From Octopus vulgaris (Eukaryota): a stretch of DNA of 64,000 bases. Where the stretch lies: NCBI GenBank assembly GCA_951406725.2, contig OX597823.1:52576001-52640000 (forward strand). The letters run 5' to 3'. Below, piece by piece: positions 1 to 64,000 of this stretch. The number at the start of each line of letters is the position of its first letter. The first letter of the stretch is position 1. The notes beneath the pieces are model-generated. The model searched no databases, had not been told where the DNA came from, and was given only the letters and a program-made list of their open reading frames with translations. The translations under genes were made by a program, and so were the position numbers.

Positions 1-97
1 AAAAATTTTCTGAGAACAAATGTAGATCCTGAGTAATGTTGCAATACCTAAAATCTGTGTCTTTACATATCTGGGGCAATATAAATATTACTTTTCT

Positions 98-270
98 CAG
101 AAGTGGCTGTGTGGTAAAAAGCTTGCTTTCAAACCACATGGTTCTGCGTTCAGTCTCACTGCATGGTACCTTAGGCAAATGTCTTCTACTATAACCTCAG
201 GCCAACTAAAGCCTTGTGAGTGGATTTGGTAGACGGAACCTGGAAGAAGCCCATGGTGTATATATACAAC
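98..270 (+). mobile_element. tRNA-derived SINE, family A (CORE-like middle), 5' part
   Basis: A-box GTGGCTGTGTGGTAA, B-box-like GCGTTCAGTC, then accttaggcaaatgtctt and gccttgtgagtggatttggtagacggaa; same family at 6413-6573(-), 9308-9895(-), 22638-23033(-), 35718-35825(-). Confidence 0.8.
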
Positions 271-309
271 CCCACATACTTCAAACTTATCCAACAAAAA
301 GAAAGTTAT

Positions 310-2300
310 GGGTAGACTTGCAGAAATGTTAGAGTGTTGGGAAAATGCCTTGAGGTATTTTTTATGGATCTATATGATCCTGAGTTCAAATCCAGCATAG
401 GCCAACTTTGCCTTTTATGTTTTGAAGGGTGATAAAATAAAGTACCAGTTTAGTGTTGTGATTGGTGTAACCAACAAACATCTTTCCCTAAATATTGCTG
501 GCACTGTGCCTAAATTAGAAACAATTATTGTATCTGTAAATGCATGAATACATATCTTCATTATATTTTTTAAGATAATTGTTTTATTTGTTTTGCAGAA
601 TTCTTCAGCTTGGTGGTTTTGTTGGCAAGAATTATAATTAACCCTATAAATTTTTTTTTTGTAACTGTGGACAAAATTTTAATTGTTTAAAAACCATTTC
701 GGAGAAGTTGTGAGAAATATGTAATTAACTGTATCTCTTAATTAGATGTGAGAGAGAAGTATTAACTATCTCATCCAATAAGTGTGAGGAACATGTGTTA
801 GTTAACTAGCTTTCGGAATTCCATGTAAAAGGGAAGTGTTAACCAAGTCAGCTAGTCTTCAGATATAAGAGAAATGTGTTAACCATCTCACACAATCCGT
901 GATGCAAATATGTTGTTGATATTTACACACAAATTAAGGTGAGAAGCAGGTAGAATTGTTAGCACTCTGGACAAAATGCTTAGCAGCATTTCATGTCTTT
1001 ATGTTGAGTTCAAATTCCGCCAAGGTCAACTTTGTCTTTCATTTCTTTCTGGGTTGATGAAATAAGGACTAACTAAGTACTGGGGGTCGATGTAATTGAC
1101 TTACATCCTCCTCTGAAATTACTGGCCTTGAGCCAAAATTTCAGACTGATATTTACATGCAAATCACCTCTGATCAAACACCTGTATGACCAAAAGCATT
1201 CCAGCCATGGCCATTTCATATATATTTGTTCAGATATCATATCTCTACAATTGCATCATCCAAAATCTCCTTTTATTTATTTAAGATATTGGGTGGGGGT
1301 GGGAATATGAGGAAAATAAAATTGCTATTTTTAGTAGGTCAAATGACTATGTATTTGGCTTCTTGTTGAAATATGAAAATAACAACAAGGGTTCCAGTTG
1401 ATCTGATCAATGGAACAGCCTACTCGTGAAATTAACTTTCAAATAGCTGAGCACTCCACAGACAAGTGTACCTTTAATGTAGTTATCTGGGGGATTCAGA
1501 GTAACACAGAATGTAACAAGGCTGAGCCTTTGAAATACAGGTACTACTCATTTTATGCCAGCTGAGTGAACTGGAGCAACATGAAATAAAGTGTCTTGCT
1601 CAAGAACACGATGCATCACCAGGAATTGAACTCATGACCTTATGATCATAAGCCAAATACTCTAACCAGTAAGCCATGTTCTTTCACAAACATGTGTATA
1701 CCCTTTACCTTTTTAAGGAAGCTACGATATGGTTTGAGAGAGATTTAGAAGCTATGTCTAGCTTGTAGATTGAGTTACCACACAAATGCTATCTGTTAAT
1801 ATTACTATATAGAGTAAGGCAGTGAACTGTCAGAATCATTAGTATGCTGGGTAAAATGCTTAGCAGTATTTTGCTTGTCTTTACAAAATACTTAGCAGCA
1901 TTATGTTTGTCTTTATATTCAGGGTTCAAATTCCACTGAGGTCCACTTTGTCTTTCATCCTTTTGGGGTCAATAGAATAAGCACCAGTTGAACACTAGGG
2001 TCAATGTGATTGACTTAACCCATCCCCTGCAATTACTGGCCTTGTGCCAAAATTTGAAACCAATATTACAATAGAGTGTAAGGTGATAAGCTGGCAGAAT
2101 CTCTAGCATGCCAAGCAAAATGCTTAGCCGTATTTTGTCCATCTTCACATTCTGAGTTCAGCTTCTGCCAAGGTTGACTTTGACTCTCGTTCTTTCAGGA
2201 TCAATAAAATAAGTACGAGTTGGGCACTAGGTTTGATGTAATTGACTTACCCACTCACCTCAAAATTGCTGGCTTTGTACCAAAATTTTGAGCCAATATT
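310..2300 (+). mobile_element. Cluster of Meta-domain-type SINE copies (family B), with a family D copy on the minus strand at about 1385-1690
   Basis: Repeated motif gagttcaaattccgcc..gtcgactttgcctttcatcctttcggggtcgataaaataagtaccag at about 310-525, 938-1150, 1816-2065, 2080-2300; more copies at 22125-22265(-), 24540-24760, 26975-27126, 37945-38132(-), 59030-59225(-). Confidence 0.8.
710..945. repeat. Degenerate ~38-bp minisatellite, about 6 units
   Basis: Recurring tgtgaga..(a/g)tgtgttaac..tctc motif spaced 35-42 bp apart. Confidence 0.45.
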
Positions 2301-4118
2301 AATATATAGAGGTTTGGAACAAACATTTTGGTCATACTTCCAGTGCTTGTGTTAAATGTAGACTTACAAGGGCAGTGAGCCCAAGATTTATCTCTTCGTT
2401 GCCCTGTTTTATTCTTTGTGATTTAACTATGTTGATACAACATAAATAGTCTGTTCAACAAGTCTCTAACATTGCTACCTATGGACTTGTAAATATGTGT
2501 GTTATATACGGAGCAAAAGTTTTGAATAGACAGGAGAAAGTGAAATAATGTATGGATGGATGATGAGTTGACAGATAGCTAAATGGATGATTGAACAAAA
2601 TGATGTGTGGTTGAACAGATTAACAAATATATAAAGATGAATGGATAATTGAATTGACAGATTAAGGTAAATAGATATTTAGATAGAGATAGATATAGAG
2701 ATTAATAATAGATAGATAGATTAAATGGATAGGCAGATAAAAATTTTGATTGGTAGATAAATCGATTTATTTACCTGTTGGGACCCATCACTCTCCAGTT
2801 TTGAACATAGCTGATTTCTGATAGAGTGGGAATGATTGAGAAAGCAAGGGAAGAAAAATTAACTGTAGCACTTGATGGTTACTTTATTTATTGACCCTGT
2901 AATTTTGGATGGCAAGGCTGACTTCAGTGGGATTTGAACTCTAAGCACAGAAGACGACAAAGAATGCAAGGCATTCTTTTCAACTATCTAGCTACTCTGC
3001 CAACTCACCAACATAATTGTATTAGATAAAGACAAGATACTATAGATAGATTGACTAATGCATGGACCAACTTCCTTATTAAACATTGATTTAAAATCTA
3101 ACATAAAAGGCAATATTTTAATTAACAAAGACATTTAAAGTGAGATTGGGAACATTATAAAATATTACAGTAGATAGTATTTCACTCAATTTCATTTTCC
3201 AACACTTTGACTGTGACGAAATCTCTTAAATCCAACACCTGATACTGAACTAAGGACTTCATTTAACAGGGTTAAACTTCCTTTTGACACATACTCTTCC
3301 AACTGTTTATATTCTAAGATATTAATATGTCAAAGTAAATAATGAAAAAAAGAAAAAATACTTCCTTCAAACAGGATGGAAATCTTATTTTACCAATTAC
3401 CATTTACTTGGTACTATAAATTTGTAGCTAGTGTGTCCAACACCTTGACTAATGATGGCCATCCCTCTCTTGTTACTCCTTCTACTTTCACTTTTGACAG
3501 ATAAGAATCAATAAATCTGAAGAAAGATGTAAATAACCTCAGATATAATTTTGCATCATCATAATGAATATTTCCTTCTGTTTAATTAATATTTCAGGAA
3601 CCTTCTAGTAGAATGACTCCTAAGCATGCAATTCGACATGGTTCACTATCAGAGTAGATACTAACATTACAGTTATATAGTCAAACCTAACTACATGCAA
3701 TTAACTGAAAAGGTCCCTTCTCTCCAATACAGACGAGAAGCATCTTGTGTTGGCATAGAACTATTTTGAGACTATAAAGAGATGGGTTGAGGACAGTGCA
3801 GTTCTGCTCCCAACCTAGCTTGCACCCCTGAGAGCATTACATAACTTTTAGTTGAGTTAAGACAATTAATATAATGGTTACATAGCCACAGCTATTTTCA
3901 ATTGCTTTCTTCCAAGTGGTTCTCAGAAGCACACAGCCAACCCAAGGTTTCGAGATTCCTCATCTAAATACCAAATGCATCATAAACAAACAACATTATT
4001 TCAATGACAAATATTTCTTCTCGCATTTTATACTTACATGTCAGAATTATCCCTTCAGACCAGACAAACCATAAATAAATTTATACACGCATACCCACAC
4101 ACAGATTTATGTTGATGC

Positions 4119-4925
<807 letters not shown>

Positions 4926-5046
4926 TGTATATGTATGTGAGTGTGTGTATGTCTGTAAGTGTATATGACAGTGAATGTGTATGTTTATCTTTCTATCTAT
5001 CTATCTATCTGTCTATTTATGTATATGTATATCTTTATATACACAT

Positions 5047-5101
<55 letters not shown>

Positions 5102-5107
5102 TATATA

Positions 5108-6124
5108 CAGGGGATGGACAAAATAATAGAAACACCCAGCATCATAGCATCATAATTTTTAAATATCTATAAAACCATCAAAACTTCTTTATTTTCTATT
5201 TTTTTCTTTTATTTATTACTATTGTTGCTTAATATGTTTTGCTAAAATTGCTGTTTCTTTTCAGATATCATCAAAAAAAGGTAATTAAGATTCATTAAAA
5301 TGACAGATCTATCAGACTTTCAAGGAGGTCAAATTGCTGGTGCTCATATGGCAGGTGCTAGTGTAACGAAAACACCTGAAATGTTTGGTGTATCAAGAAA
5401 ACTCCAGAAGAAAACAAAAACTCTCAGATAGGGCCCGCTGAACTCTTACACAAATTGTTAGAAAGGATCACAAAAGTACCACTTCCAAAATTACTGCAAA
5501 GCTTAATGACCACCTCAGGGACCCAGTTTCCACAAAAATTGTTTGCTGGGTGCTGCACAAAGCCAGATTTCATGGGAGCGTTGCAACCAGAAAACCATTA
5601 TTTTCAAAAGCAAACGTTGAAAAGTGTTTGGACTGGAGTAAAAACCTACAGAATTGGTTCCTAGAGCAGTGGAAGAATGTTATTTTCTCAGACGAGTCAT
5701 CCTTTACCTTATTTCCGACCACCCTCTGAGTATTTGTGTGGAGACAGCCAAAAGAAGCATTTGACCCAGACTGCTTTTTCCAACTGTTAAATATGGAGGA
5801 GAAGACTATTTAAGCATTTTATCTGATCAAATTCATCCTATAGTTGCAGAACTGTTTCTTTCATGATGATAATGTACCAATTCACACAGCTAAAGTTGCT
5901 ACTGAATGGCATAAGGAACATTCTAGTGAAGTTGAACATCTTATCTGGCCACCACAATCCCCAGATCTCAATATTATTGAACATTTATGGTGCATTTTAG
6001 AAAAACAAGTAAGGAGTTCATATCCACCCCCATCATCACTACAAGAACTGGAGACTGTTTTAGCTGCAGAATGGACAAAAATTCCTTTGGAAACAATTCA
6101 AACTTTATATGAGTCTATACCTCG
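5108..6124 (+). mobile_element. Tc1-family DNA transposon remnant with DD36E-spaced transposase
   Basis: TA|CAGGGGATGGACAAAATAATAGAAACACC terminus; HTH-like MTDLSDFQGGQIAGA; VIFSDES; HDDNVPIH...WPPQSPDLNIIEHLW; frameshifted, 3' end replaced by another repeat. Confidence 0.9.
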
Positions 6125-6400
6125 TTTTTTTGTATTATTTTTGTATTTATATTCGTGTAACGTCCGTTTTTCTGTCCTTGTTTCATATACATTCAAAGCT
6201 TTTTTCCAAGGAATCTAATGCTCTTAGCATAGTTTTTCCTTGGGACTGGCCAGATTGGAGCAATCTCAAGATTAATCAGCCAAAATTGTGAGGATGATCC
6301 GGTTCTTGACTGAATATTAAAGGCTTCGAAAGACCTGTCCGTGTTTTTTGTATCGTCTTCTGGCTGTTTTGCGTTCTTGTCCCATTTTGTATTTATATAT
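6125..6400 (+). mobile_element. Interspersed repeat family X (T-rich tail into (TA)n)
   Basis: Shared core ccaaggaatctaatgctcttagc..ttccttggg..ggccagattggagcaatctcaagattaatcagcc also at 21073-21408, 51815-52215(-), 59555-59800(-). Confidence 0.8.
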
Positions 6401-6590
6401 AATATATATATAAGACAGGTTTCTTCAGTTTCTGTCCACCATATCCACTCACAAGGCTTTATTCAGTCCAAGGCTATAGCAGAAGACATGCTAAAGGTGT
6501 CATGCAGGGGAATTGAATCCAGAACGATGTAGTTGGCAAGCAAGCTTCTTACCACATAGCCATGCCAGCACCTCATATATATATATATAT

Positions 6591-6637
<47 letters not shown>

Positions 6638-7314
6638 TAGATACACATGCACACACAGATACACATATATATATAAATATACTGCATATATGCACGTATA
6701 TATGCATATATTCATATTTGCATACAAATATGCATGCATATGTTATATGTGCATGCATATACAGATTGGTAAGCGCTTGTGTTTATAAATGGAGAAGAGT
6801 TTCATATTTCCAGTAATTCTGGCAATTGATGCAAAGAAACAGTGTGACAGTATATAATAGCAAATATTTACAAGCAAATCAAAATAAGAACAGTTACCAT
6901 TCCATCAAGATCTTATTGACTGTTGACAATCTAAACAATGTACATGTTACATATTCCTTGTTTCAATAGTCAAAAGTCATACAGGATTTAAAAGCTTGTG
7001 GGGTTAAATGGCTTCAGTATCTTATATGTAGAAGATATGACAAGAAGGAAGCAAGGCAGCTATTATAAATGAAGTTTGACTGTAAATGAATAAAGAATTC
7101 TGTTTTGCTTCTATTTTAATTATATGAGTATTGTTCAGAGTATAGCAAAACCATTATGGAAGAAATAAACTTTTGTAGGTAGTTAGAAATTGAAAATTTT
7201 TCAATAAATAATTCTATTTTATTTTTTATCTTTTATATGTTTCAGTCATTAGACTGTAGTCATTCTTGGGCAGCACCTTGAAGGATGTTTTGTGGAATGA
7301 ATCTGTACTAGTAC

Positions 7315-7357
<43 letters not shown>

Positions 7358-7431
7358 AAGCCTTATACTTATTCTGTCAGTCTGAACTGTGATGTTACAG
7401 GGATGTAATCACACCCAATCTAGATCACCTC

Positions 7432-7549
7432 AGGTACATCCATACATAAAGTGGTGTCTCACAAAAGATCTTGAGTTTGGGTAAATAACAATATGACTGC
7501 CCAGACTCAAGATCTTTTGCAAGACAACACTTTATGTATGGATGTACCT
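7432..7549. repeat. Short inverted repeat / MITE-like hairpin
   Basis: ~52-bp arms aggtacatccatacataaagtg...ttgagtttgggta / tgcccagactcaa...tttatgtatggatgtacct, ~14-nt loop. Confidence 0.8.
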
Positions 7550-8109
7550 AGGCTCAGTTCATAACGTTAGATTTATTTGAAAACCACAAATCTGGTCTAT
7601 GAGAAAACATGAGAGAAAAATGAGAAGAAAGAAAAATGCAGGGTAGGTTGATGTAAAAAAATGGAATGAGAAAAAGGAAAAGAAAAGTGCAGAATAACAT
7701 AACAAAAAGGATGCCAATGTCTGAGATTTAGCTACTCAGTCTGATGATACATGATATGTTATGTAAATCTGCTAATTAAATGTATCCTAAAGCATGAAAC
7801 TATTAAATAATCTTTTGTAATTGTGTATATTAAATAATGTTTATATCTCACTGTATTGAATAGCTTTTTTGGTTGATTGTACCTATGATAGAATTGTAAA
7901 CTACATATACATATAAACTGTTACTCCCAATACGTTTTTTTTACAATCCTTTTTTTCTTTCTCCTTCCTTTTTTTTTCTTTGAAGAGTGTAGATTTGAAA
8001 TGTCAAAGACCTTTCCATTCCTCCTGAGCATCAAACTAATACACCTGCTTGTTGTTTCCTCACCTGTCTTTGTCTTTTGGTTTCTGTGAATTTGAACTAT
8101 ATATATATA

Positions 8110-8114
8110 TCATT

Positions 8115-8151
<37 letters not shown>

Positions 8152-8440
8152 CCGTTTAATGTCCGTTTTCCATGCTAGCATGGGTTAGATGGTTCGACCA
8201 GGGTCTGGGAAGCCAGGTGGCTGCACCAGGCTCCAGTCTGATCTGGCAGTGTTTCTATAGCTGGATGCCCTTCCTAACACCAGCCACTCCGTGAGTGTAG
8301 TGGGTGCTTTTTACGTTCCACCAGCATGGAACCAGTCAAGGCAGCGCTGGCATCGGCCACGTTTGGATGGTGCTTTTTACGTGTTACCAGCACGGGTATC
8401 ACAACTACAATTTCCATCTGATTTTTATTTTTATGTTGAT
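8110..8440 (-). mobile_element. SINE with (ATG)n tail (family E)
   Basis: (CAT)n then cgtttaatgtccgttttccatgctagcatgggtt...ggatgcccttcctaac; same family at 25418-25590(-) and 35550-35705(+). Confidence 0.75.
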
Positions 8441-9424
8441 GTATTTGACTCAATAGGTCTGTGTGTGTGTGTGTGTGTATGCATGTATGTATGTTTAATT
8501 TCATTATATTATCTTTCTTTTAATTTATACTCTATCATTTTTACATAGAAAACAGCAAGAAATATTTAACATGCCACTCCGGCACTGTTGTACATTTAGT
8601 AGCATCTAGATTTGTCTCCATATTTTATGAGTTGAAATCCTTTCAGAGCCGATAAAATAATTACCCATCCCTTGCAAATTTGTGGCCTTGCTTCAATTGA
8701 AGAAATCATTATTATTAGGAAAAGGCGGAGTTGGAGAAAGTATATTTCCAAATTTCAGTGGCAGAATATCACAAGGAAAAAAAATGTCTTATCTGTTCTC
8801 ATCTTCTAATCGACTTCGATCAATGTTCACATCAATCGATGTGTGATAACAATAACATTTGTAATCAATGTTAGATTCCGTGATGCCAGCAGCAGATAAT
8901 TATATGAAAGCTTAGCATTAAAGAATAATCTCTTTGGAGAAACTTGGAATTAGTATTAGTCACTTAACGTGCAAAGATCTGCTTTCAGCTTTCATAAAAC
9001 ATGGGAAAATGCCAAGCAATAAAACTTTAACCAAAAATGAGGAATCTTCAATATTATACGCATAAATACCAGGAGATATACAGAGAGAAACAAAGAAGGA
9101 ATGGGAGGGAAACGGTATTTCTTCAATTTCCTTTCCTTGTTTTCAGTGTGTAATCTGCTGATTACTTACTTCAAAGACATACAATGATGTCTCGGTATTG
9201 TCCCTCAATGTGGCATATTTCATCATATTGCAGCAGTTGGGTTATCATTGAATTGCGTCTACAATCAGGTTTCAAATCTCAGTGGTTCACATTTCTAATT
9301 TCTTAATCTTTTACTCGTTTCAGTCAGCGGACTGCAACCAAACTGAAGCACTGACTTGAAATGCTTAATCAAACATATCAATCCCAGTACTTATTTTTTA
9401 ACCCAGGTAGTTGTTCTATTAAAT

Positions 9425-9622
9425 ACAGGTAAGTTCACCACAGGGAAAGTTCAATGCCATCAATTCGCCATGAAGAAAGTTTGCCATGAGATAAGTTCAC
9501 TGTGAGGAAAGTTTACCAAGAAAAAATATTCCTAGTATCTCACCATTAATAGTTAAAAACTGTTGAAAAGAAAAACAATGAATTGATGACAGTGAATTGA
9601 TGATGATGAACTTATCAGACAT
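9425..9622. mobile_element. Small element with ~16-bp subterminal tandem repeats, inserted in a SINE
   Basis: Units ggaaagttcaccatga repeated about 6x at left, inverted variants (tgaattgatga, tgaacttatc) at right; splits the family A SINE 9308-9895. Confidence 0.4.
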
Positions 9623-10029
9623 GATTCTATCATTCTCTTTTGTGGAACAACTAAATTAGGGGGACATAAACAAACAGACACCAGTTGTCAAGCAGTGGTG
9701 GGGGGACAAACAGAAACACACATGCACACACACACATACACACACACACACACATGTACACAAACTTTGCTGGCTTTCAGTTTTCCATCTACCAAATCCA
9801 CCCACAAGGCTTTGTGGGTCTAGGGCTGTAGCAGCAGACACTTGTCCAAGGTGCCACACAGCAGGACTGAACTTGAGACCAGATGTTTGGGAAGCTTACA
9901 ACTAACTTTTATTTTCCCATAAGAAAATGAAAGTCCTTCGGTTGATTTGTTCAACTAAAGGCGGTGCTCCAGCATTTAACTGAAACAAGTAAAAGTAAAA
10001 TTGAGAGAGTTTACAAAAAAGATCAAGGA

Positions 10030-11450
10030 TGATAGGGGACACTACAATGCAATGTGGAGTTACATATAAAATAATGTAAACAGTAAAATAACAGAAACGA
10101 AAAAAATTCAAACAAGGAATAATTCACCCAAAGTGGGGTAACTTCTGAGGGCTACTTCAGGCAACCAACATAACTACTGTCACCCCGACCACTAGGGCAG
10201 ATGCCCTTTTCCTATCCTCTTCCCTCACTCTGCTGGTACCAGCTCCAGACAGATCTGATCACTCAGACCATCCTTGCTACTCTCATGTGACTTTCAATCA
10301 ATTTGCTGGAAGGCACCGTTTCCTTCTCCACCTCCACTTTCCTTTCAAAGTAAAACTTAAAAAGTTAATTAGGGCTTGGTCAAAGAGGACAGTGTCTACT
10401 TTTGGTCTTTTCAGTGTAGCCCACCACACATCCTCTTTCACTAAGGCTACCGGACAGATAAATTCTACTCATCCTTGCCAGCCAAAGAAGGAGAAATATT
10501 ATGGTTATTTCAAGAAGGCAATGCCATCTTACACATTTTTTCTATTTTTTATATGATGCACAGAAAAAGCACAGCCATGTATATAACCCATAATTTTATT
10601 CAGTTCTACATAAGTTTTTTTTTGTTTCTTTCTTTCTTTTACTTCTTTTTTTCTTTTTGGTTTGCTCATTTTCAGGAAGATGCCTTTTTTTTGTTTGCTA
10701 GTCTCTATCTCTCTCTCTCTCTCTGATGGTTTGGAAGTCTTGATTAATTTCTCTCTCTTCCCACTCTGTGCCAGACAATGAGTTGGTGCTGCTGGTTGCT
10801 ACAGCCAGAGTACAGGATAGTTATTTACATATTTTTAGGAACACAAGGCAACAATATTCTTCACCATTTTCAGATGATGCTTTGGAAATGGGAGCCAGAT
10901 GATTTTATTTCTCTCTCAGCCTCCGTTTTCATTCCTCTTACTTTTTCTCAGCCTTTCTAGTTCCTCAGGGCAAGAGGTCCTCCAGTGTTTTTTTTCTTTT
11001 TCTTTTACCACCACATATGTAACTGTTAAGCCCTTTATCTTGCCCCATCAGTCTCAAGTCCTTTGTCTTGACACCCTTAACTGAGCACAGCTCTGATGAT
11101 ATGACCATGTGGCCATTGCAGATCATTGATAGTTGTAAATGCATCTTGTTTTCTCTTAACCACATGTCACTTTTCCTCATTCCTGCACTAACCACCCATC
11201 CATACTGTAATACGAATGTGATGAATAGCCACAGATCCAATGTTTCCATAATCATGACTCTTGCATTTCTCTGACCCATATACTGGGGTCACAAGTGTAT
11301 GAATGGAAATTTATCTTTTTCATTCTGTTTTGGCTGGGTCTTCCTTCCTCAGCATACAGCTGACGATACCATAAGCCCTACTTTTCTTAATCAAGTGGAT
11401 ATTACCCAATGTATCTTTCAGTGCTTCTTTTAAACTTTGGATGGAAATTG
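10030..11450 (-). mobile_element. Highly decayed Tx1/L1-like LINE
   Basis: Minus strand IKKSRAYGIV resembles ORF1 IAKGKAYGTV at ~13460; ORF2 C-terminal-like tract at 10300-10600 and T-rich 3' tail. Confidence 0.45.
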
Positions 11451-12134
11451 GCTTTAACTAGAGAACTGATAAAACTATAGGATATTGCTGTGAAAGATTA
11501 TTTCTATTGTCTAAGAACACAAATATAGCTATTGAAGAGATTAAGAAAGGAGACATGCCGGAATTGAAAACCAGATAATAGAGTTGCAGAACTCTGCTAT
11601 CCATTATTCTGCATGAACCATAAGCAAAAGTCCTCAAAATAAGGAAACTTGTTGTCCTTAATTCTCAAGCCATGATAAATGTGAAATGATGATGATGATG
11701 ATGATGATGATGATTGTGGTGATGGTGGTGGTGGTGGTGGTGGTGGTGGTGGTGTTTTTATGGTCATGATAAAAATGATCATCATGTTGACAACATTGAT
11801 TAGGAAGACCACGAAGATAATGATAGCAATGATGACAACAGCAAGAACAACAACAGTATCTACAGTAAGATTTCGGTTCTGCTCTGAGCCAATATAAAAG
11901 CTTTGATCAAATTATGTCCATGTATTGTTATCATTATCATTGACATCATCATCTCATCATCCACCCAAGAAATAATTAATTTCATAATATTTCTAAACAT
12001 TCAAGTTTATTAATTAATTAGAGACCATATGAAACTGCAACATTTCATTGGCTAGAATGTATTATCGTCATCTCTCCATCTACTGAGTACTTTGGTTTCA
12101 AAAAGTAATTTCCTGCAAATACATGACAGTTTAC

Positions 12135-12212
<78 letters not shown>

Positions 12213-12554
12213 TAATAATAACACGATAATTATAAGTGCAATTATTTACCTCAGGCTATTGTCATATAATTTGTTTAATCATCATTTCAACACAAATTGA
12301 TTGATAATATGCATAGCTGATATATTTATGGTGCTAATTGTGTAATAATTATTCTGCATATATTTCCTGCTTATTTCACAATATTACATTTATGTAAGTA
12401 GTAAAGTAGAATAAAGTTCCCAACAAGATACGTTTGCAATGCAAGATTGATCTCTGGTTTAGCAATCACACTTCAATTTTACCTCATATCTGAGATTTCT
12501 ATCCTAATGTTTTATCTTTTTATTAGAGAAAAAAATGCATTTTATATATATATG

Positions 12555-12610
<56 letters not shown>

Positions 12611-13128
12611 TGTGTGTATAGTCATGTGTGCTTTTTTGTTTTATGAATCATTAAGCAGTCTTTCACTGCTATATCTCTCTTGATGTACTGGGAGAGAGGG
12701 TGTGGTGAAAAAATATCCCTGGCAAAATGTAAAAACAGCAAAATTCTTCTTGTGGCTGATGATTTAAAGCTGTTCAAGATGACCATCAGTCACACTGATT
12801 TCATCTGAGCACAGCAAAGAACATGAGTAAATTTCTGTTCTCTAGAGAATACTAATAAAAACATAAAACTTCAGGATAGAAATCTCAGATATGAGGTAAA
12901 ATTGAAGTGTGATTTTCTGTGGCTGTTGTGGCACTGTATATATTTTCCTGTTAAAAAATTGAACTGTTTTAAAGTCTTTGCAGACTTATTTGTGTGCCCC
13001 GCCACCACTGGGAGTGGGAAATGAACTGTTTTGAACTGTTTTTGAACTGTTGACCTCTTCTTGAGTTTAATTTAAATTATTTTATTCTTGTGTTTTCTCT
13101 GTTCCTTGGTTGTTAATTTTGGCCGAGT

Positions 13129-13920
13129 ATGTCAGTCGAAGTTATCAGAGAAAAATGTACTCTTGAAGAGAGTAATGTTGATGTTGGCAGTAGTGCCAAC
13201 ACCGTGAAGATATTTTTGGCAGTTGCCGCAGTGGCAACAGAAAATATTGATATCCCTGTAGGAATGCTACAGGAATATTTCAAAAGAATGAAAGAGGAGG
13301 ACAGTCATGTGAAAATATCACCCTCCTCCAACACTGTGGATACAGAGAGAAAAAGAATTTTGTTTCAAACCTACTGTACAGAAAACAAGCACTTCAAGCA
13401 CTTTGAAAAGGAGAAAATTGAAAAATGTCTTTCCCCAATATGGAAAGACATAACTTACATTGCAAAGGGCAAGGCATATGGCACTGTGGAAGTGTGTTTT
13501 TCCACAGAGGAGATGACCCACAGGTACTCTGTGAGCCCCCTGAAAACTAAAGAAGTGAAGCTTCTGCCAACCTACATGGGGAGAGATACTTCCCGTGTAA
13601 AGGAGTCAGAAGTGCCACCAGAAGTGGATCCGAGGGACGTTATGGCCGCCCTGTTGTTCAACAGGATGGACAAAATCAAGTTTCTCCAAATCACATGCTC
13701 TGCCCCCCAGAATTGGCTCGGACAGAGCATCTCGGCAAACATTCGGGGGGCCCATGGAGATATCGACATACTTCCAGACTGGATATTTGTGGGTGACAAT
13801 ACTATATTAAAAATCCAAGTGGAGGGTAAAAAACCCACATGTTACGAATGTGGCAAAAAGGGCCTCATTCGAGCAGATTTTGAGGAACGAAAAAATGGCG
13901 CAGACACCAGGCCCTATTAG
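13129..13920 (+). CDS. Tx1-like ORF1 (RRM-like region plus degenerate CCHC knuckle)
   Basis: 263-aa ATG ORF; KAYGTVEVCF; PTCYECGKKGLIRADF is a decayed CX2CX4HX4C; frameshift near 13880. Confidence 0.75.
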   Translation: MSVEVIREKCTLEESNVDVGSSANTVKIFLAVAAVATENIDIPVGMLQEYFKRMKEEDSHVKISPSSNTVDTERKRILFQTYCTENKHFKHFEKEKIEKCLSPIWKDITYIAKGKAYGTVEVCFSTEEMTHRYSVSPLKTKEVKLLPTYMGRDTSRVKESEVPPEVDPRDVMAALLFNRMDKIKFLQITCSAPQNWLGQSISANIRGAHGDIDILPDWIFVGDNTILKIQVEGKKPTCYECGKKGLIRADFEERKNGADTRPY

Positions 13921-14166
13921 AAAAAATGCAACTCCCCCAGACGATACCATGGAGGTATCAGAGGGGGGAGTTTTCTGTAGTACGGAAACGTACATTGGCA
14001 CCATCCCATCCACATCCCCTCCAAATAATACAAGCGAAGCGCCACAGGCAATAAAAAAGACCCGCCCCACCGTCCCTGGGAAAAAAGACAAAGAAAACAT
14101 TATTTTGGTAGAATCGCACGCATCGAAAGTGTTGGCTCAACCGGTAGGAAGAGAAACTCACGTCTC

Positions 14167-15570
14167 GTGGATCTGCTTAAGTGGTTCCAGCTGACAGATC
14201 GATACAGGCTTGACCATCCGAACGTCCCAGAGTGGACCTGGATTAGTGGCGACGGAAGGTTGGTTCAATCTTACTTAGATAGGATAGTAATTAGAACTAG
14301 AGATAAGGCTAGTTTTAGTTGTCCACAGCTTGTTGAAGTATCTTACACTGACCATAGAATGGTTAAGTGTAGGCAGAACATAGTACAGTTAAGCGAGGAT
14401 CTGACTACTGGAAGCTGAACAAGTCTATTTTGACTTGCGAGGCATACCGTAGCCGGATTAAGGAACTAGTACAGAGAGCGTTAACCGGCGCTGGGGTTAA
14501 TAACCGGTGGTGGTTCGCCCTCAAGAGAGCCATTCGTTTTGAGTCTATTAGGTTTAGCCATAAGCTAAGACTAGACAAGGCCAGAATAGAAGGGCAATTA
14601 GTTAAGGACTTAGAGGAGGCGTTGAGGTTGGGCGCTGCATCTCACACTTTGACAGCGAGCACGGCCTTAGACCATCACCTCAAAGCCAAACACAAGGAGT
14701 GCAGAGTTCGAGTTAAAGTGCAAGCATTGGGCCGTGAGGGAATTAATGTTGCCGGATGGGCCTGTATGGTAGAAACCCAGCGTGGCAATGATGTCACAAT
14801 TAGGTTTCTGGTTGATGACAATGGGTATTCGGACGATGGACAGGACGAAATGTGTGAGGCGCTTTACAAGTACTTTGCCAAGTTGTTCGAGAGGAGCGGA
14901 ACGCTGGATCACGATGAGTCCCTTAGTGACTTCCTGACTGGCGGCCCACGTCTCTCGGTACGAGAGGCTGAGTGCTGTGAAGAGCCAATCACAGTCGAGG
15001 TGATCGAGGTGCTGGGCGACAGAATGGGAGAATTCCCAAGTCTGGAAGCCGGGTGGAGTGACGTTGATCAGAAAGGACCCGAGCAAGGGGGACGAGATAA
15101 GTCATTTTAGGCCCATAACTCTGCTAAACACAGAGTTAAAGACTTTGGCCAAGGTGCTAGCGAAAAGGTTGGCACGGGTCGTGAACAGACTTGTTGGCGG
15201 GACGCAAACTTGCGCCATCCCGGACAGGTCGATCCACGATAATCTCCACCTTATACGCTACTCCTTAGAGAGGGTAGGGAAGCTTTCTGGCGCAGGAGGG
15301 ACGCTGGTACATTTAGACCAGTCTAAAGCATTTGATAGGGTCGACCATCGGTACTTGGCGGTGATCCTCGAGAAGGCTGGTCTGAGCCCGACCTTCCGCG
15401 GTTAGATTGCTGCTTTGTACAGCGACATTGAGTCTGTCGTCAAAGTGAATGGTTTCCTTTCAAAGCCATTCAGGATTGAGCGCTCAGTGCGTCAGGGGTG
15501 TCCCCTGTCTCCGCTTTTGTATGTGTTGGCCCTTGAGCCATTGCTGCGGAAATTGGAGGTAATAGGGGCG
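14167..15570 (+). pseudogene. Tx1-like ORF2 fragments (endonuclease end and RT)
   Basis: FRPITLLNTELK, QTCAIPDRSIHDNL, LDQSKAFDRVDH, VRQGCPLSPLLYVLALEPL; stops and frameshifts. Confidence 0.9.
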
Positions 15571-15959
15571 CGCCGAATAATTTTCTTGTTTAAGCAACTA
15601 CATATTTTAAATGTGAAGGCACGTGGCCTTGAGGCTGGGTGTGTTGCGCTCACGATCATGAGAGCGTGTTTTTGATTCTCAGGCTGGCTGCACGTCATGT
15701 TATTGAACAAAATATTACGTTTCAGTTTGCTCCAGTCCACTCAGTTGTAAATGGATAACCCTATGAAGGAATAGCTTTCAGATCAGGAAGAATGTTGGCC
15801 TGCTCACCTAGCCAGCAGAGTGGCATCGTTCAAAAGCTAAAACGATGCAAAGAACATTGTGACCAGCGATGTATATCAACATCCGATTGTCCGGTCAATC
15901 ATATCATCTCTTGATATTTAAAATACCGATGTGTTTTTAATATGATTACTCTTACCTCT

Positions 15960-16325
15960 GGAGGCGCAATGGCCCAGTGGACTCGCGGTCGTAGGGTCAC
16001 GGTTTCGATTCCCAGACCGGGCGTTGTGAGTGTTTATTAAGCGAAAACACCTAAAGTTCCATGCGACTCCGGCAGGTGTTGTGGCGAACCCTGCTGTATT
16101 CTTTCACACAACTTTCTCTCACTCCTTCTTCCTGTTTTTGCTGTACCTGTATTTCAAAGGGCCAGCTTTGTTACACTCTGTGTCATGCGGAATCTCCCCG
16201 AGAACTATGTTAAGGGTACACGTATCTGTGGAGTGCTCAGCCACTTGCACGTTAATTTCACGAGCAGGATGTTCCGTTGATCGGATCAACTGGAACCCTC
16301 ATCGTCGTAACCGACGGAGTGCCAC
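15960..16325 (+). mobile_element. tRNA-derived SINE family C
   Basis: GGAGGCGCAATGGCCCAGTGG A-box, GGTTTCGATTCCC B-box; related heads at 24840-25131(-), 38540-38837(-), 63515-63798(-) with different 3' tails. Confidence 0.85.
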
Positions 16326-17640
16326 TATTATTACTTCTGCTATGATGATACTTCATTTATATATATGGATGCTTTTACTATACTGGTCTCAAATTTTGGC
16401 ACAAGATCAGCAAGTTCGGGTAAGGAGTAAGTCAGTTACATCGACTCCAGTACTCATCTGGTACTAATTTCATCAACCCCCGAATGGACGAAAAGTAACG
16501 ACCTCGGAAAAGTGAACTCAGAACGTAAAGGCAAATGAAATGCCTCTTAACAAATATGCGATGTGTGACCCTGTACCTGGTCGCTCATTTGCCAAAAATA
16601 GGAGTGAAATCTCCCTTCAAATCCCATAATGTTAGCAGATACTATATCCTAAAACAGACAGTGATTATGACCAGAATTCTTTCTATTATAGGTAGAAGGC
16701 ATGATATTTTGGGAAACGGAGGATTAGTCAACACCAGCGCACAAATACTTATTTTATTGACCACGAAAGAATGAAAGCAAGCTGTTCGGTCAGAACTGAC
16801 TTAGGGCTAAACAGCAGCAAAGTGGCTGTAAAATTCGAAATCTGGGGTAACTAGTGAGATCTTGTATCGGCACGTTTAGTATATTGTTAAATACACTGTA
16901 GGGCTTTCATCAGGTCATATCTTCTTCCTATTTCTTTGTCCCCTGCTACCATAGTCTTTTCAGACATCTACGCTTCAAACTTTCGCCCTTTCTTTTCTTA
17001 AGGTTTCTCATTTCAAGATTTGTTTCACTGTTCTTCAGTTATTCCTTCACAAATTGTTTTTATCTTGTTTCACTTTGGCAATACATCACTTTTTAGCCAA
17101 GTGACAGAAGACTATCGGCTTTATTTCATTCTAAGCTATTATTCTATTCCCCTCTAGTTACTTTGATAAATAGACTCACCTTTCTCAGATTATAAACACC
17201 TATTTCATATACTTTTTTTTTTATATCAGCCATGTTATTAGTTGAACCAATGTGAAACAGAAAATGAAATCTGTTTGAATATTCTTCAATAATATCATTT
17301 CATAGTTATTCATTCATTCTTTATATTCCTTTAATACTTTAGATAGCTCTCTCTTTTGGCATATTAACATCTGATAAATGTTTACAAAGAAGACACAGTT
17401 TGAACATCAGTATAATCATTTACACAAGTATATTACTGACAGACAATACCCAATCTATTTAAACATACTTAGTTTTTCTCCTAAACTCCCAAATAAGTAG
17501 TAAATTGAAATCGTGTAATATCAGAGAAAATCTAATGATTTCGTTTTTGTATTTTTTTTTTCTTTTTCCATCTCTTCTTGTCTTTCTCTATATCTCTGTC
17601 TTTTCTTGATCGTTCTTGGCGTGCTTGTATATACTAGCCG

Positions 17641-17734
17641 ATGGCGTGCTTGGTGAGATCGTCAAAGCTTTTTCATAGAAATGATGAAATGAAAGTTTTT
17701 ATAAGGAGATTTTCTTGGTTCCAAATATCAGATG
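17641..17734 (+). CDS. Possible first coding exon of an unknown gene (MACLVRSSKLFHRNDEMKVFIRRFSWFQISD)
   Basis: gccgATGG Kozak context, open 31 codons, G|GTAAGA donor, CpG-retaining surroundings; no homology recognised. Confidence 0.25.
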
Positions 17735-18413
17735 GTAAGAAATAGCAATAACAGTATTAATCTGAAGTGATTTATGCATTTCGTTCTCATATCGAGTCTT
17801 CAGGCCAAATCTCTCCGTAGTCATCTTTTTTTTTTCCTTCCCCGCATATCCACTTAACAACGTCTACTTTTTTTTTCCCCCTACCTTCATCATGTTGTTC
17901 TCTATTTCGTTTAGAAACTGTTTCCGTGTTTTGTGGGATGTAGTATATACAAATATAACAAATTACCAAGCTGTCTTAAGTATCTACTTTAAAGGTAACA
18001 TTTTTATTCAGGCACAGAATGTTTTCATTTATAAATAGACAGCTGTCGGAATCCTGGTTGAGAAGAGTTTCACAATTCCGATATGAATTACATTCCCTGC
18101 ACAAAAATATATCATTGCAACATTAAAAATATCGATTTTTTTGGCATAAATATGATGTTTCGAGAAAAGAAAAACCCAGATCGTATGACGTTCATGCCTT
18201 TTCCCAAAAGAACATTTGCGATGTTGTTGAGATGACTGGCATAATTGAATAAATTAGTTTAAGTACATACCAACAACGTAAAGGTGAGTCAACAGTCGCG
18301 GAGGATGGGTGAATGAAGAATTACTTTTATTTTTCAATTAAAGAAGTTTGTATTGCTGTTGGTGGTGGTGGTATTTAACCCCAGGTCAGTGCTAAACCAG
18401 CAGACCTATGGTA

Positions 18414-18716
18414 CCTGTAGAGCGCCGCGTCTCGGGCGGCGTCCGGTGCGCTCTCGGCGGCCCTGGAAAATCCGGGTCCGTAACGAATCGCAGCTCTCGA
18501 GTCGGTCCGTACCCACCATCCGCAGCAGGTCTCCAAGGTGTACAGCCTCTCGTCGATAGCGCCAATGTAGGTAAGGGAAGTCGGCAAAATGGATCCGTAC
18601 CTTCGGAAGAAGGATTGGCTCCGAGGACCGGGTCGGTCGGGCCGTGTGTGTCGCCTCGCTCCCGCGCGGTCGCGTCGCCGTTCGCTCGGCGTCGCGCCGC
18701 CGGGCGCCGGAACACG
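18414..18716 (+). pseudogene. 28S rRNA fragment (conserved core into expansion segment D8)
   Basis: ccgcagcaggtctccaaggtg.acagcctct, aatgtaggtaagggaagtcggcaa, gatccgta.cttcgg...aaggattggctc match conserved LSU rRNA; isolated GC-rich island. Confidence 0.92.
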
Positions 18717-19626
18717 ATGCTCCAGCGAAGATTTAGCACCTCAGATATTTATAACATGCTAAGTTGTTATTTGAGAGAAATTTGGTTGCCCTTTCTAACA
18801 CATTGTACAAATAAGAAGTTCCCTCGCTGATTCGAAAATTGTGTATTATTGTTTTTGTAACCATTGTTTAACCCTAGGTAGCTTTGGCTGAACAGTCCTC
18901 TAATCAAATACGTTCAATACGGCTTACCATTTCTTTTTTTTCTGTATGGTGTATTTCGAATTTACATTATCATGGATGCACATGCATCATTCACTTTATT
19001 TTATTATTTTATTTATTTATTTATTTATTGTATGATAGGGTATGATTTGAAAATAAAATTGGCTGCTTATATTCAGTAGGTTCTCTCTGCTCACTTGGTA
19101 ATGTTACATATGCGAGCTAAGAAAGAACGATTCAGTGATAGATTACTGAACAAACGTAGAACAACTTTTAGTAATTTACAAAGAAAGAAATTAAATCATT
19201 TCACTGGTACACAGAAATAGAATATAAAGTGAAAATATGTATTTCCCTTTCTACGGTGTTGTATTTGTTGCTAAATATATGCTAGACAGAAATAATTCTT
19301 AAGAAAGCGTATACAGAACCCTCGGCAGTCGACAACATACATACACACGTTATAACTAGGCTTTGAGGGATAAACACAAATTTTGCGCAAGTAAATACCA
19401 CCTGCTTTCGAGATTCTACGATCTATACATCAGTAAAAGCTAGAAATATTCTTGAATCCCAAGAATATCATGATTTACAGAGCTCGTTTTCTGTAAATAT
19501 ATAAATTTGGAACAGTACATAAAGTATAAATAATAACGTTTATACACAAGAGCAGAGTTCTTTTGGTTAAAATTTTTCTTCAGTCCTTCCACAGTTTTAC
19601 TTTCCATCTCCATCAAGGACAAAGAT

Positions 19627-20340
19627 TAGAGTGTAGCTAACAGGGGAGCAAGGAGAGCGACAATTCCACCAAAGCAAATTTTTTAAAAAATTGGTGCCTT
19701 TTCAACAATTCTTTTAACTCTTTAATTCACTTCTGCCCCCCCTCTCTATCTCTCTCTCTCACATATAGTAAACATAGTAAAAAGGGTAATAAAATAAATT
19801 ATTATTACCAGTGATCTAGCACAAAAGACAAAATAGTCATTAGACTATATGTTATTCATATATAAGTACATTAAAAGGCCTCTAAAAGAAGAAGCAAGTA
19901 CTAGGTACACAAAAAGTGGATAAATTCAATGAAATGAAAATCAAAAACGTTTACAAACTCGGCTCATCTTAGCCTTGGCAGATAAATTATATTTTTCTGC
20001 TAAAAAAAAAGACGAAACTGCAGTATAAGATGAGCTGTCTGCTCAATCTCCTGTGATGTGTTGGTGGCCACTGACATCTGAAGAACTCTGGACGATCTCG
20101 AGGAATTTCATCTTTTTCACGTCACATTTATTATCAGTTGTTAGTTTCATATATAATGACATTGTTACTGAAACATGGAATTAATGAATGCAGAGTACAG
20201 CTGCGTGTGTTATAACTAAAGAAATATTTCGCGTAATAAAAGAGAAATGAGTTAAAACTTGTTTGGTATGTGTCACGGCGTCTTTTTTTTTTTTTTTATG
20301 CGCTTGGTCCTCTTAACTTTAGAACCTGACTATGCCTCTG
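19627..20340. mobile_element. Decayed hAT-like MITE
   Basis: Ends tagagtgtagct / actatgcctctg; flanks acaaagat / actacgat as a 6/8 candidate TSD. Confidence 0.35.
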
Positions 20341-20711
20341 ACTACGATGCAGTATAGACAGAAATGTAAAGTGATCCCAGGATTGCCCGGTATTGTATTT
20401 TAGCTTATATAAAAGAATGAAAGGAAACTTCTGGATATGAAGGTCCTTCATTAAGTACCGTATGCATTCTATACGGCAGTGCTACTCAAGGTGGTGGTCC
20501 GTGGACTGGTGCCGGCCGGCGAGTCATCAGCTGCCGGTACACGGCGAGTTTCCAGAAAAGAAACATTATGAAATGCTTATAAAATGGTTATGTAATATTG
20601 TATTATTTGTTTACAAAATAAATATAAGATTTTAAAAACTGTCAATTTTTATTATGTTCATTATATATATATATAATGGGGTTAGTCTTGCAGTTTGCAT
20701 CTCGAGGACCG

Positions 20712-20787
20712 AATGTACTGAAGAAGTCACGGACACTTGAATTATGCAAGTAATTCTTTTGTTAAGACCGAAACCGAGGTATGCATT
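20712..20787 (+). ncRNA. Type I hammerhead ribozyme
   Basis: Stem I aatgta/tgcatt, core CTGAAGA, stem II gtc/gac, GAAA, stem III acc-ga-ggt, cleavage GUA after 20781. Confidence 0.75.
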
Positions 20788-21107
20788 TAAGTCTGTTATT
20801 TATTTAATTTTTCATATGTCCTGCCCGCCAAAGTTGGTTCTGGTGTTCGCTGAATTCTTCCTCTAGAGAATTTCCCTTGTAGTTTGATCGTTGATGATCT
20901 TCTTCTAGCATTCTGGCCGGCTACCTAGCAGGCCAGCCCTGCCAATATACACATATATTTGAATTTTTCTCTGACTCCTCAGATTTTTTGAATGCTGGAC
21001 TACTGGTTTTAAATTGATATTAAAATTAATATTAATTTATCTCCATCAATTTTTAAATATATATATATATATACAATATCAAAAGGGGGTACGGGCGCCG
21101 CCATATA

Positions 21108-21403
21108 ATAGGTAAATGTAAAAAAACACAAACTGGAACAAGAACGCAAAACATTTAGAAGACGATACAAAAAAAACGAACGGGACATTCGAAGCCTTCA
21201 ATCTTCAGTCAAGAACCGGATCATCTTCGCAATTTCGGCTGATTAATCTTGAGATTGCTCCGACCTGGCCAGCCCCAGTCAAGATTAATCAGCCGAAATT
21301 GCGAAGATGATCCGGTTCTTGACTGAAGATCGAAGGTCCGTTTTTTTTGTATCGTCTTCTAAATGTTTTGCGTTCTTGTCCCAGTTTGTGTTTTTTACAT
21401 TTA

Positions 21404-21408
<5 letters not shown>
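21108..21408. repeat. Foldback of family X
   Basis: Arms 21108-21252 and 21279-21408, ~26-bp spacer; left arm extends uniquely to 21073; (TA)n flanks. Confidence 0.9.
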
Positions 21409-21438
<30 letters not shown>

Positions 21439-21577
21439 CTGGTATAAATTCCTATTACTAAGAAATATTACCGGTCCCTGGCACATTGGGAAAAAATACT
21501 GCTGATACGCCACATCAGATAGTTTGAGAAGCACTGCTATACGGAAATCTAATGATTCTTAACTAGTACACTCTTTG

Positions 21578-21930
21578 ATCAGTAAAGTAAAGACCCCTTT
21601 CGGTTATGAATGACCATGGGATTGCACCTAGAAAGTTCCCCCCCCCCCGAGGCACAAGTCTGAGTAAGGTTGTTTATGGAAGACCAGCAATCGTCTATGC
21701 ATACCAGCCTCCCCTCACTCACGCCATTGATATTATCCAAAGGAAAGGCAAAGACCGATACAGCTTGGCACCTGTACCGTCGCAACTCATTTCTACAGCG
21801 GAATGAACTGGAGCAACGTGAAATAAAGTGTCTTGCTCAAGAGCACAACACACAGCCCGGTCTGGGAATCGAACGCACTAGCTCATGATTGCGAGCCCGA
21901 CGCGCTAACCACTGAGTCATGCGCCTTCGG
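21578..21930 (-). mobile_element. tRNA-derived SINE family D
   Basis: Minus strand GGCGCATGACTCAGTGGTTAG A-box, GTTCGATTCCC B-box, ttgagcaagacactttatttcacgttgctccag. Confidence 0.8.
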
Positions 21931-22344
21931 TCTATAAAATAAAGTACTATCGTTCAATCAGCAAGCTATGTGTTACCTATGTCAGAAACCCTATTTGTAT
22001 AATTATTTTATTATAATGTCGGGCAGGTGGGTCTGCGAATTCATTACTCTATAGCCCAAATCTTCCCATTTGTATCTGGATCGGAACAATCAACAGAACT
22101 AGAAATACACTTCTAAATTACATAACTCTTATTACTATAGGCACAAGGCTTGAAATTTGGGGAAAAGAGGTAGTCAATCACATCGATCCCGAGCGCTCGC
22201 CTGGTACTTATTTTATTGACCCCGAAAGGATAAAAGATAAGTTGATGGAAGTCAGAATGTAAAGCCTGTAGCAAACGTATGTTTATCATTCGGTTGTCTA
22301 ACCTTAAATACCCAGAATTTGGCTCGTACACATTTTTATTACAA

Positions 22345-22500
22345 GTGGTCATATGACCTGGTCATATGATGGTCAAGTCCTTCTGGTTTGATGCAGACTA
22401 TCCAGTCCCATCACGTGACAGGCCAGCCTAGCGCGGGAAAATTACGTTGGCTCGCTGAAGCCGATCCGCATACTTAAAAAGAGGAATATTTCCCGCTTTC
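22345..22500. promoter_or_regulatory. Candidate promoter motif cluster
   Basis: TCACGTGA E-box, GCGCGGGAAA and TTTCCCGC E2F-type sites, palindrome ggtcatatgacc, in CpG-retaining non-repeat DNA. Confidence 0.3.
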
Positions 22501-22637
22501 CTTCAATTAGGTGGGAAGACACGATTGAATTAGGATCTCAGCAGGTGGGTTATTTTGCAGATATCTTTGACGTGCTGTTGTGTTCCTGTTGGTCAAGCAC
22601 ACATCGCCAAGTTCCTACTGCATGAGAAACAAGTATA

Positions 22638-23033
22638 CTCTTTTACTTGTTTCAGTCATGTGACTGTGGCCATGCTGGAGCACCGCCTTTAGTCGAGCAA
22701 ATCGAGCCCAGGACTTATTCTTTGTAAGCTTAGTACTTATTCTATCAGTCTCTTTTTGCCAAACTGCTAAGTTACGGGGACGTAAAGACACCACCATCGG
22801 TTGTCAAGCGATGTTGGGGGGGGGGACAAACACAGACACACAAGCATATACACACACACATATATATATATACATATATACGACGGGCTTCTTTCAGTTT
22901 CCGTCTATCAAATCCACTCACAAGGCTTTGGTCGGCCCGAGGCTATAGTAGAAGACACTTGCTCAAGGTGCCACGCAGTGGGACTGAACCCGGAACCATG
23001 TGGTTCGTAAGCAAGCTACTTACCACACAGCCA
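22638..23033 (-). mobile_element. Near full-length SINE family A with internal microsatellite
   Basis: tRNA head at right, internal (CA)/(TA) tract, 3' tail aaggcggtgctccagcatggcc..gactgaaacaagtaaaaga; CpGs retained. Confidence 0.85.
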
Positions 23034-25134
23034 GTATATTTTCTTCCGACAACATCATTCAAGATGTACCAGCATTTTCTGTACCGATTCATTCAGCAGT
23101 TATATAAAGTGTGACTGTCAATTGCAACTAGTTTTCTTGTATATTTTTCCATTGTTTATACATGACTCATTGGAACCAAGAAATTGTAATTATACCAGGG
23201 CCAGAGCTACGCTAACTAACCTGCTGAAAGCCTGAAGAAATGCTGCCAAGAACTTTGTCAAACGTTGTAATGATTCTACTTACTCGCTGCCTTGCTTGTA
23301 AATTGCATAATATATTTTATTGTATCATAAAGACCATCGGATGTTATTATACATCACTGGTCATAAGGCACAGAATGTGTCTTACTGTTGATTTCTTTTA
23401 ATTGGTAGAGCGTTTTCTTTAGGGGGAATCCAGCTACTGTCTCTACCAGGTCAATCAGTAACATTGAGACATGCTCATTGACTCAAACAGTAATAGTTGT
23501 CGCTGTTGCGATGGTGGTGGTAGTGGTGGTAGAGGTGGCGGTGGTGTTAGCACTGGTCTAGTGGTATTAGCAGTAATATGAAACAAGTAGGAAGAACAAG
23601 ATCCAAAGACGATCCAACCTGTGTCTGCTTAGAACATACTATCCTGCACCACCGCCGCATCCGCCGCCGCCACCATCACCACCATCACCACCACCACTAC
23701 CACCACCACCACCATCACTACCTCCACTTCCTACAGGGAAAATTCTTATGTGGCGTCCAACAAATGACAGTTTTGCCATTACTGCACTGAATGTACGGGT
23801 GTTTTTGGAAGGTCAGTTAGCATTTTGCTGCCAATCAAACAATGTTTATTTCTTAGAAATACAAGAACATTATTTGATTGTTAGCATTTGGGTATTGTTA
23901 AAATGTTGTATTATCATCGTATATTGCTCTTATTTTTCTCTCCTCTTCTTTTACAGATTCTGTTCGTAGGATTAGATCTTTAATAACGTTTGTTTCTGAG
24001 AGAAGAAAGAGCAAAATGACACGATGTTCGCGATTTATGAGTTGCATGCAGAGATAAATAAGTGAATAAATAAATAAATACTCATACAACTAGGTAAATA
24101 CATGGATTGATACACATATATATATATGTAACAAAAGAGTAAATTACGATTCTTTTATTCAGAGAAAATCTTCATCTTTGATCTTTCTACTGGCACCCAG
24201 AATTTACCTGTGGTTTTAGCAATTATCCGTTGCCTGTTATATCCAGAACAAATATGCCAATACAATAGCGTATCTAAGTCAGGTGTCGATAAAAAATGGC
24301 ATCATTGATTACCGGAAGGTTTATGAGAGGTTATCTTGATTACATAATAGGCAAAGATCCGTTCTTCTATCGTTTTATACGCTGCCTACTGCAAATATTT
24401 TAGCATTGGTGAAATATTGTGTGGATCACCTTCACACAATTATTTCATTCTATGTAATTTAATGTCGAGTGCAGCAATACCAATCCAGATCTTTTGACGA
24501 AGATCAAAGTCTGTTGTTGTTGTTTTTGTTCTTATTATTAAGATTGTGAGCTGGGAGAGTCGTTATCACGTCAAGCAAAATGCTTGCCTGCATTTCATCC
24601 ACCTTTGCCTTCTGGGTTAAAATTCCGGCGAAGTCAATTTCACCTTTCATTTTTTCACAATCGATAAAATAAGTACCAGTTCAACACTGGGGAGTTGATA
24701 TAATTGACTTACCTCCTACCTCAAAATTGCTAGCCTTGTGCCTCTATAATAAAAAGGATTATTATTGTTATTCTGAAAGACTCTAAGATAGTTCTTAATT
24801 ACCGGTTATTCTTTACTTGAACGTTTTTTGTTCATTCTCGATCGAGCCACGCCTGTCTCATCAGGGCCGGTTTCTCGGTTTCCTTGGCGTATAGGTTCCC
24901 CACCTGGACGGGACGCCGGTCCGTCACAGGTGAGCTGCAAGATGCAGGAGGAAAGAGTGGGAGAAAGTTGTGGCGAAAGAGTCAGCAGAAGTTCGCCATT
25001 ACCTTCTGCCGGAGCCACGTGGACCTTAGGTGTTTCCCTTATAAACACACACATCACCCGGTCTGAGATTCGAACTCGCGTTTCCTCGACCGCGAGTCTG
25101 CTGCTCTAACCACTAAGCCATGTGCTTCCACTTA

Positions 25135-25414
25135 CTTGAAAGTAGGCAATAACAAATCATCAAAAGTTTCAAGTAATGCCTTCTCCTGTAGCTCAAAGAT
25201 AAAATAGTCTCCTTAGAATGCGAGCAGTACCCAACAATGCTGTCTTCTGGATCACCTCGTGCCTGACAGTAGTTCCAATATTCTTGATATGTTTGTCAAA
25301 ACCCTTGGAAACTGCCCCTAATGCTCCAATTACCATCGGTCTCACCATTATTTTCCTCATACCCCATAACTTTCCTATCTCATCCCGTAGTTGCTGGTAT
25401 TTCTCAGTCTTATT

Positions 25415-25463
<49 letters not shown>

Positions 25464-25588
25464 GTTTAACGCACGATTTCCATGCTGGCATGGGTTGGAC
25501 GGTTTGACTGACGACTGGTGAGCCAGAGGCTGCACCAGGCTCAATCTGATCTGGCAAAGTTTCTACAGCTGAATGCCCTTCCTAACGC

Positions 25589-25642
<54 letters not shown>

Positions 25643-25656
25643 TATTATTATTGCTG

Positions 25657-25715
<59 letters not shown>

Positions 25716-25717
25716 GC

Positions 25718-25753
<36 letters not shown>

Positions 25754-25780
25754 CATTATTATTATTATTATTATTATTGC

Positions 25781-25849
<69 letters not shown>

Positions 25850-27126
25850 CCAATTGATTTGCATTTTATTTCATCTTCCGACCTGATCTCAACCAGAGAC
25901 CTAAGGCATGTATATATTAGATGGAGAGAAACTTCCTGAGAATGAGAGCGGTTGATGTTGACGCAAGTTTTTAAGTCTCATAGATTGTTGGTTTCCCTGG
26001 AATCTGGTAAAAAAAAAATTGTCAGTACCTTTCTTGATTAGGGCATCTACAACAACAGGGATAGTTTTGGCTTTTAATTGCCAGATCCTTGATATCTCAA
26101 ACTCAAGGTCATTATATTTCGACATTTTTTTCAAATTACTTTGCCGTGATGTTTTTATCAGTAAGTGCTGTCAATTAACAGGCATGTTTTTTTTTGTCTT
26201 AGGTCTTTGATGACGATGTCTGCTCGGTTGTCATTTATTTGCCTGTCTATATGTATCCCATAATTCCATAGAATGCTAACATTCCCTCAGTGACTGGTTC
26301 GGGATGGTGTTCTTACTGGCCAACTCGATTATGCCTGGTTTTATATTCCGTAGCGGCAAGGACTGAGCAACCGGCAACAATGTGGTCAATACTCTCAAGT
26401 GTGTCATTGCTGAGTCTACACTTTGAGTCTACCTCATTGTGTATGGAATTAACTTGATGGTTCCGAGTGAGAAGACTCTGATCTTGTGCCGCTAAGATAA
26501 AATCCTTCTGTTTCAGCTCTCAAACCAGCACTGTACAGCCACTGACGGGTCCTATCTACATCAGCTTCCCCAGCTCATTTGGGGTATTACCCATGCAATG
26601 GTTTTTCTCGCTACAGTCTTGATATTTCCTTCAGGTTTTCCTGTTTGGCTTTTGCTTCACACATTTCTGCTGCCTTATTGGGTGGTGTGTCCTTATCATC
26701 ATCATAATCTGTATTTATATGCTTCCTTTGAGATTGAGTGCAGTTCCTTACTCTGTTCGTGTTGCCTTACCAGCTGTATCATCCAGCTGGTGTTATTTTG
26801 GATGTACATTTGGAGACCTATCGTGGTCGTTTTATAGGACGCTTGAAGCTGGATTAAACCTCTGCTGCCTTCCTTTCATGGGAATTAGAGCCAGTGGATG
26901 TCTTATTTTTAGGTGGTGCATCCTATTTAGTGTCAGGTTTTTATGTCCATATACTGGAGATCACTCAAATTCCAACCTGGCAGAAACGTTAGCACGCCGG
27001 GCGAAATGCTTAGCGGTATTTCATCGGGGTCGATAAATTAAGTACCAGTTGAATACTGGGGTCGATCTAATCGACTGGCACCTTCCCCCAAAATGTCGGG
27101 CCTTGTGCCTAGAGTAGGAAAAGAAA

Positions 27127-27157
<31 letters not shown>

Positions 27158-29352
27158 TAGTTTTATTTTTATAGCGTGCTTTCACTTCACTACCGAGCGC
27201 AGCTCTGTGTGCCTTGGGTATGTGCTGTGATTTGTTGTGATGCTCTGATGGTTATTGTATGGAAAGTGTTCTGCGTAGGATGTGTGCAGTGCCTAGTAGT
27301 GTAATTTTCTGTATGTTATATGTGTTTGTAAGTCCTGGTGTTTTTGTTATGTATTTGTTTGAATATTTTTTTATCATGCCTAATGCACCTACTATGATAG
27401 GAATTGTTTCTGTTTTCAGGTTCCACATTCTAGTTACCTCTATTTCCAGGTCTTTGTATTTTGAGAGTTTCTCCATTTCTTTTAGAGACACGTTGTCATC
27501 TGCCGGTATTGATACATCAATTAGAAAGCATTTTTTTCCTTCATGATCTCTGACAACTATATCTGGTCTGTTGGCCTTAATTTCTCTATCTTTGTTGTGG
27601 TGCTCTTATTTTTACTGTATTGAAAGTGTTTTACGTAGGATGTGTGCGGCGCCTAGTAGTGCTATTTTCTATATGTTATATATATATACTTATAAGTCCT
27701 GGTGTTTTTGTTATGCATTTGTCTGAATTTAAAAAAAAAAAATTTTTTTATCATACCTAATGTGCCTACTATGATAGGAATTGTTTCTGCTTTTCGGCTC
27801 CACATTCAAGTTACCTCTATTTCCGGATCTTTGTATTTTGAAAGTTTTTCCGTTTCCTTTAGAGAAACATTATCATCTGTTGATATTGATACATCAATTA
27901 GAAAGCATTTCTTTTTTCTTGGTGTTCTCTGACAACTATATCAGGCCTATTGGCCTTAATTTCTCTATCTGTGTGTATTGGCATATCCCAGAGTATGGTT
28001 GTATTCTCATTTTCTGTGACCTTTTCTGGCGTGTGCCTATACCATCTTTTTCTGTTGTTATTCCATAGTATTGGCATAGCTTCCGGTGTATATATGTCCC
28101 AACTCTGTCGTGTCTGCGATTATATTCCTTCTTAGCCAGGACTGGGCAGCCAGAGACAATACGATTTATTGTTTCTTCTCCATCACCTCATATTCTGCAG
28201 TTACTTGTATTTCTTTTCATTACGTAGTTTTGGGTGATTTCTGGTGAGAAAGCTTTGATCTTGTACTGCAATTAAAATCCTTCAGATTCTACTTTGAGTC
28301 ATGAGTTCTTCAGCCATTGCTAGCATTTTGCTAGCATTTTGCTAGCATTTTGCTTTGTCTATTTCTTTTCTGTTTATCTTAACCTAATATTTGCCATGAA
28401 GGGGCTTTTCTAACCATCGTTTTATCATGATCTGTTGCTGCTCCAATTTTAGTTTGGATTTCATTTGTTTTACAGCTTTTGCAGTTTCTTCTTTTTCTTC
28501 ATAACTATTAGGTGCTATGGCATCTTTTTTGTATTTATCATCTTCCTTAAAGACTGAAAACAGTTTTTTTGTTTTGTTTCGTGGCTATTTATATTAGTTT
28601 TTTTTTTTTTGGCTTTTTGATGTAGGTATTTCTGTAGCCTTGTGGTGGTTATTTTGTAATAGTTTTCTAGCGGTATAAAGACTCTACCACCTTCGATACG
28701 TTGTATATATAGCCTTTCTATGTCAGATTTTGGGTGGTGCATCGAAAATCCTATCGTTATTTTTCAGGTTTTCCTGTCTATTTTGATTTAGAGTCCAGTT
28801 AAGATTATTGTAGCAGTAACTTATAACTAGGATGGCTAGAATATTGCTTTTTTTTCATTGAGCTCTGTTTTCTGTATTAATCTGACTTGTCTATAGTATT
28901 CATTTTTTGTCTTCTCTTTCATTTGTGTGTTGTATCGTATTGAATTATTATTATTATCATATTTTTCCTTCTTTCTTCAAATTTTCTTCCGTTTCTCGCC
29001 GAGTGTTTTCCTTACACCTAGGGCAGAGAAGGGCATTGTATGCATTCCCAGATTACACGCGCAAATTAAGATAAAATATGTATTTAAAAATTAATAAATA
29101 AATAAATTCATGGATGGATGTTATTTTCACAGCGATAGTGCTCTTCTCAGTACATGAGCCGTTCCAGTTAATACGATTTCTTGCACTTCCTGTAGGGATG
29201 GTAAGCCTGGAATCATTTTCGAATAGGTTTCAGTACCTTTTTTTTTATCATTCCTAGAGATCCTACAATCACTGGTACTTTAGTCGCCTTGAGATGCCAC
29301 ATTTTTTCAATTTCTATTAGCAGGTCTTTATATTTACTAATCTTGTCAAATT

Positions 29353-29414
<62 letters not shown>

Positions 29415-30330
29415 TATACACTCAAAAGATTACACTTGAAAAAGAAAAGAATCCTAGCATTGGGCTACAGCAAGCTGCATTAGATGCCAAGAACTCTCCT
29501 AAGTATCCTAGCTGTCCCTAATAGCACTATTTTCCAGAGCTGTACTAAACTGGGTTTTATGCTTATTTCCTCTATCCATCTGTTCAAATCTTTAGGGATA
29601 GTTCCCAATGCACTTATAACTACTGGGATACATTTCACCTGCACTTTCTATAGTCTCTGTAATTCAATAGCTAGGTCCTGGTACTTTGCTATTTTTCAGT
29701 ACTTTTCATATTAATTCTTCATCGTTTGGGATTGTAAAGTCAATTATCTGGCACCTTCTATTGTCATTATCTACAACTAACAAATCAGGCCTTCTAGCTT
29801 CTATTACTCTGTCAGTGTGAAAGTTTAAGTCCCTCAGCATCTTATATTTCTTACTTTCTAGTACTTTACTAGGTTCATGTTCATACCATTTATCAGGATG
29901 TTCAAATCCTAGCTTTCTACATAGCTCCCAGTGGATTGCTCTCCCTAGATTATCATGTCTTTTCATGTATTCTTTCTGCGCCAGCGTGCTACATTCACTT
30001 ACTATATGAGTAACACTCTCCTCTTTTGATTTGCATAATCTACATTGGGAATGTACTTGGTTTTTGTCTATTTTGGCTTTTATCCAATTAGTCCTTAATG
30101 CTTAATCTTGTGCAGCCACTAACAAACTTTCTGTCTCCCTCTTCAGCTGTCCCTTCTGCAGCCATAACCATGTCTCACTACTAATATTTGCTGAAACTGT
30201 CTTTTGGAATCTACTATGCAATGTCTTCTCCTGCCAGTCAGATAATTTCTGTTCTTTTTTCTGATTTTTAAGTTCGTTTGGTGTTTTGGTTTCTCTATGT
30301 CGTGCTGGGACTCTAGCAGCTTTTAATAAA
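25135..30330 (-). mobile_element. Stack of six R4/Dong-like (RLE) non-LTR 3' fragments mostly separated by (AAT)n
   Basis: Repeated KYxDL..EIxRxW..IPIIVGALG..IQKxALLGTAxILR, RPD nuclease motif and CCHC; pieces about 25135-25415, 25850-26970, 27154-27590, 27591-28940, 28960-29352, 29415-30330. Confidence 0.88.
25590..25849. repeat. (ATT)n microsatellite, ~260 bp
   Basis: Direct reading; periodic ATTGCTGTT interruptions. Confidence 0.98.
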
Positions 30331-30339
30331 CTTGCTTCA

Positions 30340-31195
30340 CTTTTAAATTTTTTTAAATATTAATACATTTACTAATACTAACATTAATTTAGCTAATACC
30401 ATCCAACCCTCTATAAATATTGATAACATGGTTATGGTATCTGAAGTCAATTCCAATAGAATTAAGTTTATGTCAAGTAACTCTAAGATTAAAAATTCTA
30501 TATACCAGTGTATAATCAGTACTCGTAATAAAGTACGATTTTACATTGGAAGCACATCGTTAGAGTTATCTAAAAGAATTTCTATCCATTACTCAACATT
30601 TAGGGATAGAAATAAACATAATAGTACCGGTCTCAGCAAACTGATTTGGGATTTAAAAGACCACAATGAACAATTTCACTTAGAATGGTTGATTCTCTCA
30701 ATTTCGATACCATATGACAAATGCAAGGAATGTTGTCTTCTCTGCAATTCTGAGCTATTTTTCATTATTTTTTCTAAAAAATACTCTAGTAAACACGGTT
30801 ATAGAACGAGCATACAGATGTAAGCATTAGCAAAAACATACATTTAGTGCATATAAGTAGTCTCTATCATTATATATAATTTAAACTTTAATTTCTTTTA
30901 TATTTAACATTCACTATTGGTATCCCTACTCTTTCTGTTAGCTACTTATGACGTTATATCATATAACGTTTTTTTAAACAATATTAATAGCGTTCTGGCT
31001 ATCGCTATACAAATCCATCATTTTTTGCTAAAATGTCTTATTGACGAGTTTCGCTTTTTTCACTTTCCTGAGGAGAAGATTGCATTGTTTATACCATTTA
31101 TTCTTTTGAATAGTATCAGTGGAATTTTCGAAACATGTGTCGAAAGTAAAAATATTTGATTACACCTGCGTTAAACTCCATTTATTTATTCATAT
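30340..31195 (+). mobile_element. 5'-truncated Penelope-like element (GIY-YIG plus 3' hammerhead)
   Basis: IYQC..FYIGSTS..R...H.STF..NSTGLSKLIWDLK..CLLCNSE; 3' UTR ending at a short TA run. Confidence 0.88.
31062..31147 (+). ncRNA. Type I hammerhead ribozyme in PLE 3' UTR
   Basis: Stem I actttc/gaaagt, CTGAGGA, long stem II gaagatt..aattttc, GAAAC-ATGT-GTC, cleavage after 31141. Confidence 0.85.
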
Positions 31196-31276
31196 ATGTA
31201 TATATATATTTATTTATTCTTATTTTTAATGAAGATATCTTAGAATTGATCCCTTAACTATAATAATAAAAAGAAA

Positions 31277-31361
31277 AATAGCCTGAGGACACACTGGTGA
31301 ATTTATGTATTAGGTATAGCCTGGTAAAATAAACCACCGGGGCAGAAACATGTATAGCATT
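31277..31361 (+). ncRNA. Degenerate hammerhead motif
   Basis: CTGAGGA..ctggtg/caccgg..GAAACATGTATA; stems I and II imperfect. Confidence 0.4.
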
Positions 31362-31539
31362 GATTAATATTATCTTCTTTCCCTACAAACTAATAACAGG
31401 TAAGGTATATATATATATTTTGGTGAAATCCCAAATTTGTAATAATATTATAATTGATATTGTTTGCTTTGCATTAGTAAAGTGTAAAATAGTAAATATC
31501 CTGATAACCTGGAATAATTATTATTCCCTAAGTTTTTTA

Positions 31540-31574
<35 letters not shown>

Positions 31575-31588
31575 GTGGTTGCTCTCAC

Positions 31589-32355
31589 AGCAACCACCAC
31601 AATTATCATCATCATCATCACCACCGCTGCCACCATCGTCTTCTATCACCAAAAATACCAACAGAAAACCAAATAAGAAACCACTGCCCTCTTCCCCCAC
31701 ATCACCACCTCAATACTACTGCAGTAACAAAAACTTAAAGAAACATAGGAAGCAGAATGCGCCCCCCACGGCACAAACAAGAAATCCCCAAATATGCCGC
31801 TATTCACTGCGCCAGAGACTCTGCACAAATAGTGACTGCATCTTCACGCATCTACCCGGCACTAGACGCACTACCGGCCAAGGCCAAAGCACGCATCCCA
31901 CAATAACATCAACACCACCAAATAGTAAATCGAAATTCAAAACACACACAACTCGGAGTCCCAAAATCTGCCGGTATTCCCAACGTGAGAGAACATGTCT
32001 ACTGAGTGACTGTCCCTTCACTCATCTTCCAGGGACCCAACGCACAAACAGAAACGGGGCCTCAAGCCAACACACAAACCTGAATAACAATAAAAATAGA
32101 AACACACCATGCTGCAGTAATGCTGGTCCAGTCTTTTCAGGAAGACACAAAAACAACAACAACAAAAGTGGAAACTACAACCCTATCCAACAGTGCAACC
32201 ACACCTCCAGCCAAAAACTGCTCCCTAAGCAGGAAAATTCTTTTTTAGCCATGTTGAACATGGCAAAAGAGATACACAAAAACATTCTAGCCATCACTCA
32301 ACACCATCCTATGCTATTACCCCAGTGCACCAATTCCCCACATTGCTGCCACTAA
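31589..32355 (+). CDS. LINE ORF1 (5'-truncated) with two CCCH zinc fingers
   Basis: ICRYSLRQRLCTNSDCIFTHLPGT and ICRYSQRERTCLLSDCPFTHLPGT (C-x7/8-C-x4-C-x3-H). Confidence 0.8.
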
Positions 32356-35336
32356 CACACACAAAAAATCCAAGCCCCCTGCAACAGTCAAAACCAGCCA
32401 CTACACTAACCTCCACATTCCTACTCAATGCACAAGGTGTCAGCCCTTCCATCAATGCACAAAAATGGAAGGTCCAATTCATTGAAGACTGGGTTGGTAA
32501 CCATTCACACCACATCCCTTTCTTCATTCTCACTGAGACCCACCTTGACAACTCCCACTTGGAAGCCGAAGTGAGAGTGAAGAATTTCACAACCATCCGC
32601 GCGGATCGTATCGGCAGGAGGAAGGGTGGAACTGCCATTTTCCTGCATGATTCATTTACGGCAGATGGAAATAGTATATTCTCCAACGGCTACTGTGAAT
32701 CAGTCACCGTGCACAACAAAGCCAATGACCTGACAGTAATTGGGCTCTATAGGTCGCCCCAAACACCCATACTGTGCTTTAAAGAATGCCTCAACAGCAT
32801 TAAGTGCTTTATTCAAGAGTGCCATTCTAGCAACATACTCATGATGGGAGACTTCAATCTACCCTGTGTTGACTGGACTACAAACTGTTTGAAACCAAGC
32901 ACTCCCGCCTCAACCGCTGACAAAGAAGCAGCAGAGTCACTTTTCGACTTTACGAATGAGTTTTTCTTGTCCCAACTTGTCCTTGCACCAACAAGACATC
33001 AGAACATTTTGGACCTAGTGTTTAGTAACCACACTAACACTATACATAACGTTACAGTGGAAAAAACCCTTCTTTCAGACCATGACATGGTTCTCTGTAA
33101 CATGAAATTCCACCAGCCGAAAGCTAATCCTAGTGACCTTCCTCCAGTCCACCCATTTGACAACATGGATCTCCATAAAGCCAACTGGGATGCAATCAGG
33201 AACGAGCTATCAAATGTTGACTGGTCCTTTACACATACACACATCTCCACCAACCATAAAACATCTTGGCAGATCTTTGTAGACACCGTCACAGACATAT
33301 GTGCAAAACACTCCCCACCAAGACCTGTGAACAAAAAGTGCAGAATCCCCCAAAACAGAAAAACCATTATCAGAAAAATAAAAAGAACAAACAAAAAAAT
33401 TAACAAACTAAAGTACTGCCAACAGCAACACACACATTCGACGGCTATCGCACTGCTTGAATCCAAAAAATATAACCTCCAACAATGCATGAAGACCCTC
33501 ATCAATAACCAAAGATCAGCTGAGGAGAAGTGGGCCATTGAAAAAATCAAACTCAACCCCAAAGTGTTCTTTTCATTTGCGAGGAAACGCAGGGTCACTG
33601 TCTCCACTGTAGGCCCTCTAATTGACGAAACTGGCACTCTCCAAGATAATGCCAAATCCATGGCCGAGATACTGCAGAAACAATACTGCTCTGTTTTCAG
33701 CAATCCTGATATGGCCGATCTGGGCTGTATCAGTGATGTCAACCCCCAACACACTATATCGGACATAACGTTTAGTGCCCTTGATGTCTTAGCGGCGATA
33801 AACGAAATAAAACACAATTCAGCAGTAGGCCCCGATAGGTTCCCTGCTTGTGTCCTGAAGGTGTGTCGACACCAACTTGCATCTCCCCTTGCTAATCTGT
33901 GGAGAAACTCACTGGATGCTGGCTATATTCCAAAAACCTTCTGTCCCAGTTTTCAAAAAGGGAAACAAGTCCCTTGCAGTGAATTACCGTCCGATCTCAC
34001 TCACCTCTCATATCATCAAGGTATTTGAGAGGGTGGTGAGATCTCGAATCTGGAAAGCAACAGACGGCTGATCTCCAACCAACATGGGTTCCGTAATGGA
34101 AGGGACTGCCTAACGCAGCTCCTGCATCACTTTGAGGACATTTTGAGAGCTTTGGGAGAGGGCTCCAACACCGATGTCATCTACCTTGATTTCAGTAAGG
34201 CCTTCGACAGGATCGATCACAAGATCCTATTGAAAAAACTATCCAACATTGGTGTCTCTGGAAAGTTACTGAAATGGATTAAGTGTTTCCTGACAGACAG
34301 ATCTCAACATGTTGTAGTTGAAGGGGTAAAATCAAGCCCAGCCAAAGTCAGTAGTGGCGTTCCGCAAGGCACTGTGCTGGGCCCACTTCTTTTCATCATT
34401 TACATTAATGACATTAATGACATCATCAAGCACAGCAACATAAAAATCTTTGCAGATGACTCCAAGCTACAGAAGGTCATAAATGAGGCGAGTGACCGGA
34501 CATGCCTTCAGTCAGATCTACTGGCTGTTATCCAATGGGCAGAAAAAAACAATATGCTGCTGAACGAGGATAAATTTGAGCTAATCCACTTTGGAAAAGA
34601 GGATGCCCTGAAACTCCCATACTCCCTTCCTTCAGGTGAAACTCTCGCGGCGTCCAACAACATCAGAGACTTGGGAGTAATTGTGGACAACAACGTAAGC
34701 TGGGCCACTCATATAAACACCAAAGTTGACATGGCCCGCAGAATGTGTTCCTGGATTCTCAGAACTTTCCAGTCGAGAGATATCCACACCATTATCCTTC
34801 TCTTCTCCACTTTTGCCCGACCCCACCTTGAATACTGTTGTCCACTGTGGTCTCCCCACACAATACAAGGTATCATAAAAGTTGAAGCACCTCAAAGGGC
34901 AATCACAAAAAAGATAGATGGCATGACAGGCCTCGACTATTGGGGTCGACTAGAAAAGCTAAAACTCTATTCTCTCCAACGTCGTCGTGAGCGCTACATC
35001 ATCTGCATGATGTGGAAAATATTCCATCAGCATTGCCCAAATGATGTTGGCATCACCTTTAAGGTACATCCAAGGCTTGGGCCCCGTGCCATCCGCCCAA
35101 AACAAAAATCGCACTCTCATCTCATAACAACAATACGGCACAATTATTTCACCTCAATTGGCCCCGCTCTCTTTAACATTACACCAAAACACATTAAAAC
35201 AGAAACTGACCCTATAGGGTTCAAGAAGTCTTTGGACAGATTCCTTCAAGAAATCCCGGATAAACCCCCTACACCCGGATATGTCTCTGTAAACAATAAC
35301 TCTCTACTTGAGTGGGCCATAGTGCCCAAATTCTGA
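32229..35336 (+). pseudogene. LINE ORF2, AP endonuclease plus reverse transcriptase, two small deletions
   Basis: LTETHL, GDFN, LDLV, SDH; YRPISLTS, QHGFR, DFSKAFD, SGVPQGTVLGP, FADD, RPHLEYC, SLQRRRERY; frameshifts at about 33940 and 34050. Confidence 0.95.
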
Positions 35337-35417
35337 CTTGAAAGACTTCACCAGGTGGTGCTATTAAGTTAGACATGGCCTGGGCCAATAATGGCCGAAA
35401 CCTATCAAAGTATCAAA

Positions 35418-35551
<134 letters not shown>

Positions 35552-37069
35552 TGCTACGAAGGGCATCCAGCTGTAGAAACTCTTCCAGATCAGATTGGAG
35601 TCTGGTGCAGCCACCTGGTTCACCAGACCTCAGTCAAATCGTCCAACCCATGCTAGCATGGAAAGCAGACGTTAAATGATGATGATGATGATGATGATGA
35701 TGATATATATAAGTACAATGAGCTTCTTTCACTTTTTGTTCACCAATTCTACTCACAAGGCTTTGGTCAGAACAAGACTATGGCAGAAGACACTTGCCGA
35801 GGGTGTCACACAGTGGGACTGAACCTATGGAGCAGGCATTCTGTGGCACATTTAGTGTGAGACTTTATTCTCTAAATTTATCCATGAGTCACTCTTCTGA
35901 ATATTTGAAAAACATGAGAAACCAATCATAAAGATTCCGTATAACAGCTATAAAAGTTTGTTTGGCCAATATTTGTAAACTTTAGTAATTTTGAATCTTT
36001 TAGAAACCTGACATATTAATAGAAGTCAATTAGAATTAGAGAGATTGTAAATTTGAAGTAGTTTACTCATTTGAAGCAAATTGCACAGAAAAAAAAATCG
36101 ATTGGTATGGCTAGAAATGGACTAATTAGTCTGATCTCTGATTCAATGCTGACTATCTTCAGGTATCCTTAGTTCTCTGGTTTTATCTCAACTGTCCCAC
36201 ATTACACACACTGCTACATTTCTTCATGCATAGAATCCATAAATTAATGATATAAAGTTGCTCAATTAAAATTCCAAATCTTATTTAAGTGAAAAGATAC
36301 TGATGTATTCTTCATAAGTTTTTTTGTCGTTTACATCAAGCACAGGAATAGCTATGTAGTTAAGGAGTTTCACTACAAAACCACGATGACTGCGGGTTTG
36401 ATCCTACTGTGCTACAATTTGAACTATTGTCTTCTAACTTAACATCCAGTTGACTATTACCTGTGTGTAGAAAGTAGGCAAGCAGAAACTGTACAAATGT
36501 CTGTCATATATCTCCAGCTTTAGTCCCTCTGAGAAATTTAAGCAAATTATTTTTAGCTCTGTGGACAGGAAAAAATCTGGATCACCCTGACCAGTTTCAT
36601 TCTGTTTGGAGATTCTTATTTATAATTATAATTATAATTACTCAATTCCTCTACCCATATAAAGATTACATTAAGAATTCACAATCTCCAATAAATATAG
36701 TGTTGAGGGATGACTGTATAATGAACTAAGTCATTAATGATTACACAGCTTAGCAAATTATATAAGCCAGTTCGACTGAGTCCTGGCCTGTGATTGAAAT
36801 AGATATCTATAAACTATCAGTCTTTCCATGAGCAGAGAAAAGCTATCTTTACTGGATATCCAAAGATTAAACTAATTAAGAAAATTCCAATATATCTGCT
36901 CACTGAGAGATAAAAGCATTTGTTTATCTTTGCTTGCATTTTGTAGCGAGGCTAAAATTGTAGATGCACTTTACATTAAAACATCAGTATATTCAATAAA
37001 TATTATGTAGTGCATGATATATATTATATACATATACATATGTGTGTGTGTGTGTACATACATATATGT

Positions 37070-37945
37070 ACAAAGTGCATTCTAGAAGTTTTGAGATTTG
37101 TTAATTTCAAAGAAGTACAATTTGCTCCAAAGTAGGATCCTCTGAGTTCAATGCTCCAACCACTTCAGGAAGGCCCCATAGAAGTCCTCCAACGTAAAGG
37201 TATCCAGAACCCTTGTCACAGCCTCCTTCATCTTATCAGTGTCTTCAAAACAACTGCCCCTGAGATTCTCCTTTAGCTTGGAGAACAACCAAACGTCACA
37301 GGGAGCAAGGTTTGTACTATAGAGAGGTCAAGGTACAGTTTTGATGCCATCTCTGTCAAGTATTAGGTTACCAAGGATGGAATTGTGGACTGGTGCATTG
37401 TTCTGGGACAATCAACCTGAATTGAAGAGCTCTAGCCTTTTGTGATGAAATGTCTTCCTAAACTCCCTAAAAATTTGTCTGGCCAAGGAGTCCACTGGTT
37501 ATAGATGATGCCCTTGCTGTCAAAAAAGGGGTTCATCATGGGCTTCCTAACAGATTTGCTTTGCCTGGTCTGCTTGGATCTGGAGGCAGCCAGAATGTTT
37601 CCATTAAGTATTCTGTCTCTTGGTCACTGGATCATTACAGTAGATCCAGCTTTCATCATAAGTCACCAGAGAGTCAAGTACTCTTGGATTGGAGGTAATG
37701 GGTTCAACCATTTCCTTGCTGCCACCAGTGTGTCTTTCCTTTAATTCATCACTGAGTACCTTGGGAATAACCTTTGCCCAAATTTTGCACATGTTCAGAT
37801 TGTCAGAAATAATTCTATGCACAGTTTTCACTTCAAACTGTATGCTTATTGTCTGATAGACACCCATGCTTATAGACACACAGCAATCTTCATCTAAGAA
37901 ATAATAAATTTTCTCAACCAGCTCTGATGTTCTGACTTTGCTTAT
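37070..37945 (-). mobile_element. mariner transposon remnant
   Basis: AKVIPKVLS, LVTYDESWIYCNDPVTKRQ, QNNAPVH, YSTNLAPCDVWLF; terminus after TA at about 37070; cut by a SINE. Confidence 0.85.
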
Positions 37946-38489
37946 TTCTTTATTGCCCACAAGGGGTTAAATATAGAGGGGACAGACAAAAAGACTAAGT
38001 CGATTACATCGACCCCCAGTGCATAACTGGAACTTAATTTATCGACCCCAAAAGATGAAAGGCAAAGTCGACCTCGACAGAATTTGAACTCAGAACGTAA
38101 CAGCAGACGAAATACCACTAAGCATTTTGCTTGTTTATGATTAATCTATATTTTTGTTACTTTTCATTTGTCTTGCTCACTTATGTTTCTGGTGTGCTAA
38201 ATTTTCTAGAGAACAATTCTTGGTGGTTGAGACCATAGCGGATCTTCTTCTAGCATAAGGGTTTCCTCATAATGGTTAAAAAATCCCCTCTTATATTTAT
38301 GTATGAAATACTATTTACTGAATCTCAGTTTTTTATATGCTAGACCACTGGTGTTAAAATTGATGTTATCAAATTAATATCCAATTTTTCACCCTCATTT
38401 TGATTTTAATATATATATATACACACACACATAAGTATATAGGCGTGTGTATGTCTGTGTGTACACCTACACACACATATGTATGTATA

Positions 38490-38520
<31 letters not shown>

Positions 38521-38840
38521 ATATATATATATATATATATCACGTGACCGACCAGACCATCAGATGTTGTTACACATTGCTGGTCACAATGCTTTCGCAT
38601 TGTTTTAGCCTTCGAATGACGCCACCCCGCTGGCTAAGCAAGCAGGCCAACAGAAGAAAGAGTGGGAGAAAGAGTGGTGAAAGAGTACAGCAGGGATCAC
38701 CAGCCCCTGCCGGAGCCTCGTGGAGCTTTTCGGTGTTTTCGCGCAATAAACACTCACAACGCCCGGTCTAGGAATCGAAACCGCGATCCTGCGACCGCGA
38801 GTCCACTGCCCTAACCACTAGGCCATTGCGCCTCCACATA

Positions 38841-38932
<92 letters not shown>

Positions 38933-38968
38933 CATATATATACATATATATATATACATATATATACA

Positions 38969-39033
<65 letters not shown>

Positions 39034-39135
39034 TCAGGGTGAGTACTTGATAATTGTAAGCACCTGTATATACCGTTTGGTGGTGTAGGTGGTGGAGTAA
39101 ATTAATCAAAATAAAAACATGATGCCAAGGATTCA

Positions 39136-39210
39136 GCGGTACATATGTATCGGGCCTTTATTAGACGGATTTATAACAATGCATGTGTGTCTATGGCCTT
39201 CTTCAGCCAC
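39136..39210 (-). ncRNA. Hammerhead motif, left arm (GAAA mutated to GATA)
   Basis: Minus strand gtgg CTGAAGA aggcc..ggccc GATA C ATAT G TA ccgc. Confidence 0.65.
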
Positions 39211-41555
39211 GCACAACTACTACCTCAAGGACATGTATTACATCAAAAATTCTACGTTGGGGATGCAAATCCTCTCATTCGCGTACGACATAATGCGGCA
39301 ACAGCATAAAAATGAAGCGTCCATCTCGTCCTTCTCTCAATGTAGAATGAGGAAGTTTGGATGTTGAGGTAATATAAATAAATGAATAAATAAATATATA
39401 CATATATAAATACAGACAGATGTGAAGGAACCTGGTAATAAGAGCAAATAGGGATAAAGATGGAGGGGCGGGAATTCAGGGCGAAGGATAAAAAAATATA
39501 TAAAAAAGTGAAAAATAAGAATGTAAGTATAGGAAAATATAAAAATGTAGTATAAAGATATAAAGAAATATAAAAAAATGTAAATGAATATAAAGGTATA
39601 AGGCTATAAAAAAATAAAATAAAAATTTAAAAATTTAAAAAAATTTTTAAATTAAAAATTAAAAAATTTAAAAAATATTTTAAAAATTATCAGAAATGTA
39701 AAAGAATATAAGAATAAGGGGTATAAAGTAGTTACGGACCAGCATGGTGGTCAGGAAAATGACAAGTTCTGGTTGTAGAAGCCTTGGGTGTCATAAATCA
39801 ACCGGGGCGTCTGGGGACCTAGTGTATTGTAAATTAGAGTTGTTTGGTTAAGCCGCTTATCTAGTTCTTCGTAACGTATCAAGTGGTCATCATGTACATA
39901 CGTACACGCATGGATACATACACCCATATACACGCGCACCTATACGCACGCATACTTAACCACACGCACACAAGCATACATACGTACTCTCGTGTAAACA
40001 TATACAGATATATATGGAAAAAGGCGCATGTAGTTGGGTACACGAACCGACGCGCATACGTACGTATATACATACACTCACATGCGTTCATATAGGCACA
40101 CTCGCACTTACACGCATGCACAAGACGGAGTGAATCTCTATGCGTGTGGGCAGAAATATGTATATACCTGCACTCACGTCTACACCCACGCACATGGGGG
40201 AGTAGATCCCTATGCCTATACACAAAAGTATGCATATGCACAGACACAGGTATAACAACAAGATCCGTTCTCGCACACGTGCAAGATACGGAGTCATAGT
40301 GGGTACAGAAGGTAGACATGAACGTAAGAAACTTGCGGGCAAAAGATTGTAACAGAATATGCATATATATACACGGACAATATACATATACATATATATA
40401 CACACACACATATGCATATATACATATACACATATACACATATATACATACACACACATACACACACCCATACCCGCACACGTGCATATATATATATGTA
40501 TGCGCATACGTACACACACACGTGTACATACATACACGCACGCATACATACACACGGACCCACGCACTCGTATCCACACGCACACACACACACACATCTG
40601 TGTGTCTACACGTGCGTGTACACATACACTTACATACCCATACACAGACACACACACATATAGGTATAGATATAAGATATTAAAAGATTATAAAAAAATG
40701 TATATAGGAAATCTACAAAAGCATGTAAAAAAAATTATTAAAAAAAGTACACCGGGGGGGGGTACACATAAACACAGATTTTTACTCATACATACGCATA
40801 CACATATATTTATATATATACGCATATATACATACATACATACACACATACACATACATATATAAATATACATGATGACCACTTGATACGTCACGAAGAA
40901 CTAGATAAGCGGCTTAACCAAACAACTCTAATTTACAATACACTAGGTCCCCAGACGCCCCGGTTGATTTATGACACCCAAGGCTTCTACAACCAGAATT
41001 TGTCATTTTCCTGAACAGCATGTTGGTCCGTAACTACTTTATATCCCTTATCCTTATATTCTTTTATATTTCTGATAATTTTTTTTATATTTTTTAAATT
41101 TTTAAATTTTAAATTTTTTTTTATTTTTTAATTTTTTTACTTTTATTTTATTTTTTTATAGCCTTATACCTTTTGTATTCATTTATATTTTTTTATATTT
41201 CTTTATATCTTTATACTACATTTTTATATTTTCCTATACTTACCTTCTTATTTTTCACTTTTTTATATATTTTTTTATCCTTCGCCCTGAATTCCCGCCC
41301 CTCCATCTTTATCCCTATTTGCTCTTATTACCGGGTTCCTTCACGTCTGTCTGTATTTATATATGTATATATTTATTTATTCATTTATTTATATTACCTC
41401 AACATCCAAACTTCCTCATTCTACATTGAGAGAAGGACGAGATGGACGCTTCATTTTTATGCTGTTGCCGCATTGTGTCATACGCGAATGAGAGGATTTG
41501 CATCCCCAACGTAGAATTTTTGATGTAATACATGTCCTTGAGGTAGTAGTTGTGC

Positions 41556-41633
41556 GCAGCTGAAGAAGGCCATAGACACACATTATGCATTGTTATAAAT
41601 CCGTCTAATAAAGGCCCGAAACATATGTACCGC
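41556..41633 (+). ncRNA. Hammerhead motif, right arm (stem I mismatch)
   Basis: gcag CTGAAGA aggcc..ggccc GAAA C ATAT G TA ccgc; palindromic stem III loop. Confidence 0.75.
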
Positions 41634-41663
41634 TGAATCCTTGGCATCATGTTTTTATTTTGA

Positions 41664-41769
<106 letters not shown>

Positions 41770-44421
41770 ACACACACATACACACACACACTTACAGACA
41801 TAAATGTTTCACAGTGCAATAATCCTTCATTGGAGGTCTAGAAACTCCTCGTTTTTCTATCTATAATGGGAGATTATTATTTAAATCAAACAAACTAAAA
41901 CAAATGTAATCGTGAAACTAAATTACAATCTGTAAGTACATGCATACAATATGGCATCAAAGATGGTTACACAGATTACAAGAGAGTTTGTTCATCTTTC
42001 ATATAATGAATACTATTCCCTAAAACAAGTTTTATGAAGGATGGGTTATCATCTGTGAATACAAGAATCACTTTTTTGGAGATGATCAAACCAGTAATTA
42101 AGCAGTGAAAGTCAGCTGAAACTCAACAAGTGAAATTACTATTAATAATCACCGTGGTTGAACAGAAGTTTGGATTTAGTTCTGCAGATCACAGTATTAC
42201 CAACTGAAATTTCAAGGGACATTTGGATTTGAACCCAGACTTCCACTAATTTTATAAAATGGCCATGGAAGATCCCTCGATTGGCTATATACAAATGATG
42301 AAGGGTGCCAGATTTAAAATACTTCGACTATTCTTATTCTAGTGCCAGACAGGTACGATACAAGCCACTTTCACTGAAAAAATTTGTTGTTAATCCTACC
42401 AACCATTATATGTGGCACCATCGTGGGTACTTTATACAAGGCATCAGCACAGGTACTTTTTGCATGGTACCAGCACAAGGGTAGAAATTTGGTATGAAGA
42501 GTTGATTGATTAAATTGAGTCTAGTACTTGGCTGGTACTTTACTTTATTTTATTGATCTTGCAATGATGAATAGCAGGATTGGAACTTAGTACATACTGA
42601 GCAAGAATTTTGCCTGATCCCTTGACGATTCAGCCAGTATATTGCCCCCTTGTTGAGAGGGGGTTGGATTAGTTGATTATTAATCCAGTACATGACAGGT
42701 AAGCCATCTTATTGACTTTGGATAAATGAAAGGCAAAATTAACCTTGGTGAGATTCGAACTCAAATCATGAAGAGCTGAAATAAATACCAGACAATTTGT
42801 CCAGTGCTCTGTGATCTTACCAATCTACCTCCCTTGTTGAAAAATAATAACATTTCAAAGTATTGTTTGAAGAATGAAAAGCTAGATAGATAGTTAGATA
42901 ATAGATAGATAGATACATAGATATGTAGATAAATAGATGGAGAGAGAGAGAGAGAGAAGAACTGAAGGTAATAGGATGAGAGAATGAAATGGTGATAAGA
43001 AAGATTTATAGTAAAAGAAATTGAAGAAGGTAATGAAAAAGAGTACGAAAGTGCAGCCTGGAGATAATGTTCAGGATAGGAAGTAAAAGAAAGATAAAGA
43101 TATAGAGAAAAGTGATGGAAAGAGATAAAGAGGATGACACTGTTAGTGGTAAAGAAAGAGAGAGAAAGAAAGGGAAAAATAACGAGTATGAGAGAGAGAA
43201 AAATAGAGAGAGGGGAGAGGAAGAAATTGAAAATGGAAGATGCAAAATGCTTTAAATTAACTGTCATGCATGCATTTCAAAATAATTAGGTTAAAACATT
43301 TGTGAAGTTGATATTAGGTTTTCTACGGGAACAATTGGAACCATCGTAGAGCAAAAGAAAACTACAATCACCAAAGTTATCGTGTTTGATTGAAAGACTA
43401 TTTAGCTGCTAAGGCAGTGAACCTCGATATTTTAAATGTAGCAAGTCAAGGCTTTTTAACTTGAATTCTTATCTTAAGTAATTTCAGCTAACAAAGGAGT
43501 CACTTAGATTTGAAATAGCTAGCTGAAAATTGTTATATTAAAAGAACTACAGAAGTGGACAGGTTTCTTTTGAAGAGCTTTAATTCTAGCCATAACTAGT
43601 GAATGTTTCATTTGAGATGCAGTAATTGTTGACTAACAATGCATATGCAACTTCATTTAAGCATGGAGAAATTTTCTTGACAGCTTCTGACTAGCGAGAG
43701 TGGTTTCTTTCGATGAAAGCTCTACCCTTGACATGAGAAAGCCATACTTATATCATGTGAATGGTCAGATTTCTGCATTTCTCAGAGGATTTTAGATTTT
43801 AGCATCTAGATGCCACAGCAGGTAAATATTCTTTAATGTGACTTATATTACAGTAGCCAGTGCCACTTAAGGGAGTTTAGAAAAGCAGTTATTAAACAAT
43901 AACATAGACTTGCTGTGTGTTTTATATATTTGCATAAGCAGAAAATGTATTCTTTGCATTTTAGACTTCAGATTGGCAACCAATTTAGAGGAATGTTGAA
44001 ATTGGCCTATTACTTCTTTATGTGGGCATATATATCATACACACACACACACATATCTATGTGTGTATATATATACATTATATATATATATATCTGTCTG
44101 TGTGCATGTATATATGTACATGTGTGTATGTGTGTATACATACATACATACATATATATATATGCATGCATGTATGAATATATAATATTATGCATAGGTG
44201 TGTTCTAAGTGTGTGCATATCTGTGTATGCATATAAATGTAAATTTGTTTATGTGAAGAAAACAAAGAAAACAACATTCAATATGCCAATATGCAAGGTA
44301 TAAATATTTGTAGGTGAACATCAGGACAAAGAGGGTTGTGTTACACATTTCTATGTGAAATTTCGAGTAATGGACGTTTAAGTTAATTTGGCTACATACA
44401 TGCATGTATATACATACATAC

Positions 44422-45467
44422 ATGATGATGGCCATCCCCTCATGACCGAGGAAGACCATTGCCGACCTTCAGGAACATTGTGCACTCTAGGACTAACTTA
44501 TATTTTGCATTTGCAGCTCCGTTGGTGGCTAATGAACACTGCTCTTGACAAGCATACACGACTGCAAACATTGCAGACCAAGCTTTCCCCATTCACTATA
44601 CGAGCTCGCTTAAGTTCTTCATGCTGGATACGTGCTCTCTCAAAAGTGTTGATCCCCTCCTTAACCTGCTTCCTCCATCTGTGGCGATGACAGGCATTGT
44701 TCTCCCAGTCAGTGTCCTGCATATCACAGGCCTTTAATGAGGACTTGATACAGTCCTTAAATCGCAGCCTTGGTTTCTGCCGGAGACACTTTGTATCTAT
44801 AATTAAATCATTTCATGATGGGATGGAGGCTTGGGTCAATGCTGGTGGTGCCATGGCGGGACCCATTCCTGTAGAGAGTGGTGTCAAGCAGGGTGACATC
44901 CTTGCCCCAACTCTCTTTTCTTGGTACTTTGCTGCTACTTTTGCTCATGCTTTTGCTAAGGTTAGCTCTCTGGAAATATATGTCAGATATCGATCTTCTG
45001 GCCGCCTCTTTAATCTTCACCAATTTGCTGCCAATTCAAAGGTTTCCCAGTCTATTATTCGTGACCTCCTTTATGACGATGACTGTAACTTAGTCACTCA
45101 TACGGTGGATGACGTGCAAATACTCATGAATTGCATTTCTGCTTCTTGCAGGGCATTTGGACTCAGCATTAGCCTGGACAAGACTGTTGTAATGTTCCAG
45201 CCTGCACCAGGAAATCCATATATAGAACCAGCTATCTTGGTTGAAGGAACAATTCTGAAGGTAGTAGATAAGTTTGTCTACCTGGGCAGCACACTCAGCC
45301 ATTCTTGCTCCCTGGATGAGGAAATATCTTTCAGGTTGCAGAGAGCAACTAATTCATTCTGGTCTCTTCAGTATTATGTCTGGTCCCAACATGGCATCAC
45401 AAGGAGAACAAAAGTTGCTGTGTACCGTGCTTGTGTACTGACATCGCTTCTCTACTTATGTGAGACA
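44422..45467. mobile_element. RTE-clade LINE fragment with 5' inversion
   Basis: 44422-~44783 minus: RFKDCIK..WRKQVKEG..CNVCSRVCLSRAVFISHQRSC, 3' UTR and (CAT)n; ~44785-45467 plus: GVKQGDILAPTLF, LLYDDD, FVYLGS, LLYLCET. Confidence 0.9.
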
Positions 45468-45510
45468 TACATACATACATACATACATACATGCATACAT
45501 ACATACATGC

Positions 45511-45547
<37 letters not shown>

Positions 45548-45550
<3 letters not shown>

Positions 45551-46121
45551 CTATACAATATGTTACATTACTCGGTAGTCAAGATAAAACTCTGAGTTTC
45601 AGATGCCGAAGTGGAAATCCACAACACCATCTCTTCGGTTATCTGGCTATTTGAAAACGTTATGAAAAAATACCGTTAAAAATGAAGGGAAATTACTCTG
45701 TTATAACTCTGCTTTGCCTGCGTACTTATACATCGCTCGCATTTTTCGTCATAAAAATTATATAAAAATACATACATAAAAAATATATAAAAATATATTT
45801 TTATATATTTTTATATATTTTTATATATTTTTTATGTATTTTTATATAATTTTTATGACGAAAAATGCGAGCGATGTATAAGTACGCAGGCAAAGCAGAG
45901 TTATAACAGAGTAATTTCCCTTCATTTTTAACGGTATTTTTTCATAACGTTTTCAAATAGCCAGATAACCGAAGAGATGGTGTTGTGGATTTCCACTTCG
46001 GCATCTGAAACTCAGAGTTTTATCTTGACTACCGAGTAATGTAACATATTGTATAGATAAATTTCCTCTATTTACATAATATTGAGGTCTCTTTCTTTCT
46101 TTTGTTATCTTACCGTTTTAT

Positions 46122-46123
<2 letters not shown>
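45548..46123. mobile_element. Spacerless foldback insertion with a hammerhead-like motif in both arms
   Basis: 45548-46059 palindrome with apparently identical arms, centre about 45796; right arm extends to 46123; (TA)n flanks. Confidence 0.9.
45963..46025 (+). ncRNA. Variant hammerhead (mirror copy at 45582-45644 minus)
   Basis: Stem I agataa/ttatct, core CCGAAGA (U4C), stem II gatg..catc plus extra U, GAAA, stem III actc-a-gagt, cleavage GUU. Confidence 0.6.
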
Positions 46124-46157
<34 letters not shown>

Positions 46158-46161
<4 letters not shown>

Positions 46162-46355
46162 CGGCACTAGTCGCCATGATAGATCATTAGCCACTACACG
46201 CATTTTTTTTCTCTCCTTGTTTTTTCTGTGTCCCTTTCTGTAGAAGAGCGTAGGCTCGAAACGTGAAAGACTTTTTCTATTCTTGAGCGTTATACTAATA
46301 CATCTGTTTGTTTTGTACACCACCTGTCTTCATCTTTTGCTTTTTCGTAAATTCT

Positions 46356-46358
<3 letters not shown>
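46158..46358 (+). mobile_element. Short (TA)n-flanked element with a minimal hammerhead relic at 46234-46269
   Basis: cttt CTGTAGA a gagc gtag gctc GAAACGTG aaag; related decayed copy at about 7920-8100. Confidence 0.65.
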
Positions 46359-46395
<37 letters not shown>

Positions 46396-46984
46396 TCATC
46401 ATCATTTAGCGTCCATATATATATATATATATATATTATATGTATATATATATGTACATATATATATACATACATTTATGTGTGTGTATATATATATAGA
46501 TAGATAGATAGATAGATAGATAAAACTTACTTGGAAAAGGATGCATGGCGTTTGATCATATAATAATATAAATAATATATAAATATATGCATATATACAT
46601 ACATATATGTACATACCTACATATATATGTATATATACATGCATATATGGGTACAGGATATCAAAAAAATGTGGAACACAATGAGAAATGAAAGCATAAA
46701 AACAAAAACATAAAAACGAACCTTTTTTCAAACAACGAAAAAAACGAAAAAAAAAAACAGAGTACAAGACATACAACACAAGGAATATTCCCCTTCTTCA
46801 GTTGTCCCTGTTTCATCTTCTCCGCATTTCAAAGGTAAGGACAAGACGTGACTTCATTGGAACAGTTCTTCCTGCAAAGCAAATTAAATATAATTTGGGA
46901 TTAATTGCGGAGGGTGAAAGTGGTAACAAGAACAGGACAGTAAGAACAAAACAGTAAAAACAAAGCAGTTTTTAATACAATTTA

Positions 46985-49337
46985 ATATTTTTGCACTTGG
47001 TATCTATTTTCAGGGACTCTATATGTTTTCTTTTCCTCTCACTTGTACATTTGGGTTCAATCACCTGCAGTGGTATTGGTACTTAGAACATAGTGTACAA
47101 CCATTCCATCGGTTCCTCCAACTTCTTTGGTTCACTTTCCATTAATCTCTTTGCAGTTGGCTCTAGTGTCTCTTTTGTATACCTTTTCTACTTTTTACCT
47201 ATGCATTTGGTAATTACACCAACTCCCCAGCTCAGCTTTCCATTCTTGTATGCCCTCATATATACCTTTTCACCAACTTTAAAGAATATTGCTATGTCTT
47301 CCCCAACACTTTTTCTCTTCTTGCCTGATAGCAATTTATCAAAGACTGATTTTACTTTCTGCACAAGCATCAGCTCCACAGGTGATTGACCTAATGATGT
47401 ATTCAGATTTGGTGTCACATAGTACACTCTTAAGAATTGTTGTAGAGCTACCTCATCTGTGACTTCCTTATTCAACTTCCTAAGGGCTCTTTTGAAGGTA
47501 TCAACAAAACGTTCTGCCTGCCCATTAAATCTGGAATGGTATGGTGCTATAGTAATATGTTCTACGATGAACATTTCACAACATTTTTAAAATTCGTCTG
47601 ACACAAATTGCATTCCATTGTTAGACACTATCATGTTTGAGATGACATATCTTGCCAACAATCCATGTAAAATATTTATTATAGATGTGGAGGTTAGTTT
47701 TTTGACTCACAAATTTCTTGCCATTTCAAGAAACTATCAACTACCACTAGGTAGTAATAACCATTTAAACAACCAGCAACATCAATGTGTATTCTTTACC
47801 ACAGGACATCTATCTTTGAACAATGCTTACTTTTTCTGTGGGTAACTTTTCATTTCACTTTGGCTTACATACAACTTTTTGTTTCAGTCCTTCAGCCACA
47901 TTTGAACCTATGACTGAACCAACTATATTTCCACACAAAGCACTTATGGGCATATTCCATTCTTTGAATAGTTCCAACCAATCTGCGCTGAATAAATTAA
48001 GTGAACTTTTTAACACATAAGAGATAGATATTTCAGTTACCTTCACAAATTTCCTTATTGTTATGTCATCAATTTCTTCCACTGACCTACTATTTATTCA
48101 TTATCTTTTGTTCTGACATTCTGTCACCTTCGTCCTTTACATGTCCTATATTTCCACAATGAAAGCACTCCACTTTTTGAACAATTTTTCCTCAGGTGTA
48201 TACTTCCACATACAAAACATGGGTTTATTTCTTGATTTTTTATAGTGTTTTTTAGAAAACATTTTATCTCTATTCTGAATATTTCGTACTTGTTTTACTT
48301 GGAAACCCTCTCTCCATTTGATTTCCTCTGTGTCATGTCTTAATTTTACTATCCTTTCACATTCTTCTGACACTTGCTGTTTGGTTACATCCTGGCTTTG
48401 TTCCAACTTTGTGAGAATTCTCATTCTAACTTCTGTGTCCTTTTCGGCAGTTAGTCCCAGTGTAAAAATCAGGCATTTGAACATATCTGGCATTAATCCG
48501 ACCAGCTTGAACTTCTCGCATTCCTTGTTTGCTCTACCAGCATATGTGATGTAGTCCTTGTCACTGTTTTTCTCTATGTTCAGACATTTACAACGGGTGT
48601 TGAACAATGAGCTTTTTCCACTAAAAATTCTACATAATATATCTATCGTGTCATTAAAGTTTATGTCAGAAGGTTTTCTTGGGAGTACATAATTCCTGTT
48701 AAGCTCATGTTCTGTGGCTGCTAGTATTTTTTTAAGATTAAGCGTGTTTTCATCTCATCGTCCCAATCTTTACATTCTTTATAGAAGGTTTACTCATATC
48801 TTCTGTAGGATGCCTCAAAGGTAACTCCTTCATCTGGTTCGCATTTGAACTCTGCTATCGAGTTCACAACATAGTCTGTCAAGAACGTTTTTTCTGAATT
48901 TTTTGATGACTTCATTAATTGCAGAATTTGTTATTGTAAAATTAATTGTTGTTGTTCTTACAGTTGAATCTACTGTTTTTGTTGTTGTTTTTGCAACTTG
49001 AGCAAACCGGCCAAAAAATTTTCCATAATTTTTATGATTTTTCCTTTCACAAAATTCACACAACAAAAACTTTGTGAGTTTGTTAACTCATCGTGAATTG
49101 TTAATTCCTCATGAGATGTTAAATCCTTGTCCCCACCATTATAATCCTTAAAATGTTGGATTGTTATAACATCCACTTAGGTATACTGTAAACTTAGTAA
49201 AACCAGTAAAGACATGACTATCTCTGACTGCCAACTACATACTCTGGTACTTCATGTACTTCTCTTTACTTATAGTGACTAGGTTATTCCATTCATCACA
49301 TGAGAGGGGTGAATCATTATTACTAATTCCCTACAAC
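46985..49337 (-). mobile_element. Decayed Gypsy (Mag-like) LTR retrotransposon
   Basis: gag-like FNTRCKCLNIEK..YITYAGRANKECEKF; integrase APYHSRFNGQAERFVDTFKRALRK; most of pol deleted. Confidence 0.85.
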
Positions 49338-49742
49338 GGGAAGGGCATTTAGGCATAGAAACCAAGCTAAAACAGATGCCTGAAGCCTGGTGCAACTCTC
49401 CAGCTTGTTAGCAGTTGAACAAGATTTGTGCGGGAGCTCATGCCCTTGGTACTCAAGGTTATCTCAGATCTGTTTGGTTCCTTGATTATTCCTAGTTAGA
49501 GACTGCACCAACCATGTATTTATAAATTTTGTATTCTATATATACTTTTCATTTAATTTCTCAACCACCCACCTTTTACCTCACACAATTTTATGTTCAC
49601 ACCCACTCAACTTGAAACCTGTCTTTGTAATATCCCCACTCATTTGATGTCTCCATGATAAATAAAAGAAAGCATCATTATCATATTCATCATCACCACC
49701 ACCACCATTACTATTATTATTATTATTATTATTATTTTATTA

Positions 49743-49776
<34 letters not shown>

Positions 49777-49819
49777 CATTATTATTATTACTATTACTAT
49801 TATTATTAACATTATGCAA

Positions 49820-50500
49820 AAGCTATTACATGTTAATTGAATTACTAAGGATTCTGTCCTGAGGTGTCTGATGACAACAATTCTCCTCAAATCTCAAGAA
49901 CGTTTCTTAGGATTTTTGTAGAATACAAGATGTCACTTTTCTGTAGATCAACAATGAGTTTCTCAGTTCTAATATCCTTCAGCTTCTTAGGTTGCTGTCA
50001 GGATGTTGTACAGGGTGCACCAATTATCACAGGAACAATTTTCACCCTCATGTTCAACAATTTCTTTATTTCTCTGATTAGTCCTTAATAGTTCTCTCTT
50101 TTTCTCAGTTTCCCTCATATCCATTCCACTATCTCATGGTATTGTGAAGTCTGTGATCTTACTCTTTTTTTATATTTCTCTCCTCTACAATCATATCTGG
50201 TCTCCTTGATTCAATAGTAAAGTCAGTCTCTATTGAGAAATCCCAAAATATGCTATAATTATCATTAACTATCACAACTTGTGGCTCATGTCCATATCAC
50301 TTTTCCATCACTTCAAAATCTCAAACAAATATTTTCCTTCAATGTCCATCTACATCAAGATTATTTTTCTTTTTCTTTTACTCCTATTTTTCGCCCACAA
50401 CTTATTCTTATCTTCTGCTTAACTTTGCTTTTCAATGTTCAATGGCATGATATCCAAGGAAGGAAATGATATCTAAAAAAGTTATCTGTTTAAATTTATT
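49820..50500 (-). mobile_element. R4/Dong-like RLE fragment next to (ATT)n
   Basis: FWDFSIETD..IESRRPDM, VKIVPVIIGA; (ATT)n at 49710-49810. Confidence 0.75.
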
Positions 50501-50539
50501 ATCCCATGTTTCCCTGTCTACATTAAGATTATTTTCTCA

Positions 50540-51500
50540 CACGGAGAGCCATGTTTATTATACATGGATGACATCACTGTCATGGTGTCTGACATTATTC
50601 TGAGAGAATACTAGGTATATACAGGTGTTCATATAAACCAGGACAAATCAGTAGATCTGTAGCTAGGTTCCCATGTTGAACAGCGGTGGTTTCTGTCACT
50701 GGACAGACTGAGGATCCAGTGAAAATCCGTGGGGCCATGTTTGGGCCAGAGATTCAGGTAGCTAGGAACTGGAAAGAGGTCATAAGCAAGGTGACTGATC
50801 TCACACAGAAATAGGCTGAGAGGAAGCTGTTTCTGAAAGGCTAAGCTGAAGTAGCAAATGCACACATCACCTTTATGGTGTACTACTGCTTGGCCATAGT
50901 ACCTTCTCTCGAGGAAATTCTGACCTGTTTTGTAGCACTTATTCTGATTCTTACAAAAGGGTCAGCTTCTATTAGTCAGGAAATCCTTCTTCTGTCAACA
51001 TCCACTCCCTGAGGGTCTCGAGATGCCATCCTTGATGATGTGCTGACACATCCACAGAAACATCTAGATAACTGCGATGGTGTCAACAATGATGATGAAA
51101 ATGAGAGTGAACTGGTATGATGTTGGTCATGTAACACATCACTCTGCTGATCATCTTCTTGACTAACCTGCAGTCATGGATCAGCCATAGACCAAGATTG
51201 GACGTTTGACATATAGAATATTGCCAGGTGCTCTCAAATTTGAACCAGCCTGATAAGACCATTTGTGGGAAAACAACTCAAGATTTCTATGGGAGCTAGT
51301 TGAGAGTATGAGCGATGATGGGCTGGAATCAACCCAGGGCATAAATAAGAACAGTGTAAGTGGCCTCTTCAGGAGGACTTTTAGGTTGGAAACTATGGAT
51401 AGACTTTAGAATAGCAGTGCTACAGGGATCCATTACCTGTTAAAGCAAGCTCTTCAGGCATGAAAACACCAACAGGTGAACCTGTCCAAATTGATAGACT
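50540..51500 (+). mobile_element. Decayed Tx1-like ORF2 fragment
   Basis: YMDDITVMVSD, INQDKSVDL, later RT-thumb-like pieces with many stops. Confidence 0.6.
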
Positions 51501-51739
51501 CTACTGATTTTCTATAGGGAAGTTATGGTTTCTGAAGTCATCTCAAGGTTTTGTAAGAAAAACCAGATAGCTAGAAATGTATTCATCAGGCTACAGAGGC
51601 CACCTGAGATGACTGTTCGTGCTTTGCCTAACACGAGAATTTTCTCCACATCAAACCTCAGCAAAAATAGCCTTTTTTACAGGTTAAATATGTCAAACAT
51701 ATTTGAACTGTTCTAAAAGTTTATTTAATATATATATAT

Positions 51740-51810
<71 letters not shown>

Positions 51811-52167
51811 CATATAGGAGAACAAAGTGTATGTACACCGCTATATTTATGTATATAAAATACAAAATTGGACAAGATGCAAAACATCCGGACAACTAGG
51901 TGATACAAAAAGGGACAACAAAACATCCAGATAGACAATACAAAAAAACAAGGACGGGTCATTCGAAGCTTTTTATCCACAGTCAAGAACCGGATCATCC
52001 TCGCAATTTTGGCTGATTAATCTTGAGATTGCTCTAATCTGACCAGCCCCAAGGAAAAACTAAGCTAAGAGCATTAGATTCCTTGGAAAAAAGCATCAAA
52101 TGTATACGAAAATAGGGACGGAAAAACAGATGATGTTACATGAATATACATACAAAAATACAATAAA

Positions 52168-52201
<34 letters not shown>

Positions 52202-52251
52202 GGACATAACAAGGACATATATATGTATATATATGTATATATATATATATA

Positions 52252-53331
52252 GGTTATAATAGGAATATTAAATTTTATAATATTAGTGATAAAGATTTAA
52301 ATGATAATTTTCGAGATACTTCTAATAATAATTATAATTTTGTTAGGTTTAGTGGTAAAAATAATAGATATTATAAAAATAATAATAAAAATGATAAAAA
52401 TATAAATAAGAATAAAAATAATAATAATAATAATACAAATAAGAATAATAAAAATAAAAATAAATTTAATAATAATTATAATAATTATATTGATAAAATT
52501 AATAATATTAATAATTCCTTAAATGCTGTACATAGATATAATTCTGATAATAATTTTAATAAAATAAAGAATTATAAATATATTTATAATAATGACAATA
52601 ATAATAAGGTTAATAAGAATAAAATTTGGTTAATAGTTCCTTATGGAGATCAAGTAAAAACGAATATTATTAAAGAGATTTTAGATGTTATAGAACTATT
52701 TATTAGAGATAATCGTAAATATAGAAACATTTTCTCTAGTAATAATTTTGGAGTAGGTTATTCTACCACTAATAATGTAGGTAACATTATTTCTTCATTT
52801 AATAAATTTAAACTGAATAATTTTTATAAAAAGAAATTATTTGATAATAATATTAATAATGATATGACTTATATTAATTGTACATGTAGAGATAAATCTA
52901 ATTGTATATTAAATAATAATTGTGATATTAACGATGTAGTGTATAAATGTATAGTTACATTACATGATAATAACTTTAAGAATAATAATTACCCCAAAGC
53001 GGTTTATATAGGGTCTACTTCCTCAAAAATAAAATTAAGAATCGCACAACATATGAATTCTTTTAAAAATAAAAACTTAATCAACTCAACTGGACTTAGT
53101 AAGTACATTTGGAGTCTTAAATCACTAAATATTAATTATAGTTTAATTTGGGAAATAATTTGTAAAACTAAATCATATACTATAGGAGCTAATTGTTGTT
53201 ATTTATGCTCTAATGAGTTTAAAGAAATTTTATTTTATAAGTATGATAATTTACTTAATACAGGTGAAGAGCGCAAAATAAAATGCAGATATAGGTTACT
53301 TTACCTATATAATAAGTTTCATGATAAATAA
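52252..53331 (+). CDS. PLE ORF C-terminus: Asn-rich insert, RT thumb, Cys linker, GIY-YIG endonuclease
   Basis: 359 stop-free codons: GYNRNIKFY..(N/K-rich)..IWLIVPYGDQVKTNI..GYST.NN..CTCRDKSNC..VVYKC..VYIGSTS..R..H..STGLSKYIW..CYLC. Confidence 0.9.
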   Translation, partial: GYNRNIKFYNISDKDLNDNFRDTSNNNYNFVRFSGKNNRYYKNNNKNDKNINKNKNNNNNNTNKNNKNKNKFNNNYNNYIDKINNINNSLNAVHRYNSDNNFNKIKNYKYIYNNDNNNKVNKNKIWLIVPYGDQVKTNIIKEILDVIELFIRDNRKYRNIFSSNNFGVGYSTTNNVGNIISSFNKFKLNNFYKKKLFDNNINNDMTYINCTCRDKSNCILNNNCDINDVVYKCIVTLHDNNFKNNNYPKAVYIGSTSSKIKLRIAQHMNSFKNKNLINSTGLSKYIWSLKSLNINYSLIWEIICKTKSYTIGANCCYLCSNEFKEILFYKYDNLLNTGEERKIKCRYRLLYLYNKFHDK

Positions 53332-54594
53332 CAATAATAGTTCCCTATTAAAGGTTACTTTAGTTTAGTTTAATTTAGTTTAGAGTATTATATTTATTTA
53401 GTTATGTAGTCTAGGCTTTAATTTTAGTTAGTCTTTATTGATATTTCTTTGTTTTAATTAGTTCATTTTTAATGTATATTAATATATAACAGTTTATGGT
53501 ACGTTAAAACTTTAATAATTTATATTAGATTTTTTTATTTTCTTTAATTATTTTTTTATTTTTTATTTTTTATTTTATTTTATTATGTATTTTTATTATG
53601 TATTTGTTATATGTATATTGGAGGATATATTTATATGGTTGATGGGTGTATTTAGTGGTGTATGTATTGAGTTTTGTATGTATGTGTGAATGTTTACGAT
53701 CCCTTTGTTTTTTATTTGGTATGTTGAATTGACAGTTTTTATTTGGGTATTGTCTGTTATAATAAAGTTTATATAGATATTTGGGTGATTGTCCGTGAAT
53801 ATGTAGGTATGGGTGTGTATGTATGTGTGCGTGTGTACAAATGTAAGTGTAGATGCGGGAGTGTATGAGTGCTATGTAATTGAGTGGGATTATTTATGCA
53901 CTTGTATATATGAATGTTTTGAAAGTGCGTGTGGTTGCACCTGTCTGCGTGTACACACTCTTATATAAATATAAATATATTAATTTTTATTTACTTTTTT
54001 GAAAGACTGTTTCTTATATATATGAGTATGTGATGTTAGGTGTGAATGTATATTTATATATATATATATATATTTTTTTTTTTTTAATATATATATATGT
54101 TTATGTTTGTATATGTATTTTTTTAATAAGTATTGAGTGTGGGAATGAATATATTGGTGCATATGTCGAGGTTTGTAAGTATGTATATGTTTGTGAGAGT
54201 GTGTATATGGTTATGGTTGTGGGTGTGTGTATATATGTGTGTGTATTTGTGTGTATTGATTTTTGTTAGGGGTTTTATTTGTATGTATGGATTTCATTTA
54301 CCATGATTATTTTATTTAGAATTTTTTAGTATTAGTCCCCATGCATTATGGCTTGGTTTGTTGCTCATGGTAGTTATAATGGGTATTGTATTGTAGCCAT
54401 TTATACGTATATTTATATGTATATTTGGATGTCTAGGAGAGTGTCCGTGAATTTGTATGTTGCATGGGTGTGTGTGTATGTGTGCGTGTGTATAAGTGAA
54501 TGTGTAGATGTGGGAGTGCATGGTGCTATGTAAAAGTGTGTGCTTGTGTATGCACTTGTATACATGCATGATTGATGTGCGTGAGATTGCATCC

Positions 54595-57075
54595 ATTTTT
54601 AGGGATGTATATGTTTATATGTCTGTATGGGTGTGGGAGTGAATTTTGGTGTATATATCGAGGTATATACGTATGTATAGGTATGTGTGAGTGAGGGGGT
54701 ATTTGTATATGTCGTGGGTGTGTGGTTTATGTGTGTGTATTTGTGTTTGAATGTATAGGTTAGGGGGATTGCTATATAGGTTTGTTATAGTGTTTAGTAA
54801 AGGGAGGTTTTATCATTATATGTATTTATGAGTTTTAGTTTATCATGGTAGTTTTAATAAATAATTTGTAGTAATTTATGTCTATTTTTGCTGTTTGTTC
54901 TTTTATTACATTATTCCATTCATAATTTTAAGTAATGTTAGTTTACCACCTGGTTATAATTTTTAATTCCATTTATTCCATTAATAATTTTAATGACGTT
55001 TGTTTCCATAGCGCTACGTATGAGCCTCAATATATACACCGGTGATTCGCTTCCACATCCGTGCGGATGGGTGAGCGTATGCATCCTTGAGGGTGGGTGC
55101 GGTCTCGCGCGTATCGGTCGTGTATGTGTGCAGTTGCATTTGCGGGAGTGATGTGTGATCGACTTGAATGTGCGGAGTTTGCTACGAATTGTTGGTGGAC
55201 CATCGTGATGAATGGGGCCCATATACGTGTAGTGATGGGGCTCCCTTTGCTATGCACGATTGTACCTGTGTGGCAGTCTCCATGTGTACATTCGCGCACG
55301 GGTATACGTGCGTGGGGCATACGCGCACGGTATATGCGTGTACCCCCTCACATGTACATGTGCATGCTTGCTGGGCTCGATATGTGCAACGGTGTGTTCG
55401 CGCCCGTACTCATGCAGATGGGTGAATTGCACAACTAAAATACACACACGTGTGTGTGTGCGTTTTTTGGTTGTGTAGTTTGTTTATCTGAGTGTGAGTG
55501 GGTGTGAGCGTATTGTTGTGGATGTTGAGTTTGGTACGTATGTATATGGGTGTGTGTGGGGGGGTGTACGTATGTGTTGTGTGTGTGTGTTTTGCGTATG
55601 TGTGATTGTGTGTGGATGTATATATGGGGATTGCTATGTGGGTGTAATTGTGTATGGAGGGGGGAGTTTTGTCATTGTATGGGTGTAGGTTTCATTTGTT
55701 ATGGTGGTTTGTTGGTGATTTGTGGTATGTTCTGTATATTTGGGTTAGTTATGTATTGTTCTTGTGTGTGCAATTGTATACATGTATGATTGGTGTGCGT
55801 GGGATTGCGCCCATTTTTGGGGATGTATGTGTTTATTTGTCCGTGTGGGGTGGGAGTGGTTTTTTGGTGTATATGTTGAGGTTTATATGTACTTATAGGT
55901 ATGTGTGAATGAGGTGGGTATTTGTATTTGTCATGGGTGTGTGGTTTACGTGTGTGTATTTGTGTGTGAATGTATAGGTTAAAGGGATTGCTAGGTATGT
56001 TATAGAGTTTAGTAAAGGGAGGTTTTATCATTTATGTTTTTATGAGTTTTAATTTATCATGGTAGTTTTATTAAAGAATTCGTAGTAATTTATGTCTTTT
56101 TATGATATTACATTATTCCATTCATAATTTTTAAGTAATGTTCGTTTACCGCGTGAATATAATTTTTAATTCCATTTATTCTATTTCTCCATTCATAATT
56201 TTAAATGACGTTTGTTTTCCATAGCGCGAATTCTTTTTATACATATGTTAGGTTCCTATGGTAACGTAATTTTGTTTGACGTTTTTAACGGCTTAGAATT
56301 TAATTTCACTTCATAATTTGAAACTGACTTGTAAGTATGTATATTTTTTCTCCTTATGTCATCTTGTTACTTTTGATATTCTGGTTACTTATGAAGTATT
56401 TTATATATCGTATTATGTGTAATAATGTTGTTTTTCTTTGGAGTGTTTATGTATGTGGGAATGTGTGTGAGTGTGCGCGTATTTTAGTTGTATAATTTAT
56501 TTATCTGTATGAGTGTGGGTGTGTAAATATTGTTGTATATATCGAGTTTAGTGAGTATGTATATGTATATGTGAGGGAGTATATGTATATGTTGTGTGTG
56601 TGTGTTTTACGTATGTATATTTGTGTGTGAATGTGTATATGGGTTTGCTATATAGGTTTGGGGATGTATGTGTTCATTTATCTGTGTGGGGTGGGAGTGG
56701 GTTTTTGGTGTATATATTGAGGTTTATACGTATGTATAGGTATGTGTGAGTGAGGTGGGTATTTGTATATGTCGTGGGTGTGCGGTTTACGTGTGTGTAT
56801 TTGTGTGTGAATGTTTAGGTTAGGGGGATTGCTATATAGGTATGTTATAGAGTTTAGTAAAGTGAGATTTTATCATTATATGTTTTTATGAGTTTTAGTT
56901 TATCATGGTAGTTTTATTAAAGAATTCGTAGTAATTTATGTCTATTTACGATGTTTGTTATTTTATTACATTATTTCATTCATAATTTTTAAGTAATGTT
57001 CGTTTTACCACGTGAATATAATTTTTAATTCCATTTATTCATAATTTTAAATGATGTTCGTTTCCAGAGCGGGAA
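54595..57075 (+). repeat. Internal ~420-bp direct repeats in the PLE tail
   Basis: Three similar copies at about 54595-55015, 55815-56230, 56655-57075, with more diverged units between and around them. Confidence 0.85.
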
Positions 57076-57935
57076 TGCTTTTTATACATGTGTGGGGTTA
57101 CCATAGGAACCTTACATATGTATGAAAAGTATTCCCGCTCTGGAAACGAACATCATTTAGTGAATGTGTATATGGGTTTGCTATATAGGTGTAATTGTGT
57201 ATGGTAGGGGGAGTTTTATCATAATATGTATGTGGGTTTCATTTATCATGATCGTTTATTGGTGTTTTGTAGTAGATTCTGTATATTTAAGTTGATTATA
57301 TATTATTCCATTTATAATTTTAAAAAAAAAAACGTTCGATCAACAAGTGCAAAGAATTATTTATTTTGCTTTTGAGTGTTTATGTATGTGTGAATGGGTG
57401 TGTGTGTGTGTGGGATTATTTGCGTAATTTATTTATCTGTATAGTTGTGGGTGTGAATATATTGGTGTATATATCGAGTTCTGTATGTTTGTATATGTAT
57501 GTGTGAGCGGGTATACGTATATTGTTTATGAATGTGGGTTGTATGTGTGTGTGGGGAGTATGAATAAGTATTGTGTTGAAGTATTTGGCTATTTTATTTA
57601 TTTATCGTTGCCTAGACGTTTTTATGTGTATGTATAGGGATTTATATATAGGTGTGTGATTTAGTGTATGTATTTAGATATGGTTATATATAATTAGTTA
57701 TATGTGTATGGGTGTATATATAGTTTATTTTTATTTTGTTTTATATTTATATTTATATTTATATTTAATTGTTGATAGGTTTATTTTAGTTTATATATTG
57801 TTTATATATTGATTATATATGGATTATATATAGGTTATATATAGATTATATATTTATATTTTTTCATTGATACTTTAATTATTTTAAAATTATTATTTTT
57901 TATATTTTAAAATATTGATATTTTAGATTGGAAGT

Positions 57936-57978
57936 CCACCTGAAGATTGTCGATCAGGACAAGAAACAATTGTAGTGG
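57936..57978 (+). ncRNA. Canonical minimal type I hammerhead ribozyme
   Basis: ccac CTGAAGA ttgtc gatcag gacaa GAAA C AATT G TA gtgg; cleavage after 57974. Confidence 0.92.
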
Positions 57979-58063
57979 CGGTTTTTTTGACTTTTTATTA
58001 AAATTTTATGTATTGATTAAGTCTTTCCTTGTTTGTTTTGCAAAATAGTGGTTTTGTCTCTAA

Positions 58064-58108
<45 letters not shown>

Positions 58109-58197
58109 TATAAAGTTAATCCAAACATGAAAACACAAAAAGAAAACACAACAACGCGAGGCCGTGGAACAAATATAGTATTATTGGATGCTCAGGG

Positions 58198-58232
58198 GTT
58201 TAACGTTTCGAGCAGAGCTCTTCATCAGAAAC
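58198..58232 (-). ncRNA. Minimal hammerhead in short element 58112-58310
   Basis: Minus strand gttt CTGATGA a gagc tct gctc GAAACGTT aaac. Confidence 0.85.
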
Positions 58233-58368
58233 ATAGGAAAAGGAAAGATCCAGAGAAGGGAAGGCGGAGGAGAAAAATCGCCAACGGTACACACGCGGTC
58301 ACATTTTGAATATATACATATTCATATATGAATTAGAAGCTGCATTAGTGTTGCAAATGTTTTCAAAC

Positions 58369-58603
58369 ATACATACTTAATGCACACACTCTGCTTGTTT
58401 GCCAGTAGGTTGCCATCTGGTCTGGTGGAGATGACCCCCATCAGAGCGCCAGGTATTAAAATCGTGTCATAGACAGGTGTCTTGCCTGTCTGTGACTTTC
58501 AGGAGTCAGGTGTTTTAACACCTGGCACTTTGATGGAGTCATTTCCACCACACCAGTGGCAGCCTGCCAGTAAACAAGCTGAGCACATACATTGAGTATA
58601 TGT
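58369..58603. mobile_element. Old foldback / MITE
   Basis: ~90-bp diverged inverted arms with inner hairpin gtcatagacagg/cctgtctgtgac. Confidence 0.75.
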
Positions 58604-58765
58604 CTATATATGTATATATGTGTTTGTCTATATATTTATATATGTGTTTGTATATATATGTATATATGTGTATATATATATGTATGTATGTGTATATATA
58701 TATTCATGCACTAAACTGTGTGAACCAGAATTACTGATCTAAATTTAAAAATTAGAAAGCCTTAC

Positions 58766-58978
58766 CTTGGTGATGAGCTATAAAAGTGTAAAGGTATTCC
58801 TTCTATGCTTTTGATGTGTGAGAAAAAGAACAGGAAATATCTCTTGACAGTCATTTTCATGATCTGCTGATTTCTAAGGAGTATCCAACAAGATGTGAAA
58901 CAATCTACCAGGAAACTCTCCTTTTTTTCTGCACGAGTAAAAGGCATAGAAAGAAGGTGTTTACCATTTTTTAATGCA
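58766..58978 (-). CDS. Candidate exon of an unknown gene
   Basis: cttccatag acceptor, 213 nt open in phase 2-2, AG|GTAAGG donor. Confidence 0.35.
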
Positions 58979-59516
58979 CTATGGAAGCTAAACCCTTCTA
59001 GTATTTAAAAACACACATATACATAGTTATATTCTTTTCTGCTCTAGGGACAAGGCCTGAAATGTTTTGGGGCGAGAACCAGCCGATTAGATCAACCCCA
59101 GTATGCAACTGGTACTTAATTTATTGACCCAAAATAATTAAAAGGCAAAGTCGACCTTGGCAGAATTTGAACTCAGAACATAAAGACAGACGAAATACTG
59201 CTAAGAATTTTGCCCAGTATGCTAGGCAAGTCTAAATTGGCACATTTTAGCCAGTTTGGACTCTTAAGTAATAAATGACATGCCTAAATAAACCAATCAG
59301 CTTAACATTTAGACTGAGTGCTTTTTCTCTGTATCTTCATTTAACAATGGATATATACATATGTACATGCAAACATACAAACATACACACATACAGACAG
59401 ACAGACACACACACGCATTCATATGTATCTATCTGTGTATACATGCAAACATAAATCTGTAAATCCAACCATTCATACATACATATATGCATACAAATTA
59501 TACTTATTGTAACACA

Positions 59517-59559
<43 letters not shown>

Positions 59560-60019
59560 CAAAATGAGACAAGAATGCAAAAAATCTGGACAGCTAGGTG
59601 ATACAAAAAGGGACAACAAAACATCCAGATAGACAATACAAAGAAAACAAGGATGGGTCATTCGAAGTTTTCTTTCCTCAGTCAAGCACCAGATTATCCT
59701 AACAATTTCGGCTGATTATTTTTGAGATTGCTCCAATCTGGCCAGCCCCAAGAAAAAACTCAGCTAAGAGCATTAGATTCCTTGGAAAAAAAGCAGCATA
59801 TATATATATATATATTTATATACAGAGTGAGAGAGAGAGAGAGAGACAGGGATAAATAAATAGATAGATAGATAGATAGACAGACAGACATATATAAATT
59901 AACCTGTTATGATAAGTGAATGATAGGCATAAAAAAATACCACAGTTAAACAATACTTGAAATCTATATAATAGCACCTTATTTGAAAAAGATGAATTGA
60001 AATGCAGCCTGAAGCTTAC

Positions 60020-60259
60020 TCAGTAAGATGGTCATCTGGAAAACAATAGATACGTGGCCCAAGGGATGTCAATGACCCCATAGTATATTTTAATATAGTA
60101 AATTTTAATCTCAGATCGGTACATATATCTGATATCATTTTACATTGAAAATCTCTTGGGGAGGTTAACTCATTCATAAGTTCTTTCAGTATAACCAACT
60201 TACAACGAACTGTTTTACCTGCGATGTCTGTGGGACTGATTGATGTCTCTCAATAGAAA
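60020..60259 (-). CDS. Candidate exon with an in-frame TGA
   Basis: ttttatttcag acceptor, 240 nt phase 2-2, GA|GTAAGC donor; TGA at 60250-60252. Confidence 0.3.
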
Positions 60260-60886
60260 CTGAAATAAAAACTTAAAAGCAATAAACCTCATAAGTTAGG
60301 AAAATCTTTGATTCAATGATTTTAAAGTTTTGACTCTGAGAATATAAAGTCAAAATGCAACCCAAACTATTTTGCTTGAGTCAAAATTGACATAGTTTTG
60401 TGAATGGCATTTCAGATTTCTCTAAGTGAAATCTATCGTAAATTGACAATAACCGTATATCATAGCAAAGTAACAGATATTGAAAAATAATTATCATTCC
60501 GAAGGAAGATTAGTTCCTATGAATTTTCTTTGACTGAAATGTATGGAATTTTTAGAGGAGTTCTGCTTGTAACTTGAATAACACAGAAGAACTAGCAATA
60601 ACATTATAGTTAGTGCTTGGTATGTGTAAGTAGGTGAACATTCTATCTTGGTATTTAGATATACCACTCAGAAATATTTCTTTGAAACAGTACCTCAGAA
60701 ATTCTCTGGCTCTTTGAACTCATCTTCATTTTTCCTTGATGCTCTTTCTCTGGTGACTTTTTCTGGGGTAGGTGGAGGTCTGTCAAATGATGATTGAACT
60801 CAAATGTACCACAGTCTGATGAAGGCTTAGCAGATCAAAATTTCGAATCACTGTCAACACTATTCTTGTAAAAGAATATGTATACA

Positions 60887-60940
<54 letters not shown>

Positions 60941-61336
60941 CTAGCAGTATCGCCCGGCGTTGCTCGGGTTTGTAAGGGAAATAACTATATAAGCATTTTT
61001 AGAGAGTTATAGCCAAAAAATAGCAAAAAAATGCATTAAAAATTGAAAAAAAATTAAGGTAAATTTTTTTTTAAATCGTTGACGCATCGTAGATATTTTT
61101 AGAGAGTTACTTCCCTCATATAAAAGCGAAAAAAATGCATTAAAATGGAAAAATATGATGGTAAATTTTTTTTAAATCGTAGACTCATCGTAGACGCACG
61201 CTAATACCCAGAAGGGCTCGATATGAATCACGACTATAAGATACCCGCTTTTGGTTAAACTGCACCGCAAAATGTGGGAGTAGTTAGGAATCTAAATCGT
61301 AGGAGACAGACACACAACTTCACTCTTATATAAAGA
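60941..61336 (-). mobile_element. Non-autonomous Helitron
   Basis: Minus strand A|TC start, subterminal hairpin CCCGAGCAACGCCGGG (60953-60968), CTAG|T end, internal ~100-bp tandem duplication. Confidence 0.88.
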
Positions 61337-61765
61337 TGCTTTTTTTTTTCAGTCATAGAGTTAGATTTATGAAGGTCTTCAGTAGAAAATCCTTCGAATT
61401 CTGACTCGCTGCTTGATATAATGAAATTCGTATCCATTTTTTGTCAGAATTACAAATTTTGAAAACACAATAGGAACAAATGTCGGAAAAAAATCTCCCA
61501 TAATTCACGGAATTAAAATTACACTTCGATTTTTGTACAAAACTGTAGTTGAAGTGTTTACGAAGTATAATACGTGTTTTCACGAATGTACTAAAGAGAT
61601 TTGCTCTGATATTCTCATTTAAATATGAATAGGTAAATTCGGGCGGCTTGGTAACTATATATAAGTGTCGTCTGTTTATACATAAACACTGTTTCATACT
61701 GCAATTATATATACATATATCTATATATAATATTATATAATAAAATATATACAGAGTAAAATAAA

Positions 61766-61871
61766 AACCAATTTACCTTTTCTGTCCGTCCGTGTGTCTT
61801 TGCAAATGTGTTGGAATTAACCAATTTACCTTTTCTGTCCGTTCGTGTGTCTTTGCAAATGTGTTGGAATG
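61766..61871. repeat. 53-bp tandem duplication
   Basis: aaccaatttaccttttctgtccgt.cgtgtgtctttgcaaatgtgttggaat twice. Confidence 0.9.
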
Positions 61872-62570
61872 ATAAGTGAGTTGAGTTTTGGCGCCTTTTT
61901 TACTAATAACAAACACACACGTGTTTGTATGTAGTTGTATGTGTATGTAGTTGTATGTAGTTGTATATGTATGTGTATGCGTGTGTGTGAGGAATGACAC
62001 ACACACACTCACGCACGCACACATGTACATCAATGCTTTCGGAGTGATATGTTAAAATATTGAGTTTCTCGAATTTTGTCTTAATTGGTGGTAAAATTGA
62101 AAGAAATTTTTTATGGCATCACCCACTGAAGTACTCTGAAAAATCTTAGGTAAATTCTAATTGAAGAAATTGTGTGAGGAGTAAATGGTTATGTATTTAT
62201 TTGTTTCTGTTTGCTGTGTTTTTTTATTTTTTGAGTAGTGGTTTAAATACTTTCAGTTTAGTCTTCCTCAAATCACTCTGTCGCTATTTACTTTCATTTT
62301 ATTCGTTGTACACTGTGTGTGTGCGTTTGCGTGTGGTGTAAACCAGACTAAGAAAAGCATTTGACACACACACCAGAATGTGAGTTTTCTGTAAATTTTG
62401 CTTAATTGGAGTTTAAATTTTAAAAACTGGACCTGGCATGACGCGATGCATTCTACTCTTAAAAATGCTAGGTAAATTGTAATTGAAGAAATACTATATT
62501 GTAGATTTCTATAACTCCCAAAGGGAGGCAGATAAAATCTGCCTTTTATAATAAGAGATATATACATACA

Positions 62571-62682
<112 letters not shown>

Positions 62683-63311
62683 CATATATGCATATATATA
62701 CATATATATACCTGTCAAGTCTCATGGTCATTTTTCTCTTATTAAATTCTTAAAACCCAAGGCATGAGTTGCTCATTAGATGTGCTAAAAATAACACCTA
62801 AATAGACCTTAAATCACTCATCCATTTTGGTTTTTGCATAATTGTTTGAATTTCTGTGTGTAGAATACATATTTGCAAAATTTTTCTAAAAATTCCAAAA
62901 AGTAAAAATGTTATGAGGGATTATATGTTGTGCATAAAGCAGAATTCTGCCACTATTTAATTTGTTTACAATTGACAACACATACCTGCATGCACTATGT
63001 GACGGCTTCCAAATCTTATTTTCTGACTGGGTGAAAATGATCAAACTTTAAACTTCTGTACCCTTTTTCCCAAAATCTTTCTGGAAAAAGTTAAATATCT
63101 TCTGAGATTCAGCATGAAAAATTACATCAATGCACCAAATTTAAAGATTTTTACTAAACTTTAAAATTTCCACAGGTGCAACAAAATAGAAAAGATCTGT
63201 CAACTCGTGCTAAAATGACACCTTATCATTGTCAAACTATTCATTCTAGCCCCAACTTATTTATGCTACCTTAGTACAGTTATAATACCACAGGTGTTAA
63301 ATATTAATCAC

Positions 63312-63478
63312 CAAGCAGGCCCAACTCAAAACTCAAAAACTTAAAAAACTCAAAGAGACATGTTTTTGATAAACAGGTGAAATGTCTTGAATAATGTGAC
63401 CAAAGATAAATTACAAGTGAGGAATAAATAGTTGGCCTCAAGTAGAAAGCCTTAGATAATGTGCAAGCTAGATCAGGA
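63312..63478 (-). CDS. Candidate exon of an unknown gene
   Basis: ttgtttttcag acceptor, open frame PDLACTLSKAFYLRPTIYSSL.., G|GTGATT donor. Confidence 0.25.
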
Positions 63479-64000
63479 CTGAAAAACAATTGGTTTCATT
63501 TTCACTTGTTCCTTCTCATGCCACACCTGGCTCATAAGGGCCGGTTTCCCGGTTTCCTTGGCATATAGGTTCCCTACCTGGATGGGACATCGGTCCATTG
63601 CAGGTGAGCTGCAAGATGCAGAAGGAAAGAGTGCGAGAAAGTTGTGGTGGAATAGTCAGCAGAAGTTTGCCTTTACCTTCTGCCGGAGCCGCATGGAGCT
63701 TAGGTGTTTCGTTCATAAACACACGCAGTCTGAGATTCAAACCCATGCTTCCTTGACCACGAGTCCACTGCTCTAACCACTAGGCCATGTGCCTCCACAG
63801 TTTGAATATATTTTTTTATAAAATTCTAAAAATCAAAGTTAATAATAATGTTTGAAAAAGCAAAGCATTAGATTCAATACATTTCAGTATTTAACATGGT
63901 TCTTTATATTCAGTCAGTGTTTATGCTGTCACCCACCTGTTTGTTAAAAGATTAAGTACTAGTTAATATTCTACAGTTTTTTCTTCTTAAATAACTAGGT

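Follow-up and report, generated by a model that had tools for sequence, protein, structure and literature searches.

The window analysed is a 64,000 nt stretch of Octopus vulgaris contig OX597823.1 (positions 52,576,001–52,640,000, forward strand). It contains one copy of a LINE family, termed family A here (Table 1). This copy is dead, because it starts at position 31581 and carries three deletions in ORF2, located after 33931 (1 nt), 33941 (13 nt) and 34048 (10 nt). The 5' truncation removes the first ~150 codons of ORF1. The copy shows 99.0% identity to the full-length copy L034. Full-length copies are ~4.6 kb and are sited in (TA)n tracts; both ORFs are open in six of ten fetched copies, which were chosen among the best matches. 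Family A is a young APE-type LINE family: its copies are dispersed and variably truncated at the 5' end, they have a common 3' end with a simple repeat, and they are without LTRs.

ORF1 of full-length copies encodes 409 aa counted from the AUG. It consists of a Myb/SANT-like N-terminus (E 2e-5, under cut-off), a low-complexity middle, two CCCH-type fingers (Pfam zf-CCCH_2, E 0.016, under the curated cut-off) and a conserved C-terminal segment, for which a homologue was not found among 123 candidates. ORF2 of intact copies is 1,043 codons from stop to stop and has matches to Pfam PF14529, PF03372 and PF00078, all above cut-off, i.e., an APE endonuclease and a reverse transcriptase (RT). The nearest named relative of ORF2 is a protein of Argonauta hians with 53% identity, and a genome search with the Argonauta protein places family A at the top of the list. 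A PDB sequence search gives weak DNase I matches only. Family A presumably belongs to the CR1 group; this label rests on the initial annotation, on the ORF1 domains of relatives and on sequence motifs, the tree of ORF2 proteins being without named CR1 references.

Table 1. Positions of features of the family A copy in the window, and of stop junctions in distant relatives
Feature	Position	Strand	Remarks
Dead family A LINE copy	31581..35419	+	5'-truncated, APE-type, between (TA)n tracts
ORF1, 3' part	31581..32355	+	Stop TAA 32353-32355
Two CCCH-type zinc-finger motifs of ORF1	31795-31851, 31969-32025 (span 31795..32025)	+	From sequence; weak Pfam zf-CCCH_2
Last stop in -1 phase (TAA)	32226..32228	+	26 such stops upstream in ORF1, 0 from here to ORF1 stop
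ORF2, APE endonuclease (from ~32415) and reverse transcriptase	32229..35336	+	Broken in this copy
Hairpin 32248-32254/32258-32264	32239..32272	+	Extendable: U-run pairs with 32265-32272
Slippery heptamer U_UUU_UUA	32241..32247	+	ORF1 phase, Phe-Leu; predicted -1 frameshift site, also T-deletion hotspot
Candidate 3' stimulatory stem	32252..32303	+	32252-32264 with 32290-32303; spacer 4 nt
UUG and CUG, near-cognate codons next to ORF1 stop, ORF2 frame	32343..32348	+	CUG (32346) at the place of the family B AUG; start in a rival reading
Stem-loops of the 3' UTR (z -2.6); 8-nt tandem repeat at the terminus	35352..35419	+	
In-frame stop junctions of relatives	L199:3047-3052, L200:3092-3097, L216:983-988, L232:965-970, L258:2017-2022		

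ORF1 and ORF2 share 127 nt, with ORF2 in the -1 frame, and the features that the initial annotation read in this overlap are all present. ORF1 reads TCT TTT TTA GCC, which places an in-frame U_UUU_UUA at 32241–32247. The -1 frame opens directly after the TAA at 32226–32228 and runs stop-free into the endonuclease, for 599 codons in this copy. The first AUG of ORF2 is codon 205 (32841–32843); the Pfam endonuclease match starts at codon 83, and the AUG is therefore inside the domain. Within the 4.2 kb of coding sequence in an intact copy, TTTTTTA occurs once, and U_UUU_UUA is the sole canonical heptamer in slippery phase across the whole of ORF1. Because of this, the heptamer at the junction is not a chance occurrence. 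The same layout is the usual state of the family. In all 30 loci inspected, which were picked by identity, ORF2 opens at the equivalent of 32229 and has its first Met at codon 205.

Two sister families, B and C, were found via loose ends of contigs from public runs. Their DNA identities to family A are ~80% (B) and 69–75% (C), and the ORF2 protein of family B is 78% identical. The heptamer, the -1 overlap and the end of ORF1 are all retained in both families, and the BLAST alignments of A to B and of A to C start at the heptamer. The sequence pattern for family B gives 165 matches. By eye, the T6 run is present in 89 of the first 100 of 106 family B matches, and TTTTTTA in 12 of 23 decayed copies of the older family C that cover the site; A_UUU_UUA, found in the first family C copy, is a minority state. 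The heptamer is conserved beyond protein constraint, in the sister families and in the distant relatives described below. Within the overlap, the ORF1 frame looks by eye better conserved than the -1 frame, which counts against a frameshift.

An in-frame AUG before the endonuclease, which the initial annotation took to be lacking, is indeed absent from family A. It is present in family B, where an AUG precedes the ORF1 stop by 7 nt in all 20 copies (of 25 loci) that cover this place. Family A has a CUG there instead, as do 16 of the 25 matches of family C. The family B AUG is the main evidence for termination-reinitiation, in which ribosomes would resume translation at the CUG (or UUG) immediately ahead of the ORF1 stop and the heptamer would be incidental or a relic. 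Overlapping stop-start junctions are established for SART1 and for caliciviruses according to the parts of the source available (PMC2699510), and L1 ORF2 is described as tolerant of AUG loss in the available portions of two papers (PMC1965478, PMC5009743). The U and G of the family A CUG, however, are forced by a Cys codon of ORF1.

Distant relatives provide a further comparison. One metagenome scan gave 80 loci; 22 were dropped since the ORF2 start was not placeable and 15 of the remaining 58 were without an upstream ORF. In the resulting 43 relatives, ORF2 overlaps ORF1 in the -1 frame in 34 and in the +1 frame in four, and it lies in frame behind a stop in five. A canonical X_XXY_YYZ is in the slippery phase in 26 of the 34 -1 overlaps, vs two and five in the other phases, and 19 of the 34 have no Met before the endonuclease. 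L235, which has a broken ORF2 start, was later excluded from this set, leaving 33. The heptamer is then in slippery phase in 26 of 33 overlaps vs 9 of 119 control windows of the same phase and length from upstream ORF1 (Fisher 1e-15; p-values of this census overstate independence, because kinship is not modelled). It lies at a median of 22 nt after the -1 frame opening. The median stop-free stretch before the ORF1 stop is 189 nt in the -1 phase vs 24 nt in the +1 phase. Termination-reinitiation leaves unexplained both this long open -1 phase and the heptamer at its start in 26 of the 33 relatives. The AUG at or near the upstream stop that characterizes reinitiation is present in family B and, within 30 nt of the ORF1 stop, in only 2 of 33 relatives; family A has the CUG. 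As the source of ORF2 protein in family A, termination-reinitiation is therefore considered unlikely, although it may work alongside frameshifting in family B.

The heptamers of the relatives are AAAAAAC (12), GGAAAAC (6), TTTTTTA (4), CCCTTTA (3), GGGAAAC (2) and TTTAAAC (2), the list of named heptamers having been set after data inspection. They encode different dipeptides and are found on separate, long branches. In a tree of 55 ORF2 proteins (quick method, midpoint root, four short proteins omitted), terminal branches are long and the heptamer changes between neighbours. The heptamer changes along the tree while the slippery-phase rule holds. The ORF1 types also differ among 26 relatives scanned and include CCCH, PHD and GDSL esterase proteins. 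The three closest relatives with sequence context (37–41% identity) all have TTTTTTA, 4–10 nt into the -1 frame; the joint odds of this spelling of x-Phe-Leu over four lineages are ~2e-8, given the codon usage of each element. Four of the 33 overlaps (L201, L210, L226, L248) have no heptamer even with GGA allowed. Three of these, L210 (1267–1351), L226 (921–1014) and L248 (1237–1318), form one clade and have G_GGG_GAA in ORF1 phase near the overlap start, which is possibly a non-canonical slip site. Several homologous proteins available without DNA context start with a Met shortly before the endonuclease. This counts against a frameshift, but these may be starts that a gene caller placed at other codons.

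The length of the T run varies within family A. A junction census by a sequence pattern with a free-length gap gave 345 matches, and run lengths were counted in the first 100: T6 in 62, T5 in 18, T4 in 10, T3 in 7, T7 in 1 and substitutions in 2. This is taken as the unbiased count, because the 30 loci above were picked by identity. The T6 run (32241–32246) is thus shortened by 1–3 bases in 35 copies (e.g., L073, L075, L080, L081). ORF1 and ORF2 are fused in T4 copies into one frame of 1,468 codons. In T5 copies, ORF1 stops at the run and ORF2 gains an upstream AUG near 32120. Every run length is found on every SNP sub-lineage among 70 fetched copies, a set enriched for variants, which indicates that T6 is the spreading form and that the fused form has been derived repeatedly. 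A single fused ORF is not the consensus; the T4 and T7 copies number 11 in the first 100 and are spread across all sub-lineages. T4 and T5 subfamilies are ruled out by the recurrence of these states on all backgrounds and by the four pairs of copies with two or more rare alleles in common, all of which differ in run length, and a copy-specific indel or a fused master element by the family-wide junction layout together with the run-length census.

Such in-frame copies raise the question of polymerase slippage, in which RNA polymerase or the element's own RT alters the length of the U run and in-frame (T4/T7) RNAs or copies supply the fusion in trans. HIV RT makes -1 and +1 indels at U6A in vitro, as reported in the portion of the source available (PMC5737442). 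The in-frame copies, however, do not form a clade, and family B has few indels at the same site. The GGGAAAC, CCCTTTA and TTTAAAC of relatives are tRNA re-pairing motifs and not long homopolymers. Structures that stimulate RT slippage are described, in the part of the text consulted, as 5' of the run (PMC5737552), whereas the family A hairpin is 3'. The length variants may also be sequencing errors. Polymerase slippage as the source of the fusion is judged quite improbable.

The T-run deletions themselves are either RT slippage at insertion or a hairpin-linked sequencing artefact, and both predict the same pattern. Other runs of 5–7 bases in family A are almost all length-stable, the main exception being an A6 run that is shortened in 12 of 69 copies. 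No rise of deletions with copy age is seen (26 T6 vs 36 non-T6 copies, p 0.82), and no shared flanks turned up in the 44 of 70 copies whose 3' flank was usable. Deletions are present in 4 of 100 copies of family B, where the hairpin is weak, vs 35 of 100 in family A; one of eight family A copies with a broken hairpin is deleted (p 0.17 against 35%). Contigs of public runs have T6 only at the junction, although such contigs drop rare variants.

A last alternative is that ORF2 is translated from a spliced or subgenomic RNA, or by internal initiation, and that the junction has no recoding role. IRES-like initiation has been proposed for mouse L1, to judge from the accessible part of the report (PMC3592465). 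ORF2 of family A, however, offers no AUG to use before codon 205. The contigs of public runs cross the junction unbroken, in four of four runs and, as long records, in three of four runs of another set; rare forms could escape contigs. Either route for ORF2 is highly improbable.

The way the ORFs overlap, the lack of an AUG and the heptamer's conservation are direct observations, and they support the gag-pol-like ORF1-ORF2 fusion by -1 frameshifting that the initial annotation had proposed. In family A, ribosomes probably enter ORF2 by a -1 frameshift at the conserved U_UUU_UUA close to the end of ORF1, a reading drawn from sequence comparison. The copying enzyme is likely made by a ribosomal slip because there is no usable start codon and because the heptamer is kept, a site of this kind being present in the majority of distant relatives as well. 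Under this model the bulk of ribosomes would translate ORF1 to its end. A minor fraction would shift back by one base at the Phe-Leu after ORF1 codon 374, omit the last 35 residues of ORF1 and continue for 1,037 codons in the -1 frame. The predicted product is a fusion of ~1,411 aa, consisting of ORF1, a linker of ~55 aa, the endonuclease and the RT. The slip could follow a two-tRNA or a hungry-UUA route, as for the same heptamer in HIV-1 and Semliki Forest virus (SFV); UUA represents 8 of 130 Leu codons in family A. Stimulation of the slip is probably weak, from a modest stem nearby and the rarity of the UUA codon, which would suit the small amount of ORF2 protein that LINEs presumably require.

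Stimulatory structures for -1 frameshifting are usually located ~5–9 nt downstream of the heptamer. The spacer of the IBV site is 6 nt (PMC6771820). Two structures had been suggested near the family A site and both fold as written. The candidate 3' stem has a delta G of -10.7 kcal/mol, with a z of -3.4 on the tightest hand-picked window and of -1.6 to -1.9 on wider windows. It is only partly conserved and is not general among the relatives. Over 11 copies of families A, B and C, 69% of cells pair. Six of its 11 pairs are broadly kept in the sister families and five are mostly broken outside A; there is one compensatory pair change between A/C and B. The alternative hairpin, which reaches back over the U run, has -17 kcal/mol and a z of -3.1. 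Since it starts at 32248, directly after the heptamer, a ribosome positioned at the site would melt it. The consensus fold prefers a weak hairpin that buries the slippery site, and families B and C have only weak 3' structure. Taken together, 34 sites show no enrichment of structure on their 3' side (median z -0.46; Wilcoxon p 0.08 and 0.26 vs two controls). L225 and L239 have strong stems after the site, and in both ORF1 stops right after the heptamer.

Long-range pairing of the junction with the 3' end of the element was also considered and is not supported. Among 628 windows, the tail is the top-ranked partner for the 30 nt that follow the family A heptamer, but with a spacer of 0. The tail ranks 29th and 9th in two family B copies, the 3' ends of family C were not located, and in 24 relatives pairing is not enriched, with seven at p<0.2 vs six and six in the controls. 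As separate observations, a segment 10–15 nt after the heptamer pairs over 9–12 bp with the 3' UTR in L194, L205, L209 and L217 and is first-ranked in three of the four. Families A and B have near-identical 3' stem-loops (L272–L279 3' ends; 35352–35419 in the window) with different terminal tandem repeats, both in (TA)n. The family A tail stem-loop has arm sequence in common with the junction hairpin, and cross-pairing is possible.

Frameshifting to -1 is a textbook mechanism in retroviruses and LTR elements. The sites of HIV-1 (gag-pol) and of SFV (6K/TF) have the identical U_UUU_UUA, read as Phe-Leu as in family A, and the rare UUA codon could similarly favour a one-tRNA route (PMC6771820, PMC5737442, as far as the available text goes). 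Family A resembles gag-pol in having a -1 overlap between an RNA-binding ORF and an RT ORF. Unlike HIV-1, it is a non-LTR element with an APE endonuclease and no recognised protease. It also differs from both viruses in that ORF1 continues for 35 codons past the site and the 3' stem, at a distance of 4 nt, is weak and conserved in part, and in that its frameshift site is a prediction from sequence comparison.

Among LINEs, the only precedent found, in literature consulted in part, is that of Dictyostelium TRE5-A and TRE3-A, APE-type non-LTR elements said in the accessible portion of a review to need a -1 frameshift (PMC5911963). These are likewise LINEs with an ORF1 and an APE-RT ORF2. However, they are amoebal, target tRNA genes and have a zinc-finger ORF2; this comparison is by description and not by sequence. 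A frameshift inside HeT-A gag is mentioned in the part available of a 2016 recoding review, which calls L1 ORF2 translation an unknown type of initiation (PMC5009743). Family A resembles CR1-group LINEs in its APE and RT ORF2, variable ORF1 and tandem-repeat 3' end, and it has relatives with PHD or esterase ORF1s; its own ORF1 is Myb/SANT-like with CCCH fingers and so differs from the esterase type (PMC13343379, in the portions available). The available main text of that 2026 survey does not refer to frameshift, overlap, slippery, start codon or translation. A full-text literature search, with subscription journals and Repbase reports outside its scope, found no description of -1 frameshifting in CR1-group LINEs. 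SART1 UAAUG coupling and AUG-independent L1 translation, as far as their sources could be consulted, serve the same task, i.e., ORF2 from a two-ORF LINE RNA, and the family B AUG beside the stop resembles coupling of the SART1 type. These routes give free ORF2 protein from abutting or separate ORFs, whereas the -1 overlap of family A is long, free of stops and has a slippery site at its head.

Translation of LINE ORF2 is an open question even for L1. The mechanism proposed here is of a known kind; what is new is an invertebrate LINE lineage with an HIV-type heptamer and a controlled census over 33 families. If the frameshift occurs, the RT of family A would be made as an ORF1 fusion in a proportion that depends on ribosome slippage, and possibly on the supply of tRNA-Leu(UAA), and the elements would become accessible to host factors acting on frameshifting. 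Consensus annotations that start ORF2 at the internal AUG, or that merge the ORFs, would then be wrong.

We lean slightly towards a broader proposal, in which gag-pol-style recoding is the general route to RT in a large, old branch of LINEs. An ORF1-ORF2 fusion would be made mostly by -1 frameshifting on interchangeable heptamers of viral type, and in some lineages by stop-codon readthrough; the family A RT may itself also slip at the same U run in about a third of insertions. Three of the five in-frame relatives (L200, L232, L258) have no Met before the endonuclease. A C directly after a stop codon is a leaky context, and it is possible that the in-frame relatives reach the same fusion by readthrough. 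In all five in-frame junctions a C is found straight after the stop (UGA-C three times, UAG-CAA and UAA-C).

Elsewhere in the window, frames between 27936 and 30823 resemble, by eye, pieces of other retroelements. On the - strand, the frames with Cys motifs at 27936–28187 and 29706–30359 are presumably such pieces, and a + strand frame at 30347–30823 is one that we take to be GIY-YIG-like. A frame of 120 codons on the - strand (37604–37966) resembles what we assume to be a fragment of a mariner-type transposase.
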